In this document: positions 1-64,000 of the stretch, piece by piece | How positions within the stretch are numbered: position 1 is the first letter of the stretch | Layout of the letters: every line of letters starts with the position of its first letter | Virus record (IMG/VR): IMGVR_UViG_3300025838_000019 | Coordinates: 38,640 to 102,639 of that record | From: a virus | Lineage: Duplodnaviria > Heunggongvirae > Uroviricota > Caudoviricetes | Direction: 5' to 3' (one strand) | Length of the DNA: 64,000 nucleotides | Position numbers and translations under genes: made by a program | Notes under the pieces: generated by a model | Seen by the model: the letters and a program-made list of their open reading frames with translations, nothing else | Told to the model about the DNA's origin: nothing | Database searches by the model: none

Positions 1-1
1 A

Positions 2-1582
2 GACTCTACAACAAATCCAACATATACATTCCAGTTGCCAGATAATGATATTGATACCTCTACTTTGTTGGTACAAGTTCAACAATCAAGTTCAAATTCT
101 TCTTATACAACTTACACCGGTTCAACAAACTATTTGACACTAGACGGCACATCGACTGTTTATTTCTTGCAAGAAAGTTTGAACGGAAACTATGAAATTT
201 CTTTTGGTGACGGTGTTCTAGGTAAAAAATTGGCTGATGGTAATATTGTCAATGTGTTTTACTTGATTACACAAGGCACTTCTGGTGCAGGTGCAAACAA
301 TTTTGTTCTAACAGATTCTGTTTCTGGATTTGGAACAACAGTCATCTATGGTTCTGTGGCAGCAACAACTGGCGGTGAAAAAGAATCTATCAGTTCTATC
401 AAATACACAGCACCTAAAGCCTATGCTGCACAGAATCGTGCGGTTACAAACGATGACTACATCACTTTGATTCAACAAAACAATGCAGGTTTTTCATTCG
501 ATGCAGTTAACGTTTGGGGTGGCCAAGAAAATGATCCGCCAGTTTATGGCCAAGTTTTTGTTTGTTTAAAACCTACCGGCACATACAAATTAACAGAAGT
601 ACAAAAACAATCCATCATTAAGAACGTTATTCAACCAATTTCAATGATGACTGTTAGCCCAAATATTGTTGATCCTGATTACAACTATATTCAGGTCAAC
701 TCAAACGTTCTATATGATCCAAAGAAAACAAACTATACTGCAAGTCAAATTTCACAAATCGTATCTGCTTCAATTCAACAATTTGCAACAAGAACATTGA
801 ATACTTTTAATAGTACATTTACTGCGGCTGATTTGATTTCTTCTATTCAAAATGCAGATGCTTCTATTGTTACTAACGATACAAAAATTAGAATTCAGAA
901 AAAATTCTATCCTATATTCAATACACCAACAACATACTCATTCTCATTCAACACACCACTACAAAGAGGTATTTTGTTGAGTGGTGTTGGTAGTTCTCCT
1001 GCTATACAAATTCAAGACCCACAAGATGCAACACAAACTTTGGATGGTGTTTACGTTGAAGAAACACCAAGTAGTACCGCAGGTGTGTCTTCAATTCAGT
1101 TGTTGAATCCTGGTTATTCTTATACGCAGACACCAACAGTAACAATTCTTGGTGATGGCACAGGCGCTACAGCCGAAGCAACACTTGTTGCTGGAGTTAT
1201 AACAGGAATTACAGTTACAAATCCTGGTGTAGGTTACACACAAGCTACTGTTGTTATCACAAACGCAACAGGCGACAATTTAGGTTATGGTGGTTCTGCT
1301 GTTGCGGTTCTAGAAGGACAGTATGGTACACTAAGAACATACTACTATAACTCAAACAATGTAAAAACAATATTAAATACCAATGCAGGTACAATCGACT
1401 ATAACAACGGTATTGTTACACTAAAAAACTTTACACCCGTAAATGTTGATAGTGCTTTAGGTGAATTGACAATCTCTGCTGTACCAGCTTCAACAATTAT
1501 CAATTCTTCATTGAATAAAATTTTGACTATCGATCCATTTGATTCAAATGCAATTCTAGTTAACGTAACAGCCAAGACATGA
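2..1582 (+). CDS. gp6: Baseplate wedge subunit gp6 (5' end truncated by window edge)
   Basis: Frame is open from position 2, so the TTG at 35 is probably not the start. T4 gp6-like motifs YEISFGDGVLGK, SIKYTAPKAYAAQNRAVT.DDY, VWGGQENDPP.YG.VF, GTIDYNNG; lies directly upstream of gp7. Confidence 0.9.
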   Translation, partial: DSTTNPTYTFQLPDNDIDTSTLLVQVQQSSSNSSYTTYTGSTNYLTLDGTSTVYFLQESLNGNYEISFGDGVLGKKLADGNIVNVFYLITQGTSGAGANNFVLTDSVSGFGTTVIYGSVAATTGGEKESISSIKYTAPKAYAAQNRAVTNDDYITLIQQNNAGFSFDAVNVWGGQENDPPVYGQVFVCLKPTGTYKLTEVQKQSIIKNVIQPISMMTVSPNIVDPDYNYIQVNSNVLYDPKKTNYTASQISQIVSASIQQFATRTLNTFNSTFTAADLISSIQNADASIVTNDTKIRIQKKFYPIFNTPTTYSFSFNTPLQRGILLSGVGSSPAIQIQDPQDATQTLDGVYVEETPSSTAGVSSIQLLNPGYSYTQTPTVTILGDGTGATAEATLVAGVITGITVTNPGVGYTQATVVITNATGDNLGYGGSAVAVLEGQYGTLRTYYYNSNNVKTILNTNAGTIDYNNGIVTLKNFTPVNVDSALGELTISAVPASTIINSSLNKILTIDPFDSNAILVNVTAKT

Positions 1583-4500
1583 TACCAAATAACAAAACGT
1601 CAATTTTAATTCCGTCACAGTTACCTGAATTCATTTCTGAAGATGTTAACTATGGTAATTTTGTTGCCTTTCTTAAGGCATATTACGAATGGATGGAAAA
1701 TTCAGGAACCATCACCAATATTAATATTGTAAATGGTGGTCTAGGTTACTCAAATGTGTCGGTAAATATTGTTGGTGATGGTTCTGGTGCAACCGCACAG
1801 GCTTCACTATCAAGTAAAGGCATAATCAACGAAATTATCATAACTTCTTATGGTAGTGGTTACACTTATGCAAACGTTGTCATAAATGGTACATCTATTA
1901 TTCCAGCAACAGCTACTGCGGTCATCAAAAATGGCCCAATCAATGATAGTAAACAACTTTTAAATTACATGGATGTGGATCAAACCACAAACCAGTTTTT
2001 AGATTATTTTATCAACGATTTCTTACCATACTTTCCTTCAGACGCTCTTTCAAGCAAACAAAAAGCTTTGAAGATTGCAAAACAGTTGTACAAATCTAAA
2101 GGTACTCCTGCTTCATATGAATTTTTGTTTAGAGTACTATACAATTCAAGTTTTGATTATTACAATACTGGTGACTTGGCACTTAAAGCTTCTGCGGGTA
2201 ACTGGTATGTTCCAAAAAGCTTGGCTATTTTATCAACCGATGTAAGATTTTTACAGACAAAAAACTATCAAGTATTTGGTGAAACATCAAAGTCTTTTGC
2301 TACAATTGAAAATGCTGTATTAGGCACAGACAAAATAGAATTATTCATCTCAAATATTGAACGTCTGTTTCAATCTGGTGAATATGTTCGAATTGTTGAT
2401 TCTAATGGTACAGATGTTATAATTGACGGATCAAATCTAAGATCGAGAATTATCGGTCAGATTAGTAGTATCAATGTCAATTCAAAGTATAAAGGATTGA
2501 ATTATAAGAGTGGTAATCCAGTAATTATCTATGGTGGTTTAAGTAATCAAGTTGCAAATCCGGTTGGTGCAAGTGCTGTTGTTGGCGACACCACAGCGGG
2601 TGGTCTTTCACATATTTCACTATTAAGTGGTGGCCAAGGTTATAATTTAACTAGAACATCAGAACCTTCAACGCAACTTATTTTCATACCAAACGGTCCT
2701 ACTGCTGGAGTTATTCAACCCACAGCTCAAGTGGTTGCAGTAGATACTGGTAATGGTTTTACAGTTAATAATATTCCGACAGATACGATTGGTTATAAAC
2801 TACAAAAAACACTAAACGCAAATAATTTTTATTTTGCAAATGGTACAGTTATAACAATTGACTCAGCAAACTCTTTTGCTGTTGGTGAAACTGTATATCA
2901 AGGTAATATTTCTAACCCTACATTCTTCGGAACAGTAAACTACTATACCGCAAATACTAATATTATTAAAGTTAGTTCTGTTGGACCTTTCGTTAATTCT
3001 TCTATCAATGTTGGTGGATTACTAACAGGTGAAACTTCTGGTGCATCAGCAAACGCTTTGTCAATCTACACAGCAAATTTAAATTCAAGAATGGAAGATG
3101 TATTCAATACAACTTCATTCACTGGTTATCCAATATCGAGTGTATTCTTATCTTCTTCAGGAAGTAACATTACAGTTCTACCAACACTACAAGCACAATC
3201 ACAATATGCAACGGATAATCCTGCAACATATGGTGTAATAAGTAACTTAGGTATTTTAGGTCCTGTTATCATTGCTAATGGCGGAACAGGTTACAGAGTT
3301 AACGATACTGTTGTTTTTAGTGGCGGTTCTGGTTATGGTGCAAATGCAACCGTTACACAAGTTGGAAGTAACGGTGCAATTACATCTATAACATATAACT
3401 CTGTTAATGGTTTACCAACCGGCGGTGTTGGTTATAATAACTCTCTGCCAGCTTTAACAGTTGTTTCTGCAAATAACTTGGCATCAAATGCGAGTCTGTA
3501 TGTAAACGGAACTATGGGTACAGGTGCAACGTTTAATGAAATATCAAGTCAAATTGGTCAAATTCTGAATATCAATCTTTTAAATTACGGTGCAGACTAT
3601 GTTACTGCGCCAAGTGTTTCTTTGAAAGTGCAAGATATTGCAGTTACCGGTATAACTTCTTCAACAATACCAAAACCATTTGATACTGTTTATCAAGGTG
3701 CATCACAAAATGCTTCCTCTTATGTAGCTACAGTATATCAAGTTACACAATTAGGACCAACAAACTCCAATCCATTAAACACAATCTATAGAGTGAGAGT
3801 GTTTAATTATTCTAATGATCCTAATCCTTCATTACCATTAGTAAGTTCAACAACAGGTTATAACTATACACCTATTGGTTATGCATACGATTCGACATGG
3901 AATAACCAAGGTTTCATAGACTACGGTGATGGCACTGCACAGGCAACCGCACAGTTCTTAAACGGTCTTGTGTTTGGTGCAGGACAATATCTGTCAAGTT
4001 CCGGTCAGTTAAGTTCATATGATGTGTTGCAAAGCCAAGATTACAACTCATACACTTATAAGATTACGACTGAAAAAGAAATTTCAAAATACCGTTCAAT
4101 TCTTTTGAATTTGTTGCATCCATCCGGCACACAATTGCTAGGTAGATACAGCACAACAAAACTAAGTTTAGATAATTTTGTACAACAAAACGCATTGAAG
4201 AAAGCATATAACTTGTATCACTATACAGGTGCCGCAGCCTCAAACGTTTCTATGACAACATCTTTGTCACAAACTTGGTCTAATACTGTTGTGTTCAATA
4301 ACTTACCAACAGGAACAAATATTGCAGGCTTTATCTTTGCAAATTCAAGTACGATTGCAATTCAAACTTCAAACGGACCAAACGTTGTTTCTCTGGTAAC
4401 TTCAGTTGACTATGCAAACAATAAAGTATCAATACAAGACAAGACTTTCTTGACTTATGCAAATACATTCTATGTAAACTATACCGCAAATTCAAACACG

Positions 4501-4902
4501 GTTACAGTATTGTCTCCAACTGGTCTTTATAACTATGATGACCAGTACGGTTACAATTATTCTCCAGAAAGAAATGATTGGGCTGCACCTAGTTCAACCG
4601 TTATGCCATTAAACACGTTGTTGTTTGCTGGAGATACTGTTTACCTGGATCAAAACCACGCTGTGACCGTATCAACCATAGATTACACAAATGGAATAAT
4701 CTATCTAAATACAACAGCAAACGTAAATATTTCAAACTCACCTATTACCATCGTAAGAAACTTTGTGGCTGGTGGTTCCGTTTCTAATGCAAACCAAGTT
4801 AAGATTTACGGACCTTCTGGACTACAATACTTCCCACAACTAACTGATGAGGCTGGTGACAACTTTATAACCGAAGACGGACAATTCATTCTACTAGGAT
4901 AA
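1579..4902 (+). CDS. gp7: Baseplate wedge subunit gp7
   Basis: N-terminal SQLPEFI...F..FLKAYYEWME, YKSKGTPASYEFLFRVLY, and LQSQDYNSYTY...LLHPSG, typical of gp7 in cyanophage-like T4 relatives; lies between gp6 and gp8. Confidence 0.8.
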   Translation: MIPNNKTSILIPSQLPEFISEDVNYGNFVAFLKAYYEWMENSGTITNINIVNGGLGYSNVSVNIVGDGSGATAQASLSSKGIINEIIITSYGSGYTYANVVINGTSIIPATATAVIKNGPINDSKQLLNYMDVDQTTNQFLDYFINDFLPYFPSDALSSKQKALKIAKQLYKSKGTPASYEFLFRVLYNSSFDYYNTGDLALKASAGNWYVPKSLAILSTDVRFLQTKNYQVFGETSKSFATIENAVLGTDKIELFISNIERLFQSGEYVRIVDSNGTDVIIDGSNLRSRIIGQISSINVNSKYKGLNYKSGNPVIIYGGLSNQVANPVGASAVVGDTTAGGLSHISLLSGGQGYNLTRTSEPSTQLIFIPNGPTAGVIQPTAQVVAVDTGNGFTVNNIPTDTIGYKLQKTLNANNFYFANGTVITIDSANSFAVGETVYQGNISNPTFFGTVNYYTANTNIIKVSSVGPFVNSSINVGGLLTGETSGASANALSIYTANLNSRMEDVFNTTSFTGYPISSVFLSSSGSNITVLPTLQAQSQYATDNPATYGVISNLGILGPVIIANGGTGYRVNDTVVFSGGSGYGANATVTQVGSNGAITSITYNSVNGLPTGGVGYNNSLPALTVVSANNLASNASLYVNGTMGTGATFNEISSQIGQILNINLLNYGADYVTAPSVSLKVQDIAVTGITSSTIPKPFDTVYQGASQNASSYVATVYQVTQLGPTNSNPLNTIYRVRVFNYSNDPNPSLPLVSSTTGYNYTPIGYAYDSTWNNQGFIDYGDGTAQATAQFLNGLVFGAGQYLSSSGQLSSYDVLQSQDYNSYTYKITTEKEISKYRSILLNLLHPSGTQLLGRYSTTKLSLDNFVQQNALKKAYNLYHYTGAAASNVSMTTSLSQTWSNTVVFNNLPTGTNIAGFIFANSSTIAIQTSNGPNVVSLVTSVDYANNKVSIQDKTFLTYANTFYVNYTANSNTVTVLSPTGLYNYDDQYGYNYSPERNDWAAPSSTVMPLNTLLFAGDTVYLDQNHAVTVSTIDYTNGIIYLNTTANVNISNSPITIVRNFVAGGSVSNANQVKIYGPSGLQYFPQLTDEAGDNFITEDGQFILLG

Positions 4903-4906
4903 AAAA

Positions 4907-7456
4907 ATGAGTTCAATTAAGATTTCACAACTGCCACAATTACCATCGATTGCGGCAAACACATCAAACACTTTATTCCTGGGTGTAGATATTCCATCTG
5001 GGGTGACAGGTAAGTTTACTGCAACTACATTGGCTCAACAACTGTACTCAAACAATTCATTGACCGTTGGTAACAATCAGATTTTGTTCTCCAATACTGT
5101 ATCTCAGTTCTCAGGATATGATCCAACATTCTTGCAAATTAACATGCAGAACTTCAATTCAAATGGTTCTGGTGATTTTATTGTGACGGGTGACAAAGGT
5201 ACAAACTCAAATAACTACATTGACATGGGTTTGAATGGCTCTAACTTCCAAACAAACTATACAGTAGGATCAGCATTTTTACCTAACGATGGTTATCTTT
5301 ACGTCAATGGACCAGGACAAAACTACGTTGGTAACTTGATTCTTGGTACAACAACATCAGGTACAAGAATCAATTTTGTTGTTGGTGGTGCAAACACAAC
5401 CAATATTGTTGCATACATGGACGCAACAGGTATTCATTCACCAAGTATTGATGCAGAGATTGCTGCAAACACCACATACGTTCTTGCAACAGCTAACGCA
5501 GAAATTGGTGTAGTTAATTCTAACGTGGCTAACGTTTATGTTTATTCTCAATCTGCATATGGATTGGCAAACACATTAAACGGTACAGTTACAAACTTAA
5601 CGGGTAACGTTAGTGTTCTACAAACAGCAGTTGCTGCAAATGCAAACTCACTTTCTTCTTTGACAGTATATACACAATCTGCATACGCATCACTTAATAC
5701 TCTGTCTCTTGCATCTAATACCGCAAACTTAACTGGATTTATACAAGCAGCTTACAACACCGCTAACGGTGCATTAGCAAATACCTCAGGTACAATTTTT
5801 GGTGGTGACTTACAAATCACTGGTAACATTACACCTACAACAACAAACACATCTTATCTTGGTACACCATCTAACAGATTCCGTAGACTATACTTAACCG
5901 CTAACGCATTCCACATCTTAGATTATACAACTCAACTTGATACATCACTTACTGTTTCTGGTGGCACATTACAAGTTAACGGTGCATCTGCGTTTGCTTT
6001 GAGTAACGGTCTACAAATTAGTGCAAACGGACAGATTCTTGCTAACAACATCAACATTACAGGTAACTTGTCCGTAAATAACGTATTCTCCGTAAGTGTT
6101 CCAACACAAACACTATCAATGAACGGCAGCATCAGTATGTCCGGTTCGTTGTATATGAACAACAATACTTTCTTGGCAAATACTGCGGCTGTTAAGATTA
6201 TTGGTTCAACAAACTTTGCATCTGAAACACCATCGAATGATGGTTATATGTTGCAAATTACAGGTAAAGATAACGTACCCGCCAGAGTTGTTATCGATTC
6301 TGCTTCTGTGACAGGTAATGCTTATAGTTTGCTTGCTGGTAGAGCTTCTAGGGGTTCTGCAAATACACCATCAGCTTCACAATCAGGTGATGTGTTGATG
6401 CGTATTTCTGGTAACGGTTATGGTACCACAAATTATGCACAATATGGTGTTGCAAGAATTGATTTTGTTGCAGCTGAAAACTTCTCAGACACCAACAAAG
6501 GTACAATCATCAATATTGGTCTAACACCTGTAGGTACAAATACAGTTGTTACCATGGCATCAATCACAAGTAACAACTTTACTGTAAATGCCAACTTAAT
6601 TCCAACTTCAACCAACACAGTCAACCTAGGTTCTGCAACAAACCGTTGGGGTGATTTATGGCTTGCTGGTAATTCAATCAACATGTTGGATACTGTAACA
6701 GGCAATAACATTTTGATTACGATTGCAAACGGCCAGTTGTTGTTTGGTAACACACAAGCGTTCATTCAAGGCAACACAACAATCTATGCAAACGGTTCAA
6801 TCGTTGCACCTAATGTAATTGTTACAGGTTCATTTACTGCAAACAGCGGTACAACATACTTTTCAAACACTTATCATACAGCCAACTCAACACTGACTTT
6901 CTTAAGTCTACCTTCAAACAACGGTATCTTGGCCATTGGTTCTGCAAACGTACTGTACGAAACTGCAAACATTACAGTCAACGATTCTACAGGAACGGTT
7001 ACCGCAAAAGCAATTACACTTTCTGGTAACAACGTACCATATCAGTATTCTGGTACATGGTCACCATCCGTATTCTTTGCGGGTGGTTCTGGTACATACA
7101 CAACCCAAGGCGGTTCATTCATTAAAATCGGTAACATGGTCACCGCAACATTTAACATCGTTGCAATTTCTGTGGGTACGGGTGCGGCCGCATTGAGTTT
7201 GTCTGGATTGCCTCCAGTAGCCAACGTTGCAAACACAGTATCAGGTTCAGTATTAGTTTCTGGTGTTGGTGGTTCTGTAAGTTCATCAGTGATTTCTCCA
7301 CAAGGTTCAATTCAACCTGGTGCCACCTCTGTACCTATCTACACATCATACACAGTTTCTGGTTTCGGTGGTAGTGTAACGTATCGTCAAGTTACAGGCG
7401 CAGACTTAGGTGGTTCTTTCCAAATTTCTGGAACAATAACTTATATCTCAGCGTAA
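4907..7456 (+). CDS. Tail fibre-like virion protein
   Basis: N-terminal MSSIKISQLP motif common to phage fibre proteins; Asn/Thr/Gly-rich beta repeats; C-terminal GTWSP...GGSFIKIGNMVT fibre-tip-like domain. Confidence 0.6.
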   Translation: MSSIKISQLPQLPSIAANTSNTLFLGVDIPSGVTGKFTATTLAQQLYSNNSLTVGNNQILFSNTVSQFSGYDPTFLQINMQNFNSNGSGDFIVTGDKGTNSNNYIDMGLNGSNFQTNYTVGSAFLPNDGYLYVNGPGQNYVGNLILGTTTSGTRINFVVGGANTTNIVAYMDATGIHSPSIDAEIAANTTYVLATANAEIGVVNSNVANVYVYSQSAYGLANTLNGTVTNLTGNVSVLQTAVAANANSLSSLTVYTQSAYASLNTLSLASNTANLTGFIQAAYNTANGALANTSGTIFGGDLQITGNITPTTTNTSYLGTPSNRFRRLYLTANAFHILDYTTQLDTSLTVSGGTLQVNGASAFALSNGLQISANGQILANNINITGNLSVNNVFSVSVPTQTLSMNGSISMSGSLYMNNNTFLANTAAVKIIGSTNFASETPSNDGYMLQITGKDNVPARVVIDSASVTGNAYSLLAGRASRGSANTPSASQSGDVLMRISGNGYGTTNYAQYGVARIDFVAAENFSDTNKGTIINIGLTPVGTNTVVTMASITSNNFTVNANLIPTSTNTVNLGSATNRWGDLWLAGNSINMLDTVTGNNILITIANGQLLFGNTQAFIQGNTTIYANGSIVAPNVIVTGSFTANSGTTYFSNTYHTANSTLTFLSLPSNNGILAIGSANVLYETANITVNDSTGTVTAKAITLSGNNVPYQYSGTWSPSVFFAGGSGTYTTQGGSFIKIGNMVTATFNIVAISVGTGAAALSLSGLPPVANVANTVSGSVLVSGVGGSVSSSVISPQGSIQPGATSVPIYTSYTVSGFGGSVTYRQVTGADLGGSFQISGTITYISA

Positions 7457-7466
7457 TAAATAAATC

Positions 7467-8864
7467 ATGTCAAACCAAACTTTACTTACCACATACGCAA
7501 AGTTGAATTCTGTTTTACAGACATACTACTCTTTGACAGCAACAATTCCTGCTTTGCAAACTCCAACCGTACCTGTTACAACTGTGTATGCGTTTTTGAG
7601 TCAGGCTTCTTCTTGGGCAAATACTACTCCTGTACCAACACAGGACATTTATTCAATCAAACAAGCTCAAAAGAATATGTTTGTTGCAAAGAAGATAAAT
7701 TCTTCTGACGTTTCACTTGTTGCTCAACGTATTGATTGGGTTTCTGGTACAACATATGCACAGTATTCAGATACAGTAGATATGTTTGCAACTGATGTTG
7801 CTGGAAACTTGTTGAATAATTTTTATGTTAAGAACAGTTACGACCAAGTGTTCAAATGTCTATCTAATGCAGGTAATTCACCGTCAACAGTAGAACCTTT
7901 CTTCCAACCAGGTCAGTACAACACATTCAATATCTTTGAAGGAGCTGACGGATACAAATGGAAATTTATCTACACTATCGATATTGGTAGTAAGATTAAA
8001 TTTATGGACTCAAACTGGATTCCAGTACCCATCGGATTTAATGTACCGAATTCATTACAAACGTCAGAAGGTTCTGGTGGTATTGAAGTTATTCAAATCA
8101 CAAACGGTGGTTCCCAATTCTCAAACAGTAACGTAATCTCCGTTATAATTACAGGTGACGGTTCAGGTGCAGCTGCACAAGTAGTTTCTATAAACCCTTC
8201 AGGTAGTATTGTGGACATTCAGGTGACCAATCCTGGTTCAAATTACACGACAGCCAATGTATCTTTTTCTTCCGCATCAGGAACTGGTGCGACTGCTTTA
8301 GCACCTACCAGTCCAGCTGGTGGCCACGGATTCGATCCTGTTTCTGAATTGGGATGCCATAACGTTATGATTAGTTGCGAGTTTGACCAGAATGAACAAC
8401 TGAATAACATCAATTATGTACCAACAAGTATCAACTACTACCAGATGGGACTAATTGTATCTCCAACTGACGCAAGTAACTATCCGACAAGTTCGAACGG
8501 AACAATTTTCAAAACTACAACAGACATATTAGTTTCTCAAGGTGCAGGAGCTTACCAGTTTGGTGAATATGTTTATCAATCAACTGACGGAACATTTGCA
8601 ACAGCCTTAACTTCTGGTTGGTATGGCACAGTTTTAAACTTTGATAATGTAAATAACATAATTAACGTCATAAATACAACAGGATCATATACAGTCGGTT
8701 CACAAATTTACGGCCAAAGTTCCACCACCACAAGAACACTACTAACTGTGACAAAACCAAATTTCGATCAGTTCTCGGGTTATGTTATGTACATACAAAA
8801 CCTAGACGGTGTAACCAGAAGTGCAGACGGAATAGAACAATTCAAAATTGTATTAGGCCATTAA
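7467..8864 (+). CDS. gp8: Baseplate wedge subunit gp8
   Basis: RIDWVSGTTY, FYVKNSYDQVFKCLSN, DGYKWKFIYTI, GGHGFDPVSELG, YIQN...VTRSADGIEQFKIVL. Confidence 0.9.
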   Translation: MSNQTLLTTYAKLNSVLQTYYSLTATIPALQTPTVPVTTVYAFLSQASSWANTTPVPTQDIYSIKQAQKNMFVAKKINSSDVSLVAQRIDWVSGTTYAQYSDTVDMFATDVAGNLLNNFYVKNSYDQVFKCLSNAGNSPSTVEPFFQPGQYNTFNIFEGADGYKWKFIYTIDIGSKIKFMDSNWIPVPIGFNVPNSLQTSEGSGGIEVIQITNGGSQFSNSNVISVIITGDGSGAAAQVVSINPSGSIVDIQVTNPGSNYTTANVSFSSASGTGATALAPTSPAGGHGFDPVSELGCHNVMISCEFDQNEQLNNINYVPTSINYYQMGLIVSPTDASNYPTSSNGTIFKTTTDILVSQGAGAYQFGEYVYQSTDGTFATALTSGWYGTVLNFDNVNNIINVINTTGSYTVGSQIYGQSSTTTRTLLTVTKPNFDQFSGYVMYIQNLDGVTRSADGIEQFKIVLGH

Positions 8865-8873
8865 AGGAATAAA

Positions 8874-11800
8874 ATGTCAGAAAATTTTAACGCAAAACCA
8901 TACTATGATGACTTTGACCCATCAAAGAATTTTCATCGTGTTCTTTTCAAACCAGGTTATGCCGTTCAAGCTCGTGAATTAACACAAGCACAAACCATTT
9001 TGCAAAATCAAATTTCAAATTTTGCAGATAACATTTTCACACAAAACACTCCTGTTTCTGGTGGTAAAGTCACAACAAACTTGACATGTTATTACCTTAA
9101 ACTAATTAGTACTTACGGTACAGGTAAAGTTACAGCTGCAAGTTTTTTAAATGCTGACGGCACAGGTCGTTATATCACAGATGCTGCAACAGGTACAATC
9201 GTTGCAAAAGTTATTGCAGCCATTGAAGCCACTACAGGTGATCCTCCTACACTGATCGTTCAATACCTTTCTGGTATTCATTTCACAGATAACATCACAA
9301 TCAAAACAAACGACACTGGAACAACAGAGTTTGCTACAACAGTTGGTGTGGCTGGCGGTACAACATGTACTGGTCTTTCTGCAACTGCTTCCATCTCTAG
9401 TGGTGTGTTCTACGTTGTCAACGGTTATTCTAAGACTGCTGTTGGTACAAACTATTCAATTGGTAACTTTGTTCAAGTTAACCCACAGACAATTGTTATA
9501 AGCAAATATTCAAATAATCCTTCACTTAGAATTGGCCTAACAATTGACGAAGAAATTATTGATTACACTTCAGATAGTTCTCTTTTGGATCCTGCAATTG
9601 GTGCTTCAAACTATCAAGCTCCAGGTGCAGACCGTTATCAAATTAATTTGAACTTAACATATCTTCCATTAACAATTGGTAACGATTCTAACTTTATTGA
9701 GTTGGTTCGTGTTATTAATGGCCAAGTTGTATCGCAAGTTGACGGTACAGTATATTCTACCATCGATGATTACTTCGCAAAACGTGATTATGAAACGAAC
9801 GGCGACTATATTGTTGCACCTTTCACATTCACACCATCGGCCAACAGTATTAATTCAAACCAATACAATTTAAGTATTAGTCAAGGTACCGCATACGTAC
9901 ACGGTTACAGAATTGAAAATCAATCTCCCTTGACTTTGGTTAGTGATCGTGCAAGAACAACACAAACAGTAAACAATAATGATGTTGTTATGAATTACGG
10001 TTCTTATTACTATGTGGACGGCATGAAGAACTTCTTCAACGTGTCTAATATGCCACAGGTTAATTTACACTGCGTTCAAGCCAACAACATTGTAACAGGT
10101 TCAAGTAACGGTTACAACTCATCAGTTATTGGTACAGCTTTCATTCGTGATTTGATTTACGTAAGTGATAGTGGCGCACCAAACACCTTCGTGTATAAAG
10201 CATATGTTTCTGATATTAACTTAAACGCTTTTTCATCAAACGTTGCATTTGCTGTTGGTAATATCACAGTTACATTGTATGATCCATTGAACAAATTGTC
10301 TCTAATTGCAAACGCATATTACGGAATGACAATGACAATTACATCAGGTACAAGTGCTGGTGACGTTAGAAATATTATCTACTACAACGCAACATCATTT
10401 GAAGTTGATAAACCATTTACACAAACTCCAGATTCAACATCTGTAGTAACAATTACACCTTCAGTATCTTCAGTTGAATCTATTGTACTTCCTGGTGCAA
10501 ACTATACTGTGGCCGCAAGTGTTAACATTAATCAACAGTACGGTAAATACGGACAGATTTTCTTAGGTAATGCTATTCTAGAAAATCCAGGTACACCAGA
10601 AATGATTTTCCAAATTGGTAATGCTTATGTTGCGAATACATCTGGTGCAACATATCAATCAGTAAAAACATTTAGTCCAGGTTCAACTGGTACTTCAGGT
10701 ACATTTAACATCTTGGCAGGTTCTTCTTTGGCGTTTGTTGGTACAGCCAACCAAGCGCAAGCAGCATCTATCATCAAACAATACTACACAGTCATCGATG
10801 CTGGTACAGGAAACATCTTAGACTATACTGTTTCCGGTGCGTCTGTATCTCTAGACTCAACAAAACAAACACTAACATTTACTAATGCTGCATATGCAAA
10901 CAAAACAGTTTATGTTATTGCAGCTGTAACAGTCACAAACGGTGACATTACACCTATTTTGAAATACAAAAACTTGGTGATTGGTTCAAACACAACTGTT
11001 ACAACTTCACCAACAACAGTAAATGCAAACGCAGCTGTTGACTTGCAGATGGGACAAACAATTATTCAAAACGTAGCAACAGGCACAGGTAAAATTTCTC
11101 TGTATGTTGCTGACGTTAAGAACGTTGTGAAAATTTATGACACTGGTTCTCCTTCTATTCAACCAGTTACAGCCGGTCTATCTACATACACAGATGTGAC
11201 CAGCCAATACATCTTTAACAACGGTCAAAAAGATAACTACTACGATCACGCAAGTATCCAAGTTCTTCCAGGTGGTAACCCTGCAGCAGGTAACTTGTTA
11301 GTCATCTACAACTACTACTCACACATTAACGGTACTACAAACTTGGGTACTGGTACTGCATCTGACGGTTACTTTGCAGTTGGTTCATATTTGAATTCAT
11401 CTAACCCAGATCAATTACAAAATATTCCTACTTACTTGGCTTCAGATGGTATTACATACAAGTTGGCTGACTGTATCGACTTTAGACCATCTAGAGTTAA
11501 CGCAAACGCAACACTAAGTTTTGAATTTGCGGGTTCTGGTGCATTGATGCCAACAGACTTGTCAACATTCATCAGCAATTATTCATACTACTTGGGTCGT
11601 AAAGACTTGTTGGTTCTAAGTAAAGACAAATCATTTCAAATTGTTGAAGGTACACCTTCACTTAATCCAATTTACCCAACACAACCAACAGGTTCATTGT
11701 TATTAACTAACTTGACACTCGATCCATATACATCATATGTTCCTGGTGAAGCACCAATTGGTAAACGTTCAAACTTGTCTGTAAATCCAGTATCACATAA

Positions 11801-14213
11801 TCGCTGGGCTAAATCTGACATTTCAGACCTACAGACTCGTGTTAACAACTTAGAGTACTATGCTTCTTTGAGTGTTCTAGAACAAAATGCACAGTCATTA
11901 CAAATTCCTGATGCAAACGGATTGAACCGTTTCAAAAACGGTATCTTGGTTGACGACTTCAGTTCATACGGAACAGCAGACACTTTCAATCCAGACTTTA
12001 CTGCAAACTTGAACATAAGAAAAAAATCTTTGAGTCCAGTTACAGTTGTTGATAACTTCCAATTACAAAACCCAATCGTACATGCTTCGTTGGGTACACT
12101 ATCAAACACAAACACATTTGCCGTTTCTAGTCTTGGTGGTACAGGTACAAACATTTTTACTCTACCATATACAACCGCAAACGTTGCAGTTCAACCTCTT
12201 GCAAGTAACACAGTAAGTTTGAACCCATTTGGTGTTTCTGTATATCAAGGTTCTGCAAGCTTGTTCCCACCAATGGACAATTGGGTTGATAACGCACAAG
12301 CACCTGCATTGTTGATTACCGATCCAAATATGCAAGTGTTCCAACAAGCCGCTGGTGTTAACTTAACAAACAACGGCGATTTTGCAACTATTCCCGGTAC
12401 ACAATACTCAACCACATCTTCAGTATCTGTATCTAACCACGGCGATCCTAACGTTAACAGTCCTTTTGGTTCTGTTGTAGGTTACACAGCAACAACTACA
12501 GCTACTTACGGTAGTCAATTACAGAATGTAAATACAACTGTTGGTATGAAGGCTGTGAATTCAACCTTGAATATTAACAATGGTTATTTGACAAACATTT
12601 CTATGTTGCCATACATTCGCCAACAACAAATTGGTTTCTATACACAAGGTTTGTTGGTGAATACGCCTGTGTCTGTATGGTTTGATAATCAAAACGTAGA
12701 CCAATACATCACAATGCCAAATACTATTGAATTGACTGGTGTATCTGGTACATTCAATCAAGGTGACGTTGTTGGTTTCTATCAAGCCAATACATTCTAC
12801 CCAACAGCTCGTGTAGAAGGTACATACGTATATCCATATTCAACGAACGTTCGTTTGTATGTTTCTGATGTACTTGGTGCACCTTTGTACACAACTACAA
12901 ATACAGTACAAAACGGTATCTTTAACTCAAGTGGCATTTATATTGGTTCAACCGCATCTGGTTCTATCAACACAGGTATTTCTAGAATCAGTTCTCATGG
13001 GCAAGTTACTGGTGTTGGTGGTGGTTACACGATCAATGGTCAAACAGTACAAATTTATGCTGTTCAAGACCCATCAAACTGGTCAACATTTATGAACCAG
13101 TATGCTGTTTGGGGTGACTTGAATAGAACTGCTTCATACACAGGTTCGTTTACTGTGATACCAACAATTGCCGGCACATACAAATATACATATGCTAGTA
13201 CTGGTGGTAGTACTGGTTCAGGCAATACAACAATTTACGCAAATAATACAACACTTGTTTCAACTACAACACCTAACTATACTGCACCGACAGCAGGTTC
13301 TTTTGCAATTACTTCCGCTCAATTAAAATCTCCTTTGACATTGAGCTGGTCGGTAACTGGTGGCAACGGAACTCCAGCAGGAACTGCCGGTTTGGCTCTC
13401 GTTGTTGTTGATCCTACAGGTAATACTGTGTTTACTTCAACACACCCACCTGCATTACCATACATCAACACATCTTCTGAGTTGTTGATGCCACAAGGTG
13501 GCGCATACTTTAGTGGTGTTACTGCACTTTCATTGGATCAAAAAGCAACCGGTAATACATCAACATATTATCAAGGTGCTAAGATTCAAATCACATCAAC
13601 ATATGTTTACTCATACACAACAAGTACTGCAACATATGTTCCACCACCTCCACCAAGTGGTGGTGGCGGCGGTAAGATCATCTGTAACAAACTTGCACAG
13701 ATGGGTTACTTTGACCATGCAATGAACGAAGCTGACCAAAGATTTGGTGCTCAGTTGCGTGACAAAGATAATGATGCGTATCGTGGTTATATTCGTTGGG
13801 CACAAACAGTTGTTGACTTAATGGATGGGCAAGGTTCAGAAAAACTACGTAAAGTTATTTTGTTCTGGGAAAAAGATGCACAACGTAGAATAGAAATACA
13901 AAAGAATATCGTTTCTTATTATATGGATATGTTAGCACGTCCATGGGCAGAAGAAATGGCCTTCAGAATGAAAGCAAAAGGTTATACTGAATCTAATCCA
14001 GCAGGCAGAATGATTATGAATATTGGTTTGCCATTGTGCCGTAAGATTGGTAAGGTCCAACGTAACACCAAGTTGCCATTGGCGGCTAAGATTTTGACGA
14101 TTTGGGGTACAGTAACTGTATTATTGGTAGGTGTTCTTGCAATCTCTGGTACAAACCTCGTTTTGAACAAGATTAAAAACTTGTTCAAAAGAGAACCAAA
14201 AACATCACAATAA
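8874..14213 (+). CDS. Large virion structural protein (DUF4815/VrlC-like), N-terminal part, ending in a Pro/Gly-KIIC-TM cassette
   Basis: PYYDDFDPSKNFHRVLFKPGYAVQARELTQAQTILQNQI, APGADRYQI, GTAYVHGY, DCIDFRP, NRFKNGILVDDF. Last ~190 aa are compositionally different: PPPPPSGGGGGKIIC, charged helical stretch, hydrophobic segment. Confidence 0.8.
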   Translation: MSENFNAKPYYDDFDPSKNFHRVLFKPGYAVQARELTQAQTILQNQISNFADNIFTQNTPVSGGKVTTNLTCYYLKLISTYGTGKVTAASFLNADGTGRYITDAATGTIVAKVIAAIEATTGDPPTLIVQYLSGIHFTDNITIKTNDTGTTEFATTVGVAGGTTCTGLSATASISSGVFYVVNGYSKTAVGTNYSIGNFVQVNPQTIVISKYSNNPSLRIGLTIDEEIIDYTSDSSLLDPAIGASNYQAPGADRYQINLNLTYLPLTIGNDSNFIELVRVINGQVVSQVDGTVYSTIDDYFAKRDYETNGDYIVAPFTFTPSANSINSNQYNLSISQGTAYVHGYRIENQSPLTLVSDRARTTQTVNNNDVVMNYGSYYYVDGMKNFFNVSNMPQVNLHCVQANNIVTGSSNGYNSSVIGTAFIRDLIYVSDSGAPNTFVYKAYVSDINLNAFSSNVAFAVGNITVTLYDPLNKLSLIANAYYGMTMTITSGTSAGDVRNIIYYNATSFEVDKPFTQTPDSTSVVTITPSVSSVESIVLPGANYTVAASVNINQQYGKYGQIFLGNAILENPGTPEMIFQIGNAYVANTSGATYQSVKTFSPGSTGTSGTFNILAGSSLAFVGTANQAQAASIIKQYYTVIDAGTGNILDYTVSGASVSLDSTKQTLTFTNAAYANKTVYVIAAVTVTNGDITPILKYKNLVIGSNTTVTTSPTTVNANAAVDLQMGQTIIQNVATGTGKISLYVADVKNVVKIYDTGSPSIQPVTAGLSTYTDVTSQYIFNNGQKDNYYDHASIQVLPGGNPAAGNLLVIYNYYSHINGTTNLGTGTASDGYFAVGSYLNSSNPDQLQNIPTYLASDGITYKLADCIDFRPSRVNANATLSFEFAGSGALMPTDLSTFISNYSYYLGRKDLLVLSKDKSFQIVEGTPSLNPIYPTQPTGSLLLTNLTLDPYTSYVPGEAPIGKRSNLSVNPVSHNRWAKSDISDLQTRVNNLEYYASLSVLEQNAQSLQIPDANGLNRFKNGILVDDFSSYGTADTFNPDFTANLNIRKKSLSPVTVVDNFQLQNPIVHASLGTLSNTNTFAVSSLGGTGTNIFTLPYTTANVAVQPLASNTVSLNPFGVSVYQGSASLFPPMDNWVDNAQAPALLITDPNMQVFQQAAGVNLTNNGDFATIPGTQYSTTSSVSVSNHGDPNVNSPFGSVVGYTATTTATYGSQLQNVNTTVGMKAVNSTLNINNGYLTNISMLPYIRQQQIGFYTQGLLVNTPVSVWFDNQNVDQYITMPNTIELTGVSGTFNQGDVVGFYQANTFYPTARVEGTYVYPYSTNVRLYVSDVLGAPLYTTTNTVQNGIFNSSGIYIGSTASGSINTGISRISSHGQVTGVGGGYTINGQTVQIYAVQDPSNWSTFMNQYAVWGDLNRTASYTGSFTVIPTIAGTYKYTYASTGGSTGSGNTTIYANNTTLVSTTTPNYTAPTAGSFAITSAQLKSPLTLSWSVTGGNGTPAGTAGLALVVVDPTGNTVFTSTHPPALPYINTSSELLMPQGGAYFSGVTALSLDQKATGNTSTYYQGAKIQITSTYVYSYTTSTATYVPPPPPSGGGGGKIICNKLAQMGYFDHAMNEADQRFGAQLRDKDNDAYRGYIRWAQTVVDLMDGQGSEKLRKVILFWEKDAQRRIEIQKNIVSYYMDMLARPWAEEMAFRMKAKGYTESNPAGRMIMNIGLPLCRKIGKVQRNTKLPLAAKILTIWGTVTVLLVGVLAISGTNLVLNKIKNLFKREPKTSQ

Positions 14214-14216
14214 ATA
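14209..14216 (+). promoter_or_regulatory. T4-type late promoter (AATAAATA) overlapping the upstream stop codon
   Basis: Close match to the gp55 consensus TATAAATA; AGGA Shine-Dalgarno follows before the ATG at 14240. Confidence 0.55.
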
Positions 14217-14239
14217 GCTGATATCGAATAGGATTCTAA

Positions 14240-16498
14240 ATGTCATATAATTATACAACAAGTCCAACACAAATCTTATCACAGACAATCACACAAACCG
14301 CAAACGTGGTTACGTATGATCCTGTGAATAAGATTGTTTTCTTAGATAAACCAGTTAACGTGTCTTTAGGATATAACTCGGTTGTTGGTCAAGTAACCTC
14401 ACAATATAGCTTTATTGGTAACTCCGTAAACGTTAGCCAAGCTATACAGAATGGCGGATTACCTAAACTATCAACTGATGAATCCGGTAAATTTATTGGT
14501 ATTTTCAATGTGCCACCTGGAAAATTTCAAACAGGCACAAGAATTTTCCGTGTAGATAATAGAACAGTTGCAACCGATCCAACAAGCGCAACATGTTATG
14601 CAGAAGCTTCATTTACAGCATCTGGTCTTTCTACTGCTTCTCAGAAATTAGATTTTGCTCCATCTGTAGATTCATCATCACAGACATTTACATCAGTTTC
14701 TGCAACACCAAGTCAGTTGATTAGTACAATTACGACATATACACCATATGATCCTATTGCACAAAGCTTTATTTTTGATAAGAAGAACTATCCCAACGGC
14801 GTATTCTTAAACTCAATCAAAATTTTCTTTGCTAAAAAACCATTGTCAGGAAACTTCCCTGTTAAACTCTCTATTGTTCCAACATTGAATGGTACTCCTT
14901 CAGGTTCGGCTCTTGCTTATTCAACAGTTACATTAAGTGGTGACCAGATTCTCACATCTTCTGCGCCTCACTTTTTGGATCCAACAACATACACCGAGTT
15001 TATGTTCCAAGCTCCTGTATATGTTCAACCTGGTGTGTTGTATGCGTTCTTGTTACAAGCAAATTCACCAGACTATCAAGTTTATTTTGCACAACAAAAT
15101 CAATTGGCAGTTCCTTCAACAGCAAGGGCTCTACCTACAGATTCTTTACCGACAAAGACCACAAAAATTGGTAACGCACCATATGTTGGTGCTTTGTTTG
15201 AGTCACAAAACTCTATCACATGGACAGCCGATCAAACTAAAGACTTGATGTTTGTTATCGATCAATGTGTATTTGATACAACAAAACAACCACAGATTCA
15301 GTTCAATGTGTTGCAAGGTCTACCATTCAGAAAAATGGGTAGAAATGATATTATGCACACAATTAATCCTGCACTTGTCTCTAATATGTACGGAAACTTT
15401 GGTAGTATGACAGGTTTGGCTGCAAACAATGGTGCAACACAGATTTCAAAATCAATTCGTACTGATGCAATCAATTTAACAACCACAGACTTTGTGCCAA
15501 CAGGCGCATCTATTGGTTACCAATACAGTGCAACACTTGCAAGTTCTGGTGCAGCTGACGGTCCATACAATGTAACACCTGGTAAACACGGTTCACCTAC
15601 ACCTGATAATATTTTCATGGGTGACGGCCAAGGTGAACGTCTATTGGTTTCAAATTCAAATACATCATTTACTATGACAGCAACCATGTTATCAAATGAT
15701 GCGAATGTGTCTCCAATCATATCAGATGATGGTGTTTCTCTATACAACCTTCGTTATATGATTAATAACATGGGATTGAGTAACGCTGTTATTGCATTAG
15801 TCAACGGAGGTTCAGGTTACTTGAGTAACAGTAACGGTGTAATCACATCTGGTACAAGTAACGCATCTATTGTTGTTTCTGCACCTGACGATACAGTTAA
15901 CGGTTCACAAGCTCAACTTGCTGCTAACGTTGTACTAGGCACAATTAATAGCGTATACGTTGTTAATCCTGGTGCAGGTTACTTGACCTCACCAACAGTT
16001 ACTATCACCGGTGCAAATACTGTAACAGCAAACGTTACAGTAACAGGTGAAAGTTCTCCACACGGTGGCAACTCATGGTGTAGATACTTCACTAAGAAAG
16101 TTGTATTGGCTGCAGGACAAGATTCTGGTGACCTTCGTGTGTACTATACTGCATACAAACCAACAGGAACACAAGTATATGTGTACTACAAACTGTTGAG
16201 TTCTAACGACACACAAAAATTTGATGATGGTTCATGGCAGTTGATGACACAGGTATCTCCTGTGGCTTACTCGACAGACCGTAATAACTATATCGAATTT
16301 GAGTGTGCTCCAGGTAATTGGGCTGTAGGTGGCGGAACTGCTTACAACAAGATTTCATACACAAGCAACAACGGCAGTACATACAACACGTTTATCCAGT
16401 TTGCAATTAAAATTGTATTAGCTACAAGCGACAACACCGATCCTCCAATATTGACCGATATTCGTGCATTGGCGTTGCCACAAGGAACAGGTATCTAA
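14240..16498 (+). CDS. Large virion structural protein (DUF4815/VrlC-like), C-terminal part
   Basis: DPIAQSFIFD...GVFLNSIKIFFAKKP, NSITWTADQTKDLMF, YFTKKVVL, FAIKIVL...PP.L.DIRALAL; these motifs usually form the C-terminal half of the single long gene in related phages. Confidence 0.8.
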   Translation: MSYNYTTSPTQILSQTITQTANVVTYDPVNKIVFLDKPVNVSLGYNSVVGQVTSQYSFIGNSVNVSQAIQNGGLPKLSTDESGKFIGIFNVPPGKFQTGTRIFRVDNRTVATDPTSATCYAEASFTASGLSTASQKLDFAPSVDSSSQTFTSVSATPSQLISTITTYTPYDPIAQSFIFDKKNYPNGVFLNSIKIFFAKKPLSGNFPVKLSIVPTLNGTPSGSALAYSTVTLSGDQILTSSAPHFLDPTTYTEFMFQAPVYVQPGVLYAFLLQANSPDYQVYFAQQNQLAVPSTARALPTDSLPTKTTKIGNAPYVGALFESQNSITWTADQTKDLMFVIDQCVFDTTKQPQIQFNVLQGLPFRKMGRNDIMHTINPALVSNMYGNFGSMTGLAANNGATQISKSIRTDAINLTTTDFVPTGASIGYQYSATLASSGAADGPYNVTPGKHGSPTPDNIFMGDGQGERLLVSNSNTSFTMTATMLSNDANVSPIISDDGVSLYNLRYMINNMGLSNAVIALVNGGSGYLSNSNGVITSGTSNASIVVSAPDDTVNGSQAQLAANVVLGTINSVYVVNPGAGYLTSPTVTITGANTVTANVTVTGESSPHGGNSWCRYFTKKVVLAAGQDSGDLRVYYTAYKPTGTQVYVYYKLLSSNDTQKFDDGSWQLMTQVSPVAYSTDRNNYIEFECAPGNWAVGGGTAYNKISYTSNNGSTYNTFIQFAIKIVLATSDNTDPPILTDIRALALPQGTGI

Positions 16499-16499
16499 T

Positions 16500-16736
16500 A
16501 TGTTAGTTAAGGTTAATAATACAAATTTTGTGAGAGATACAAACTCAATGGCATTATTGAACACAGATCAAAATGCTAGAAACGAGTATTATAATAAAGT
16601 TCGTCAGGCACAACTACAAAAACAAGAAATAAATACCGTTAAAGAAGAAGTGCAAAACATAAAGTCTGATGTAACTGAAATCAAACAGTTACTAAAGAAA
16701 CTATTAGAAGGTTCAAATGGCTCAACCAACGTTTAA
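16500..16736 (+). CDS. Small coiled-coil hypothetical protein
   Basis: ATG at 16500, one base after the upstream stop, preferred over 16464; VKVNNTNFVRDTNSMALLN followed by a heptad-rich C-terminus. Confidence 0.65.
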   Translation: MLVKVNNTNFVRDTNSMALLNTDQNARNEYYNKVRQAQLQKQEINTVKEEVQNIKSDVTEIKQLLKKLLEGSNGSTNV

Positions 16737-18408
16737 TCCAGCTGCTCAATTTAGTTTATTGACAAACGCCAATACCTTTCAGGATTGGTTGACTACGACC
16801 AACTCTTTGGTACAACAAAACAACGACTTGGCAGCCAATAACTTTTACAAAAATACTGGTACTCTTTATCTAAATGATTCCACTCTGGCTTTGTCTACAA
16901 ACAGTTCAGTTACATTGGGTGGTACAACAACTATTAATAGTGCAGTCGTTACAACACTTAGAACAACCGGTAACTTTATCGTAAGCGGAAATACATTATA
17001 TCAATCAAACAACTTCTTATTGAATTCTAGTTCCGGAACCAACATAACTGGTTCTTTTGGCGTATACAGACCACAATCATCATCGAATTCTGCGATTAGA
17101 TGGAATGAATCTGGACAATATTGGGATATTCTTGACGTAAATAACTCAATACCAGGAACACAGTATTCACAAATTTTGACAGCCAACTTGGTCAGCAGTT
17201 CTCTGTTGTCCACATCGACTACAACACTTGCAAGTTCAAATACTGTCAACGCATTATTCTCTCTAGTATCAACCACTTCTGCAAACGCATCAAACTCTTT
17301 TACTGGCACGACAGGTACTGCAAAGCCAATCAATGGTGCAGTAACTTTACTGAGCAATAACGGTATTAGTATTGTTGGTTCTGGCAATACAATCTACTTT
17401 AATACACAACAAGACCTAAGAAATACTGCAAGTCCTATTTTTGCATCAATTAGTTTAACATCACCTTTGTCTTTGAGTCAAGGTGGTACTGGTGCAAATA
17501 CTGCGGCAGGGGCTTTAAATGCCATTCTTCCACAGTCTGGCCAAATCTCCGGTTACGCACTATCAACAAACGGTGCAGGCACATATTATTGGGGTCCAGG
17601 GGGTAGCGGAAATAATAGCAACGGCAATACAATCATAACACGCCGTACTTATTATACAGCAACTGGCGGTCAAACCATATTTACTGGAACCTCACCATAC
17701 GTACAAAACTCGGGTCAATTGCGTGTTTATATTAACGGTGTAAGAAACTATGCAACAGAATATACCGAAACTTCTACAACATCATTCACATTGAATTCCG
17801 GTGCAACAGCCGGTGATACAATTATGGCGGAAGTTGATGCTTATACTTCGGCTATTTTTGCAAATACTATTCCTTATACTGTTAACCAACAAATCAGCAC
17901 ACAATATACCACAATACAATCCGCTATTGATGGTACACTTGTCTATGCCAATGCGGCATATACTTTGGCTAACACAACAGCCAACACGGTTACTACAACA
18001 CTAGCGACAAATAGTAATGCACAATTTAAAACGCTTGGTATTGGTACAACCGGTGATTCTGCAAACACTGGTAGTATTCGTGCAACAGGTGATATTACAG
18101 CGTTCTATTCTGACGACAACCTAAAAAATAGATTGGGAACAATCGATAACGCACTTGATAAACTATGCAGTTTGACTGGTTTCTTCTACGAACCAAACGA
18201 AAAAGCTATTGAATTGGGTTATCCATTACAGAGACATGTTGGTGTTTCTGCACAAGACACACAAAAAGTTTTGCCGGAGATTGTTAAACCTGCACCTATC
18301 TCCGACCGTTATCTGACAGTTCAATATGATAAGTTTGCACCGTTGATTATTGAGGCGATTAAAGAGTTGAGAGCTGAAGTTGAAGAATTAAAAGGACAAA
18401 TTAAATGA
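16717..18408 (+). CDS. Tail fibre protein with C-terminal intramolecular chaperone (peptidase S74-like) domain
   Basis: N-terminal ANTFQDWLTTTN; C-terminal GDITAFY-SDDNLK...LTGFFY...VGVSAQD.QKVLPEIV...LTVQYDK..PLIIEAIKEL, the S74 autocleavage signature. Confidence 0.85.
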   Translation: MAQPTFNPAAQFSLLTNANTFQDWLTTTNSLVQQNNDLAANNFYKNTGTLYLNDSTLALSTNSSVTLGGTTTINSAVVTTLRTTGNFIVSGNTLYQSNNFLLNSSSGTNITGSFGVYRPQSSSNSAIRWNESGQYWDILDVNNSIPGTQYSQILTANLVSSSLLSTSTTTLASSNTVNALFSLVSTTSANASNSFTGTTGTAKPINGAVTLLSNNGISIVGSGNTIYFNTQQDLRNTASPIFASISLTSPLSLSQGGTGANTAAGALNAILPQSGQISGYALSTNGAGTYYWGPGGSGNNSNGNTIITRRTYYTATGGQTIFTGTSPYVQNSGQLRVYINGVRNYATEYTETSTTSFTLNSGATAGDTIMAEVDAYTSAIFANTIPYTVNQQISTQYTTIQSAIDGTLVYANAAYTLANTTANTVTTTLATNSNAQFKTLGIGTTGDSANTGSIRATGDITAFYSDDNLKNRLGTIDNALDKLCSLTGFFYEPNEKAIELGYPLQRHVGVSAQDTQKVLPEIVKPAPISDRYLTVQYDKFAPLIIEAIKELRAEVEELKGQIK

Positions 18409-18725
18409 CAACAAAAGTTACCGACTCATCATTGACCACCACAGGTGTCTCTGCTGGAACATATGGATCAGCATCAAATACACATTTAATTTCTGTTAAC
18501 TCAGCAGGTAGAGTTACCTCAATTACAAACGTTGTAATTTCCATTGCAAATACACAAATTTCTGGTGTAGTTAATACCTCAGCTAACTTATTGACCGCCA
18601 ATGGTTTTTCTATTTCCGAATCCGCTGGAAAACTTTACTTTAAATATGGTAATACTGCGTTAGCATCTCTAGATCAACGTGGTAATTTAGTTGTGGCAAA
18701 TACGGTTACTACCGGAACACCATAA
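18405..18725 (+). CDS. Small fibre-associated virion protein
   Basis: AGTYGSAS...SVNSAGRVTS fibre repeat and KLYFKYGNT..ASLDQRGNL motif; 4-nt overlap with the upstream gene. Confidence 0.55.
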   Translation: MTTKVTDSSLTTTGVSAGTYGSASNTHLISVNSAGRVTSITNVVISIANTQISGVVNTSANLLTANGFSISESAGKLYFKYGNTALASLDQRGNLVVANTVTTGTP

Positions 18726-18744
18726 TCTGACATAAAAACGAGAT

Positions 18745-18752
18745 TATAAATA
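18745..18752 (+). promoter_or_regulatory. Late promoter TATAAATA
   Basis: Exact gp55 consensus ending 6 nt before the ATG at 18758. Confidence 0.7.
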
Positions 18753-18757
18753 CCATT

Positions 18758-19114
18758 ATGGCAGCAACATACTTAGACCTTTTCATTGAGCAGGGAACAG
18801 ATTACAACAACCAGATTGCGTTGGATGACACCAATGGTGCAGCCTACAATCTAGTTGGGTTCTCCGTATCTTCTGCCGCAAAGACTTCGTATTACACTGC
18901 AAATACGGCTTTCGTTTTTACTGCATCGATTCCCGATCCAGTTAATGGTATTATTCAATTGAGCGCCAACTCCGCAACAACAGCAAACGTTTCGGCTTCT
19001 AAAAAGTTGGTATATGATGTGATTGTTACAGACCCAAATGGTCTAAAAAGTCGTGTCTTGGAAGGACAAATTTATGTCACTCCAGGTGTAACTGGTATAA
19101 CACTCACATCATAA
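18758..19114 (+). CDS. Conserved phage virion protein (Ig/BppU-like fold suspected)
   Basis: LFIEQGTDY...G.IQLS....T.......VYDVIV......RVLEGQIYVTPGVT pattern common in phage structural regions. Confidence 0.6.
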   Translation: MAATYLDLFIEQGTDYNNQIALDDTNGAAYNLVGFSVSSAAKTSYYTANTAFVFTASIPDPVNGIIQLSANSATTANVSASKKLVYDVIVTDPNGLKSRVLEGQIYVTPGVTGITLTS

Positions 19115-19123
19115 AGTAGAACA

Positions 19124-22100
19124 ATGTCAAACAATTACAATAATAGAAATGGTGTAAATAAGGCTAGAGTTAACAGTTCTACCGTTTTTACTGGTTCTAC
19201 CGCTGTTAATCAAGTCGTTCAAGACATTTTTAATGTTGCGAATACATCTGCAAATACAGCGAACACTGCCTACAACTTTGCAAATAGTGTTTATGGAGCT
19301 GCAAACGCAGCCATGGCAAGCGCCAACTCGGCGGTTGCAAACTCCGTAACTGCATTAGTATACGCAAATGCGGCTTTCGCACAAGCAAACACAGACGCTA
19401 CGAACATAGTTATTACCGGTAACTATGCAAATGCAGCCTTCACAGAGGCAAATTCTGCATCCGTATATGCTAATGCAGCATTCCAATACGCCAACGCAGC
19501 CGAATCTTATGCAAACTCCGCATTTATTGCGGCTAATGCAGCCTTTGTTGCAGCTAATTCAGATGCAACAGCAAGAATTGTTGTGGGTAATTATGCTAAC
19601 GCAGCTTACCTACAGGCAAACGTTGCAACACAAGAAGCAGTCACATCTGGTGTATACGCTAACTCAGCTTATGCACAATCAAACGTTGCAACTCAAGAGG
19701 CGATTACATCTGGTGTATATGCAAACGCAGCATATACAACCGCAAACACGGCCGTACAAGAAGCAGTTACAGCTGGTGTATATGCAAACGCAGCCTTTGC
19801 ATTAGCCAACTCTGCATTTGGTGGTGAAACTTCTGCTGGTTCATACGCAAACTCTGCATTTACCTTAGCAAACACCGATGCCAATAACATCGTAATTGTT
19901 GGTAACTACGCTAACGCTGCATATGCGTTTGCTAACACCATCAATACAACTTCTTACGCAATTAATGCGTTACAAAATACAAACATTACATCTGCGGCAA
20001 CTTATGCTAACGCTGCATATTCTGCACAAAATACAACAGGTGTATATGCAAACAGTGCATACATTCAAGCCAATGCGGCATTTGGTGTATCTAATTCTGC
20101 AAGTTCTTATGCTAACGGTGCATTTGCAGCTGCGAATAATGCATACCAACTAGGTGGTGTGGTTGTTGGTGGTTATGCAAACTCTGCTTACCTACAAGCA
20201 AACGCAGCCTATAATGCACAAAACACTACAGGCATCTTTGCAAACGGTGCATATCAATTTGCTAACTCCGCTGGCGTATATGCTAACGGTGCGTTCACAC
20301 AGGCTAACACAAAGGTAAGTAAGTCTGGTGATACCATGACTGGTACCTTGAATATTGCAACAGGTTCTGGCCTATCACTTAATACTTCTGGTCCTATCAT
20401 CGTTGGTGGTGATATAACCATTACTGGTAACTTGAACCTATCAGGTTCTGCAAACCACTACTCTGCAAACTCGTTGTCCGTAACTGATCCGATGATCTAT
20501 ATGGCAACAAATAACTCAGGTGATGCAGTTGATATTGGTTTTATTGGTCACTTTGTAGGCACCGGCAACACAGGATTCTCACACTACCAACACACAGGTT
20601 TGGTTCGTGACGTTAATGACCGTAAATGGAAACTGTTTTCAAACGTTGTATCAGAACCAACAGCAACAGTTTTATTTGATGCAAACACCTCTTACGACAC
20701 ATTAAAAGTTGGTGTCATCGAAGCTGGTGCAGCAAACGTAAACAACTACGATTTATTCACATACATTGGTAACGCATATCAATCCGGTAACGTTGCTGGT
20801 GTGTATGCCAATGCGGCATTCCTTGCACAAAATACTACTGGTGTTTACGCAAACACTGGTCTACAGTATGCAAACTCTGCTGGTGTTTATGCTAACGCAG
20901 CCTTTAGTGAAGCAAACGTAATCTTTGCACTTGCAAACGTACACTCAAACAACATTACGATTGTTGGTAACTACGCTAACGCTGCGTTCACAGAAGCTAA
21001 TTCAGGTTCTGTATATGCTAATGCCGCTTTTGCTTTTGCAAACACTATCAATACATCGTCATCTGCAATCAATGCAGTACAAAATACAAACATAGGTATC
21101 GTTGGTACATATGCAAACGGTGCGTACCAAGCTGCAAACTCAGCAGGTTCTTATGCAAACGCAGCTTTTGCTTTGGCAAATACTGCATTTACTGGTGAAT
21201 CTAGTGCAGGTGTGTTTGCAAACGGTGCTTATCAATACGCAAACTCAGCTGCGGTTTACGCAAATGCGGCTTTCGCACAAGCAAATACCGATGCAAATAA
21301 CATTGTAATCGTTGGCAACTATGCAAATGCGGCATTTACCGAAGCCAACTCCGCAGCAGTATATGCTAATGCGGCCTTTGCAATCGCTAACGCAGCTTTT
21401 GGTGGTGAAACTTCTGCTGGTGTTTACGCTAACGCAGCTTTCGCATTAGCCAATACTGATGCAAACAATATTGTTATCGTAGGAAACTATGCTAACGCAG
21501 CTTTTGCTTTGGCAAATAGTGCATTTGGTGGAGAAACCAGTGCAGGTATCTACGCTAACGCTGCATTTATTACTGCAAACTCAGCTGGTGTGTACGCAAA
21601 CGGTGCATTGGCAGTTGCAAATAACTCATCCAACGTTGCAAACCTTGCGATTGTAACAAGTAATGCAGCGTTCATTGCATCAAATACTGCAAACAGTTTC
21701 ATCAATAGTGGTGGTACAATCAAGGGTCCAGTGAACCTTGGTGCAGTTGGATTGCCTACAGCAAACGTAAGTTCAGTACAAACATGGGCAAACACAGTCA
21801 ACCAAGCCAACAGAATTGATTCTTTCCTAACATCTGCATATAGAACCGCAGCATACGATGTTCAGTTGATTAATGGTTCTGGTTATCAAATGTCTAAGTT
21901 GATGTTGGTTCAACTTGAAACTGATGCGTTTGTAACAGAATTTGGTTCAATTTATTCTTACGCACCATCAGGTAATTTCTCTGCAAACGTTGTTTCTGGT
22001 ACAGTGAACTTGAACTTCACTCCTACATATTCTAACACATATGTTATTCTGACCAGAACTGCTATGCCAAACACAGGTATCAGTTCAATAATTACTTTGG

Positions 22101-22186
22101 GCCAGTCTTACGATTTGAATTCTTCAACTCTAGGAACCATCGACCTGAATACAATTGTCAACCCACTTGTAGACTTGAACTTTTAA
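19124..22186 (+). CDS. Ala/Asn-rich repeat fibre protein (probable long coiled coil)
   Basis: Dozens of (A/G)xYANxA(F/Y)xxAN repeats flank a central globular insert (DIGFIGHF...HTGLVRD...WKLF). Confidence 0.7.
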   Translation: MSNNYNNRNGVNKARVNSSTVFTGSTAVNQVVQDIFNVANTSANTANTAYNFANSVYGAANAAMASANSAVANSVTALVYANAAFAQANTDATNIVITGNYANAAFTEANSASVYANAAFQYANAAESYANSAFIAANAAFVAANSDATARIVVGNYANAAYLQANVATQEAVTSGVYANSAYAQSNVATQEAITSGVYANAAYTTANTAVQEAVTAGVYANAAFALANSAFGGETSAGSYANSAFTLANTDANNIVIVGNYANAAYAFANTINTTSYAINALQNTNITSAATYANAAYSAQNTTGVYANSAYIQANAAFGVSNSASSYANGAFAAANNAYQLGGVVVGGYANSAYLQANAAYNAQNTTGIFANGAYQFANSAGVYANGAFTQANTKVSKSGDTMTGTLNIATGSGLSLNTSGPIIVGGDITITGNLNLSGSANHYSANSLSVTDPMIYMATNNSGDAVDIGFIGHFVGTGNTGFSHYQHTGLVRDVNDRKWKLFSNVVSEPTATVLFDANTSYDTLKVGVIEAGAANVNNYDLFTYIGNAYQSGNVAGVYANAAFLAQNTTGVYANTGLQYANSAGVYANAAFSEANVIFALANVHSNNITIVGNYANAAFTEANSGSVYANAAFAFANTINTSSSAINAVQNTNIGIVGTYANGAYQAANSAGSYANAAFALANTAFTGESSAGVFANGAYQYANSAAVYANAAFAQANTDANNIVIVGNYANAAFTEANSAAVYANAAFAIANAAFGGETSAGVYANAAFALANTDANNIVIVGNYANAAFALANSAFGGETSAGIYANAAFITANSAGVYANGALAVANNSSNVANLAIVTSNAAFIASNTANSFINSGGTIKGPVNLGAVGLPTANVSSVQTWANTVNQANRIDSFLTSAYRTAAYDVQLINGSGYQMSKLMLVQLETDAFVTEFGSIYSYAPSGNFSANVVSGTVNLNFTPTYSNTYVILTRTAMPNTGISSIITLGQSYDLNSSTLGTIDLNTIVNPLVDLNF
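19240..21700 (+). repeat. Degenerate coding repeat array, ~14-aa unit xGxYANAAFxxAN
   Basis: Visible in protein and DNA; e.g. identical 29-mer tacgcaaatgcggctttcgcacaagcaaa at 19361-19389 and 21257-21285. Confidence 0.8.
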
Positions 22187-22214
22187 TAAATAGAAGAATA
22201 AAAGGAAGAAAAAG

Positions 22215-22784
22215 ATGGCAACAATCTTACAACACCGCAGAGGTAATACCGCACAAACGGCTACATTTACCGGTAACGCTGGTGAAATTTTCATTAATAC
22301 AGATACCAACCAAGTGGTGGTTCAAGACGGCGTAACACAAGGTGGTTGGCCAATTCCAGTTTCATCAGGTTACACACCAGGTGGTTTGTTGATAGCTAAC
22401 GCAGCAGGTGTATTGCAAAACACATCTCCTGTTCAATTGGTTTCTGCAAACAATACTCTTTTGGCCAACTCTAATTTAACAATTACCGGCAACTTGAGTG
22501 TTCTTGGTACAACAACTACAGTCAACCAAGAAATTATTAACACCACAGAAATTATTGCAGGTCAATTAACTGCTAACTCTGGTGCATCAAGTACAAGCAC
22601 AACAACCGGTGCTCTATTAGTTACTGGTGGTGCAGGTGTAACAGGTAATTTAAACGCTGGCGGTACTGTATCATCAAACTCTGTAGCAGCAAATACTGTG
22701 GCTGTAACATCAGGTATTACAATCAACTCTGTACCGGTTTTAACTCAGACTCAGGCTATTTTGTATAGTCTAATCTTAGGATAA
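22215..22784 (+). CDS. Fibre protein with Mtd N-terminal-like domain
   Basis: ILQHRRGNTAQ...FTGNAGEIFINTDTNQVVVQDGVTQGG matches the major-tropism-determinant N-terminal pattern. Confidence 0.7.
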   Translation: MATILQHRRGNTAQTATFTGNAGEIFINTDTNQVVVQDGVTQGGWPIPVSSGYTPGGLLIANAAGVLQNTSPVQLVSANNTLLANSNLTITGNLSVLGTTTTVNQEIINTTEIIAGQLTANSGASSTSTTTGALLVTGGAGVTGNLNAGGTVSSNSVAANTVAVTSGITINSVPVLTQTQAILYSLILG

Positions 22785-22839
22785 ATAACCATATAAATAA
22801 GAATGTAATCCCTGCAACAACAAGGTTTATAAATAAAAC

Positions 22840-23319
22840 ATGAAACAATTAATTCAATTTACCCCCGTATTTACTCCTGGTAACGCAGGGTTGGGGACGT
22901 TAGATTTTACTGCTTATCCTGGTTTTACATTGAGTAAGCTGTACGCTGTTATTAACTTAACACAAAACAGTCCTCTTTATATTCCAGGTACACCACAGTA
23001 TGGATTCGCAGGTTTCGCAAATAACGCATCTATCATTCAATTAAGTGCAAACACAAGTACGTTTGCAACTACTGATAAGTTAGAAGTGTTTTTCGAAACA
23101 ACGCCAGGTCAATGGACACCAGACGGTTCCGGAAACATGGCGGCTGAGAGTGGCGGACAATTGCAAAAACTTCAAGAAACAGCTGACCAAATGTTAGTTG
23201 AACTTAAAGTACACACACAATTGTTGGCACAAGGTCTAACAATAAATATGACCGCTGACGATGTTCAATCATTCAGAGACGACATCAATAGATTAGAAAA
23301 TCAACCTTCAACTTACTAA
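22840..23319 (+). CDS. Hypothetical virion protein
   Basis: Preceded by TATAAATA at 22793-22800 and 22828-22835; N-terminus resembles that of the 24714 protein (F.P...L..I.N.T.N..LY). Confidence 0.55.
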   Translation: MKQLIQFTPVFTPGNAGLGTLDFTAYPGFTLSKLYAVINLTQNSPLYIPGTPQYGFAGFANNASIIQLSANTSTFATTDKLEVFFETTPGQWTPDGSGNMAAESGGQLQKLQETADQMLVELKVHTQLLAQGLTINMTADDVQSFRDDINRLENQPSTY

Positions 23320-23336
23320 AACTAAGGAGTTTTTAA

Positions 23337-23996
23337 ATGTTAATTCAAGGACAAGTTGGACCATCATCCGCTCAATCAATTCAACCAGGTACACCAATGG
23401 CAGTTCGTCAAGGTCAACTTGGTGATGTAGTTGTTTCCGAGTTGCATGGCCGCTATTACGAACAAGCTTACCGTAAAAACCTATTCTCCGGTGCTATCTC
23501 CGGTGCAACAGGTGTTACAGCAACTGCATTGGGTATTACCACTGCTACTGCTTACACTGGCTTGGTAATTTACAATCCACCATCATCACCAGTTAACTTG
23601 GTGTTGCAAAAAGTTGCGTATTCATTCCCAATCGCACCTTCAGCAGCTACTGTAGTTTCTCTTGGTACTGGTGTTTCTCAATTGTTGCCAGTTTCTACAA
23701 CTGCTGTTACAGCACGTAACAACTATGTAACTGCTGCTGCACCAGTTGGTCAGTTGTACTCAACTGCTACATTCGGTATCACTACATCTAACCCTGTTTC
23801 AACAACACCTCAATACACATTGGGTTGGATTGGTACTATGGCTGCAACTGGTACAGGTCAATCTACTCAAGGTATCGTTGACTTGGAAGGTTCTATCATC
23901 GTTCCTCCAACAGGTTTCGCATGTATCTACTTGTCAACAGCCGCACAAACTTCAGGTTTCTTCGGTTCGTTCGCTTGGGAAGAAGTTCCAGTTTAA
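23337..23996 (+). CDS. Hypothetical virion protein
   Basis: Strong SD (aaggag), codon usage like the highly expressed structural genes, followed by a terminator. Confidence 0.6.
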   Translation: MLIQGQVGPSSAQSIQPGTPMAVRQGQLGDVVVSELHGRYYEQAYRKNLFSGAISGATGVTATALGITTATAYTGLVIYNPPSSPVNLVLQKVAYSFPIAPSAATVVSLGTGVSQLLPVSTTAVTARNNYVTAAAPVGQLYSTATFGITTSNPVSTTPQYTLGWIGTMAATGTGQSTQGIVDLEGSIIVPPTGFACIYLSTAAQTSGFFGSFAWEEVPV

Positions 23997-24017
23997 TATT
24001 AATTTAAACTAAATAAT

Positions 24018-24053
24018 GGCAGAGTTGGTGAAAACCTTCTCTGCCTTTTTTTT
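24018..24053 (+). terminator. Intrinsic terminator
   Basis: GGCAGAG(24018-24)/CTCTGCC(24039-45) stem with inner GGT-GAAA-ACC, followed by T8. Confidence 0.8.
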
Positions 24054-24077
24054 AATCTAACAAGAGGAAAATGAATC

Positions 24078-24698
24078 TTGTCTAATAAGAATTTTGTCGT
24101 TAGAAACGGCATTACCGTTGGTTCATGGAATTTGGTCAATGAACAAGGTAACGTAAACGCCAACACACTAACGCTTTCATCTGGCTTCCCTACTCTGAAC
24201 GTAGGTACTCTTACAGCCAACACAATCACAGTTAGTTACTATGGCAACATCACTGCCAATACAGTAACAGCCAACTCCTTTGGCAACGTAACTGCAAACT
24301 CATATTCTTATGCGGATGGTACAGGTCCAGGTTTCAACTATTTGTTAGATGATATATCAGTATATTTCAACGGAACCGATACGACTTTTAACCTATCTTC
24401 ATACGGTGTTGCTTTGACGCCAAACAATCCTTTGCAATTGGATATTAAAGTAGGTAATCTTCCTGTCTTTCCTCTGGTGAATACAACAGATTATTTCAAT
24501 CTTGCTATGTTTGATGTTTCAATTCAAAAAGCACTCTTTACCGGCTATACAATTAGCGGTAGCACAATTACATTCTCTAGTCCACCTGCGGCTGGTATGA
24601 ATTTCTACGGTGTAATGCGTACAAACAATGACAAATTGCCTGCGTTTACTACAAAGTATACACCATTCAGTCCACTAAATATGATGTTCAGTTATTAA
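24078..24698 (+). CDS. Hypothetical virion/fibre protein (TTG start)
   Basis: SNKNFVVRNGITVG N-terminus and LDDIS..FNGT.TTFNL...G..ITF..PP motif found in T4-like fibre-associated proteins. Confidence 0.6.
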   Translation: MSNKNFVVRNGITVGSWNLVNEQGNVNANTLTLSSGFPTLNVGTLTANTITVSYYGNITANTVTANSFGNVTANSYSYADGTGPGFNYLLDDISVYFNGTDTTFNLSSYGVALTPNNPLQLDIKVGNLPVFPLVNTTDYFNLAMFDVSIQKALFTGYTISGSTITFSSPPAAGMNFYGVMRTNNDKLPAFTTKYTPFSPLNMMFSY

Positions 24699-24713
24699 TA
24701 TAAAGGAAAAACC

Positions 24714-27700
24714 ATGGCACGTAGAGTCATTTTAGACACACAATATACGTTCTCTCCATCAACAAAGACAATCACGATTCCTAGAATCGTTCCAAAAGAA
24801 CGTCTGATGTTGATTACCAACGTCACATCAAACAGAGTCATCTATAACTTTAGTGACCCTACTTTGACAGCAACAAGCTTGTCATACACACAAGCAACAA
24901 ACAACACACCAGCATCTACTGTTATTGTGTTGAACTATAACACTGCATCGATGAACACAACTGACCAGTTGCAAATCACTATCGATGAAGCTTATGAAGT
25001 TATTCAACCAGACGAATCATTTACCGACCCAGTTGGTAAAATGCGTATGTCTACACCACAGTCATTGATCGATACTGACTTTGAATATGGTCTACAACCA
25101 ACCAAGTGGGAAACACTATTGTTGGTGAATAACCGTCCTTCTTTCTACTACTTGGCAGCAAACAACTTTGCGGTTTCTAACGTTACTATTGCTACTGGTA
25201 GCCAGACAGTTACAGTTAACACATATCCTAACTTGCCTCCACCAACAGGTACACCAGTTCAAATTCAAGATACCTTGTTCTTTGGTGCAAACGGTCCATT
25301 TATTGTTGAAGCTAACAACACATCTTCTCCAAACTATACATTCCAGTATACTGCAAAATATCCATTCGTTGGTACTGCACCAAGCACAATTTACAACCCA
25401 TCGTTGACTTTGGCTTTCACTGGTAACTTTTATTCTAACTCTGCGTTTAACCTGACTGCACAACCTACAATTTCAGGTAACACAATGACATTCTATACAA
25501 CTGAGCCACACGGTTTGCAAGTTGGTGATGAAGTTGTTTTGGCTAACGCTACTGCATCAGGTACTAACTCACCTAACACAGCATTCCAAGTTGCTACAGT
25601 TGCTAACTCTAACGTGTTCTCTGTTATCATTACAGCTAACTCAGTTGGTATTGGTACCCTGACAAACAGTTCATTGTATATTCGTCCAGACGGTCAAGTT
25701 ATTCACCGTGCATTTGACGGTGGTGTACAATTCGTTTCTGGTAACCAAGCGCACAACTTGCAAACAATTCGTCAAACTCGTAGATATTTCCGTTACCAAT
25801 CTGGTAAAGGTATGCAAATGTCTACTGGTACAATCATGAAACCAGGTTTCTTTGTTGATGACGTATCTGCAAACGTTAACGGTGCTGGTGCAAACAACAT
25901 TACTGTTACAACTAAATTCCCTCACTATGTAACTACAGGTTTGCCAATCACTGTTACTGGTGCTGACCAAGCTGCATACAACGGTACATTCCCTGTTGCA
26001 TCTGTATTGAACCCTGTTCAGTTTACATATAACGCAAACTCTGTTCCACAACCAACAGCTACACAACCAGCATCTCCTGCTTCTAACGTTGTGAACATTA
26101 CAGCTGCATCTTGGTATGGTTCAAGAAACCGTGTTGGTATGTTCGACTCACAAAACGGTGCGTTCTTTGAATTTGATGGTCAAACATTGTGGGCAGTTCG
26201 CCGTTATTCTACAACACAAATTTCTGGTGTGTTCACAGTAACCAACAACTCTGCTGTTGTTACAGGTAGTTCTATCAACGGTTTCACACAACCAAAAGTT
26301 TCTAAACAAGTGGCTCCAGGCGACTTCGTTGTTATCCGTGGTATGTCTTACCGTGTTATGGATATTCAATCAGACGCTGCGTTCACAATCTCTCCTCCAT
26401 TCCGTGGCGTAACTCCAGGTGGTCCTGTTATTATCTCTAAAACAATCGACTCAAGAGTTCCACAATCTGCATGGAACATTGATAAGTTTGACGGCACAGG
26501 CCCAACAGGTTCAACATTGGACTTGACAAAAGACCAAATGTTCTATATCGACTATTCATGGTACGGTGCTGGTGCAATTCGTTATGGTATGAGAGCTACT
26601 GACGGTCGTATTCAATATGCACACAAAACATTGAACAACAACCAAAACTATTTGGCTTGGATGCGTTCTGGTAACTTGCCTGCACGTTACGAAACAAATA
26701 CATTTGCTCCAGTTCTATTGTTGGCTAACAGCATCAGTTCTTCACAAACATCTATGGTTGTTGCAAACACATTGAACTCAACAGGTTCAAGTTTCCCACA
26801 ACAAGGTACTTTGTTGATTGCTGACTGGGTTGGTGGTTTTGAATATGTTAACTACACATCATACACTTCTTCAAACAACTCATTCAATGGTTTGACTCGT
26901 GGTCTAGCTGGTGCAACATTAACTATGACCGCTGGCGGTACATTGTCTGCAAACGTATACACAACAGGTTCAGTTGCAACAGTTCAACCTGGTATGCAAG
27001 TATACAACCCAACAGGTCCTGGTTCAATTGCATTTGGTACATACGTATATGCGGTATATCCAAACGGCGCTGGTGCTGGTAACAACATCATTCAATTGAC
27101 ACAAACACCAACAGCATCGTTGACTGGTTCTCAATTGGCTTTCGCACCAATGGGTACAACTGCTACTGCACACAGTTTGACTTCTTCAAACACTGCAATT
27201 CCAGTTTACTTACACGCACCACAATTTGCACCAACAATTTCACATTGGGGTACTTCTATTGTGATGGACGGCGGTTTCCAATCTGACTTGTCATTGCAAT
27301 TCGTTAACGGTGAAGCACAACAAACAGTTTACCCTGGTCAAACTGTGGCTCTACAATCAGTTCGTGTATCTCCATCAGTTGATTCTGGTTTGACTGGTAC
27401 ATTAGGTCAACGTGAAGTTATTAACCGTATGCAGTTAGTTCCACAAGCTGCTGAAGTAGTTGCGAACGGTAACTTCTTGATTACTGTTGTTCTAAACGGT
27501 CAATTGACTGCCAACGGTGGTACACTAGGTACATGGACTAAATTGGCAAACGGTACTTCATCACTTGCACAAGTTGCAGACCATGCAGGTAACGTTTCGA
27601 TTTCTGGTGGCGAAACAATTTACGGTTTCTATGCAGTTAACTCTGCTGGTGCTAACAACTTCTCTGTTATCACTGCTGACTTGACAAAAATCCGTGATAT

Positions 27701-27854
27701 TGGTAACTCTATCTTGGGTGGCGGTATTTCTGCTAACTCTAACGTTAGCTTCTACCCAGATGGTCCAGACGTTTTGACAATCGTTGCACAGAACCAAGGT
27801 GCTGCACCTGCTAACGTTGCATCACGTATCTCTTGGACAGAGGCGCAAGCATAA
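24714..27854 (+). CDS. Large virion structural protein
   Basis: YTFSPSTKTITI, DPVGKMRMSTPQSLIDTDFEYGLQPTKWE, RQTRRYFRYQSGKG, YIDYSWYGAG; late-module context. Confidence 0.65.
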   Translation: MARRVILDTQYTFSPSTKTITIPRIVPKERLMLITNVTSNRVIYNFSDPTLTATSLSYTQATNNTPASTVIVLNYNTASMNTTDQLQITIDEAYEVIQPDESFTDPVGKMRMSTPQSLIDTDFEYGLQPTKWETLLLVNNRPSFYYLAANNFAVSNVTIATGSQTVTVNTYPNLPPPTGTPVQIQDTLFFGANGPFIVEANNTSSPNYTFQYTAKYPFVGTAPSTIYNPSLTLAFTGNFYSNSAFNLTAQPTISGNTMTFYTTEPHGLQVGDEVVLANATASGTNSPNTAFQVATVANSNVFSVIITANSVGIGTLTNSSLYIRPDGQVIHRAFDGGVQFVSGNQAHNLQTIRQTRRYFRYQSGKGMQMSTGTIMKPGFFVDDVSANVNGAGANNITVTTKFPHYVTTGLPITVTGADQAAYNGTFPVASVLNPVQFTYNANSVPQPTATQPASPASNVVNITAASWYGSRNRVGMFDSQNGAFFEFDGQTLWAVRRYSTTQISGVFTVTNNSAVVTGSSINGFTQPKVSKQVAPGDFVVIRGMSYRVMDIQSDAAFTISPPFRGVTPGGPVIISKTIDSRVPQSAWNIDKFDGTGPTGSTLDLTKDQMFYIDYSWYGAGAIRYGMRATDGRIQYAHKTLNNNQNYLAWMRSGNLPARYETNTFAPVLLLANSISSSQTSMVVANTLNSTGSSFPQQGTLLIADWVGGFEYVNYTSYTSSNNSFNGLTRGLAGATLTMTAGGTLSANVYTTGSVATVQPGMQVYNPTGPGSIAFGTYVYAVYPNGAGAGNNIIQLTQTPTASLTGSQLAFAPMGTTATAHSLTSSNTAIPVYLHAPQFAPTISHWGTSIVMDGGFQSDLSLQFVNGEAQQTVYPGQTVALQSVRVSPSVDSGLTGTLGQREVINRMQLVPQAAEVVANGNFLITVVLNGQLTANGGTLGTWTKLANGTSSLAQVADHAGNVSISGGETIYGFYAVNSAGANNFSVITADLTKIRDIGNSILGGGISANSNVSFYPDGPDVLTIVAQNQGAAPANVASRISWTEAQA

Positions 27855-28480
27855 TGTTGAACAAGATATTTCTTGAACAGGATGGGTTGGTTGTCGGTGG
27901 CAACCAACTTACCACTCAAGGTGGTAGTGTCAGCGTAGGTAACAATATCTACGTTGGTGCTAATACTGTTACCAGTAACTTGACGGTTACTGGTACGTTC
28001 AACTATCCAAAAGCTAATACTTCGTTGCCGGCTTTTAGTGCGTTTGGAAATGCTTTAGTGTCTGCACCTAACACCACCAACACACAAATCGCATACAATC
28101 AAGTTGAATTTGATACCAACAGTTGTTTTAACCCAACAAACCAATGGTTGTATGTCAACGGCATATACACACCACCTTGGTCTTTTGCTCCAAATATTCC
28201 TGGTTATTATCAAATTAATGCAACTATTTTTGGAACACAAAGTGGTACTTCTAACGCTTTTATACAGGCCGTTTTGTATAAACAAAACGCAAGTTACAAA
28301 TATGCAATAACACCTTTTGGTGGTGCCGGTATAACAGTAACAGTAAGTACAGTTGTTTTTATGAATGGTATATCTGATTATTTGTCTGTTTATGGTTATC
28401 AAAACACTGGCGGTGCATTGAATATTGGTTCTAGTACAATCCAACAAAGCTTTAATGGATGCTTCTTAAGACCGGCATAA
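27854..28480 (+). CDS. C1q/TNF-like domain virion protein
   Basis: ATG at 27854 overlaps the upstream stop; PAFSAF...I.YN.VEFDT..CF...F.P.IPGYYQIN...FNG pattern of C1q-like globular heads. Confidence 0.6.
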   Translation: MLNKIFLEQDGLVVGGNQLTTQGGSVSVGNNIYVGANTVTSNLTVTGTFNYPKANTSLPAFSAFGNALVSAPNTTNTQIAYNQVEFDTNSCFNPTNQWLYVNGIYTPPWSFAPNIPGYYQINATIFGTQSGTSNAFIQAVLYKQNASYKYAITPFGGAGITVTVSTVVFMNGISDYLSVYGYQNTGGALNIGSSTIQQSFNGCFLRPA

Positions 28481-28519
28481 TCTGGTATGCCCGAATAAAT
28501 AGATAGAAGGGGATACAAG

Positions 28520-29290
28520 ATGGCCACAATAACAACAAGAGAAGAATTCAAAACATATTGCCTACGTAGATTAGGATTCCCTACAATTCAAATCAACGTA
28601 GATGATGACCAAATTGAAGATCGTATTGACGATGCAATCCAGTACTGGCAAGATTATCACTTTGATGGTACTCAGAAGGTTTACTGGATTCATAACATCA
28701 CACAAACTGATATTGACAACAAATACCTAGACGCTACACAGGCGGTGGATAGTTCCAACAACTCTTTGTATATTCTAGGTGTTTCTAGAATTTTTCCACT
28801 CTCAGACTCACAAGCCTCAGTCAATATGTTTGACTTGAGATATCAACTACGTCTGAACGAATTGTATGACTTTACATCCGCATCATACATTAACTACACA
28901 CTAACACAACAACACTTACGTTCACTGGAACTTATGTTCACGGGTGAAGTTCCTATTCGTTTCAATCGTTTGCAACAAAGATTGTACATCGATTGGGCTT
29001 GGGGTATGGAAGTTCTTCCTGGTCAGGTTGCAATCTCTGAATGTTATGCAGCTATTAACCCAGACACATACAATTATGTTTGGAACGACCGTTGGTTGAA
29101 AGAATATACAACAGCTTTGATTAAGAGAACATGGGGTAATAACCTTAAAAAGTTCCAAGGTATTCAGTTACCTGGTGGTGTTGTTCTTGATGGTGCAACC
29201 ATTTACAAAGAAGCCGCAGAAGAAATTGAACGTCTAGAAAAAGAAATGGAAATGAACTACGGTGCGCCGCTAGAATGGTTCATGAACTAA
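28520..29290 (+). CDS. gp13: Neck protein gp13
   Basis: YCLRRLGFPTIQINVDDDQIEDRIDDAIQYWQDYHFDG; WLKEYTTALIKRTWGNNLKKF; LPGGV. Confidence 0.93.
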   Translation: MATITTREEFKTYCLRRLGFPTIQINVDDDQIEDRIDDAIQYWQDYHFDGTQKVYWIHNITQTDIDNKYLDATQAVDSSNNSLYILGVSRIFPLSDSQASVNMFDLRYQLRLNELYDFTSASYINYTLTQQHLRSLELMFTGEVPIRFNRLQQRLYIDWAWGMEVLPGQVAISECYAAINPDTYNYVWNDRWLKEYTTALIKRTWGNNLKKFQGIQLPGGVVLDGATIYKEAAEEIERLEKEMEMNYGAPLEWFMN

Positions 29291-29291
29291 G

Positions 29292-30188
29292 ATGGCAACT
29301 AATCATTATTTTAACCTGTATAACAATAAAGCCGAACAAAATCTTGTAGAAGATTTGATGGTCGAAGCTATTCAACAATATGGCTTCGATGGTTATTATT
29401 TGTATAATGATAACGACCAAGCACGTGATCTATTGTACGGTGATGATCCGTTGAAAAGATTTACATCAGCTTATGCAGTTGAATTGTATCTTTCCAATGC
29501 AACAGGTTTTGATGGTGAACAAGAATTTTTTTCTAAATTTGGTCTAGAGATTCGTAACTCGTTGTCAGTTATGTTGGCTAAGAGAACCTTTTCTCTACGC
29601 ATACCGCAAAACCTGTTACAGCGTCCTCGTGAAGGTGATTTGATTTATATTCCTTTTACTGGTTCTTCTGGTAAAGGTGAACTGTACGAAATCAAATTTG
29701 TTCAAGGTAACAAAGACATGTTTATGTTGGGTAGAAAGAACCCATACTTCTACGAATTGCACCTAGAACTATTCAAATATTCACAAGAATTTGTGGATAC
29801 AGGTGTGGAAAGTATCGACAACGTGGCACAATCATCTTATAACATCGTATTGCAATTGGATCCAAACAGAGCCAATGGCGATTTTGTCAATCGTGAAGTT
29901 GTATATCAAAGTGCAGATGCAACATATGCAAATGCCACATCAACTGGCATCGTTACAATCTGGGATTACCCTTCTTCTTCATTGACAATCACAAATGTTG
30001 TAGGACAATTTACATCAGGTAACGTATATGGCCAGACAAGTGGTGCTTCTTGGAGTTTGTTATCATTTGATCCAACAAATATCGCAGACAACTATATGCC
30101 ATACGATAACAAGTATATCGAAGATTCTGCAAACAATGTTGTTGACATTTCAGAAATTAATCCATTTGGAAACATAGGTAACATATAA
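29292..30188 (+). CDS. gp14: Neck protein gp14
   Basis: EQNLVEDLMVEAIQQYG, FFSKFGLEIR, PREGDLIYIP, YELHLELFKYSQE, NPFG C-terminus. Confidence 0.92.
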   Translation: MATNHYFNLYNNKAEQNLVEDLMVEAIQQYGFDGYYLYNDNDQARDLLYGDDPLKRFTSAYAVELYLSNATGFDGEQEFFSKFGLEIRNSLSVMLAKRTFSLRIPQNLLQRPREGDLIYIPFTGSSGKGELYEIKFVQGNKDMFMLGRKNPYFYELHLELFKYSQEFVDTGVESIDNVAQSSYNIVLQLDPNRANGDFVNREVVYQSADATYANATSTGIVTIWDYPSSSLTITNVVGQFTSGNVYGQTSGASWSLLSFDPTNIADNYMPYDNKYIEDSANNVVDISEINPFGNIGNI

Positions 30189-31297
30189 TGTCAATGACTC
30201 CAGATTACACCTCAACCAACCAGTTTACAAGTTCAATCAGAGCTATAACTCTTGGCTTTGGTAATTTGTTTAACAGAATTCAAATCACTCGTTACAACGA
30301 TGATGGTACAGAGAACATGAGATTCTTGGTGCCTATTCAGTATGCAAACAAAGAAAAATATCTATCACGTTTGCAGGGTGATCCTAATCTAGACCGTAGT
30401 GTACAAAATACATTACCAGCTATGTCATTTGAAATGACTGGATTGGAATATGATGCGTCAAGAAAACAATTAACAAATCAAAGAAATTTTACTAACACCG
30501 GTTCAGGTGTTAAATCATATTACAATCCAGTTCCCTACAATTTTGATTTTCAACTTTACATTTACACAAGAAATGAAGAAGACGGTGTTCAGGTTATTGA
30601 ACGTATTCTTCCGTTCTTTACACCAGACTACACAATCAAAGTGAATGTTCTTCCTGATGTAGGAATTGTAAGAGAAATTCCTATCGTATTGACAGGAACA
30701 AACTACGAAACTGGTTATGAAGGTGACTTCAAATCAGAAACAAGAACAATCATTTGGACTTTAAATTTTACCGTCAAAGGTTATTTGTTTGTGGCTCCTT
30801 CTGGTCCAGCAAACTTGATTACAACATCAATCACAAATATTATTCAAAACACATCACAGAACGATACAGTAGTGTTTAACATGACAACTCCTGGTACTGG
30901 AGTGTATCAAATTGGTGAATTGGTATATCAAGGATATTCTGTTGGTACGGCCGTTGCAACAGGCATAGTTCAAAGCTTTGCAAACGGCAGTTTGTATTTA
31001 ACAAACTTAACAGGAAATTTTGTCACTGGCAGTCCAATTGTTGGAAATAACAGTGCGGCTAGTTATGAGTTTTCTTCATATAGTATATTGGGTCCAGTAC
31101 CTACCACACTATCTACTGTTGGAGTTATTCCTAATCCAAATACTGCTGCTGCAAATAGTCTATATACATTTACCACTTTTATACAAGAAGGTAATGGTGC
31201 ACCTGTGGTTGTCACAGGCAATTCAAACAACCAAATTGTATTTGCACCGGCTGGACCTCCACCGTTTATATTTAACGAATACGATTTAATGCAATGA
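30188..31297 (+). CDS. gp15: Tail sheath stabiliser/terminator gp15
   Basis: FGNLFN.I.I.R, VPIQYANKEKYL, LPAMSFEM, PVPYNFDFQL, QVIERILPFFTP, WTLNFTVKGYLF. Confidence 0.92.
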   Translation: MSMTPDYTSTNQFTSSIRAITLGFGNLFNRIQITRYNDDGTENMRFLVPIQYANKEKYLSRLQGDPNLDRSVQNTLPAMSFEMTGLEYDASRKQLTNQRNFTNTGSGVKSYYNPVPYNFDFQLYIYTRNEEDGVQVIERILPFFTPDYTIKVNVLPDVGIVREIPIVLTGTNYETGYEGDFKSETRTIIWTLNFTVKGYLFVAPSGPANLITTSITNIIQNTSQNDTVVFNMTTPGTGVYQIGELVYQGYSVGTAVATGIVQSFANGSLYLTNLTGNFVTGSPIVGNNSAASYEFSSYSILGPVPTTLSTVGVIPNPNTAAANSLYTFTTFIQEGNGAPVVVTGNSNNQIVFAPAGPPPFIFNEYDLMQ

Positions 31298-32622
31298 CAA
31301 AACAATTACAGTTTAGAAGATATGCAAACACGGCTCTAGCAAACCTAACAGGTTTGGAAGGTGAGCTGATGGTTGATTTAACAAACAAAACGTTAACTGT
31401 ACATGATGGTATAACATCAGGTGGTTCACGTTTGGCTACAGAATCGTTTGTTCAAGGATTAACTTCGACAAGTTCATATGGTAATTCGAATGTAGCTGGA
31501 TATCTTCCTGTGTATGGTGGCGTTATAAATGTAAGTACCATTCTTGTTGGTGGTAATACAACTGATACACCTAGAGTAACTTTTGCAAAAAATCAAGCAA
31601 TAACAGGGGACGTTTACGATCCCAATCTTTCAAATGTTAGTCTTATCACAGTCAGCGCAAATTCTTTGAATGACATTAATGGTTTCGAAGCACAAGAAGG
31701 TCCTTACGCTCAAGTACAAATTTATACCGATGGTAATATTTACTTTTATACAGCTACAAGTGGTAGTGCGCCATACTGGACAATGAACAAATATGGTGAA
31801 TTTGTTTTACCAAATTCTTCAAAAATAACAGACGTACCTGACGGCGCATACGCTAATGGTCTAATCATTACTGTTAATAGTAACCAAACAAAATTTGATA
31901 CCGGTGGTAGAACACATTTTCCAAATGATTTAGTTATCAATTATGGTGGTATCACATTCCCTGATACAACATATCAATATTCCGCATTTACCGGTTATGC
32001 GACAGATAATACCGCAAGAACATTATCACAGTCTGCATATAATCAAGCCAATGCCGCTTTCACACAAGCAAACAACTCTGGATCAGGAATAGCCAATGCG
32101 GCCTTTATACAAGCCAATGCGGCTTTTGCACAAGCAAACATATCAGTTGGTGTAGATTCAACACAAAATACCAATATTCAACTTGCATGGAATACCGCTA
32201 ATGCGGCTTTTGCACAAGCAAATACGGATGCATTGTTGAGTTATGCAAACATAATATTTACTCAAGCAAATGCGGCTTTTGTGGAAGCAAACATTGCAGC
32301 CACAATTATACCACAAAACGCACAATCAGCAAACTATGTATTAGCAAATACGGATGCAGGTAAACACCTATATTATACCAATGGTTCTGTGGTAAACTTA
32401 TATCTTCCTTGGACTTCTAATACCACTTTTGCAAATGGTACAACAATTACAATCATTTCACACACCTCATCAAACGTCTCAATAACACCAAATACTGGTG
32501 TGTCGATGTATCTTGCAGGCAATACAACAAGTGCATCACGAAATGTTACAACATATGGTATGGCAACATTGATTATGACAGCTGCAAATACCTGGTACAT
32601 CAACGGAACTGGAGTTGTCTAA
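31294..32622 (+). CDS. Fibre/adhesin protein with Mtd N-like domain and ANAAF repeats
   Basis: KQLQFRR...GLEGELMVDLTNKTLTVHDGITSGG; QANAAF repeats; C-terminal IPQNAQSANYVL..TDAGKH domain. Confidence 0.7.
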   Translation: MTKQLQFRRYANTALANLTGLEGELMVDLTNKTLTVHDGITSGGSRLATESFVQGLTSTSSYGNSNVAGYLPVYGGVINVSTILVGGNTTDTPRVTFAKNQAITGDVYDPNLSNVSLITVSANSLNDINGFEAQEGPYAQVQIYTDGNIYFYTATSGSAPYWTMNKYGEFVLPNSSKITDVPDGAYANGLIITVNSNQTKFDTGGRTHFPNDLVINYGGITFPDTTYQYSAFTGYATDNTARTLSQSAYNQANAAFTQANNSGSGIANAAFIQANAAFAQANISVGVDSTQNTNIQLAWNTANAAFAQANTDALLSYANIIFTQANAAFVEANIAATIIPQNAQSANYVLANTDAGKHLYYTNGSVVNLYLPWTSNTTFANGTTITIISHTSSNVSITPNTGVSMYLAGNTTSASRNVTTYGMATLIMTAANTWYINGTGVV

Positions 32623-33368
32623 TGTTGTCTGCAATGATGGTGATGAATAATAATTTGATTTCTTTAAGTACAAGTACATTAGTTACAGGAAACGTAGTAT
32701 ATTTACTTGATATGGCAAATTATGTATCAGGCAATACTTGGCCAGATACAAGCGGTAACGCAAGAAACTTTACATTCTATACAGGTAATGGCACAACTGT
32801 TCCATGGACTACGACTGCTAACGTAGTCAATTTAGGAACTAGCACAGCATATTTTCATGCAAACAATCAAAATTGGGCTAAAGCACCTAGTGCATTTATG
32901 AACGCTAGTGTGAGTTATACTAAAGGTGCCGTGATTCGAGGTAAGGGTACAACAGGTGCACCAATGGGTGCAGGATACTTACAGTGTTCCGCTGAGGCAA
33001 GAGATACTACTTGGTTTAACAACGGCCAAAATATTTTCTGTGCAGGTAATCACACATCTTCGGCCTACACCGATGTGTCACAAACCACCGGAACAGAAAG
33101 TGCTAATACTTGGTATTATGTTAGTGTGACATTTAATCCATCAAGTGGTTGGACATTATATGTAAACGGAAGTCCTGTTGGTAATAGTGCAACAACTGCG
33201 GTGGGACCATCAGCAACTACTCCGGTTATCGGTGCAACACAAACTATTCCAGGTTTCAACGGTGATATTGCAGCTGCACATGCATACAGTAGAGCTTTGT
33301 CTGCGGCTGAACATGCACAAAACGCCACATATTGGTTAACTAGATATAACGGATCAACGCCTACATAA
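32622..33368 (+). CDS. LamG/concanavalin-A-like lectin domain protein
   Basis: YLLD..NY.SGNTW.D.SGN, NTWYYVSVTF...WTLYVNG, FNGDIA....YSRALS..E..QN. Confidence 0.8.
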   Translation: MLSAMMVMNNNLISLSTSTLVTGNVVYLLDMANYVSGNTWPDTSGNARNFTFYTGNGTTVPWTTTANVVNLGTSTAYFHANNQNWAKAPSAFMNASVSYTKGAVIRGKGTTGAPMGAGYLQCSAEARDTTWFNNGQNIFCAGNHTSSAYTDVSQTTGTESANTWYYVSVTFNPSSGWTLYVNGSPVGNSATTAVGPSATTPVIGATQTIPGFNGDIAAAHAYSRALSAAEHAQNATYWLTRYNGSTPT

Positions 33369-33372
33369 TACT

Positions 33373-33795
33373 ATGAATACATTCGACAAAAATATGGAAC
33401 AACTTTTTGATGTATCTGCAACACCAGTAGTTCAAAAAGCAGAAAGACTACCTGTAATACCGGTAGATGACGAGCCTGACCTAAAACAGGACTTGACAGA
33501 TGCATATGAACAAACTAAATCTAACTTACAAGATTTGATTGACCAAGGTAAAGATGCTATGGAAGAAATCTTACAGATTGCCAAAGCAGGTCAACACCCA
33601 AGAGCATTTGAAGTATACGGAACACTATTGAAAAACGTGGTTGATGCAAACAAAGAATTACTAGCCGTGCAAAAACAAATGCGTGAAATGGATGGCAAGA
33701 AAAAAGAAGTCAACAATACGAATATTGATAAAGCGGTATTCATTGGCTCAACCGATGAACTTGCAAAGATGTTGAAGAATGAGTCTAAAAACTAA
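33373..33795 (+). CDS. gp16: Terminase small subunit gp16
   Basis: LIDQGKDAMEEIL, HPRAFEVYGTLLK, NIDKAVFIGSTDEL. Confidence 0.9.
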   Translation: MNTFDKNMEQLFDVSATPVVQKAERLPVIPVDDEPDLKQDLTDAYEQTKSNLQDLIDQGKDAMEEILQIAKAGQHPRAFEVYGTLLKNVVDANKELLAVQKQMREMDGKKKEVNNTNIDKAVFIGSTDELAKMLKNESKN

Positions 33796-35449
33796 TTATC
33801 GTGATAACCCTAAGCTCAAAAGAGCCGGGGTACCTATACAGTATTCTAAAGAACAAGTTGATGAGTACATAAGATGTGCTCGTGATCCTGTATACTTTGC
33901 TAGATATATCACCATTATCTCTTTGGATCAGGGTTACGTACCTTTTGAGATGTATGATTTTCAAGAGGACATGATTAATACATTTAAAGATAACCGTTTT
34001 GTTATCGTTAAGTGTCCTCGTCAGGTTGGTAAAACCACCACAGCTGTTGCATATCTCCTTTGGACTATTCTATTCAAAGATGCACAGAAGGTTGCTATTC
34101 TGGCTAACAAAGGTAAAACTTCACAAGATATTCTTGGTAAACTTCAGTTGGCATACGAAAACTTGCCTATCTGGTTGCAACAAGGTGTCATTGAATGGAA
34201 CAAACGTTCTGTTGAATTAGAAAACGGTTCAATCATTATTGCAGACTCAACATCAAGTTCTGCGGCTCGTTCTGGTGCATACAACATTGTGTTCTTGGAC
34301 GAATTTGCTTTCGTTCCTTCTAACATCGCATACGACTTTATCACTTCAGTTTATCCGGTTATTACATCTGGTACACAAACCAAGATTTTGATTGTGTCTA
34401 CACCGAACGGTATGAACCTGTTCTATAAGATGTGGATGGATGCGGTTGAGAAACGTAGTAACTATGTGCCGTTTGAGATTCACTGGTCACAAGTTCCTGG
34501 TCGTGATGAGGCTTGGAAAGAAGAAACAATCCGAAATACATCTGAACGTCAGTTTGAACAAGAGTTTAACACCACGTTCTTAGGTTCTACAAACACCTTG
34601 ATTTCTGGTATGAAACTGCAACAGATTTCATATAAGAATCCTATTGCAGAACATGATCTACTCAGAATCTACGAACAACCAATCAAAGAAGACGGTGAAA
34701 CACAAGTCAAAGACCACCTGTATGCAATCACAGTTGACGTTTCTGAAGGAAAAGGACTGGACTGTTCAGCCTTCTCTGTCTTTGATATTTCTACTCTACC
34801 ATACAAACAGGTTGCATCCTATAAGTCATCATCTGTTTCTCCAATTCTATTCCCAACCATAATTTACAATGCGGCTAAATACTACAACGATGCATATGTA
34901 TTGGTTGAAATCAATAACACACCACAGATTGCAGATACTCTACACGCAGAACTAGAGTACGAAAATCTATGGAAAGTTTTCACAGGTAATAAAAAGCCGC
35001 AGCAACTATCTGCTGGCTTTGCAAGAGGTATTCAGTTAGGCGTCAAAATGTCACCGCAGGTGAAACGCATTGGATGTTCTAACTTGAAAACATTGGTTGA
35101 AGGTGACAAACTCATCATTAATGACTTTGATACTTATTCAGAGTTGACAACATTTGTAGCCAAAAAGAACTCTTTTGCTGCTGAAGAAGAAGCAACTGAT
35201 GACTTGGCTATGTGTTTGGTTATGTTTGCTTGGGTAACTACCCAAAAATATTTTAAAGAAATCGTAAACCATGATCTGAGAAAACAGGTCCAATTGGAAA
35301 GTATCAACCAAGTTGATGAAATTACTCCCCCAGCACCGGTTGTGGACAACGGAATGGATCATCCTTTCGAAGTTATGGGTGGTGATGTATGGGAAAAAGC
35401 TGATTCCAACGCACCTTATGCAGAGTGGTTCAAAGAAATGATGAGATAA
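33779..35449 (+). CDS. gp17: Terminase large subunit gp17
   Basis: Walker A PRQVGKTT, Walker B IVFLDEFAF, STPNG, nuclease motifs TVDVSEG and DDLAM; no intein. Confidence 0.97.
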   Translation: MSLKTNYRDNPKLKRAGVPIQYSKEQVDEYIRCARDPVYFARYITIISLDQGYVPFEMYDFQEDMINTFKDNRFVIVKCPRQVGKTTTAVAYLLWTILFKDAQKVAILANKGKTSQDILGKLQLAYENLPIWLQQGVIEWNKRSVELENGSIIIADSTSSSAARSGAYNIVFLDEFAFVPSNIAYDFITSVYPVITSGTQTKILIVSTPNGMNLFYKMWMDAVEKRSNYVPFEIHWSQVPGRDEAWKEETIRNTSERQFEQEFNTTFLGSTNTLISGMKLQQISYKNPIAEHDLLRIYEQPIKEDGETQVKDHLYAITVDVSEGKGLDCSAFSVFDISTLPYKQVASYKSSSVSPILFPTIIYNAAKYYNDAYVLVEINNTPQIADTLHAELEYENLWKVFTGNKKPQQLSAGFARGIQLGVKMSPQVKRIGCSNLKTLVEGDKLIINDFDTYSELTTFVAKKNSFAAEEEATDDLAMCLVMFAWVTTQKYFKEIVNHDLRKQVQLESINQVDEITPPAPVVDNGMDHPFEVMGGDVWEKADSNAPYAEWFKEMMR

Positions 35450-35522
35450 TTCTAAATCCATCGTTTGATAAATAGTTTTATGGTATTTGCTACCTAAAAA
35501 CATAATAATCAAGGAGAAAAAA

Positions 35523-37262
35523 ATGGCATTTCAACTCTCTCCAGGAGTAAATGTAACTGAAGTTGACTTAACAACGATTGTTCCTTCAGTTTCAACTACT
35601 GCTGGTGCCTTTGCGACATACACACCTTGGGGCCCAGCGCAAAAAATCATCACCGTAACAGACGAAAACTACTTAGTAAACAACTTTGCACCACAAGGTC
35701 CTGACGCAAACTCTGCAACAGGCTTCTTTACTGCAACAAGTTTCTTGTCTTATGGTAATAATTTGCAATTTGTACGTTCTGTTGGTGCAAACGCACACAA
35801 CGCATCTGCAAACTCCCAAGCTGTAGTAACAAACAGTAACAAAGATACTTTCCAAGCAAACAACTATATTGCAAACGGCAACTCCAACTTGTTTGGTGCT
35901 TTCATTGCAAAATATCCAGGTGCTTTGGGTAACTCATTGCAAGTTGATACATTCGACTCAGCTAACTCACAATTGTTCTCAATTTCAACATTCACTTCCG
36001 GTGGCGTAACTCGCAACTGGAGTTCTATCGTTAACTCTGTTCCAGGCACTTCTACATACGTAGCAAACGCTGGCGGTGCAAACGATGAGTTCCACATTGT
36101 AGTTACAGACGCTGGTGGTTTGTTCACTGGTACAAAAGGTACTGTGTTGGAAACTTTTTCATGGGTGTCTAAAGCTGTCGATGCAGAAATTAACAACAAC
36201 ACAAACTATTGGAAACAAGTATTGTTTAACCAATCACAATACGTTTTTGGTGTTGATGCAGTAGACTATGCAGATTGCGCTTCAACATGGGGCAAAATTG
36301 CTGCTAACACAACATTTGCAAGAACTGCAACAGCTAACACTTCTACACCACTTTCTGGTGGTACTGACGATGTTGGTTCAGATTCTAACCTACAAACATC
36401 ATATTCTCTATTCGCAAATAAAGAATCAATTGATATTTCGTTGGTTTTGACTGGTGCAGCTGACACACAATTACAACAATACATTATTGACAACCTAGTT
36501 TCAACTCGTCTAGATTGCGTGGCGTTCATTTCTCCACCACAATCTTCTGTTGTTAACCAATCTGGTTCAGAAGCAGCTAACATCACAACATGGTTGGGTA
36601 GTTTGGCACGTTCTTCTACATACGTTGTTGCCGACTCTGGTTGGAAATATATGTACGACAAGTACAATCAAACATACCGTTGGATTCCATTGAACGGTGA
36701 CGTTGCAGGTCTATGTGTATACACAGACTCAGTACGTGACCCATGGTACTCTCCAGCAGGTTTCAACCGTGGTGCAGTTAAGAACGTTGTTCGTTTGGCA
36801 TGGAACCCATCCAAAACATATCGTGACCAATTGTATGCACAAGGCGTTAACCCAGTTGTTTCTTTCCCTGGCCAGGGTACCATACTATTCGGTGACAAAA
36901 CCTTGACAGTTAAACCATCTGCATTTGACCACATCAACGTTCGCAGATTGTTTATTGTTCTAGAAAAAACAATTGCTAAAGCTTCACAATATTCATTGTT
37001 TGAATTTAACGATTCATTTACACAAGCACAGTTTGTTTCTCTTGTAACTCCGTTCTTGCGTGACGTTCAAGGTCGCCGTGGTATCACAAGCTTCAAAGTT
37101 GTTTGCGATTCAACAAACAATACTCCTGCGGTTGTAAATGCAAACCAATTTGTTGGTGACATTTACATTCAGCCAGCACGTTCAACAAATTACATTCAAT
37201 TGAACTTTGTCGCAGTTGGAACTGGAGTTGACTTCAATACAATCGTTGGAACAACTCAATAA
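35523..37262 (+). CDS. gp18: Tail sheath protein gp18
   Basis: Start MAFQLSPGVNVTEVDLT after an aaggag SD; WYSPAGFNRG, RRLF, DVQGRRGI. Confidence 0.97.
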   Translation: MAFQLSPGVNVTEVDLTTIVPSVSTTAGAFATYTPWGPAQKIITVTDENYLVNNFAPQGPDANSATGFFTATSFLSYGNNLQFVRSVGANAHNASANSQAVVTNSNKDTFQANNYIANGNSNLFGAFIAKYPGALGNSLQVDTFDSANSQLFSISTFTSGGVTRNWSSIVNSVPGTSTYVANAGGANDEFHIVVTDAGGLFTGTKGTVLETFSWVSKAVDAEINNNTNYWKQVLFNQSQYVFGVDAVDYADCASTWGKIAANTTFARTATANTSTPLSGGTDDVGSDSNLQTSYSLFANKESIDISLVLTGAADTQLQQYIIDNLVSTRLDCVAFISPPQSSVVNQSGSEAANITTWLGSLARSSTYVVADSGWKYMYDKYNQTYRWIPLNGDVAGLCVYTDSVRDPWYSPAGFNRGAVKNVVRLAWNPSKTYRDQLYAQGVNPVVSFPGQGTILFGDKTLTVKPSAFDHINVRRLFIVLEKTIAKASQYSLFEFNDSFTQAQFVSLVTPFLRDVQGRRGITSFKVVCDSTNNTPAVVNANQFVGDIYIQPARSTNYIQLNFVAVGTGVDFNTIVGTTQ

Positions 37263-37284
37263 ATAATACGACAAGGAGAAAAAA

Positions 37285-37827
37285 ATGGCTTTTACAATCT
37301 CTGATTTCAGATCAAACTTGGTAGGGGACGGCGCACGTCCTAACCTGTTTTCTGTAACATTAGTATTTCCAACAATTGCAACAAATGGTAACGCAGCCGG
37401 TCAGAAAACTACTTTCATGGCTAAAGCTGCACAACTACCAGGTTCTACTATCGGCCAAGTACCATTGTACTACTTTGGCCGCGAAATCAAATTTGCAGGT
37501 AACAGAACTTTCACAGACTGGACATTGCAAATCATTAACGATGAAGATTTCATTGTTCGTAATGCCCTAGAGTCTTGGATGAACTCTATAAATAGTAATG
37601 AAGGTAACGTTCGCTCAGGCGCTGCGTTGAATCCTTCTAACTATGCAGTAGATGCTATCGTTACACAATACGGCAAAACTGGTAATGTATTGAAATCTTA
37701 CACATTTGTTGGCTTGTTCCCAGTAGATGTTGCACCAATTGATTTGGATTGGGGTTCTAACGATGCTATCGAAGAATATTCCACAACATTTGCTTTCCAA
37801 TACTGGACTTCAAATACTACAACTTGA
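37285..37827 (+). CDS. gp19: Tail tube protein gp19
   Basis: GARPNLFSV, YFGREIKFAGNRTFTDWT, LFPVDVAPIDLDW. Confidence 0.96.
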   Translation: MAFTISDFRSNLVGDGARPNLFSVTLVFPTIATNGNAAGQKTTFMAKAAQLPGSTIGQVPLYYFGREIKFAGNRTFTDWTLQIINDEDFIVRNALESWMNSINSNEGNVRSGAALNPSNYAVDAIVTQYGKTGNVLKSYTFVGLFPVDVAPIDLDWGSNDAIEEYSTTFAFQYWTSNTTT

Positions 37828-37883
37828 TATTTTTATGGGGGACTTGTTCCCCCTATGCGTTTTTGAATTGAAATAGGACTAAT

Positions 37884-39539
37884 ATGGCATCACAATTTAA
37901 TAAATTTTCTTTGTTTGGTTTTACAATCTCTCGTGAGAAAAACGAGGGTGATGGTAAAATAGAACAATCTTTTAGCCCACCGTCTAATGATGACGGTGCG
38001 CTTACCATTACGTCTGCCGCTTATTATGGTACCTATGTTGACTTAGACGGTACAGCTAAAAACGAAGTCGAGTTGATTTCTCGATACCGTGAAATGGCAA
38101 TGCAGCCAGAAATCGAATCTGCAATCGATGATATTATCAACGAAGCAATCTGCCATGACGATGACGGTAAATCAATTCAAATTGTTCTGGATGATCTAAA
38201 CGTTCCAGACAAAATTAAGAAGGCTATCAAAGGCGAGTTTCAAACAATTTTGAAATTGCTGAACTACGGTAATATGGCACAAGATGTTTTCCGTAGATTC
38301 TACGTTGACGGAAGACTTTACTACCACATCATCATTAACCGTGATGACCCAACACAAGGTATTAGAGAGTTACGTTATATTGATCCACGCAAACTACGTA
38401 AAGTACGTGAAGTTAAAAAGAAAAAAGACGAACGTACCGGCGTAGATATCATGAATGTTATCAATGAATACTACATTTTCAATGACAAGGTTACTACTGG
38501 TTCTTCTAGTAGTTTTGGTCCTGTTGGGGTCCGTATTACGACTGATTCTATTATTTCTGTCGTTAGTGGTCTTATGGATTCTCGTAGAGCTGTGGTTCTA
38601 TCATATCTGCATAAAGCTATTAAACCGTTAAACCAGTTGCGTATGATTGAAGATGCGACAGTTATCTATCGTATCTCTCGTGCGCCAGAACGCCGTATTT
38701 TCTACATTGACGTTGGTAACTTACCAAAATTAAAAGCAGAACAATACCTACGTGACATTATGGTTAAGTACAAGAACAAACTTGTATATGATGCTAACAC
38801 AGGTGAAGTACGTGATGACCGTAAATTCATGTCCATGATGGAAGACTTCTGGTTGCCACGTAGAGAAGGCGGTAAAGGTACAGAAATTACCACACTACCT
38901 GGAGGACAGAACCTGGGTGAGCTGGAAGACGTTAAGTACTTTGAGAAGAAACTGTATAAAGCATTAAACGTTCCTGTCTCCAGATTGAATCCTGAGAACT
39001 CTGGTTTCTCTATGGGTCGTGTATCAGAAATTACTCGTGACGAATTGAAGTTCACTAAGTTTGTGGACCGTCTACGTACTAAGTTCTCTGACTTGTTTGA
39101 TAGAGCTCTAAAGACACAATGTGTGTTGAAAGGCATCTGTACAGCAGAAGAATGGGATGAGTTCAAAGAACACATTCACTACGACTTTATTAAAGACAAC
39201 AATTTTGCAGAATTAAAAGATGCAGAATTAATGAAAGAACGTTTGTCTTTGTTGGGTGCGGTTGACCCTTATGTTGGTCGTTATTACTCACAAGCTTGGA
39301 TTCAACGTCATGTTCTACGTATGAACGATGATGACATTTCAGCAATGACTTCTGAAATGGAAGAAGAAAAAGCTTTGGGTATTGGTTTGCCAGTTGGTGT
39401 TTCCAATGCGGCAATGCAACAACAAATGGTTGGCGATATTCAAACACAACAACAAATGCAACAAAATCAAGCCGATGATGATGAACAAGTGAAAGAGTCG
39501 TCACCAGGTATCATAAGTAGAATCAGACAGGTTCTATAA
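37884..39539 (+). CDS. gp20: Portal protein gp20
   Basis: LSYLHKAIKPLNQLRMIEDATVIYRISRAPERRIFYIDVGNLPK; EDFWLPRREGGKGTEITTLPGG. Confidence 0.98.
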   Translation: MASQFNKFSLFGFTISREKNEGDGKIEQSFSPPSNDDGALTITSAAYYGTYVDLDGTAKNEVELISRYREMAMQPEIESAIDDIINEAICHDDDGKSIQIVLDDLNVPDKIKKAIKGEFQTILKLLNYGNMAQDVFRRFYVDGRLYYHIIINRDDPTQGIRELRYIDPRKLRKVREVKKKKDERTGVDIMNVINEYYIFNDKVTTGSSSSFGPVGVRITTDSIISVVSGLMDSRRAVVLSYLHKAIKPLNQLRMIEDATVIYRISRAPERRIFYIDVGNLPKLKAEQYLRDIMVKYKNKLVYDANTGEVRDDRKFMSMMEDFWLPRREGGKGTEITTLPGGQNLGELEDVKYFEKKLYKALNVPVSRLNPENSGFSMGRVSEITRDELKFTKFVDRLRTKFSDLFDRALKTQCVLKGICTAEEWDEFKEHIHYDFIKDNNFAELKDAELMKERLSLLGAVDPYVGRYYSQAWIQRHVLRMNDDDISAMTSEMEEEKALGIGLPVGVSNAAMQQQMVGDIQTQQQMQQNQADDDEQVKESSPGIISRIRQVL

Positions 39540-39561
39540 ATATTTTAATTTGGAGAACAAA

Positions 39562-39759
39562 ATGACAGACTTAACAAGACAAATTATTGACTACTCAGCA
39601 AGAGACGAAGGTGCTGGAGCTCGTGAAGCTTTCTATGCAGCTTTGCATGACAGAGTTATGAATCACATCGAATCACAAAAACAAGTGATTGCAAAAACAT
39701 TGATTCAGCCTGAAGAAGAAGTTGTTACTGCTGAACCAGAAACCACATCAGCGGAATAA
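39562..39759 (+). CDS. Small prohead-core-like protein (gp67 position)
   Basis: ggag SD then ATG at 39562; acidic C-terminus; TATAAATA at 39535-39542. Confidence 0.55.
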   Translation: MTDLTRQIIDYSARDEGAGAREAFYAALHDRVMNHIESQKQVIAKTLIQPEEEVVTAEPETTSAE

Positions 39760-39771
39760 ATAGGATAAAAA

Positions 39772-40347
39772 ATGGCCAATAAATACACATATCAAGTATT
39801 GAGAGATACACAAACAGATGCTGTTATTAAATTAACTGGCACGTTTGATGGTTCTTCTCAAGAAGCAAACAGTTCTCGTATCCAAGCAAATTCATTAACA
39901 AATGCTTTGGCTACTAACGGTTATTTGGTTGCTAACTCACAAGGCGGTGCAGCTAACACAGCGTTATCTTATTATGATTTGCAAATTACTGGCGTTAAAG
40001 CTTTTGTTAACTTTACAACAACTGGTACAGGTTCTGTTGAAATGTTCTGGTCTGGTGCAGGGTCAAACTATGCTCAACAGTATGCGAACGCTGCAACCAT
40101 TTTCCACTTTAACAGCAACTCAGATTACGGTAACGGTGAACAAGTTCCATCTATTCTGAACAACTCAGGATTGGGTGTTTCATCTAACGCAGGCGTTGGT
40201 GACATTGGTGTTGCAACATCTGGTGCCGTTGCTAACTCTGCATACACATTGATTATCTCTTTGCGTAAGAATAACCAAATGTATAACCGTGGTCAATTGA
40301 ACGATCCAGCAGCGTTCAACTACGGCTCATATGCATTGAAACCATAA
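39772..40347 (+). CDS. Hypothetical head-module protein
   Basis: Syntenic between portal and prohead protease; strong codon bias. Confidence 0.55.
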   Translation: MANKYTYQVLRDTQTDAVIKLTGTFDGSSQEANSSRIQANSLTNALATNGYLVANSQGGAANTALSYYDLQITGVKAFVNFTTTGTGSVEMFWSGAGSNYAQQYANAATIFHFNSNSDYGNGEQVPSILNNSGLGVSSNAGVGDIGVATSGAVANSAYTLIISLRKNNQMYNRGQLNDPAAFNYGSYALKP

Positions 40348-40368
40348 TAAAAGAAAGGCAATGAGAAA

Positions 40369-41013
40369 ATGAAACTCATTAAAGAAGTCGTTGAAGACGT
40401 AAAATATTTGGTCGAAGAAAAAGACGGCAAAAAATCTTTGTATATCGAGGGTCCTTTTCTCGTGGCCGAAGCCGTTAATCGTAACGGTCGTAAGTATCTA
40501 CGTGAAACAATGGAAAAAGAAGTACAACGTTACACACAAGAATACATTAATAAAAATCGTGCTTTCGGTGAACTGGGACACCCAGACACTCCAACACTTA
40601 ACCTAGACCGTGTATCACATTTAAATGTGTCACTTCGTCAAGAAGGTAACGTTTGGGTCGGTAAAGCAAAAATTCTTGAAACTCCAATGGGTAACATTGC
40701 AAGAAACCTAATCGAAGGTGGCGGCCAACTTGGTGTGTCTTCTCGTGGTATGGGTTCTCTAAAAGCAATCAACGGTGTTAACATTGTTCAAGATGACTTT
40801 CATCTAGCCACAGCGGCAGATATCGTAGCAGACCCTTCTGCGCCTGGTGCTTTTGTACAGGGAATTATGGAAGGAAAAGAATGGATGTTGGTAGACGGCA
40901 TTTGGACAGAAATGAATTTGGATCAAGCAAAGAAACAAATTCGTGAAGCATCACAAAAAGACATTGATGCTGTCAGTCTAATGATATTCGAAAACTTCCT
41001 GAAAAAACTTTAA
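40369..41013 (+). CDS. gp21: Prohead protease gp21
   Basis: LYIEGPFL, NRNGRKY, AFGELGHP, LGVSSRGMGSL, DIVADPSAPGAFV. Confidence 0.97.
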   Translation: MKLIKEVVEDVKYLVEEKDGKKSLYIEGPFLVAEAVNRNGRKYLRETMEKEVQRYTQEYINKNRAFGELGHPDTPTLNLDRVSHLNVSLRQEGNVWVGKAKILETPMGNIARNLIEGGGQLGVSSRGMGSLKAINGVNIVQDDFHLATAADIVADPSAPGAFVQGIMEGKEWMLVDGIWTEMNLDQAKKQIREASQKDIDAVSLMIFENFLKKL

Positions 41014-41053
41014 ATATAAATATCCAATATAGAAAACAAGGAGATTTTCAAAA

Positions 41054-42265
41054 ATGGGAAAACTAAACCTATCTGATGCCGCTAAAGCTATTTTGACTGA
41101 AGATTCAAAATCAACTTTTGACGCTAACATTGCATCTAAAAAGAGCCAACGTTCTGACGATGGTACACAAGGTAAAATGAGAGGTTCTGTTGGTAAAGAC
41201 AAACTACCTACATCTGCCGTTACAGGTCAACAAGATGCAGGCGAAATTGGTCAATCACCAGAACGTGCTTTGACAGACAAACTACCTGACTATACAAAAG
41301 GTACACCTTCTGCAACACCTCCAGGTGCAACACCTCCAGTCGGTTCACAACAAGACGGTGTTGGTGCAAAAACTCTTACTGGTCAACCAGGACAAACTAT
41401 GGGCCGTTCAGACATTATGACTCCAACTAAATCAGATGCAACAAACTACGAAGCCATCCGTGATCGTATCGCTGGCAAATTGGCACCACAAATGATGGCT
41501 ACAAACGCTGGTGGCGTTGGTATTCAAACATACGGTGAAGATATGGATGCATTGTTCTCTGGTGAACAATTGTCTGAAGATTTCAAATCTAAAGCACAAA
41601 CAATTTTCGAAGCAGCAGTTACAGCTCGTGTTAGTGAGTTGGTAGAATCTGTTGAAAACGAATTGATGGAACAGTTTGAAGAAGCTGTTGAATCTTACAA
41701 AGACGATTTGGCAACTAAAGTTGACGACTACCTAAACTACTTCACAGAAGAATGGTATAACGACAACCAAATCGCAATTGAAAAAGGTCTACGTCAAGAA
41801 ATCGTAGAAGAATTCATCACAGAATTGCGTGATGTATTCATCAAACACCACATTGATATTCCAACTGACAAAGTTGATGTTGTTGAAGAATTGGTTGCTA
41901 AAGTAGAAGAACTAGAAAGCTCTTTGAACGAACAAATCACATCAGCAGTTCAGTTGAAAAAAGAACTAAATGAACACAAAAAAGTAGAGGCTGTACACGC
42001 AGTTTGTGAAGGCCTAACTCAAACTCAAGTGGAAAAATTGAAGTCACTCGCAGAGGGTGTGGAATTTACCACAGAAGAAGAATTTGCACAGAAACTAGAA
42101 ACTTTGAAAGAATCATATTTCAAAGCAGAAGTTAAAGTTGCTGATGCAGAATCTTTGAATGAAGAAGTTGTTGTAGAAGATGATTCTACACCTAAGAAAA
42201 AATCTAGTATTGATCCTATGATGGAACAATATGCAAAAACAATTTCACAAACCCTCAAAGGATAA
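41054..42265 (+). CDS. gp22: Prohead scaffolding protein gp22
   Basis: Acidic coiled coil; FKSKAQTIFEAAV, KVDDYLNY, F..KLETLKESYF. Confidence 0.92.
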   Translation: MGKLNLSDAAKAILTEDSKSTFDANIASKKSQRSDDGTQGKMRGSVGKDKLPTSAVTGQQDAGEIGQSPERALTDKLPDYTKGTPSATPPGATPPVGSQQDGVGAKTLTGQPGQTMGRSDIMTPTKSDATNYEAIRDRIAGKLAPQMMATNAGGVGIQTYGEDMDALFSGEQLSEDFKSKAQTIFEAAVTARVSELVESVENELMEQFEEAVESYKDDLATKVDDYLNYFTEEWYNDNQIAIEKGLRQEIVEEFITELRDVFIKHHIDIPTDKVDVVEELVAKVEELESSLNEQITSAVQLKKELNEHKKVEAVHAVCEGLTQTQVEKLKSLAEGVEFTTEEEFAQKLETLKESYFKAEVKVADAESLNEEVVVEDDSTPKKKSSIDPMMEQYAKTISQTLKG

Positions 42266-42307
42266 ATAAATTTTATCAATAAGATACTAACATAAGGAGA
42301 AACTATA

Positions 42308-43645
42308 ATGTATCTAACAGAAGACCTTCAACAAAAATGGGCTCCAGTTTTGGACCACCCAGAACTTGAGTCTATCAAAGACCCATACAAACGTGCTGTT
42401 ACAACATTGGTTCTAGAAAACCAACAAACAGCTTTGCGTCAAGACGCTCGTATGTTGAACGAAGTTGCAGATGGTGGCCCAACCAACGCAACAGGTTCAG
42501 CAGTACAAAACTTTGACCCAATCTTGATCTCTTTGGTTCGCCGTGCATTGCCTAACTTGATCGCTTACGATATCGCTGGCGTTCAACCAATGACAGGACC
42601 AACAGGTTTGATTTTCGCAATGCGTGCTCGTTACGCTAACCAAACAGGTTCTGAAGCATTCTTCAACGAAGCTAACACAATCTTCTCTGGTAACACATCT
42701 GCTAACGCACCTTACAACAACTACGGTTTCCAAGGTACTGTTTCTTCAGATACTTCAAACAACGCAATTGCAAACGAAACTGCTAACGCCTTCACAACTG
42801 GTGTTGGTATGCCTACAGCTCTTGCTGAATACTTGGGTTCTGACAACAACACAGCTTTCCAACAAATGGCATTCTCTATCGAGAAAGTTACTGTTACTGC
42901 TCAAAGCCGTGCATTGAAAGCAGAATACTCACTTGAACTTGCTCAAGACTTGAAAGCTATCCACGGTTTGGATGCAGAAACAGAATTGTCTAACATTCTG
43001 TCTACAGAAATCTTGGCTGAAATCAACCGTGAAGTTATCCGTACAGTGTACACTTCTGCTGTTCCAGGTGCTCAATACGGTACTACAACAGCTGGTTACT
43101 TCGACTTGGACACAGACTCTAACGGTCGTTGGTCTGTTGAACGTTTCAAAGGTTTGATTTTCCAAATCGAACGTGATGCTAACGTTATTGCAAAACAAAC
43201 TCGTAGAGGTAAAGGTAACGTTCTGATCGTTTCTTCAGACGTTGCATCTGCTATGGCTATGGCTGGCGTGTTGTCATATACACCTGCTCTATCTGCTGAC
43301 CTACAAGTTGACGATACAGGTAACACATTCGCTGGTATGTTGCACGGTCGTATCAAAGTATACATCGACCCATACTTCGGTGGTTACACATCTAACCAAG
43401 AATTGGTAACAGTTGGTTACAAAGGTTCTTCACCTTATGACGCTGGTTTGTTCTACTGCCCATACGTTCCTCTACAAATGGTTCGTGCAGTTGACCAGTT
43501 CACATTCCAACCAAAAATTGGTTTCAAGACTCGTTATGGCATGGTTGCAAACCCATTTGCACAAGGCTTGACACAAGGCAACGGTATTATCAACGCACGT
43601 TCAAACGTGTACTACCGTATCTTTGGTGTGAAAAACTTGATGTAA
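42308..43645 (+). CDS. gp23: Major capsid protein gp23
   Basis: AGVQPMTGPTGLIFAMR, FSIEKVTVTAQSRALKAEYSLELAQDLKAIHGLDAE, FQPKIGFKTRYG. Confidence 0.99.
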   Translation: MYLTEDLQQKWAPVLDHPELESIKDPYKRAVTTLVLENQQTALRQDARMLNEVADGGPTNATGSAVQNFDPILISLVRRALPNLIAYDIAGVQPMTGPTGLIFAMRARYANQTGSEAFFNEANTIFSGNTSANAPYNNYGFQGTVSSDTSNNAIANETANAFTTGVGMPTALAEYLGSDNNTAFQQMAFSIEKVTVTAQSRALKAEYSLELAQDLKAIHGLDAETELSNILSTEILAEINREVIRTVYTSAVPGAQYGTTTAGYFDLDTDSNGRWSVERFKGLIFQIERDANVIAKQTRRGKGNVLIVSSDVASAMAMAGVLSYTPALSADLQVDDTGNTFAGMLHGRIKVYIDPYFGGYTSNQELVTVGYKGSSPYDAGLFYCPYVPLQMVRAVDQFTFQPKIGFKTRYGMVANPFAQGLTQGNGIINARSNVYYRIFGVKNLM

Positions 43646-43677
43646 TCAAGAAACCCGCGCAAGAAGGGTATTTAAAA

Positions 43678-43701
43678 GGGACCTTCGGGTCCCTTTTTTT
43701 T
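43678..43701 (+). terminator. Intrinsic terminator with cUUCGg tetraloop
   Basis: GGGACC-TTCG-GGTCCC followed by T8, as after T4 gene 23. Confidence 0.9.
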
Positions 43702-43731
43702 GCTTCCTAAATATTGAATAAGGAGAATTGA

Positions 43732-44250
43732 ATGTCAGCATTAGACAGAACACCAGAAAATACTGGTTATTTACAGCCGTCAAAGTTTCTTTTGTCGTTC
43801 AGTAGAATACCAGATACACAATATTTTTGCCAGTCTGTGGATTTACCTGGTATTAGTACAGGTAATGCCACTCTGAACACTCCTTTTCTAGACATACCTT
43901 TGGCAAGCACAAAGATTGCATACAACCCATTGAGAATTACGTTTAACGTGAATGGTGACTTGAGTTCTTGGATGAATCTGCACCAATGGATGCGTTCTTT
44001 TGCGGCTCCAACAGGGTTTAGTGAACGAAACAGACTGACACAACAACAAACTATAAACACATCTAACTACTCTGATGCCACACTTATCGTGTTATCTAAT
44101 TTGAACAATCCGATTGGTCGTTTTAACTTCTACAATACATTCCCAATTTCACTTTCTGACATTAAATTTGATGTTACAGAAGGCTCTGAAACTGTAATTG
44201 TTGGTGATGCATCATTCATGTTTGAATACTACGATTATGTTTCGGCATAG
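43732..44250 (+). CDS. gp3: Tail tube terminator / tail completion protein gp3
   Basis: QYFCQSVDLPGIS, FNVNGDLSSWMNLHQWM, SDATLIVLSN, FYNTFPISLS. Confidence 0.85.
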   Translation: MSALDRTPENTGYLQPSKFLLSFSRIPDTQYFCQSVDLPGISTGNATLNTPFLDIPLASTKIAYNPLRITFNVNGDLSSWMNLHQWMRSFAAPTGFSERNRLTQQQTINTSNYSDATLIVLSNLNNPIGRFNFYNTFPISLSDIKFDVTEGSETVIVGDASFMFEYYDYVSA

Positions 44251-44264
44251 TTCTAACATAAGGC

Positions 44265-44293
44265 TTGCTTTCTAACATCGTTTATGTTATTAT
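44265..44293 (+). promoter_or_regulatory. Sigma70-type promoter upstream of uvsY
   Basis: TTGCTT-17nt-TATTAT with extended -10 TG; the spacer contains the palindrome TAACAT-N5-ATGTTA. Confidence 0.55.
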
Positions 44294-44324
44294 GTTTTTT
44301 TAGTGTTAACTTATTGATTTTATT

Positions 44325-44759
44325 ATGGAAAATTTAGAACAGATTTTAAAATACTGGGAATCAGATTCAGATATTGACCAGACCGAGCCTGGTAAAGAAC
44401 TACTGAAAATTCCAAAGTACCACAACAAATATCTCACCATTTTGACCAAGCATAAGATTGCCGTAAAGAAGGCAAACTTTGATTATCTACGTATGCGTAA
44501 GATCAAAATGGAATACTATACAGGCAAACTATCACAGGAAGAACTGGATCAATACGGTTGGGAACCGTTTCAGTTTGTACTGAAGTCTGATATGGCCAGT
44601 TATCTTGAGGCTGATGCAGACCTTATCAAGTTACTGGAAAAGAAAGTGTACCATGAAGAATGTGTATCAGTCATTGAATCTATTATGAATGAACTGAAAC
44701 AACGTACATGGCAACTAAGAGATTTTATTTCTTGGGAGAAATTTATAGGTGGACAATAA
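44325..44759 (+). CDS. uvsY: Recombination mediator UvsY
   Basis: WESDSDID...ELLKIPKYHNKYL, EYYTGK, LKQRTWQLRDFISWEKF. Confidence 0.9.
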   Translation: MENLEQILKYWESDSDIDQTEPGKELLKIPKYHNKYLTILTKHKIAVKKANFDYLRMRKIKMEYYTGKLSQEELDQYGWEPFQFVLKSDMASYLEADADLIKLLEKKVYHEECVSVIESIMNELKQRTWQLRDFISWEKFIGGQ

Positions 44760-44919
44760 TTTATTTTCAGTTTCAGTACACACATTAAACCTACTTTCGT
44801 TTATATTAGGAATGTTGTTTGCCTCAACAATGTTTAGAGCTAAAGCATTGTTTTATGTGGTTTTATATCTTGTGTGTCTGTCACTATATTACTATTTAAG
44901 AAGTGAAGGCTATGTCTGA
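44749..44919 (+). CDS. Small two-TM membrane protein (56 aa, absent from the ORF track)
   Basis: GTG start with ggag SD at 44735-38; MDNNLFSVSVHTLNLLSFILGMLFASTMFRAKALFYVVLYLVCLSLYYYLRSEGYV; overlaps both neighbours and fills the gap. Confidence 0.6.
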   Translation: MDNNLFSVSVHTLNLLSFILGMLFASTMFRAKALFYVVLYLVCLSLYYYLRSEGYV

Positions 44920-46405
44920 TATCATATTAAGTAAAGATAATCAAGTATACGCCAAGGTCGAGTGTGAACGACATGTGGCGAAAGAATTATCAGAGTACTT
45001 CACATTCTTTGTCCCTGGTCATCAATTCGTTCCTGCGTTCAGGAATCGTATATGGGACGGCAAGATTAGACTGTTCAATTTAACAACAAGTCAAATTTAT
45101 CTTGGTCTACTAGATTACATTTTAGAATTTGCAAAAGACCGTGGTTACACAGTCGATACAGGTAACACCGATGTTGAGTCGGAGTTCTCGATGTATCACG
45201 CAAAGAAGTTTGCAGAAGAATTAAATTTACATTCTAAAGGTAAAAAACTGGATGTGCATGAACACCAGTTGAGTGCGTTCGTTGATGCTATGCAATCACA
45301 CAGAAGATTGTTGTTGTCTCCAACGTCATCAGGTAAGTCCTTAATCATCTATATGATTATACGTCAACTGTTAGACTATCAAGGCTTGAAAGGACTGATT
45401 ATTGTTCCTACAACATCTTTGGTTGAACAGTTATACTCTGACTTTGCAGACTACTCATCTAACAACGACTTTGATGTACCAGAGAATGTGCATCGAATTT
45501 ATCAAGGCAAAGAAAAATCAACAAACAAAGCTGTAACCATTTCTACGTGGCAGTCTTTGTATAAGATGGACAAAGAATACTTCGCACAGTTTGATTTTGT
45601 GATTGGTGATGAAGCGCATCTATTTAAAGCACAATCTTTGACCACCATATTAACTTCTTGTATCAACACCAAGTATCGTATTGGCCTAACAGGTACTTTA
45701 GACGGCACCAAGACACACAAACTTGTTCTTGAGGGTCTGTTTGGTCCTGTGAAACAAGTTATCACCACAAGAGAACTGATTGACACCAACAAGGTTGCAG
45801 ATTTTGAAATCAAATGCTTACTATTGAAGTATGATAATGAAATTTGCGAGTTGGCCAGAGATTATACATACCAGGAAGAAATTGAATTTCTTATTTCAAA
45901 CGAGAACAGAAACAAATTTATTCGTAATCTTGCGGTATCTTTAAACAAAAATACACTGATTCTGTATCAAATGGTTGAAAAACATGGACAAATCCTTTAT
46001 AATATGATAAAGGACACTAAGAATCTTGGCAATAGAAAAGTGTTTTTTGTTCATGGTGATGTTGATGTAACCGAAAGAGAAGATATTAGACGAATAGTGG
46101 AGGAAGAAAACGATGCAATCATTGTGGCTTCATATGGTACTTTTAGTACTGGGATTAATATTCGCAATTTACATAACATCATATTTGCTTCACCTTCTAA
46201 GTCTCGTGTTCGGAATCTCCAATCTATCGGCCGAGGACTCAGAAAAGGAGAAGGAAAAGACAGAGCTACCCTCTACGATATCGCAGACGACCTCAGACAC
46301 AAAAAACACTTAAACTTTACTTTGAAACACTTCATTGAAAGAACTGATATCTATAACCAAGAAAAGTTTCCATATAGAATCTATAAAATAGGAGTTAAGA
46401 AATGA
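44912..46405 (+). CDS. uvsW: DNA helicase UvsW (SF2)
   Basis: WDGKIRLF, SPTSSGKS, IGDEAH, GLTGT, QSIGRGLR; ATG at 44912 preferred over the GTG at 44903. Confidence 0.96.
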   Translation: MSDIILSKDNQVYAKVECERHVAKELSEYFTFFVPGHQFVPAFRNRIWDGKIRLFNLTTSQIYLGLLDYILEFAKDRGYTVDTGNTDVESEFSMYHAKKFAEELNLHSKGKKLDVHEHQLSAFVDAMQSHRRLLLSPTSSGKSLIIYMIIRQLLDYQGLKGLIIVPTTSLVEQLYSDFADYSSNNDFDVPENVHRIYQGKEKSTNKAVTISTWQSLYKMDKEYFAQFDFVIGDEAHLFKAQSLTTILTSCINTKYRIGLTGTLDGTKTHKLVLEGLFGPVKQVITTRELIDTNKVADFEIKCLLLKYDNEICELARDYTYQEEIEFLISNENRNKFIRNLAVSLNKNTLILYQMVEKHGQILYNMIKDTKNLGNRKVFFVHGDVDVTEREDIRRIVEEENDAIIVASYGTFSTGINIRNLHNIIFASPSKSRVRNLQSIGRGLRKGEGKDRATLYDIADDLRHKKHLNFTLKHFIERTDIYNQEKFPYRIYKIGVKK

Positions 46406-46776
46406 ACAATATTAAAATTGTAAGACTTAAGAATGGAGACGATTTGGTGGGAAGTGTAAACACAGAATATGGTATCTGCATCTCTGAACCAATGTTGGTA
46501 CATATCAACTTTAGAAACAACGAACCTCAAGGTGTATTGCAACTTGCACATTGGTTGCCAATTCAACTGATTAAAAAGAATGAGGCTATGTTACATCCAG
46601 ATTCGGTCCTTACCATGTTGGAACCGGAAGATGAATTTAAGGAATATTATATTAATGCTGTACAAAAAATTAAATCCTTAATGGAAGCTAAAAATGATTT
46701 GGACCAATTAAATGACCAAGAAATTATGGAGATTATGGAATCCATGAAATTAAATAATAATCAAGTGGTCCATTAA
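46402..46776 (+). CDS. Conserved hypothetical protein (Sm-like fold suspected)
   Basis: IKIVRLKNGDDLV...W.P pattern; syntenic between uvsW and gp55. Confidence 0.6.
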   Translation: MNNIKIVRLKNGDDLVGSVNTEYGICISEPMLVHINFRNNEPQGVLQLAHWLPIQLIKKNEAMLHPDSVLTMLEPEDEFKEYYINAVQKIKSLMEAKNDLDQLNDQEIMEIMESMKLNNNQVVH

Positions 46777-46803
46777 TATAATTTTATTATAGGGAACACC
46801 GAG

Positions 46804-46832
46804 ACTGTATCACTTGTCAAGCCTTTTGTCAA
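46804..46832 (-). promoter_or_regulatory. Antisense sigma70-type promoter upstream of gp55
   Basis: Minus strand reads TTGACA-17nt-TACAGT with extended -10 TG. Confidence 0.45.
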
Positions 46833-46855
46833 CAACTTTTTATGGTATATTTGAA

Positions 46856-47386
46856 ATGAGTAAAACTAAACATTATATAAACAACGCCGATTTCTTGAAG
46901 GCACTTACAGATTACAAAGAGAAATGTAAGATTGCCAGTGAATCGAATAAACCTACACCCGAAATACCAAATTATATTGGTGAATGTTGGATGAAGATTG
47001 CAGAAGGCTTGTCACACAAACCAAACTTCATAAACTACCCACATAGGGAAGACATGATAGGTGATGGTATCGAAAACTGTCTTATGTACTTCAATAACTT
47101 TGATCCAGCAAAATCAAAGAACCCATTTGCATACTTCACACAGATTATCTACTACGCATTTCTCCGTAGAATTGGCAAAGAAAAGAAACAACTATACGTC
47201 AAATACAAAGCCACAGAACAGTTTGGTATTTTAGATGAATATGAAATGATGGATTCTGATGGTAATACCATGCAGTTCCAGTTGTACGATAATATTGCCG
47301 ACTTCATTGAGACATTTGAAGAAACGAAAAACAAGAAAAAGAAACCGGCAAAGAAGCCCAAGGGTATTGAAAATTTTTTGGATTAG
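46856..47386 (+). CDS. gp55: Late-transcription sigma factor gp55
   Basis: HYINNADFLKAL, YIGECWMKIAEGLSHKPNFINY, DPAKSKNPFAYFTQIIYYAFLRRI.KEKKQ; ATG at 46856. Confidence 0.96.
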   Translation: MSKTKHYINNADFLKALTDYKEKCKIASESNKPTPEIPNYIGECWMKIAEGLSHKPNFINYPHREDMIGDGIENCLMYFNNFDPAKSKNPFAYFTQIIYYAFLRRIGKEKKQLYVKYKATEQFGILDEYEMMDSDGNTMQFQLYDNIADFIETFEETKNKKKKPAKKPKGIENFLD

Positions 47387-47419
47387 TAGTACAATGTGCA
47401 AAAACTGCACAATCGAAAA

Positions 47420-48496
47420 ATGAAAATAGCCTTAATTACAGATCAGCACTTTGGTGCTCGCAACGATTCACCACAGATTCTTGACTACTACGAGAAGTTT
47501 TATCTCGACATATTTTTTCCCACATTAGAGAGGGAAAATATTGACACGGTATTAATTCTTGGTGATACGTTTGACCGTAGAAAGTATGTCAACTTCTTTA
47601 CGTTGAAACGTGCCAAACAGATGTTCTTTGACCGACTTCATGTGTTAGGTATCAAAGTACACATGTTGGCTGGTAACCATGACACATACTTTAAGAACAC
47701 CAATTCGGTGAATTCTGTTAAACTATTGTTACAAGAGTATGATAACATCAATGTTATTCACCATCCAAAAACAATCTATTTGGGTGCCAAAAGATATCCT
47801 GTTTGCATGATGCCATGGATTTGTCCTGAAAATTATCAAGACTCAATGGACACATTAAAAGACACTGAAGCTAGTATTTGTTGTGGGCATTTTGAGATTG
47901 CTGGGTTCGCAATGTATCGTGGTATGCAATCGGAAGAAGGACTAGATCGTGCTTTGTTCAACAAGTTCACTCATACTTTTAGTGGTCATTATCACCACAA
48001 GTCTAACGCTAGTGACATATATTATTTGGGTAACCCCTATGAACTTACTTGGCAGGACTACAATGATGACCGTGGGTTTCATATTTTCGATTTGGATAGC
48101 CATAGTCTTGAATTCATTCAGAATACTAACAGGATGTTTCATAGGATAATCTACGATGATAAAGTGGAATCTATCCAAGAAATTACCAATAAAGACCTAA
48201 GCAAACATACCAACACATACGTTAAAGTTGTGGTAGTTAACAAAACTAATCCATATCTGTTTGACCGCATGATTGAGAATCTTTACCAGGTTAATCCTGT
48301 GGACATTACCATTGTTGAGGACTTTACAGACTTGACAGAAGGTGTAGAAGATGATACAATCGACCAAGCTGAAGATACTTTGACTATTCTAAACAAGTTT
48401 GTGGACTCTGTTGAGAATGAAAATATAGACAACAGTACATTGAAAAAAATATTGAAAGAACTCTACGTAGAGGCATTGAGTCAAGATAAAGTATGA
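47420..48496 (+). CDS. gp47: Recombination nuclease subunit gp47 (Mre11-like)
   Basis: ITDQHFG, LGDTFDRRK, GNHD, GHFE, FSGHYH metallophosphoesterase motifs. Confidence 0.96.
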   Translation: MKIALITDQHFGARNDSPQILDYYEKFYLDIFFPTLERENIDTVLILGDTFDRRKYVNFFTLKRAKQMFFDRLHVLGIKVHMLAGNHDTYFKNTNSVNSVKLLLQEYDNINVIHHPKTIYLGAKRYPVCMMPWICPENYQDSMDTLKDTEASICCGHFEIAGFAMYRGMQSEEGLDRALFNKFTHTFSGHYHHKSNASDIYYLGNPYELTWQDYNDDRGFHIFDLDSHSLEFIQNTNRMFHRIIYDDKVESIQEITNKDLSKHTNTYVKVVVVNKTNPYLFDRMIENLYQVNPVDITIVEDFTDLTEGVEDDTIDQAEDTLTILNKFVDSVENENIDNSTLKKILKELYVEALSQDKV

Positions 48497-50208
48497 TTTT
48501 ATTTGAAACAGTTCGTTGGAAAAATATTCTTTCCACCGGCAACTCGTTCACCGAAATTCGGCTGGACAAGTCACCGAACACATTGATTATTGGTCATAAT
48601 GGTGCAGGCAAGTCCACCATTCTTGACGCTTTGTGCTTTGGTCTTTTCGGTAAACCGTTTCGTAAAATTAACAAACCAAACCTTCTGAACTCTATCAACA
48701 ATCAAAAAGGTTTGGTTGAAGTTGAGTTCACTATTGGTAAAAAGAAATATAAAGTTGCTCGTGGTATTAAACCAAATGTGTTTGAAATCCATTGTGACGG
48801 TATTTTGCTGAATCAAGATGCAGCCGCAAAAGACTACCAAGAAGTGTTAGAGAAACAAATTCTCAAGTTGAATTACAAGTCTTTCACGCAGGTTGTTATT
48901 CTTGGTTCAGCTTCTTTTGTTCCGTTCATGCAATTATCACCTGCTGATCGTAGAGCAATCATCGAAGACCTTTTAGACATTCAAATCTTTTCTACGATGA
49001 ATGGTATTCTAAAAGAAAAATACTCATTGAACAAAGAGAACCTGACTAAGATCAAGTACGATATTAGTTTGGCACAAGAAAAGATTAATCTTCAATTGCA
49101 AAATATTGAAGAACATCGTAAGAACAATCAGGCTGAGATTGACCGTAAACAGGAAGAAATTGAAGAATCAAAGACACAGGTTGCCAAGATTACTCGTGAT
49201 GTAAACCTAATACAGAAACACATCGATGCAATGCAGTCTAGGGTTGCAGATAAGAGTAAGTTTGAAACTAAGTCTAAAGAGTTTTTACAACTTGAATCTA
49301 AGCTGGAAACAAGATTAAAAAGATTGAAGAAGGACGAAACATTTTATCATGAGAATGACAACTGCCCAACGTGCAAGCAGAGCATCCCAAGCGAATTCAA
49401 ATCTTCTCAGTTGGAAAGAATTGTCGATGTTAAGAGTGAGGTTGAAACTGCGTTGTCGAAGGTTGAAAGCCACATTAGTAAGTTATCCTCTCAGTTACAG
49501 ACTATTCAGGAAACTCTCCAGAAGATTACAGCTCATCAACAAGAGGTGATGAAACACAACACAAACATCAATGCAATTAACAAGTACATTAGTAAGTTGT
49601 TGAAAGAAATTGGTGAGTTGAATACCAAGTCACAGAACTCGGAAGATGACAACGAGAAGTTGAATCAACTGAAAGCTGAATTGGTTGCAAGCAGAAAAGA
49701 ATATGAAACTCTATTGAAAGAAAAACAATACATGGAGTTTGCAGGCACATTGTTGAAAGATGGTGGTATCAAAACCAGAATCATTAAACAATACCTGCCT
49801 ATAATGAACAAACTCATTAACAAGTATTTGAAGGCAATGGACTTCTTTGTTAACTTTAATATCGATGAGAACTTTGATGAAACAATTAAGAGCCGCCATC
49901 GTGACGAGTTTTCTTACGCTAATTTTTCCGAAGGAGAAAAGATGCGTATTGACCTTGCATTATTATTTACATGGCGCCAAATTGCCAAGTTGAAGAATAG
50001 TGTAAGTACCAACCTACTGATTCTAGACGAAGTATTTGATTCAAGCCTAGATACTGTAGGTACAGAAGAATTTTTGAAATTGATTCATGAAATGGGACAT
50101 GATACCAATGTCTTTGTGATTTCTCACAAAGGCGACCAGCTATTTGACAAATTCAGATCGGTAATACGATTTGAGAAGAAAAACAACTTCAGTCAAGTGG
50201 TCAAATAA
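48493..50208 (+). CDS. gp46: Recombination ATPase subunit gp46 (Rad50-like)
   Basis: GHNGAGKST, CPTC zinc hook, FSEGEKMRIDLA, LILDEVFDSSLD. Confidence 0.97.
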   Translation: MILFETVRWKNILSTGNSFTEIRLDKSPNTLIIGHNGAGKSTILDALCFGLFGKPFRKINKPNLLNSINNQKGLVEVEFTIGKKKYKVARGIKPNVFEIHCDGILLNQDAAAKDYQEVLEKQILKLNYKSFTQVVILGSASFVPFMQLSPADRRAIIEDLLDIQIFSTMNGILKEKYSLNKENLTKIKYDISLAQEKINLQLQNIEEHRKNNQAEIDRKQEEIEESKTQVAKITRDVNLIQKHIDAMQSRVADKSKFETKSKEFLQLESKLETRLKRLKKDETFYHENDNCPTCKQSIPSEFKSSQLERIVDVKSEVETALSKVESHISKLSSQLQTIQETLQKITAHQQEVMKHNTNINAINKYISKLLKEIGELNTKSQNSEDDNEKLNQLKAELVASRKEYETLLKEKQYMEFAGTLLKDGGIKTRIIKQYLPIMNKLINKYLKAMDFFVNFNIDENFDETIKSRHRDEFSYANFSEGEKMRIDLALLFTWRQIAKLKNSVSTNLLILDEVFDSSLDTVGTEEFLKLIHEMGHDTNVFVISHKGDQLFDKFRSVIRFEKKNNFSQVVK

Positions 50209-50263
50209 TCCCTGTAAACCCCGTGTGAATAAACCCACACAACCCTTAAAAAGGAAATTTGAA

Positions 50264-51397
50264 ATGCAAACTATCGTTACAATTAAACTCAATACAGAGT
50301 TCACAGATGCAAACTTGGAAACAGCAAAAGCTTTCTTACGTGCCGAAGCTTTTCCGCAATTCTACACAAACGAAGAATTCGAATCATTGGAGTTCCATGG
50401 ACTTCAATTGATCGAAGAACATCTAATCATTCGTGATGGTTATGGAAGTTCTCAATCAGTTCGTGCTGAAGGTAAGAATGAAAAGTATGACGAACTGAGA
50501 TATGATATCTTAGAAAACGGATTCCGTCTATACGAAAAGCCTATCTTTCTCCGTCCTTGTCCAGATCATCCAGGAAAATTCTTGTTGGTTGATGGTCGTA
50601 CAAAAGACAAAATTCTACACGAAAAGAAAGTTAAGAACCGTATCTGTGCTGTCATTGATATTGATGAATCTGAAGCAGACGTTTTTGGTAATCGAACAAA
50701 CGCAGGCGAAGATCGTCCACCAGCTGGTCTACTAAAAGAAATCGACATTCTATCTCTTGCACAGAGAATGATCGACCAAGGTACTCTAGAATTAGAAGTT
50801 GAAGCAATTTCAAATTTCATTGATAAGGTTTGTGGTAACAAAGGCAAGTTTTCTCCACAACGTAGAACTGCTTTGACTTATCAAATTTTTCACCAAAACA
50901 ATGCCATTCAAACATCTAAACTATTGCCAGTTGCATGGTCAAATGTTTCAGAAGTAAACACATGGTTGAAAGCTCACAACTATATCGAGACAGATAAAGT
51001 TGTTTATCTTCCATATGCAGCATCATCTCCGGTGAAAGCAGTTTTTGCCGCTGCAGCTCTGGCACAACAGAAACCAAACAAAGAAGTTCGTTTGGTTGCA
51101 TATGTCAGTAAATTGAACGGTCGTGATTTACAGAAGTGTTATTTGGAAGCAGTACTGAAATTTAAAAACAATTGGTACTATTACATGGAAATGTTGGGTA
51201 GCGTTTACTATTCTGGTAAATCATCTAATGAAGACCGTGTAAAGCTGTATGGTTATGTTCCATCAAATATCGAAACAGTATGCGATAACATGGAAAAGTT
51301 AATTGTTATCGGTAAAACAGATCAAAACATCGATGATTCATTCTTAACAAATCAATCATTGAATAGTTATTTTGATATCGGTGAAGAAGACCTATAA
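50264..51397 (+). CDS. Hypothetical protein with a ParB/Srx-like N-terminal segment
   Basis: aagga SD then ATG at 50264; LRYDILENGF...PIFL...GKFLLVDGRT resembles the ParB-N motif. Confidence 0.5.
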   Translation: MQTIVTIKLNTEFTDANLETAKAFLRAEAFPQFYTNEEFESLEFHGLQLIEEHLIIRDGYGSSQSVRAEGKNEKYDELRYDILENGFRLYEKPIFLRPCPDHPGKFLLVDGRTKDKILHEKKVKNRICAVIDIDESEADVFGNRTNAGEDRPPAGLLKEIDILSLAQRMIDQGTLELEVEAISNFIDKVCGNKGKFSPQRRTALTYQIFHQNNAIQTSKLLPVAWSNVSEVNTWLKAHNYIETDKVVYLPYAASSPVKAVFAAAALAQQKPNKEVRLVAYVSKLNGRDLQKCYLEAVLKFKNNWYYYMEMLGSVYYSGKSSNEDRVKLYGYVPSNIETVCDNMEKLIVIGKTDQNIDDSFLTNQSLNSYFDIGEEDL

Positions 51398-51407
51398 GGA
51401 GAAAATT

Positions 51408-52061
51408 ATGGTTGAAAAAGTAAATTTGGAGTTGAAGGATGTGTTGCGTGATGATGATACCATTATTATCGACACGGAAAAACAATCACAACTGGTACAA
51501 CACCACATCGAGACATTCGATTTGGTTTCAGAAGATGATCCTATCTTGCGAGAAGTATTGCCTGAATTTGATTTTGATAATGCAACAATCAATCCAGCCG
51601 ACTTTGCATCGTCAATGGTAGAAACCTGTATCAAAAATCGTGGTTACGGCTTGTCTGCAAATCAATGTGGATTCCGTCATCGCATGTTTGTAATGGGTGC
51701 TGGTACAGAATATGTGGCATTTTATAATCCTAAGGTTGTTAAAACTGAAGGTGAAACTCACATGGGTGAAGCATGTCTATCATTCCCGATGATGGAACTC
51801 AAGGTGACTCGTCCTAAAGAGATTTGGGTTGAATACCAAGACTTCAACGGTAACAAAAAAGAGGCACACTATGTTGGCTTAAGTGCAAGATGTTTCTTGC
51901 ATGAGCTTGACCACATGGACGGAATCGTGTATACTTCACGTGCGAAACCACTTGCATTGCAAATGGCTTTGAAAAAACGTAACAAGATTAAAACACTGAT
52001 TAAACGTGCTGAGAAAGCCGCAGAAAAAATTACAAAAGCCCATGGCAAAAAACATTCCTGA
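51408..52061 (+). CDS. def: Peptide deformylase
   Basis: All three PDF motifs present: GYGLSANQCG, EACLSF, HELDHMDG. Confidence 0.95.
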   Translation: MVEKVNLELKDVLRDDDTIIIDTEKQSQLVQHHIETFDLVSEDDPILREVLPEFDFDNATINPADFASSMVETCIKNRGYGLSANQCGFRHRMFVMGAGTEYVAFYNPKVVKTEGETHMGEACLSFPMMELKVTRPKEIWVEYQDFNGNKKEAHYVGLSARCFLHELDHMDGIVYTSRAKPLALQMALKKRNKIKTLIKRAEKAAEKITKAHGKKHS

Positions 52062-53310
52062 TATTGAAGAACAGTGGAGTAACTGGAAGGATCAAAACGA
52101 TCCTTCTAGTTTTACACACATTGATACCGAAAAACTTCGTGAAGATTTGATTGCAGACTTAACAATCAAGTCACAGATGGATGTTCGTGAGTATACCTTG
52201 TACCAGAAATGGTGTGAGGTACACGAAAAGTTTCCTACCAAAGAAGTTTCTGTTTTATTTGGTGATGATGAGTTTCAGCTTATAAATCCAAAACAGAAAA
52301 AAGATATTGAGTCTATCAAATCAAATCTTTGGATGCCAGAAACACCGGATGATTTTGATAAATTAAAACCTAAAATGGTTCTTTCTAATGGTCCGTTGGC
52401 AGACCGTTGGAACACACTACGCACATTCTCGTCTACAATGAAGAATAATTCTAACATTGGACGCAACCTATACTACACCGTGACAGATGAAGTCACAGGT
52501 AAGTATCTTGGTGTCATTTGTATTTCTTCTGACTTCCTAGACTTAACTCCACGTGATAAGTTTATTGGTTGGCCTAAAGAAGTGAAGACACAAGGTAACA
52601 TGATTAATCACACAGCAATCGGTTCTACGATTGTTCCTTTGCAACCACTCGGTTTTAATTATATGGGTGGTAAATTGTTGGCACTTTTGTGTCTATCTGA
52701 CACAGTTCAAGAAGATTGGAAAAGACAATATGGTGACATTCTTGTTGGCGTTACAACTACTTCTCTATATGGCATGGCAAAGTCCGGCGGGTTATCACAG
52801 TATGATGGTCTCGAACATTGGACTAAAATGGGATTCAGTTCGGGCTCAGTCGCTTTTGACCCTAGCCGTAATTTACTCAACACAATATACGATTGGGTAA
52901 AAGAGAATCATACACGCCATTACTTTGAATGGTGGGAAGCCAAGAAACCAAATGGCTTACCATACAAACGTGACCATAAAAATCGTACACTACACTTTGC
53001 ATACAGTAAGTTGAAGATACCAAAAGAATTGGTGAAGTGTGCTCACCAACGTGGCATTTACTTTTCGCCACTATACAATAACACACCCGAATTCCTCCGT
53101 AAAGAAATTACGGAAGAATCACTGGTAAAATCATTTGATACCAGTGTTGAGGCTTTGACAAATATTTGGAAAACCAAATATGCCAAAGGCCGTATTAGGC
53201 AACTTCAAAAGAAAAATAACGTTTCATATGAAACACTTTTCTATGATGACCTAATCTATTTGTCTTGGGAAGAAACCAAGTCAAAGTATTTGCCACAAGT
53301 TGGCAGATAA
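52042..53310 (+). CDS. DUF4338/DruA-like protein
   Basis: LGVICISSDFLDLTPRDKFIGW, IVPLQPLGFNYMGGKLLALL, TTTSLYG...SQY resemble phage DUF4338-type proteins (recognised by eye). Confidence 0.6.
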   Translation: MAKNIPDIEEQWSNWKDQNDPSSFTHIDTEKLREDLIADLTIKSQMDVREYTLYQKWCEVHEKFPTKEVSVLFGDDEFQLINPKQKKDIESIKSNLWMPETPDDFDKLKPKMVLSNGPLADRWNTLRTFSSTMKNNSNIGRNLYYTVTDEVTGKYLGVICISSDFLDLTPRDKFIGWPKEVKTQGNMINHTAIGSTIVPLQPLGFNYMGGKLLALLCLSDTVQEDWKRQYGDILVGVTTTSLYGMAKSGGLSQYDGLEHWTKMGFSSGSVAFDPSRNLLNTIYDWVKENHTRHYFEWWEAKKPNGLPYKRDHKNRTLHFAYSKLKIPKELVKCAHQRGIYFSPLYNNTPEFLRKEITEESLVKSFDTSVEALTNIWKTKYAKGRIRQLQKKNNVSYETLFYDDLIYLSWEETKSKYLPQVGR

Positions 53311-53332
53311 GTCAAGTATGCCATTAGGATTC

Positions 53333-53361
53333 TTGACAAACATCATATATAATGATATGAT
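53333..53361 (+). promoter_or_regulatory. Sigma70-type early promoter
   Basis: TTGACA-17nt-TATGAT with extended -10 TG. Confidence 0.75.
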
Positions 53362-53416
53362 ACTGATACTTGCAATCTGCAAGATTTTTTGTTAAACTTT
53401 GTTATTAGGAGATATT

Positions 53417-53686
53417 ATGTCTAAATTGTCCGCAAAAGCTAAAATGTTGAACTACTTGAGCAAAACAGAAGGTTACAACACCTTCTCCGTTGCACAAGGT
53501 CGTAAATTGTTCGGCGTTACAAACGTTTCTGCACGTATTGATGAACTTCGTCAAGAAGGTCATGTGATCTACACAAACACCGTTACTAAGAATGACGGCA
53601 GCAAAGCCCAAGTTTATCGTCTTGGCAAACCAACTAAAGCTCTAGTGAAAGCAGCATTGCAAGCTGGTTACTCTTTGGCAGCTTAA
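53417..53686 (+). CDS. Small winged helix-turn-helix DNA-binding protein
   Basis: aggag SD; basic; FSVAQGRKLFGVTNVSARIDELRQEG.VI HTH plus wing pattern. Confidence 0.65.
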   Translation: MSKLSAKAKMLNYLSKTEGYNTFSVAQGRKLFGVTNVSARIDELRQEGHVIYTNTVTKNDGSKAQVYRLGKPTKALVKAALQAGYSLAA

Positions 53687-53690
53687 TCTA

Positions 53691-53712
53691 AGGGGGCAAG
53701 TCCCCCTTTTTT
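53691..53712 (+). terminator. Intrinsic terminator
   Basis: AGGGGG-CAAGT-CCCCCT followed by a T run. Confidence 0.8.
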
Positions 53713-53733
53713 CTTTACCATTACGGAGTCCAA

Positions 53734-54552
53734 ATGGAAATTTCAATTAAAAGAGAAGACTTACAAAAGAAAAGCCTATTTGTGGCTACACCAATGTATG
53801 GTGGTATGAACCACGGTTTGTATATGAAAGCTTGCTTAGACTTGCAAGGCCTTTGTATGCAATACGGCATCAGTATCAAGTTTTCTTTCCTATTCAATGA
53901 ATCTTTGATTACTCGTGCTCGTAACTATTTGGTCGATGAATTTATCCATCGTTCAGACTGTACACACATGTTGTTCTTGGACTCAGATATTAACTTCCAA
54001 CCACAAGACGTTATTGCAATGTTGGCGTTGGATAAAGATGTTATCGGCGGACCATATCCAAAGAAAGCAATCAAATGGAAATCTATTCAAGCCGCTCTTA
54101 AGCGCAACCCAGATTTGCCACTAGAAGCACTTGGTCAATTGACTGGTGACTTCGTTTTCAACCCAGTTAAGGGTACAGAGAAATTCAATGTTTCAGAACC
54201 TCTTGAAGTTCTTGAAATTGGTACCGGTTTCATGATGGTTAAGCGTGAAGTGTTCCAGAAAATGGAAGAAGCTTACCCAATGATTCGTTATAAACCAGAT
54301 CACGTTGGTCAAGCCAACTTTGATGGTTCACGTTATATTCATGCGTTCTTCGACACCGTGATTGATAGCAAAGATTCTATCACTGGTGGTGGTTCAGATC
54401 GTTACTTGTCAGAAGATTATATGTTCTGCCAAATGTATCGTAAGATCGGTGGACAAATTTGGTTGTGTCCATGGATGAGAACTGAACACTTGGGTACTTA
54501 TCACTTCAAAGGTGATATGCCATCTATCGCAAATTACGTTGGAGAAATGTAA
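53734..54552 (+). CDS. GT-A fold glycosyltransferase-like protein
   Basis: FVATPMYGG, SLITRARN, THMLFLDSDI (DxD), GTGFMMVKREVF, YLSEDYMFC. Confidence 0.75.
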   Translation: MEISIKREDLQKKSLFVATPMYGGMNHGLYMKACLDLQGLCMQYGISIKFSFLFNESLITRARNYLVDEFIHRSDCTHMLFLDSDINFQPQDVIAMLALDKDVIGGPYPKKAIKWKSIQAALKRNPDLPLEALGQLTGDFVFNPVKGTEKFNVSEPLEVLEIGTGFMMVKREVFQKMEEAYPMIRYKPDHVGQANFDGSRYIHAFFDTVIDSKDSITGGGSDRYLSEDYMFCQMYRKIGGQIWLCPWMRTEHLGTYHFKGDMPSIANYVGEM

Positions 54553-55202
54553 TGATTATTGGCTTACTTGGATTTATTGGTTCAGGTAAAGGTACCGCAG
54601 GCGACCTCTTGAAAGACATGGGATTTACTCCTGTGTCTTTTGCAAAGGGTGTCAAAGATGTGGCCGCTGAAATGTTTGGTTGGCCTCGTCATTTGTTAGA
54701 AGGTGACACTCAACAGTCACGTGAATGGCGTGAAGTACCTGACGAATTCTGGTCTAAAGAATTGGGTAAGCCATTTACACCTCGACTTGCACTACAGTTG
54801 ATGGGTACAGAAGTTGGTCGTGATGTATTTCATGAAGACTTTTGGGTTATCAAGTTGAAAAGATATATTGAACAAAATCCTGATACGCACTATGTTATCA
54901 CTGATGTTCGTTTTCAAAATGAAATTGAATTTGTTCATTCAATGAATGGTATCACGATTGAAATTGAGCGTGGTGTAAGACCTCATTGGTATTCTATTGC
55001 AGCTACCGCAAATCATGGTGGCCACAAAGAAGAACAATACATGCTAGAACAATCTGGCATACATGAATCTGAATGGCGTTGGATTGGTGGTCAAATTGAT
55101 TATACTATCCAAAACTCAGGTACTATGGAAGACTTGAAAGATAACTTGATTAGACGTATTGCTTTTTCATACGGATCAGGTATAATGAGTGAATTGAAAT
55201 AA
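54552..55202 (+). CDS. Deoxynucleoside monophosphate kinase
   Basis: IIGLLGFIGSGKGT P-loop, PRLALQLMGTEVGR, VITDVRFQNE, HESE (T4 gp1-like). Confidence 0.9.
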   Translation: MIIGLLGFIGSGKGTAGDLLKDMGFTPVSFAKGVKDVAAEMFGWPRHLLEGDTQQSREWREVPDEFWSKELGKPFTPRLALQLMGTEVGRDVFHEDFWVIKLKRYIEQNPDTHYVITDVRFQNEIEFVHSMNGITIEIERGVRPHWYSIAATANHGGHKEEQYMLEQSGIHESEWRWIGGQIDYTIQNSGTMEDLKDNLIRRIAFSYGSGIMSELK

Positions 55203-55212
55203 GGAGTATATT

Positions 55213-55908
55213 ATGAAATTGTCCAGCGAAACATTGACCGTGTTGCAAAACTTTGCATCGATCAATAGTAATCTCGAATTTAAAAAGGGTAAGACCCTAA
55301 AAACTATTTCTCCAGGTAAAGGTCTTTTGGCCACAGCTACTTTGGGTGATGAGTTTGATGCCGATTTTTGTGTAGTTGATTTGAATCAGTTCTTGGTTGT
55401 TTACAACTTGAACAAAGACACAGAAATTCAATTGACAGATAAAGACATTATCTTCAAAGCAGGTCGTTCTAAAACAAATTACCGCAAAACAGAGCGTTCT
55501 AATTGTGTTCTTCCACCAGAGAAAGAATTGACATTGCCTTCTGTTGAACTTGATATTTTGATTTTGGATACAGACTTGGCTTCTATTTTGAAGTCTGCTT
55601 CTGTATTGAAGTCTACACACATCGCTGTTGAAACAAACAAAGACAACACCAAAGTCTTGTTGACCGCATGTGATCCTGCTGACGACTCTGCACACATTAA
55701 CTCTATTGAGTTGGGTGAGAACACTACAGGTAAAGAATTCTCCTTTGTCTTTAGTGTTGATAACATGAAGATGATTCCAGGTGAATATAGATTGCAGTCC
55801 TCTGCAAAAGGTCTTGCATCGTTTAAAAACAACAAAGTTGATATTCAATATTTCATGGCCATGGAAAAGAAATACTCAACTTTTGAAGATAAGAAAGTAG
55901 GCGCATAA
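55213..55908 (+). CDS. gp45: Sliding clamp gp45
   Basis: MKLSSETLTVLQNFASINSNL; NMKMIPGEY; directly upstream of the gp44/62 block. Confidence 0.9.
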   Translation: MKLSSETLTVLQNFASINSNLEFKKGKTLKTISPGKGLLATATLGDEFDADFCVVDLNQFLVVYNLNKDTEIQLTDKDIIFKAGRSKTNYRKTERSNCVLPPEKELTLPSVELDILILDTDLASILKSASVLKSTHIAVETNKDNTKVLLTACDPADDSAHINSIELGENTTGKEFSFVFSVDNMKMIPGEYRLQSSAKGLASFKNNKVDIQYFMAMEKKYSTFEDKKVGA

Positions 55909-56087
55909 TGATTTGGGTAACCGATATCGTAACTGGCAACAAAGTTGCTTTGAACCCTGAATATGTTGTTGCAGTCTTCATTGCACCAGATGGTGAGAAT
56001 CAAGGCAAGACTGCGATTAATTTGATTAACGGACAAATTATTGTCAAAGAAACTGACATTGAAGTTGTGGGGATGATTGAACAATGA
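55908..56087 (+). CDS. Small hypothetical protein (59 aa, absent from the ORF track)
   Basis: MIWVTDIVTGNKVALNPEYVVAVFIAPDGENQGKTAINLINGQIIVKETDIEVVGMIEQ; start overlaps the gp45 stop and stop overlaps the next start; loosely FlbD-like. Confidence 0.65.
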   Translation: MIWVTDIVTGNKVALNPEYVVAVFIAPDGENQGKTAINLINGQIIVKETDIEVVGMIEQ

Positions 56088-56359
56088 CTAAAGTAAATAC
56101 ATTATTTGGTTCTTTTGATGAGAAACAATTGAAAGAGTTAAAAGGTTACGTTGATGAAATGGTGGTTCATATGAACCGCAATAAAGCTAACAATGAAGCC
56201 GTGAAAGATATTGTTAATGTTGCCAACGAAGAATTGAAAGTCCCTAAAAAGATTATCAAACGCATGGCAAAGGTTCAGTTCAACAATAACTTCCAAACAG
56301 AAGTTGCTGAATCTAAAGAGTTTGAGGCGTTGTTTGAATCCATGTTGGAAGTCAAATGA
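56084..56359 (+). CDS. dsDNA-binding protein (T4 DsbA/GapR-like)
   Basis: Helical; KIIKRMAKVQFNNNFQTEVAESKEFEALFE pattern. Confidence 0.6.
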   Translation: MTKVNTLFGSFDEKQLKELKGYVDEMVVHMNRNKANNEAVKDIVNVANEELKVPKKIIKRMAKVQFNNNFQTEVAESKEFEALFESMLEVK

Positions 56360-56697
56360 GCCTGGTGGGTCGTAGACAGTTCGCTAAGTCACTAGGTCTT
56401 ATTGGCCTAGTGGCCGCTGGCGCCAAAGGTTATGCTGAGGTAAAAGAACGTATTGTCTACAAAGAAGATGAGTTACCCACCAAAGAGTTGGAAAAACAAC
56501 TCGAAGGTAAACCTGTGTTGCAATTGATGGCAACATACGGTACACCAAAACCTGTACAATCTTGGAGTCAATACAATATTGTTGGTTTCGGTGAAGAATA
56601 TGTAGAAGGTACCAAAAAGGAAGTGAAGGTCAATATTGTACCTGGTCCTGACGGTAAACTTTACGTCAAAGAGAATGACATTTGGCGTAAAGTCTGA
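56356..56697 (+). CDS. Hypothetical protein with twin-arginine (Tat) signal peptide
   Basis: N-terminal GRRQFAK, hydrophobic LGLIGLVAAGA, and a GYA|E cleavage-like site. Confidence 0.55.
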   Translation: MSLVGRRQFAKSLGLIGLVAAGAKGYAEVKERIVYKEDELPTKELEKQLEGKPVLQLMATYGTPKPVQSWSQYNIVGFGEEYVEGTKKEVKVNIVPGPDGKLYVKENDIWRKV

Positions 56698-56729
56698 TAC
56701 AATACATTTTTATATTATGGAGAATTTGA

Positions 56730-57662
56730 ATGAGCGAACACATGTTGTGGGTAGAGAAGTATCGTCCACATAAAGTTGAAGATTGTATTCTTCCTGACCG
56801 TATCAAAGATACATTTCAAGAATACGTAAATCACAAACAAATTCCTAACCTATTGTTGGCTGGCACCGCAGGTGTTGGTAAAACCACCATTGCAAAAGCA
56901 TTGTGTGAAGAAGTAGGTTGTGACTATCTAGTTATTAACGGTTCAGATGACCGTGGTATCGCAACCATGCAGAACCAAGTCAAGAACTATGCGACCTCAA
57001 TGAGTTTGTCCGGTGGTCGTAAAGTTGTCATCATCGATGAGGCAGATAATCTAACACCAGATGCACAAAAAGCTTTGCGTGGTATTATCGAAAACGTCTC
57101 TGACAATTGTTCCTTTATCTTTACTTGTAACTTCAAGAACCGTATTCTTGATGCATTACATTCTCGTTGTGCCGTGATTGACTTTAAACCTAACGGTTCT
57201 AAAGCCAAGATGGCCACACAGTTTTTCAAACGAGTTGAAAGTATTCTTACGTCAGAAGGAGTGACATATGAGAAGGATGTCGTTGCAGCAGTTATCACGA
57301 AATATTTTCCTGATAATCGCCGTATTCTTAACGAGCTTCAGCGGTATAGTATTGGCGGCACAATTGACAAAGGTATTCTTGCATCAGTTGCCGATGTGCA
57401 GGTAGCAGACCTTGTTAAAGCTCTTTCTAGTAAAGACTTTGCATCTGCTCGTAAATGGGTTACAAACAACCTAGACAATGATCCATCACGAATCTTCCGT
57501 ACTCTGTATGACGGTTTGTATGAGAAGTTGTCACCTAATTCTGTACCACAACTGGTTCTAATCCTCGCCAAATATCAGTATCAAGCTGCATTTGTGGCTG
57601 ACCACGAAATCAACTTGATCGCATGTTTGACCGAAATTATGGTTGAATGTGAGTTCAAGTGA
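56730..57662 (+). CDS. gp44: Clamp loader ATPase subunit gp44
   Basis: LWVEKYRP, GTAGVGKTT, IIDEAD, LHSRC, PDNRRILNELQRY. Confidence 0.96.
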   Translation: MSEHMLWVEKYRPHKVEDCILPDRIKDTFQEYVNHKQIPNLLLAGTAGVGKTTIAKALCEEVGCDYLVINGSDDRGIATMQNQVKNYATSMSLSGGRKVVIIDEADNLTPDAQKALRGIIENVSDNCSFIFTCNFKNRILDALHSRCAVIDFKPNGSKAKMATQFFKRVESILTSEGVTYEKDVVAAVITKYFPDNRRILNELQRYSIGGTIDKGILASVADVQVADLVKALSSKDFASARKWVTNNLDNDPSRIFRTLYDGLYEKLSPNSVPQLVLILAKYQYQAAFVADHEINLIACLTEIMVECEFK

Positions 57663-58048
57663 TGTTAGACCTATTCAAAGAAATCATTCCGTCAATTCTT
57701 ACAAAAGGTAAGTCAGTCTTTCCTGAAGATTCAGATTACAAAGACTACGTTCCTTTTGTGGTGAATCGTGCTTTGTCTTATCATATGGACTGTGTGTTGT
57801 ATGTCAATGATTTGAACCAACATCCATCCATGGATAAGGATATGCAATATCATTATCTTCTAAATAGTATTAGGCCGATGAAACGTAAGTTCCAACCATG
57901 GCAGAAACCATCGGCAGATAAAGATATTGATTGCGTCAAAGAATACTTTGGTTACAATAACCAAAGAGCCAAAGAAGCCTTGGCTATTCTGACTAAAGAA
58001 CAAATCGCTGAAATAAGAATAAAAACAGATAAAGGCGGAGTGAAATGA
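57662..58048 (+). CDS. gp62: Clamp loader small subunit gp62
   Basis: YVPFVVNRALSY, QYHYLLNSI, VKEYFGYN..RAKEAL.IL. Confidence 0.9.
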   Translation: MLDLFKEIIPSILTKGKSVFPEDSDYKDYVPFVVNRALSYHMDCVLYVNDLNQHPSMDKDMQYHYLLNSIRPMKRKFQPWQKPSADKDIDCVKEYFGYNNQRAKEALAILTKEQIAEIRIKTDKGGVK

Positions 58049-58452
58049 AAGATATTTCCAGTTTAATTGAAGTTACACTGAATGAGAAAGATGATTTCCT
58101 AAAAGTAAGAGAGACACTAACTCGAATTGGTGTAGCTTCCAAAAAAGATAAAACCTTGTACCAATCTTGCCACATTCTACACAAGCAAGGTAAGTACTAC
58201 ATCGTGCATTTCAAAGAGTTGTTTGCACTTGACGGAAAACCAACAGACATTACAGATAATGATTTGTCTCGTAGAAACGCTATTGCAAACTTGTTGCAAG
58301 ACTGGGGCTTGATTGCTTTGGTAAATAAAGATTCAACCAAAACACCAGAACCAATTTTCTTGTCACAGGTGAAAATCTTGTCTCATAAAGAGAAAGGTGA
58401 ATGGCAATTAGTACCGAAATATAACATCGGAAATAAGACGAAAGCTGTATAA
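58045..58452 (+). CDS. regA: Translational repressor RegA
   Basis: DDFLKVRETLTRIGVAS, LYQSCHILHKQGKYYIVHFKELFALDG, LVPKYNIG. Confidence 0.97.
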   Translation: MKDISSLIEVTLNEKDDFLKVRETLTRIGVASKKDKTLYQSCHILHKQGKYYIVHFKELFALDGKPTDITDNDLSRRNAIANLLQDWGLIALVNKDSTKTPEPIFLSQVKILSHKEKGEWQLVPKYNIGNKTKAV

Positions 58453-58614
58453 ATAATTGTATCTCAGTCCCATCGGGATGGGAAAAAGGTGCTCCACCTA
58501 CCTTAGGAGCGTATTAAAACGGGTGTACGTCATCACCGCTGGAAAACGTAACCAGCACCAACGATATGCCTTCGGGGTATCAAAAATTTAACTTGCTTAT
58601 TTAAGGAGAAAACT
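58448..58614 (+). promoter_or_regulatory. Late promoter plus multi-hairpin 5' UTR with ROSE-like SD hairpin
   Basis: TATAAATA at 58448-55; five short hairpins; CTTGCTT(58592-98) pairs with AAGGAG(58603-08) leaving a bulged G. Confidence 0.55.
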
Positions 58615-59040
58615 ATGAACGACATGTTCAACTTCCATCGCTTCGACCCTTTCACAATCGGTTTCACCGATGTTTTTGAAGAACTTGAAAAGGCTTCAAA
58701 AAAACTACAGAAAGCGGCATTCCCTCCATACAATATCAAACAGTTGTCCGAAAACGAATACGTCATTGAAATGGCTGTTGCTGGTTTTGGTAAACAAGAT
58801 ATTGAAGTTACTCTAGAAGGTAACAAGCTTGTCGTTAAAGGCAACGCTAAAGAGGATGAACCAGATACTTTCATCTACAAAGGAATTGCTAACCGAAACT
58901 TCACACATGAATTCACTATTGCCGATAAGGTAGAAATTGAAAATGCCGAATTGGTAAACGGTATGTTGAAGATAGGTTTGTCTAATATGGTAAAGATGCA
59001 AGACGCCATCAAAAAGATTCCCCTATTCTCTAAAGAGTAA
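58615..59040 (+). CDS. Small heat-shock protein Hsp20 (IbpA-like)
   Basis: FPPYNI, YVIEMAVAGF, YKGIANRNFTHEF, AELVNGMLKI. Confidence 0.95.
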   Translation: MNDMFNFHRFDPFTIGFTDVFEELEKASKKLQKAAFPPYNIKQLSENEYVIEMAVAGFGKQDIEVTLEGNKLVVKGNAKEDEPDTFIYKGIANRNFTHEFTIADKVEIENAELVNGMLKIGLSNMVKMQDAIKKIPLFSKE

Positions 59041-59044
59041 TAAG

Positions 59045-59082
59045 AAAAGGGTCTTGACAGACCCTTTTTTTTCATGTATAAT
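59045..59082 (+). terminator. Intrinsic terminator overlapping a sigma70 promoter
   Basis: AAAAGGGTC-TTGACA-GACCCTTTT plus T run; the loop TTGACA is a -35 box 17 nt upstream of TATAAT (59077-82). Confidence 0.8.
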
Positions 59083-59091
59083 GGTGATATT

Positions 59092-59280
59092 ATGAAAAAA
59101 TTAGACTTTATTAAAATGCGAGTGGTTTCTTCAAGAGAAATTGTGTACACATTCAAACACTGGCCAACCCAAGAAATTGATGGTGTGGAGTTTTTGTCTG
59201 TCTGTAAACGTGAACCTTCACAAGAACTGACACAAGTATCACATTGGATGCGTAAAGATTCTTTGGAAAGAGTGAAATGA
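59092..59280 (+). CDS. Hypothetical protein
   Basis: ATG downstream of the promoter above; overlaps the next gene. Confidence 0.55.
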   Translation: MKKLDFIKMRVVSSREIVYTFKHWPTQEIDGVEFLSVCKREPSQELTQVSHWMRKDSLERVK

Positions 59281-59854
59281 TTCCACGTAAAATTGCAACC
59301 GAAGAAGATGCGAACCGGTTATACGACCATTTTCTAGAAGATATTGTTGGTCATGACCGTTATCTGAGGTTTGGTTATGCTGCATCCGATGCTAATATAA
59401 TTGACTACTTAGATAAGGCCTTTGATGAATTTGGTTTCAAGAACATGTGGTTTATTGTTGAACACGAAAACGCTGGGGTTGTTGGCTCTGTTCATGTTAC
59501 TTTTTATCCACTAAGCAAAGATGGTGATTATTCTGCTGAAATGGGATTCACCGTTTCACCAGAATTTCGTGGCCAAGGTCTAGGCCAAGAGTTATTCATT
59601 CGTGGTGCAACATGGGCAATGTCTAAAGGCGCAAAGACTCTATTCACTCAATGCCTATCAGATAATAAGGTAATGCAACACATCGCCAAGAAAAATGGCA
59701 TGACTGTTGTAACGATTGCACAAGGTGAAAAAGAAGCCACTATTCAGGCAACAAAAGGTAAAATTCAATCCTACTTTGATGATAAGTACTTTGATAATCT
59801 TGCGTTTGTTGATAAGGCGGTATCTTTACAACAACAAATTTTTAAATCATTATT

Positions 59855-59864
<10 letters not shown>
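59277..59864 (+). CDS. GNAT-family acetyltransferase
   Basis: DRYLRFG, AEMGFTVSPEFRGQGLGQEL acetyl-CoA-binding motif A, DNKVMQHIAKKNG. Confidence 0.9.
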
Positions 59865-59931
<67 letters not shown>

Positions 59932-59949
59932 TTTTTGAAGGAGTATATT

Positions 59950-60171
59950 ATGGATATGGATGTAGCAGCAGAAGTGCTTGCAGGTAGTATTTTGACTGGG
60001 TTATCTCTTATTATTTTTGTATCTACTGTTGTAGTAATTAACAACATCATACACCGATACTGGAAGCCAATTCAGATGTTTAAGTTCTTAGAGTACCCAC
60101 CATCGGTACCGGAAGAATCAAAAATTACCCAAAGTAACGACACTATCACCACGATTAAAAATAACAATTAG
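59950..60171 (+). CDS. Small membrane protein
   Basis: aggag SD; hydrophobic segment LAGSILTGLSLIIFVSTVVVI. Confidence 0.6.
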   Translation: MDMDVAAEVLAGSILTGLSLIIFVSTVVVINNIIHRYWKPIQMFKFLEYPPSVPEESKITQSNDTITTIKNNN

Positions 60172-60197
60172 ACTTTTGATGAAAATAGTGATATACT
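60169..60197 (+). promoter_or_regulatory. Sigma70-type promoter
   Basis: TAGACT-17nt-TATACT with extended -10 TG, upstream of rubrerythrin. Confidence 0.6.
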
Positions 60198-60241
60198 ATC
60201 ATAAGTAATTATTTGATTGCTAAACTTTATAAAGGAAAAAT

Positions 60242-60691
60242 ATGTCAGTTACAATGAAAAATCTTGAGAGTGCATTGGCAGGCGAATCAATGGCTCACAT
60301 CAAGTACCGTTATTTTGCTAAGTTGGCTCGTGCAGAAGGCTTTGAAGAAGTTGCAAAACACTTCGAACACACTGCTGACCAAGAAATTCTCCATGCATGG
60401 GGTCATTTAGAGTTACTAATTGGTAAACCAACAACTAAGAAATGCTTAGAACTTGCCATTGAAGGTGAGACACATGAATTCACAACCATGTATCCTGGTT
60501 TTGTTACCGATGCACAACAAGAAGGTCATCGTGCAGTAACAGAATTCCAAGAACAGGTTGACGAGTCTCAACAACATGCGGAACAATTCAAGAAAGTTCT
60601 AGAGATGGCTGAGAAACGTTTTGCTGCATTGGCTAAAGTTGAAAAACGTCATGCAGAAGCATATCAAGTTAAACTAGGAGAAATGAAATGA
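60242..60691 (+). CDS. Rubrerythrin (di-iron four-helix bundle)
   Basis: NLESALAGESMA..KY.YFA, EILHAWGH, AIEGETHE...MYP, ESQQHA. Confidence 0.92.
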   Translation: MSVTMKNLESALAGESMAHIKYRYFAKLARAEGFEEVAKHFEHTADQEILHAWGHLELLIGKPTTKKCLELAIEGETHEFTTMYPGFVTDAQQEGHRAVTEFQEQVDESQQHAEQFKKVLEMAEKRFAALAKVEKRHAEAYQVKLGEMK

Positions 60692-60819
60692 GCGAAAGAA
60701 TTTACGTTTGTGTAGTTTGTGGCCACCAATTGTCTGAAGCAGACTGGTTGAGTCTTCCTGATGAAGTCAACTGTCCAGAATGTGGTGTTTCTAAAAATGA
60801 TTATGTGTTGATGGAATGA
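60688..60819 (+). CDS. Rubredoxin-like protein (43 aa, absent from the ORF track)
   Basis: MSERIYVCVVCGHQLSEADWLSLPDEVNCPECGVSKNDYVLME: CxxCG...CPxCG; ATGA overlaps at both ends. Confidence 0.85.
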   Translation: MSERIYVCVVCGHQLSEADWLSLPDEVNCPECGVSKNDYVLME

Positions 60820-61250
60820 AAGAAAAGTTTCGTAATGCGTATATGAGGGTGGCAGAGACTTTCGCAGGATTGTCTTCTGCCAGACGACTTCATGTTGGTG
60901 CCATTATTGTCAAAGATGACCGTATCATAAGTATTGGTTATAACGGAATGCCATCCGGTTGGAACAATAATTGCGAGTTTGAATTCACTAATGAACAAAC
61001 AAAAATAACAGAACTGGTAACTAAAGCTGAGGTTTTACATGCTGAAACAAATGCGATTGCAAAGTTGGCTAAATCGACCGAATCTGGTGATGGCGCTACT
61101 ATGTTCGTTACCCACGCTCCTTGTTTGGACTGTGCCAAGTTGGTATATCAGAGTGGCATCAGTAACGTGTTCTATCGTGATGCTTACCGGAATGATAGTG
61201 GAATTTTATTCCTTGAAAAAGCCGGAGTTAAGGTAGAGCAGATTCGATAA
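60816..61250 (+). CDS. dCMP deaminase
   Basis: VGAIIV, GYNGMP, HAETNAI, HAPCLDC zinc motifs. Confidence 0.93.
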   Translation: MKEKFRNAYMRVAETFAGLSSARRLHVGAIIVKDDRIISIGYNGMPSGWNNNCEFEFTNEQTKITELVTKAEVLHAETNAIAKLAKSTESGDGATMFVTHAPCLDCAKLVYQSGISNVFYRDAYRNDSGILFLEKAGVKVEQIR

Positions 61251-61281
61251 ATAGGTCGAGGACAACTCCTTGGAGAAACTG

Positions 61282-61818
61282 ATGCAACTAAGTATCATAA
61301 AATGTCCCGATAAAGAAAGATTTCGTCCTTTTGTGAAGCGTGCAACACACTTCTTTGCAGAAGAACTAATGACTAAAAATATGTTGGAAAACATACACTT
61401 AACCATCAAGTTTGATAAATCACTTGAGGTTTGTGGATACGCATCTGTTGAGGAATACACATACTCTGGTAAAGCCAGAGAATTTTTGGTAGAAGTAAAT
61501 CCAAATATCGGTGCAAGAGAAATCTTGGAAACCATTGCACATGAAATGGTGCATGTCAAACAGTATGCTTACAGTGAAACCAACGAACGCCTAACCAGAT
61601 GGAAAGGTGAATATATATCTGATGATGTAGATTACTACAGTCAACCGTGGGAAATTGAAGCTTATGGTATGGCAGTAGGCCTACTTAACAAATTTGTGGT
61701 GAAAGAAAAATTGTGGGAAGTCTTTGAAGGTATTGCCAATCCAGACTCTCCAATTGAAAAGATACCTTTAGGATGGAAACGTTATGCAGAAGATTGTGTT
61801 AGTGACAGGAGGATTTGA
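61282..61818 (+). CDS. Zinc metallopeptidase-like protein (HExxH)
   Basis: LETIAHEMVHVKQY and YYSQPWEIEAY; ggag SD before the ATG at 61282. Confidence 0.75.
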   Translation: MQLSIIKCPDKERFRPFVKRATHFFAEELMTKNMLENIHLTIKFDKSLEVCGYASVEEYTYSGKAREFLVEVNPNIGAREILETIAHEMVHVKQYAYSETNERLTRWKGEYISDDVDYYSQPWEIEAYGMAVGLLNKFVVKEKLWEVFEGIANPDSPIEKIPLGWKRYAEDCVSDRRI

Positions 61819-62545
61819 TCCTCTACATTCAGGTCACATTCAATATTTTAAAGAAGCCGCAAAACTCGGCGACTTATTGATTGTTGGTTTGAATAGTGAT
61901 GCATGGTTAGAACGCAAAAAAGGTCGTGCGTTTATGCCTTTGAATGAACGCAAAACAATCATAGAACACCTTTCAATCCTTGATGCAGTTATCACATATA
62001 ACGATGATGACAATTCAAGCAGAGCTGCAATTTTAAAAGTAAGAGAAATCTGGCCAGATGCAAGAATTATTTTTGCAAACGGTGGTGATAGAACACAATC
62101 AAATATTCCAGAAATGGATGTTGTAGATGACAACCTTGAATTTGTTTTTGGTGTAGGTGGTGAGAATAAGAAAAATTCTTCTTCATGGATTCTAAAAGAA
62201 TGGAAAGCACCAAAGACTGACAGAGCTTGGGGTTACTATCGTGTTCTACATGAAGTACCTGGAATGAAAGTCAAAGAGTTGACTGTAGAACCTGGCAAAT
62301 CTTTGAGTATGCAAAGACATTCACATCGTGCTGAGTATTGGATCGTTAGTGAAGGTTGTTGTGTTGTGAATAGTATGATGAATGGTGGTTATGCATTACC
62401 TCCTCTGTTGTTAAACAAACACGATGAATACAAAGTGCCTGTAGGTTCATGGCACCAACTAACTAATCCATTCGATCATCCTTGCAAGATTGTAGAGATA
62501 CAATATGGTCTTGAATGTGATGAAGAAGATATCGAAAGAAAATAA
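61784..62545 (+). CDS. Cytidylyltransferase-like domain fused to a mannose-6-phosphate-isomerase-type cupin
   Basis: GGFDPLHSGH (HxGH), VGLNSD, ANGGDR; C-terminal RAWGYYRVL...KVKELTVEPGKSLSMQRH.HRAEYWIV. Confidence 0.88.
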   Translation: MQKIVLVTGGFDPLHSGHIQYFKEAAKLGDLLIVGLNSDAWLERKKGRAFMPLNERKTIIEHLSILDAVITYNDDDNSSRAAILKVREIWPDARIIFANGGDRTQSNIPEMDVVDDNLEFVFGVGGENKKNSSSWILKEWKAPKTDRAWGYYRVLHEVPGMKVKELTVEPGKSLSMQRHSHRAEYWIVSEGCCVVNSMMNGGYALPPLLLNKHDEYKVPVGSWHQLTNPFDHPCKIVEIQYGLECDEEDIERK

Positions 62546-62570
62546 TTTAATAAATATACCAAAATAGTTG

Positions 62571-62599
62571 TTGCCAAGGCTCAAAAGTTCCTATATAAT
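62571..62599 (+). promoter_or_regulatory. Sigma70-type promoter driving the tRNA-array leader
   Basis: TTGCCA-17nt-TATAAT; a late-type AATAAATA lies at 62549-56. Confidence 0.8.
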
Positions 62600-62632
62600 A
62601 CAAACATTGAAAAATTTTTAGAAAGAAAATTC

Positions 62633-62758
62633 GTGTCTCTCATATCCCATAAACCCTTTTCGTTGCAACCAGAGTATCGCACAGTTACAAATAATTGTGG
62701 TGATAGCTCATGGGCGATTCAAAAAGGTGGGTTTTGTGTAGAGGGATGGGACGAATAA
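62633..62758 (+). CDS. Putative leader peptide (41 aa, GTG start)
   Basis: MSLISHKPFSLQPEYRTVTNNCGDSSWAIQKGGFCVEGWDE; purine-rich AGAAAGAAAA upstream; embedded in attenuator-like structure. Confidence 0.55.
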   Translation: MSLISHKPFSLQPEYRTVTNNCGDSSWAIQKGGFCVEGWDE

Positions 62759-62785
62759 CAAAGTTCTAAAAAAGATACCAAACGC

Positions 62786-62820
62786 AAAACCCTAGTCAGA
62801 GAAATCTACTAGGGTTTTTT
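62786..62820 (+). terminator. Intrinsic terminator (attenuator 3:4 hairpin)
   Basis: AAAACCCTAGT(62786-96)/ACTAGGGTTTT(62808-18) with inner AGA-GAAA-TCT; T6 run followed by GTTTGTTGTTTT. Confidence 0.85.
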
Positions 62821-62824
62821 GTTT

Positions 62825-62875
62825 GTTGTTTTGAAACAACAAGTGTATTGACAAGAATCTCGGTTCTGATACAAT
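62825..62875 (+). promoter_or_regulatory. tRNA-array promoter with upstream palindrome
   Basis: GTTGT-N6-ACAAC (62825-40), TTGACA (62848-53), 16 nt, TACAAT (62870-75). Confidence 0.75.
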
Positions 62876-62882
62876 ACACACA

Positions 62883-62898
62883 TGTTCTTTAAAAATTT
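62883..62898 (+). promoter_or_regulatory. rrn-type boxA antitermination element
   Basis: TGTTCTTTAAAAATTT; first 12 nt match E. coli rrn boxA TGCTCTTTAACA at 10/12. Confidence 0.65.
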
Positions 62899-62916
62899 GT
62901 AGAGTCAAAAAATTGT

Positions 62917-62992
62917 TCCCTGTTCGCCTAGTGGTCTAAGGCACCGGTCTTTGAAATCGGTATCATTGGTTCGAATCCAATACGGGGTGCCA
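62917..62992 (+). tRNA. tRNA-Gln(UUG)
   Basis: Cloverleaf; anticodon arm CCGGT-CTTTGAA-ATCGG; T loop TTCGAAT; G73-CCA; U1:U72 mismatch. Confidence 0.9.
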
Positions 62993-63067
62993 TATAAAAA
63001 CACATTACTCTGCTGTCTTTTACGGTGGAGAGGATTGTCTATTACGGTCCGTTAGTGTGTTTCTATA
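62993..63067 (+). ncRNA. Structured three-way-junction RNA between two tRNAs
   Basis: Closing stem with 14 of 15 pairs (62993-63007/63053-63067) enclosing two hairpins with near-identical loops. Confidence 0.55.
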
Positions 63068-63068
63068 T

Positions 63069-63160
63069 GGAAGCGTGGTCGAGTCTGGTTTATGGCAGCA
63101 GTCTTGAAAACTGCCGGCTCAGGAATGGGTCCGTGAGTTCGAATCTCACCGCTTCCACCA
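63069..63160 (+). tRNA. tRNA-Ser(UGA)
   Basis: Acceptor GGAAGCG/CGCTTCC, anticodon arm GCAGT-CTTGAAA-ACTGC, long variable arm, encoded CCA. Confidence 0.92.
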
Positions 63161-63166
63161 AACAAC

Positions 63167-63258
63167 GGTGAGTTGGATGAGCGGTTTAAATCGGCAACCT
63201 GCTAAGTTGTTGTGTGTAGAAATATGCACCGTGGGTTCAAATCCCACACTCACCACCA
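63167..63258 (+). tRNA. tRNA-Ser(GCU)
   Basis: Acceptor GGTGAGT/ACTCACC, anticodon arm GCAAC-CTGCTAA-GTTGT, long variable arm, encoded CCA. Confidence 0.92.
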
Positions 63259-63261
63259 AAT

Positions 63262-63353
63262 GCCTCGGTGGCTTGGTAGTCAGAGAGTCCTTATAAGACT
63301 TTTAGCGCCAGATTAGCGTTCTTGAGAAGGTTCGATTCCTTCCCGAGGTACCA
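63262..63353 (+). tRNA. Atypical tRNA with UAU anticodon (nominally Ile)
   Basis: Acceptor GCCTCGG/CCGAGGT, T arm GAAGG-TTCGATT-CCTTC, loop CT-TAT-AA, encoded CCA; shrunken D arm and long variable arm. Confidence 0.75.
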
Positions 63354-63368
63354 AATGAAAGTGAGATT

Positions 63369-63605
63369 ATGTGGAAAGTTTATTTGAGTGATCGTGATTG
63401 TTTTTTCAAAACATTGGATGAAGCAATGAAGTTTGCAACCAATGAAACAAACGAATTTGTAACCATCACCGATGGAACCACGGAAATTGTGGGTAAGTTT
63501 GGTGTTGATGCAGTAGAAAACAAAGTTCTACCGGATGGTGGAACATACGATTGGACTATGAGGCGTGATGAAACACACCGTAGTTCAAGGAAAAAGTTAG
63601 TGTAG
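63369..63605 (+). CDS. Hypothetical protein inside the tRNA array
   Basis: 78-aa ORF with a weak SD (gtgag); stop codon overlaps the first bases of tRNA-Cys. Confidence 0.55.
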   Translation: MWKVYLSDRDCFFKTLDEAMKFATNETNEFVTITDGTTEIVGKFGVDAVENKVLPDGGTYDWTMRRDETHRSSRKKLV

Positions 63606-63677
63606 GCATGACCCGAATGGCTAGGGACTGGATTGCAAACTCAGTATATGCAGGTTCGACTCCTGTTGCCTACTCCA
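63602..63677 (+). tRNA. tRNA-Cys(GCA)
   Basis: Acceptor GTAGGCA/TGCCTAC, loop TT-GCA-AA, U73 discriminator (Cys identity element), encoded CCA; imperfect anticodon stem. Confidence 0.88.
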
Positions 63678-63678
63678 A

Positions 63679-63729
63679 GTTGTAAAAAAACAACAAGACG
63701 GTTGACAAACTATCTGGTTGTGATACAAT
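63679..63729 (+). promoter_or_regulatory. tRNA-array promoter P1 with upstream palindrome
   Basis: GTTGT-N6-ACAAC (63679-94), TTGACA (63702-07), 16 nt, TACAAT (63724-29). Confidence 0.75.
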
Positions 63730-63766
63730 ACATTCATGTTTTGAGAAATCGAAACAAAAAACAGAT

Positions 63767-63817
63767 GTTGTAATCATACAACAACTGGTTGCCAAGTAAG
63801 TGATGTTCTGATACAAT
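63767..63817 (+). promoter_or_regulatory. tRNA-array promoter P2 with upstream palindrome
   Basis: GTTGT-N6-ACAAC (63767-82), TTGCCA (63789-94), 17 nt, TACAAT (63812-17). Confidence 0.75.
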
Positions 63818-63824
63818 ACTTACT

Positions 63825-63840
63825 TGTTCTTTAAAAATTT
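63825..63840 (+). promoter_or_regulatory. rrn-type boxA antitermination element (second copy)
   Basis: TGTTCTTTAAAAATTT, part of a 27-nt exact repeat of 62883-62909. Confidence 0.65.
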
Positions 63841-63852
63841 GTAGAGTCAAAT

Positions 63853-63927
63853 GCACGATTCGTCTATCGGTTAGGACGCTGCCCTTTCAAGGCGGAAAGA
63901 CGAGTTCGATTCTCGTATCGTGTACCA
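63853..63927 (+). tRNA. tRNA-Glu(UUC)
   Basis: Acceptor GCACGAT/ATCGTGT, anticodon arm CTGCC-CTTTCAA-GGCGG, encoded CCA. Confidence 0.92.
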
Positions 63928-64000
63928 TACTAAAACACATTGGGTTACCAACTCCAGTAGGTGACTGGCAGAGAATTTCAGCAGCCGTGCTGACTCTGGC

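Follow-up and report, generated by a model that had tools for sequence, protein, structure and literature searches.

Amino acid operons of Escherichia coli and Salmonella (trpL, hisL, leuL, thrL, pheL, and ilvGMEDA) are preceded by attenuators in which a short, promoter-proximal open reading frame (ORF) lies over segment 1 of the leader RNA. In attenuators of the trpL/hisL type, mutually exclusive 1:2, 2:3, and 3:4 helices are combined with an intrinsic terminator, and the position of the ribosome decides among them. Read-through ahead of genes of the translation apparatus also depends on the tRNA pool in two described cases, pheST with its pheM leader and the T-box riboswitches. Phage tRNA genes, for their part, are usually explained as compensating for codon usage or as protecting against anticodon nucleases and the depletion of host tRNAs. 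To our knowledge, the control of their expression is largely unknown, and a full-text literature search found no paper on leader-peptide attenuation of phage or bacterial tRNA arrays.

Here, we describe a leader of uncultured, freshwater T4-like phages that likewise has a promoter-proximal ORF over segment 1, three helices predicted to compete, and an intrinsic terminator, and that would share with pheST and the T-boxes a read-through governed by the tRNA pool. We consider it probable that this leader is a ribosome-mediated (leader-peptide) transcription attenuator that heads a tRNA array and reports on the whole charged-tRNA pool.

Organization of the leader upstream of the tRNA array

We analyzed a stretch of 64,000 nucleotides (the window), which comprises bases 38640 to 102639 of a viral contig of 166,639 bp with a G+C content of about 39%. 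The large terminase shares 54% identity with the terminases of T4-like cyanomyoviruses. A sigma70 promoter, an unannotated ORF, and an intrinsic terminator had been predicted ahead of the tRNA array, and all three are where they were placed. The features of the locus are as follows.

62571..62599, + strand: P1, the leader promoter, TTGCCA-17-TATAAT, with 11 of 12 consensus matches
62606..62632, + strand: predicted 5' untranslated region (5'UTR), about 26 nt that are absent from aligned relatives and occur in the window's subgroup only
62633..62758, + strand: leader ORF of 41 codons with a GTG start (MSLISHKPFSLQPEYRTVTNNCGDSSWAIQKGGFCVEGWDE), spanning segments 1 and 2
62642..62656, + strand: segment 1, codons 4 to 8 (...ATATCCCATAAACCC), the putative anti-antiterminator partner of segment 2, from the consensus helix and the nascent fold
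62669..62713, + strand: internal domain, CCAGAGT (62669-62675) with CTCATGG (62707-62713) around an apical hairpin (62676-62705), from folds
62729..62739, + strand: segment 2 (GGGTTTTGTGT, codons G-F-C-V), which supplies the antiterminator's 5' strand, from shuffle tests and covariation
62782..62792, + strand: segment 3 (ACGCAAAACCC), the antiterminator's 3' strand, which doubles as 5' arm of the terminator, from duplex, swap, and covariation tests
62786..62821, + strand: intrinsic terminator (segments 3:4) and T-run, -16.9 kcal/mol, with a covarying stem
62848..62875, + strand: P2, the array's own promoter, TTGACA-16-TG-TACAAT, from a consensus scan; absent in 11 relatives
62883..62909, + strand: conserved 27-mer directly 5' of the first tRNA, used as bait in scans for related loci
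62917..62992, + strand: tRNA-Gln(UUG), which opens the array, from tRNA searches

Transcription from P1 is predicted to start at about 62606, and the resulting 5'UTR would carry a purine-rich AGAAAG (62620-62625) located 7 nt 5' of the GTG start. Segment 2 corresponds to codons 33 to 36 of the ORF. The stop codon lies 17 nt 3' of segment 2, so a terminating ribosome would cover this segment only at its edge, and 24 nt separate the end of the ORF from segment 3. The terminator consists of the stem AAAACCCTAGT / ACTAGGGTTTT, an inner AGA-GAAA-TCT hairpin, and the T-run; it is not among the sites listed by a consensus scan of the window. It ends 27 nt before the strong P2 promoter, and the whole regulatory element spans about 250 bp. 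The array itself extends about 5 kb beyond the end of the window. It contains 28 tRNAs identified with Rfam and a low-scoring tRNA-Ala(UGC) found by relaxed ARAGORN, which sits where relatives have a canonical tRNA-Ala; counting both, the array covers all 20 amino acids. A cmscan search of positions 58000 to 64000 (E ≤ 10) matched no Rfam leader family or T-box, returning only tRNAs and chance hits.

Related leaders in viral and lake metagenome contigs

Relatives of the leader were collected by three routes. One scan used the 3' part of tRNA-Gln, and another used the conserved 27-mer against viral and metagenome contigs, with nhmmer, yielding 20 plus 25 distinct leaders. The third relied on a leader-internal pattern only (segment 2, gap, segment 3) and contained no tRNA-side sequence; it yielded 58 further leader loci and 6 chance matches. 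The collection comprises about 100 related loci from viral and lake metagenome contigs, with 65 different leader peptides, and the order of promoter, ORF, terminator, and tRNA-Gln is common to them. At least one metagenome contig bears the name of a freshwater lake (Trout Bog Lake), and we take the remaining metagenome contigs to be lake samples, judging by their names. Cultured phages gave no match when three different leaders were compared by blastn with 50,697 phage records, and the leader family is known from uncultured contigs only. Synteny was also explored from the upstream cytidylyltransferase-cupin gene (61784-62545), and none of its 21 relatives has a tRNA array or leader downstream. 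This gene is an insertion in this phage and is therefore useless for comparing the locus.

Nearly every full-length leader with an intact 5' end has a sigma70 promoter close to consensus, with 17 bp between the two hexamers, the exceptions being L117, with a weak -35 element, and the L032/L082 type, which was read by eye. In most relatives, an ATG lies 6 to 7 nt past the -10 hexamer, at the predicted transcription start, and their mRNA should thus be leaderless. In the window's subgroup, the start codon is GTG (ATG in L031) and follows a 5'UTR of 20 to 29 nt that contains AGAAAG or AGGAAG, and sister variants carry AGGAAG or CGAAAG at the position of the window's AGAAAG. The weak Shine-Dalgarno sequence, which had been raised as a caveat, accordingly concerns this subgroup and does not apply to the leaderless majority. 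A stop codon falls between segments 2 and 3 in all leaders, and every leader examined has a hairpin of -12 to -21 kcal/mol followed by a T-run.

Predicted competing helices in the leader RNA

Segments 2 and 3 had been predicted to pair over 11 bp with one G-U, thereby occupying the 5' arm of the terminator. Our calculations confirm this duplex in the window (62729-62739 with 62782-62792) at -18.1 kcal/mol, compared with -10.5 ± 2.3 kcal/mol for dinucleotide shuffles (z = -3.4, p = 0.003). Across the leaders, the 2:3 duplex ranges from -12 to -22 kcal/mol and beats dinucleotide shuffles in 41 of 43 (20/20 plus 21/23). The terminator arm occurs in several variants (CCCT, CCCCT, CCCCC, CCTCT, CCTCA, and GCCCT), and segment 2 changes to match each of them. 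Swapping partners between classes costs 5 to 9 kcal/mol; L024 and L065, for example, pair with their own segment 3 at about -16 kcal/mol and with those of other classes at about -7 kcal/mol.

The covariation of the 2:3 helix comes from comparison between classes, as the helix is almost invariant inside class A. Because plain MAFFT misaligned segment 2 or 3 of the divergent classes, we counted covariation on an alignment of 40 distinct leaders made with a covariance model. Here, 93.9% of the 2:3 cells are paired, versus 29 to 56% with the partner slid, and 38 cells show double-sided changes, versus 0 to 3 in the slid controls. At one pair, for instance, 25 leaders have U-A and 12 have G-C. The terminator stem covaries as well, with 18 cells changed on both sides and none of 500 shuffles reaching the observed covariation score. 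Both the 2:3 and 3:4 helices thus covary, as the original prediction anticipated for related loci. In some leaders, segment 2 has moved to other codons with the 2:3 pairing kept.

The RNAalifold consensus of class A holds the 1:2 helix CATAAACCC / GGGTTTTGTG, which is also present in the nascent-transcript fold of the window. In nascent-transcript folds that end ahead of segment 3, the predicted partner of segment 2 falls within codons 2 to 11 in 36 of 43 leaders, and the partner sequences differ between classes. The 1:2 helix of the original prediction is therefore predicted to recur in position, but in energy the duplex does not exceed shuffles, and it is this positional recurrence that speaks for it. 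The long leader hairpin that had been proposed around these segments fared unevenly. Its apical hairpin (62675-62705) and its closing helix (TTTTTAGAA / TTCTAAAAA) are both part of the window's minimum-energy fold, but among the leaders the closing helix occurs only in UTR-subgroup members that are nearly identical, where it is not significant (z of about -1 to -2). It is missing from the leaderless majority, and we rejected it as a feature of the family. The inner helix of the internal domain lies within the class A consensus, and equivalent hairpins that differ in sequence are predicted in other leaders; this element may be a pause or timing hairpin.

We folded the nascent RNA of the window with a 33-nt ribosome mask. 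These folds contain 1:2 when no ribosome is present, 2:3 when the ribosome occupies codons 1 to 8, and neither helix when it sits on segment 2. By thermodynamics alone, segment 2 of the window's leader would be released only if the stall fell within about the first 8 codons, and stalls farther downstream would need ribosome queuing or steric exclusion to act. The minimum-energy structure of the full-length RNA always includes the terminator, so kinetics must set the choice among 1:2, 2:3, and 3:4, as they do in the trp attenuator.

Coding behavior and amino acid coverage of the leader ORF

An open frame of 33 to 45 codons was recovered in every full-length leader examined, bearing out the expectation that homologous loci would keep the short ORF. 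The other two frames contain 3.1 and 3.7 stops on average, while the leader frame is open throughout. Low amino acid identity was likewise expected, and codon changes among close relatives are predominantly nonsynonymous (159 versus 46 synonymous in 14 overlapping pair comparisons), with no third-position bias in the same comparisons. The length and C terminus of the peptide vary freely, and three diverse members have no Pfam or PHROG family at E ≤ 1. In these respects, the ORF resembles a leader more than a protein gene. Any periodicity of indel lengths in pairwise nucleotide alignments of the ORFs is obscured by noise.

The composition described for the window's peptide holds: it contains all 19 non-Met amino acids, its first 18 codons are all different, and it uses 31 distinct codons after the start, or the predicted 32 when the GTG start is included. 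CTC, ATA, CCC, TCG, CGC, GCG, and GGG, which had been called rare for this phage, are indeed at or near the bottom of their synonymous families in the phage's long ORFs. Codon diversity is also high in the family, and 19 of 20 leaders show low codon adaptation; the helices dictate some of the rare codons (CCC and GGG). The coverage of the window's peptide alone is modestly unusual (p = 0.034 against 40-residue stretches of the phage's own proteins), and the feature is convincing only because relatives share it. After the start codon, 30 of the 65 peptides contain all 20 amino acids, 27 contain 19, 7 contain 18, and 1 contains 15, in line with the full coverage that had been anticipated. Elongator Met is missing in 22 peptides, including that of the window, and these make up 22 of the 27 with 19 amino acids. 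Mean coverage is 19.3 of 20, compared with about 15.5 in same-length stretches of the phage's own proteins, for which the probability of reaching at least 19 is 0.5% to 6%.

Certain positions are conserved across the leaders (H, F, S-W, G, Y, and C), with synonymous codons varying at H, S-W, and G-x-C. Much of the coverage signal is inherited through conserved rare residues (H, W, C, F, and Y). A small functional protein would also retain these residues. We therefore evaluated coverage with the conserved residues fixed. The first 20 leaders gave a weak excess (p = 0.015 to 0.04). The 65 peptides in 16 clusters gave a combined Fisher p of 3e-5 under the phage's composition and 9e-6 under the composition of the family's variable positions, values that are optimistic because the clusters share ancestry; 15 of the 16 clusters lie above the null mean. 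Small examples agree with this: close variants carry Met at about five different positions, and the sister of a variant in which Gln was lost (LQP to LHP) reads LHQ. Residue conservation is 0.55 for singleton and 0.39 for multi-copy residues, a difference in the expected direction that is confounded by the split between core and tail and by nonindependent pairs.

Linkage of the leader to the tRNA array

Among the loci recovered with the leader-internal scan, those with at least 220 nt of downstream sequence could be assessed for linkage, and all 53 have tRNA-Gln(UUG) within 140 nt, followed by more tRNAs. Wherever enough downstream sequence is available, the arrays comprise 20 to 28 tRNAs, and tRNA-Gln is always the first gene. 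Two relatives have a protein gene inserted past the terminator.

The presence of P2 downstream of the terminator had been noted as a caveat. This caveat is weakened by 11 relatives, from two or three lineages, that lack P2 and have only 26 to 27 nt between the terminator and the 27-mer, so that P1 and the attenuator form the only nearby entry into their arrays. Most loci, including the window, have a strong P2 past the terminator, and there the attenuator would modulate only part of the flow into the array.

Proposed mechanism and alternative explanations

From the architecture, conservation, covariation, ORF maintenance, amino acid coverage, and tRNA-array link observed here, we infer the following sequence of events. 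P1 would give rise to a short transcript whose 41-codon ORF, presumably translated, covers both segment 1 and segment 2. With no ribosome on the RNA, 1:2 would form, followed by the 3:4 terminator, and transcription would stop at about 62820. The terminator would also form if the ribosome kept up with RNA polymerase and reached segment 2. If instead a ribosome, or the queue behind a stalled one, were held on the early codons, segment 2 would be free to form 2:3, which would block the terminator and let the polymerase continue through the 27-mer into tRNA-Gln and the rest of the array. Stalling would thus translate into read-through, and the extra transcription of the tRNAs probably depends on how slowly the ribosome decodes the leader.

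Tolerance for the site of the stall might be broad, in that a stall at any codon, and not just at codons 1 to 12, may be sensed; beyond about codon 12, this would need ribosome queuing. The putative triggers are tRNA shortage and anticodon nucleases. Because the leader has about one codon per amino acid, many of them rare, shortage of almost any charged tRNA would raise transcription of the array. Such a response, coupled to an array for all 20 amino acids, would constitute a supply-and-demand loop. A general loop of this kind is the most economical explanation, since the leader and the array both span the amino acid alphabet. The narrower proposal, that the leader is an all-amino-acid sensor in which the pioneer ribosome is stalled whenever nearly any host tRNA is depleted or cleaved, so that transcription enters a complete phage set of replacement tRNAs, has in our judgment an even chance of being correct. 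No regulatory codon run is present in the leaders, whose 19 to 20 amino acids are each represented mostly once or twice, and sensitivity to any single amino acid should therefore be low unless depletion is severe.

A ribosome-dependent attenuator could also sense something other than the whole tRNA pool, with the nearly complete amino acid set as a by-product. Its signal could be translation-transcription coupling (ribosome availability, leaderless initiation capacity, or host shut-off), nascent-peptide arrest, or a single codon, the candidates being the conserved Gln or Pro codons directly past segment 1. The support for an attenuator architecture applies equally to this explanation, and in the window model only stalls in about the first 8 codons, representing few amino acid types, free segment 2. 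Most classes keep a Gln codon 2 to 4 codons past segment 1, the array always begins with tRNA-Gln, and H, S-W, and G-x-C are conserved despite varying synonymous codons. Against this explanation stand the excess coverage that persists with the conserved residues fixed (p = 3e-5 to 9e-6, 15 of 16 clusters), the differing positions of Met and Gln in close variants, and the nearly complete amino acid coverage of the arrays behind the leaders. We regard it as rather unlikely on balance.

The remaining explanations assign the locus a role other than attenuation. An ordinary small-protein gene could by chance stand before the array with its own promoter and terminator, its RNA pairings being nonregulatory. 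In its favor, H, F, S-W, and G-[FY]-C recur in the conserved ORF, which is bracketed by a strong promoter and a strong terminator. However, the excess of nonsynonymous over synonymous changes without third-position bias, the free variation of the C terminus and length, and the absence of a protein family match all argue against it. A coding role would also leave unexplained the 2:3 covariation, including the cases in which segment 2 is relocated to other codons, and the stop codon always lies between segments 2 and 3; we consider this explanation improbable. Still less credible to us is a trans-acting role for the terminated leader, an RNA of about 215 nt that would be the abundant product of the locus, with the ORF secondary. 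A near-consensus promoter and an efficient terminator should indeed produce an abundant, structured short RNA (-69 kcal/mol), and there is precedent for small RNAs derived from attenuators, such as rnTrpL of Sinorhizobium, which reportedly acts in trans. This RNA, in contrast, has no known target and no Rfam family match, its ORF is kept in every leader, and the leaderless ATG lies exactly at the predicted transcription start. A function in trans would, moreover, be compatible with attenuation.

If the attenuator that reports on the charged-tRNA pool is borne out, leader-peptide attenuation would match the supply of phage tRNAs to decoding demand, and these would be the first tRNA genes described under translational feedback. 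It would also represent a new design of leader peptide, in which breadth takes the place of a codon run. The idea lends itself to direct testing, given promoters close to the sigma70 consensus and an element of only about 250 bp. More than 60 natural variants with compensatory changes provide material for an RNA family model and for searches of other phages.

Comparison with known systems

Although the phage leaders share the terminator and, as predicted, the helices of the trpL/hisL-type attenuators, they have about one codon per amino acid and no codon run, and their ORF reaches through segment 2. The phage element also controls tRNAs rather than biosynthetic enzymes, is mostly leaderless, and matches no leader in Rfam. 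Of the two systems that govern genes of the translation apparatus, pheM differs in sensing Phe only. T-boxes differ in binding uncharged tRNA directly, with no ribosome, through a specifier loop and a T-box motif, neither of which is found here.

Attenuators of the erm, cat, vmlR, and bmrCD type share with the phage leaders the principle that a slowed ribosome on a short upstream ORF switches the RNA with no codon run. Their stall, however, is drug dependent and often peptide specific, and many of them act on translation rather than on transcription termination. Finally, most phage leaders have the start codon at the 5' end of the transcript, as do lambda cI (from PRM) and leaderless regulatory upstream ORFs of Actinobacteria. 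In contrast to these, the leaderless ORF would here be the sensor of an attenuator, and the window's subgroup has acquired a UTR of about 27 nt and a GTG start. The class of mechanism, attenuation, is thus known; what would be new are the tRNA-gene target, the all-amino-acid design of the leader, the leaderless start, and the phage setting.

Conserved sequence elements in and around the proposed attenuator

An exact 27-mer that begins GTTCTTTAAAAATTTGTAGAGT recurs 3' of each array promoter and 5' of the first tRNA of each unit, at two positions identified by exact sequence match:

62883-62909, first copy of the 27-mer
63825-63851, second copy of the 27-mer

It also recurs in about 100 loci from viral and metagenome contigs (L024-L123); exact copies of its 22-nt core occur in 42 stretches of viral sequence and 58 of metagenome sequence. 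In the eleven relatives that lack P2, the array's own promoter, the attenuator terminator is followed directly by the 27-mer. Most P2-bearing relatives retain, with varying sequence, a small palindrome, a possible operator or additional hairpin:

62825-62840, GTTGT-N6-ACAAC, 3' of the terminator T-run and 5' of the P2 -35 box

A further conserved stretch lies inside the leader ORF and was recognized, here and at the homologous positions in relatives, by its nucleotide-level conservation:

62672-62682, GAGTATCGCAC, codons E-Y-R-T

Its nucleotides are unchanged across leader classes that diverge elsewhere. Even the wobble positions are kept, which suggests that selection acts on the RNA or DNA and not on the peptide; the stretch might, for example, belong to the internal hairpin or cause pausing.

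Unusual tRNAs and spacers in the array

Three tRNAs of the array stand out, two of them beyond the window's end in the full phage contig (G000:C1, own numbering; L124 numbers the same array DNA):

63262-63353, tRNA-Ile(UAU), 92 nt (ARAGORN)
G000:C1:103432-103506 (L124 2033-2107), degenerate tRNA-Ala(UGC) (ARAGORN, relaxed settings only)
G000:C1:105261-105335 (L124 3862-3936), tRNA-Lys(CUU) (Rfam match; missed by default ARAGORN)

The tRNA-Ile(UAU) is non-canonical, since its variable arm is long and its score of 31.2 bits only just clears the threshold of 29 for the Rfam tRNA model; many relatives conserve it in the same array slot. The degenerate tRNA-Ala(UGC) occupies a slot that holds a canonical Ala tRNA in relatives. 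Three inter-tRNA spacers, grouped by their flanking sequences and numbered on the window's scale, share the borders ATA[TA]AAAACA(C)ATT ... GTGTTTCTATATGG and look like tRNA-size structured RNAs:

62993-63068, spacer in the window
64880-64990, similar spacer past the window's end
66530-66620, similar spacer past the window's end

A second spacer type in the array is bordered by GGAT...ATCCTGTTG. At G000:C1:18629-19002, a part of the phage genome that the window does not cover, ARAGORN calls a tmRNA-like gene of permuted form whose tag peptide reads VNDSKFALAA.

Genes flanking or interrupting the locus

Protein-coding genes adjoin the attenuator here and in two relatives:

61784-62545, cytidylyltransferase-cupin fusion gene, immediately 5' of P1, the leader promoter
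L063, about 547-1039 (-), inserted gene with a good Shine-Dalgarno sequence
L111, from about 642 (+), inserted gene with a good Shine-Dalgarno sequence

The fusion gene is not found upstream of the leader in the attenuator relatives, where a homolog of the 61270-61818 ORF precedes it; relatives of the fusion gene itself neighbor sugar-modification genes, with no tRNAs close by. In L063 and L111, the inserted gene has the attenuator terminator on one side and the tRNA array on the other, an arrangement that would bring a protein gene, too, under the attenuator's control.

Follow-up and report, generated by a model that had tools for sequence, protein, structure and literature searches.

Host rRNA-like signals around the tRNA array of an uncultured freshwater T4-like phage, an array probably transcribed and trimmed by the host rRNA machinery

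The window, by which we mean the whole 64,000-nt stretch of DNA analysed here, ends within a block of 27 tRNA genes in a phage genome of 166.6 kb, and the part of the block that it contains is organised in two units on the plus strand. The first unit (62917..63677) carries tRNA-Gln, from 62917, two tRNA-Ser genes, tRNA-Ile(UAU), a 78-codon ORF and tRNA-Cys, as identified by ARAGORN, Rfam and the ORF list. The second begins with tRNA-Glu, from 63853 (63853..64000 in the window), and ARAGORN applied to the whole genome places the remainder of the array past the window end, where the main block closes with tRNA-Thr(UGU) at genome positions 106767-106840. No convincing intrinsic terminator was found on the plus strand inside the array, and an Rfam search of positions 59000-64000 returned nothing but tRNAs.

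Three predicted promoters serve these units, all on the plus strand and each preceded by a stem-loop. Promoter 1 (62848..62875; TTGACA-N16-TGaTACAAT, an extended -10 promoter) agrees with the consensus at 11 of 12 positions and has the TG in addition; the stem-loop upstream of it (62823..62842; 7 bp, 6-nt loop, -6.6 kcal/mol) is of a generic PeSL-like type, and from spacing we infer a transcription start at ~62882. In the second cassette, a GTTGT and an ACAAC arm enclosing a 6-nt loop (63679..63694), recognised by reading the sequence and comparing cassettes, stand before promoter 2 (63702..63729; TTGACA, 16-nt spacer, TGaTACAAT). The third stem-loop (63767..63782), likewise read from the sequence, belongs to an insertion that is common only to the relative L008, and is followed by promoter 3 (63789..63817; TTGCCA, 17-nt spacer, TGaTACAAT). 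Such a combination of stem-loop and strong sigma-70-type promoter, seen at all three array promoters, is known from the PeSL cassettes of T4-type phages (Arbiol et al., 2010, PMC2839356). The same layout (GTTGY-N-ACAAC plus promoter) also occurs at four protein-gene promoters of this genome, in each case without boxA, and the possibility that the GTTGT-N6-ACAAC palindromes are an array-specific operator was rejected, as they are generic to the early promoters of the phage. The preliminary description had likened the tandem promoters of the second unit to rrn P1/P2. This likeness was not upheld: they are generic early-promoter cassettes, and two promoters before tRNA-Glu were found only in the window and in L008, the other relatives having one, so that a tandem arrangement that is not conserved cannot be taken as a P1/P2 homologue. 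PeSL cassettes account for the promoters and their duplication, while boxA and the helix described below occur only at the tRNA array.

Between promoter and tRNA genes lies an exact 27-mer repeat, with two copies on the plus strand (62883-62909 and 63825-63851). We confirmed the placement first noticed for it, 7 nt after the TACAAT of an extended -10 promoter and just before the first tRNA of each unit, the gap to that tRNA being 1-7 nt for both copies. None of 100 shuffled sequences contained a match to the 27-mer, and its first 13 nt, with up to one mismatch allowed, recur only at the same two places in the whole phage genome. The repeat is composed of two parts, of which only the first ~13 nt are boxA and the remainder is the 5' strand of a leader-trailer helix. 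Both boxA copies (62883..62895 and 63825..63837) correspond without mismatch to the published consensus GYTCTTTAANA (PMC5725501), and the first is identical to the boxA of Burkholderiales rrn spacers. The 10/12 match to E. coli boxA that had been reported for the start of the 27-mer is arithmetically right, with 2/12 positions differing, but the perfect consensus match is the better comparison. Taken alone, the 11-nt consensus has no significance in the window, where it matches twice against 0.63 expected and where 12 of 100 shuffles gave two or more matches; the significance of boxA derives from its position, its strand, the exact 27-nt repeat and its conservation in other genomes.

Both copies are on the sense (tRNA) strand, downstream of predicted promoters scoring 10-11/12, although the start sites themselves are predictions only, and copy 2 would also be contained in transcripts from promoters 1 and 2. 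Of the 29 strong sigma-70-type promoters in the phage genome just two have a boxA behind them, and these two stand at the head of the tRNA array. The leader alone folds weakly (-1.4 kcal/mol, z = 0.6), so boxA is predicted to be unstructured and single-stranded as it emerges. With a gap of only 7 nt from the -10 box, boxA would lie at the extreme 5' end of the RNA, and the start site of promoter 3 could even fall within it. In rrn operons, boxA lies tens of nucleotides downstream of the start.

An 8-bp hairpin (63737..63756; plus strand, one G.U pair, GAAA tetraloop, -7.1 kcal/mol, z = -4.3) follows promoter 2. It had been described as reminiscent of boxB, and indeed it corresponds to a conserved boxB-like GNRA hairpin that abuts boxA in related phages, where in 17 of 64 unique contexts only 1-4 nt separate it from the boxA that follows; the stems of these hairpins covary, and at least six different stem sequences bear the loops (GAAA or GCAA). 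The hairpin of the window is instead 68 nt upstream of boxA copy 2, because the third promoter cassette has been inserted between them.

The second part of the 27-mer (nt 9-26) is an 18-nt leader strand that overlaps the A-run of boxA (copy 1, 62891..62908; copy 2, 63833..63850; both plus strand). Both copies are perfectly complementary to one and the same trailer strand at genome positions 106868-106885 (L188:5869-5886), 4,229 nt past the window end, which is 4.4-5.3 kb downstream of the leaders (4.4 kb from copy 2) and 28 nt past tRNA-Thr, the last tRNA of the main block. The complements thus flank the whole tRNA cargo on one strand, with two leader copies for one trailer. The duplex has a predicted energy of -26.9 kcal/mol, and none of 500 shuffled leaders reached an 18-nt complement; shuffled leaders were used as the control since the second leader copy confounds a control on the antisense strand. 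A promoter with TTGACT as its -35 box overlaps the trailer, and given this overlap part of the trailer's conservation could be at the level of DNA. At 18 bp and rich in A/U, the helix is short for RNase III.

Comparison with related phages bore out the expectation that the motif would keep its position at the heads of tRNA arrays despite diverged flanks. The first 22 nt of the 27-mer recur exactly at 27 IMG/VR loci with diverged flanks, each time behind a promoter and with 3-12 nt left to the next tRNA. In a sample picked by tRNA synteny (tRNA-Cys, gap, tRNA-Glu), for which the motif was not a criterion, boxA lies 24-30 nt before tRNA-Glu in 14 of 22 unique contexts, its core constant and its 3' extension variable. 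It is absent from the other 8/22, one relative (L115) having retained the hairpin and lost boxA and another (L027) holding a decayed copy, and the element is therefore dispensable in some relatives. Relatives recovered through the neighbouring cytidylyltransferase-cupin gene (52-68% identity) had neither adjacent tRNAs nor a sense-strand boxA, and serve as a negative control only.

The pairing is likewise found beyond this phage. Perfect complements of 15-18 nt, never matched by 500 shuffled leaders, are present at 8 loci, and no fewer than eight different helix sequences are each matched by the trailer of their own locus (G000, L011, L013, G407, L084, L141, L112 and L071). Five further relatives, three of them complete genomes, have one trailer each, 3-5 kb downstream on the same strand. 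Of the four imperfect positions in these helices, three are sense-strand wobble pairs (U.G or G.U), and A.C is not among them. Related phages maintain the helix by compensating changes.

The first 22 nt of the 27-mer equal the boxA region of the 16S-23S spacer in rrn operons of Burkholderiales (Curvibacter, Leptothrix and Caldimonas), and the identity to such spacers spans 22-24 nt; comparison with the rrn boxA of candidate hosts had been proposed as a source of a host clue, and it did provide one. In 185,579 species genomes the exact 22-mer occurs at only five loci in four genomes, all Burkholderiales, and at all five it lies between tRNA-Ile/Ala and 23S, downstream of a hairpin. There are just two GYTCTTTRA sites in each of these rrn operons, in the 16S leader and in the spacer. 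The same extension has its pairing partner in the 23S-5S spacer of the bacteria, and variant genomes show a compensating two-base change. The order of hairpin, boxA, helix strand, cargo and complementary strand is thus common to these operons (L030-L034, L170-L172) and the phage array, which have in common the boxA, the start of the 5' helix strand, the trailer-side helix core and the upstream hairpin. They differ in cargo, 23S rRNA in the bacteria and tRNA genes with a few small ORFs in the phage, and in the helix, extended and interrupted in the bacteria and 18 bp in the phage. Unlike the Burkholderiales spacer boxA, the phage element stands directly behind a promoter, 1-2 nt (promoter 1) or ~25 nt from the predicted start, and the bacterial operons lack the two leader copies per trailer.

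These identities suggest a freshwater Burkholderiales host, unlike those of the nearest cultured relatives, which belong to SAR11, but the host is not independently known. A pattern search of Burkholderiales matched 9 of 401 genomes, the small number being due mostly to draft genomes without assembled rrn operons; it yielded variants of the internal transcribed spacer (ITS) and no finer host assignment. A metagenome scan with the helix variant of L141 found two phage arrays only and no rrn operon, and therefore mimicry of its own host by each phage lineage has not been demonstrated. Either copying from the pre-23S region of a host rrn operon or convergence on it could have produced such a likeness of the 27-mer. 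There is no experimental evidence at any step, and the host is only suggested.

Our preferred explanation, to which we give a probability of roughly 0.7, is that the 27-mer is a two-part RNA signal, a boxA joined to a helix strand, as found before the 23S rRNA of the host. Host sigma-70 polymerase would start RNAs at the array promoters, with boxA at or near the 5' end, where it would most likely be bound by host NusB-S10, an inference for which there are no binding data. Such binding would nucleate the rRNA antitermination complex (NusA, NusG, SuhB and S4), the GNRA hairpin after promoter 2 taking the position of rrn boxB, and the largely untranslated array of 4-5 kb would then be transcribed fast and without Rho-dependent termination. 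Upon transcription of the trailer the ends of the array would pair, as they do around pre-23S rRNA, and the helix would probably be a site for host RNase III, whose cleavage would free the array from the downstream mRNA. Nus factor binding, Rho resistance, faster elongation and RNase III cleavage are all inferred, whereas the identity with the host-type spacer boxA, the promoter consensus, the position and strand of the elements, their conservation, and helix strands that are complementary and covary in phages as well as in bacteria are observed. No gene for NusB or RNase III was found in the phage, and a screen for a small arginine-rich protein like lambda N gave only spurious ORFs, in line with the apparent lack of an N-like protein remarked on earlier. 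The original proposal that an rrn-type boxA has been co-opted at the tRNA array is thus supported by all the computational checks suggested for it, with rrn identity, conserved position and no NusB, RNase III or N-like gene found in the phage, its function remaining an inference.

E. coli offers the best-studied parallel. The factors of its rrn transcription antitermination complex (rrnTAC) are NusA, B, E, G, SuhB and S4. The phage array and the E. coli rrn leader have the same order of hairpin, boxA and helix strand, both satisfy the boxA consensus and both transcripts are untranslated; boxC follows boxA at a distance of 18-19 nt in Enterobacteriaceae, whereas the phage helix strand overlaps the 3' A-run of boxA. 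For the rrnTAC to form, boxA is reported to be both required and enough, and upstream of 23S there is a second set of boxB and boxA; in E. coli, deletion of boxA leaves 30S activity ~3-fold lower and is not lethal, the leader-trailer helix mattering more, and the complex has been proposed to retain the leader close to the exit channel as long as the trailer has not emerged (PMC10250234). It may be, then, that boxA and helix in the phage merely tether the ends of the precursor and chaperone its processing, protection from Rho not being the selected function. In addition to these E. coli findings, the translated ORFs and highly structured tRNAs of the array may already resist Rho. Yet such a role is compatible with antitermination, as the same complex does both, and some relatives have boxA without a detectable trailer, though their loci are often truncated. 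As a full account we regard it as unlikely, if worth keeping in mind.

The array might also act as a decoy. Strong promoters on replicating phage DNA would yield large amounts of a pseudo-pre-23S RNA. Through its boxA and helix this RNA would be a competitor of the host rrn operons for NusB-S10, SuhB, S4 and RNase III, and would in this way add to the shut-off of ribosome synthesis in the host. Since helix and boxA share bases at the 3' end of the latter, pairing of the trailer could also strip off the Nus factors, and antitermination would then cease precisely where the array does and a new promoter takes over. This remains speculative, and we think it rather doubtful.

Covariation alone cannot tell an RNA helix from a DNA inverted repeat, and the complements might instead be terminal inverted repeats of a mobile tRNA cassette, sites at which it recombines or inverts, or side products of promoter cassettes, the complementarity then mattering in DNA and not in RNA. 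The repeats flank a segment of 4-5 kb, the trailer overlaps a -35 box (TTGACT) in several lineages, and both leader copies are in repeated promoter cassettes, which recombine in T4-type phages. Against this, the leader arm lies within the transcript and overlaps boxA, two leaders face a single trailer, and the imperfect positions show G.U pairs on the sense strand, without A.C. Gene order is collinear, all arrays found have one orientation relative to their leaders, and promoter-less trailers exist (L004, L011 and L013). The bacterial counterpart, moreover, frames 23S rRNA, is by its position an RNA processing stem and has covariation of its own. We therefore consider a DNA-level origin of the pairing improbable.

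Even less probable, in our judgement, is that the element is a mere relic, host rrn DNA (spacer and 23S-5S spacer) that an ancestor captured and that has persisted beside the tRNA genes without any role in transcription or processing. Direct capture would fit the 22-24 nt of identity to the Burkholderiales ITS and the identical trailer core, and phage tRNA regions, with their PeSL cassettes, are prone to recombination. A relic would hardly explain, though, that arms 3-8 kb apart have been retained through compensating changes in many diverged phages, even in lineages whose extension matches no ITS found, or that the boxA core is invariant while its neighbours drift; and the order is unlike that of the host, boxA standing before the tRNAs and directly after promoters, and therefore no tRNA-spacer block was captured together with it. 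The covariation already hints at purifying selection. Finally, a negative role, in which Nus binding at the 5' end represses or attenuates the array, much as boxA is documented to mediate repression and to enhance Rho termination at suhB and hisG, seems very unlikely, as the suhB effect consists in blocked translation of an adjacent coding sequence, whereas the next feature of the array is a tRNA 1-7 nt away without a ribosome-binding site, and the match is to an rrn spacer boxA with its helix and not to an mRNA leader.

Host-type signals on phage transcripts are otherwise known from lambda nut, which similarly bears a boxA and a GNRA-type hairpin by which host RNA polymerase is modified. There the order is boxA then boxB and protein N is needed, whereas the array in the window has the rrn order, a non-coding cargo and a long-range helix attached. 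In other contexts, such as suhB, boxA can also promote Rho termination. The cultured Vibrio phage KVP40 is also T4-like, with a large tRNA array and a related tRNA-Glu, but its 22-kb tRNA region has no sense-strand boxA. Against cultured phages, a megablast with the region gave no more than tRNA-Ser similarity, in Xanthomonas phages, and a distant blastn search with promoter, boxA and tRNA-Glu returned tRNA-Glu matches only, without the leader. In the literature we found no publication describing such rrn-like framing of a phage tRNA array.

In summary, our results suggest that the tRNAs of this uncultured freshwater T4-like phage are probably transcribed and trimmed by the rRNA machinery of its host. 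Arrays of tRNA genes are common in phages, but to the best of our knowledge it has hardly been asked how kilobases of untranslated RNA escape Rho and obtain defined ends. An array dressed as pre-23S rRNA, with the boxA and the processing stem of the host, is a testable answer. If true, it would place a protein-free, rrn-type route to antitermination beside the classical lambda N paradigm, and would offer the outline of a small cassette by which long non-coding RNA arrays could be expressed in bacteria. The known targets of the Nus complex would come to include non-coding operons of phages, and boxA with its helix strand would constitute a short, host-specific barcode linking uncultured phages to their hosts.

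The exact 27-nt repeat reported in the preliminary description at 62883-62909 (copy 1) and 63825-63851 (copy 2) was confirmed, together with the TACAAT box 7 nt 5' of each copy; each TACAAT carries an upstream TG, and the tRNA follows 7 nt after copy 1 (tRNA-Gln, start 62917) or 1 nt after copy 2 (tRNA-Glu, start 63853). Judged by sequence identity, the first half of the repeat is a boxA, the same as a bacterial rrn spacer boxA. The motif matches the boxA consensus GYTCTTTAANA (PMC5725501) perfectly; this 11-mer alone is not significant (two matches vs 0.63 expected), and the first 13 nt of the repeat have no other site in the genome with one mismatch allowed. In the comparison with the rrn boxA of candidate hosts, proposed earlier and decisive here, the first 22 nt of the repeat were scanned against 185,579 prokaryotic species (one genome per species), and identity was found only with Burkholderiales 16S-23S spacers, at five loci in four genomes (Curvibacter, Leptothrix, Caldimonas and an uncultured betaproteobacterium). 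In every case the element lies downstream of tRNA-Ile, tRNA-Ala and a hairpin, ~200 nt 5' of the 23S gene. There are exactly two boxA-like cores per operon: that of the 16S leader, which likewise follows a hairpin, and that of the spacer, within the 22-mer. The arrangement agrees with what has been published for rrn operons (PMC10250234): 23S is preceded by a second boxB-boxA set, and boxA is both required and sufficient for the antitermination complex to assemble. Close variants of the spacer element also occur in other Burkholderiales.

In these Burkholderiales rrn operons the bases 3' of the spacer boxA find their complement in part of the 23S-5S spacer ~3.2 kb downstream, and in genomes with CA for TG at two spacer positions the trailer compensates, which identifies this extension as the 5' strand in the leader-trailer helix of pre-23S. 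The phage has a counterpart: nt 9-26 of the repeat are perfectly complementary (18 nt) to genome positions 106868-106885 (5869-5886 of L188, a piece of the same phage), beyond the window end. This site lies 28 nt 3' of tRNA-Thr(UGU), where the main tRNA block ends, and its distance is 4.4 kb to copy 2 and 5.3 kb to copy 1. None of 500 shuffled leaders reached an 18-nt complement; the duplex is predicted at -26.9 kcal/mol. Relatives differ in sequence and retain the pairing: at eight loci the complement is perfect over 15-18 nt, which shuffles never match, and there are at least eight distinct helix sequences, each with its own trailer, in the phage itself (G000) and its relatives L011, L013, G407, L084, L141, L112 (19 bp with one G.U) and L071. 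Five more relatives, three of them complete genomes, have the leader copies and one same-strand trailer 3-5 kb downstream of them. An RNA helix is favoured over a DNA inverted repeat, since, read on the sense strand, three of the four imperfect helix positions are U.G or G.U. The phage trailer strand belongs at the same time to a promoter (TTGACT, 17-nt spacer, TGaTACAAT; L188:5869-5897, equal to G000:C1:106868-106896), of which it supplies the -35 box and spacer and which drives the genes downstream of the array. This overlap recurs in relatives L018, L020 and L023; in L023 a changed leader pairs via U.G wobble and the -35 box stays intact.

The motif also holds its position in related phage tRNA arrays, a check that had likewise been suggested. 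All 27 IMG/VR loci retrieved with the 22-mer, a set selected on the motif itself, have a sigma-70-type promoter, the motif and then tRNA-Gln, Ser or Glu; their promoter spacers and flanks have diverged. In a motif-independent sample, gathered through a 19-nt piece of tRNA-Glu with contexts defined by synteny only (tRNA-Cys, a 60-500 nt gap, tRNA-Glu), the boxA core lies 24-30 nt 5' of tRNA-Glu in 14 of 22 unique contexts; the core is invariant and the 3' extension differs among lineages. The element is lost in relatives L115 and L027 and so is not indispensable for every unit. It is absent from the negative controls, more distant relatives without adjacent tRNAs and the cultured phage KVP40. 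Other phage lineages obtained via tRNA-Glu (L113, at its second leader, L071, L146 and L134) carry gammaproteobacterial-type boxA variants before tRNAs, with C at position 3 or AACAA.

The rrn-like build claimed for the second unit, with a GNRA hairpin and tandem promoters, stands for the hairpin and not for the promoters. The hairpin at 63737-63756 has a stable fold, and 17 of 64 unique contexts from relatives show a GNRA hairpin 1-4 nt 5' of boxA, with GAAA or GCAA as its loop and at least six stems among them, in the boxB-boxA order of rrn operons. The tandem promoters arise because in the window and in the relative L008 an extra stem-loop-plus-promoter cassette (GTTGY, short loop, ACAAC, then the -35 box) is inserted between hairpin and boxA. 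This cassette, similar to the PeSL cassettes known from T4-type phages (PMC2839356), is generic: elsewhere in the genome it stands before four early protein-coding genes as well, without boxA after it in any (0/4). The promoter pair is thus no evidence for a P1/P2 design. BoxA follows 2 of the 29 strong promoters of the genome, both heading the tRNA array.

The source record (166,639 bp, 98% complete, 38.5% G+C; IMG/VR), of which the window takes up positions 38640-102639, is a T4-like phage by the sequences of its gp45 clamp and gp44 clamp loader; its closest cultured relatives are Pelagibacter myophages (53-57% amino-acid identity, one protein compared). Its 27 tRNA genes span genome positions 101556-108965, mostly past the window end, and no convincing intrinsic terminator was found on the array strand. 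One of them, tRNA-Ile (anticodon UAU; 63262-63353), is unusually long at 92 nt and scores 31 bits with the Rfam tRNA model, barely over threshold. Several inter-tRNA spacers share one long closing stem, roughly AAACAYATT ... AATGTGTTT, then CTATAT, enclosing variable structured inserts of 50-300 nt (62993-63068; 63928-64000 and beyond, at G000:C1:102567-102900, 103530-103630 and 105168-105260). They make up a family of RNA cassettes, other than tRNA, that recurs within the array and has no match in Rfam. A second spacer family, outside the window (G000:C1:103233-103302, 103869-103944 and 104980-105090), begins with TTTAGGAT, has CAGCAA inside and ends with ATCCTGTTG; in one member a T arm and an anticodon loop resemble those of a tRNA. 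Upstream of the array, a promoter at 62571-62599 (TTGCCA, 17-nt spacer, TATAAT) precedes a GTG-start reading frame of ~44 codons using most amino acids, followed by a strong intrinsic terminator (~62787-62820) immediately 5' of the promoter of copy 1; transcripts reading through it would include boxA copy 1. Elsewhere, 52006-53310, in the replication-gene region, encodes a protein of 434 aa that has a Druantia DruA-like domain (PF14236, E = 2e-22) and homologues in Pelagibacter and Synechococcus myophages, and for G000:C1:18629-19002, outside the window, ARAGORN predicts a tmRNA-like gene in permuted form (tag peptide VNDSKFALAA).

From spacing only, host sigma-70 polymerase is predicted to start at ~62882 and ~63824. 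The 5' RNA of the leader is predicted to be unstructured and, by inference from sequence, most likely offers boxA to host NusB-S10; the rRNA antitermination complex would then assemble and the polymerase would cross the array without Rho-dependent termination. The emerging trailer would pair with its leader strand in the way suggested for pre-rRNA (PMC10250234), and the helix would probably be cut by host RNase III. Every step beyond the sequence facts is inference. The phage encodes neither NusB nor RNase III, and our screen agreed with the preliminary description in finding no recognisable N-like protein. The weak points are that boxA sits at the extreme 5' end of the RNA, that the helix is short and A/U-rich, and that the pairing strand includes a -35 box.

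An exact match to spacers of the Comamonadaceae and Sphaerotilaceae type suggests a freshwater Burkholderiales host, as a lead and not a proof; the host is not known. In metagenomes the L141-type helix sequence, a different one, matched phage contigs only, so the helix strand can drift from any host sequence. A full-text literature search returned papers on rrn and lambda boxA and none on phage tRNA arrays with boxA or a leader-trailer helix; the components are already known, and what is new is their use in framing a phage tRNA array. The gammaproteobacterial-type boxA variants in other lineages suggest that each phage lineage carries the boxA flavour of its own host.
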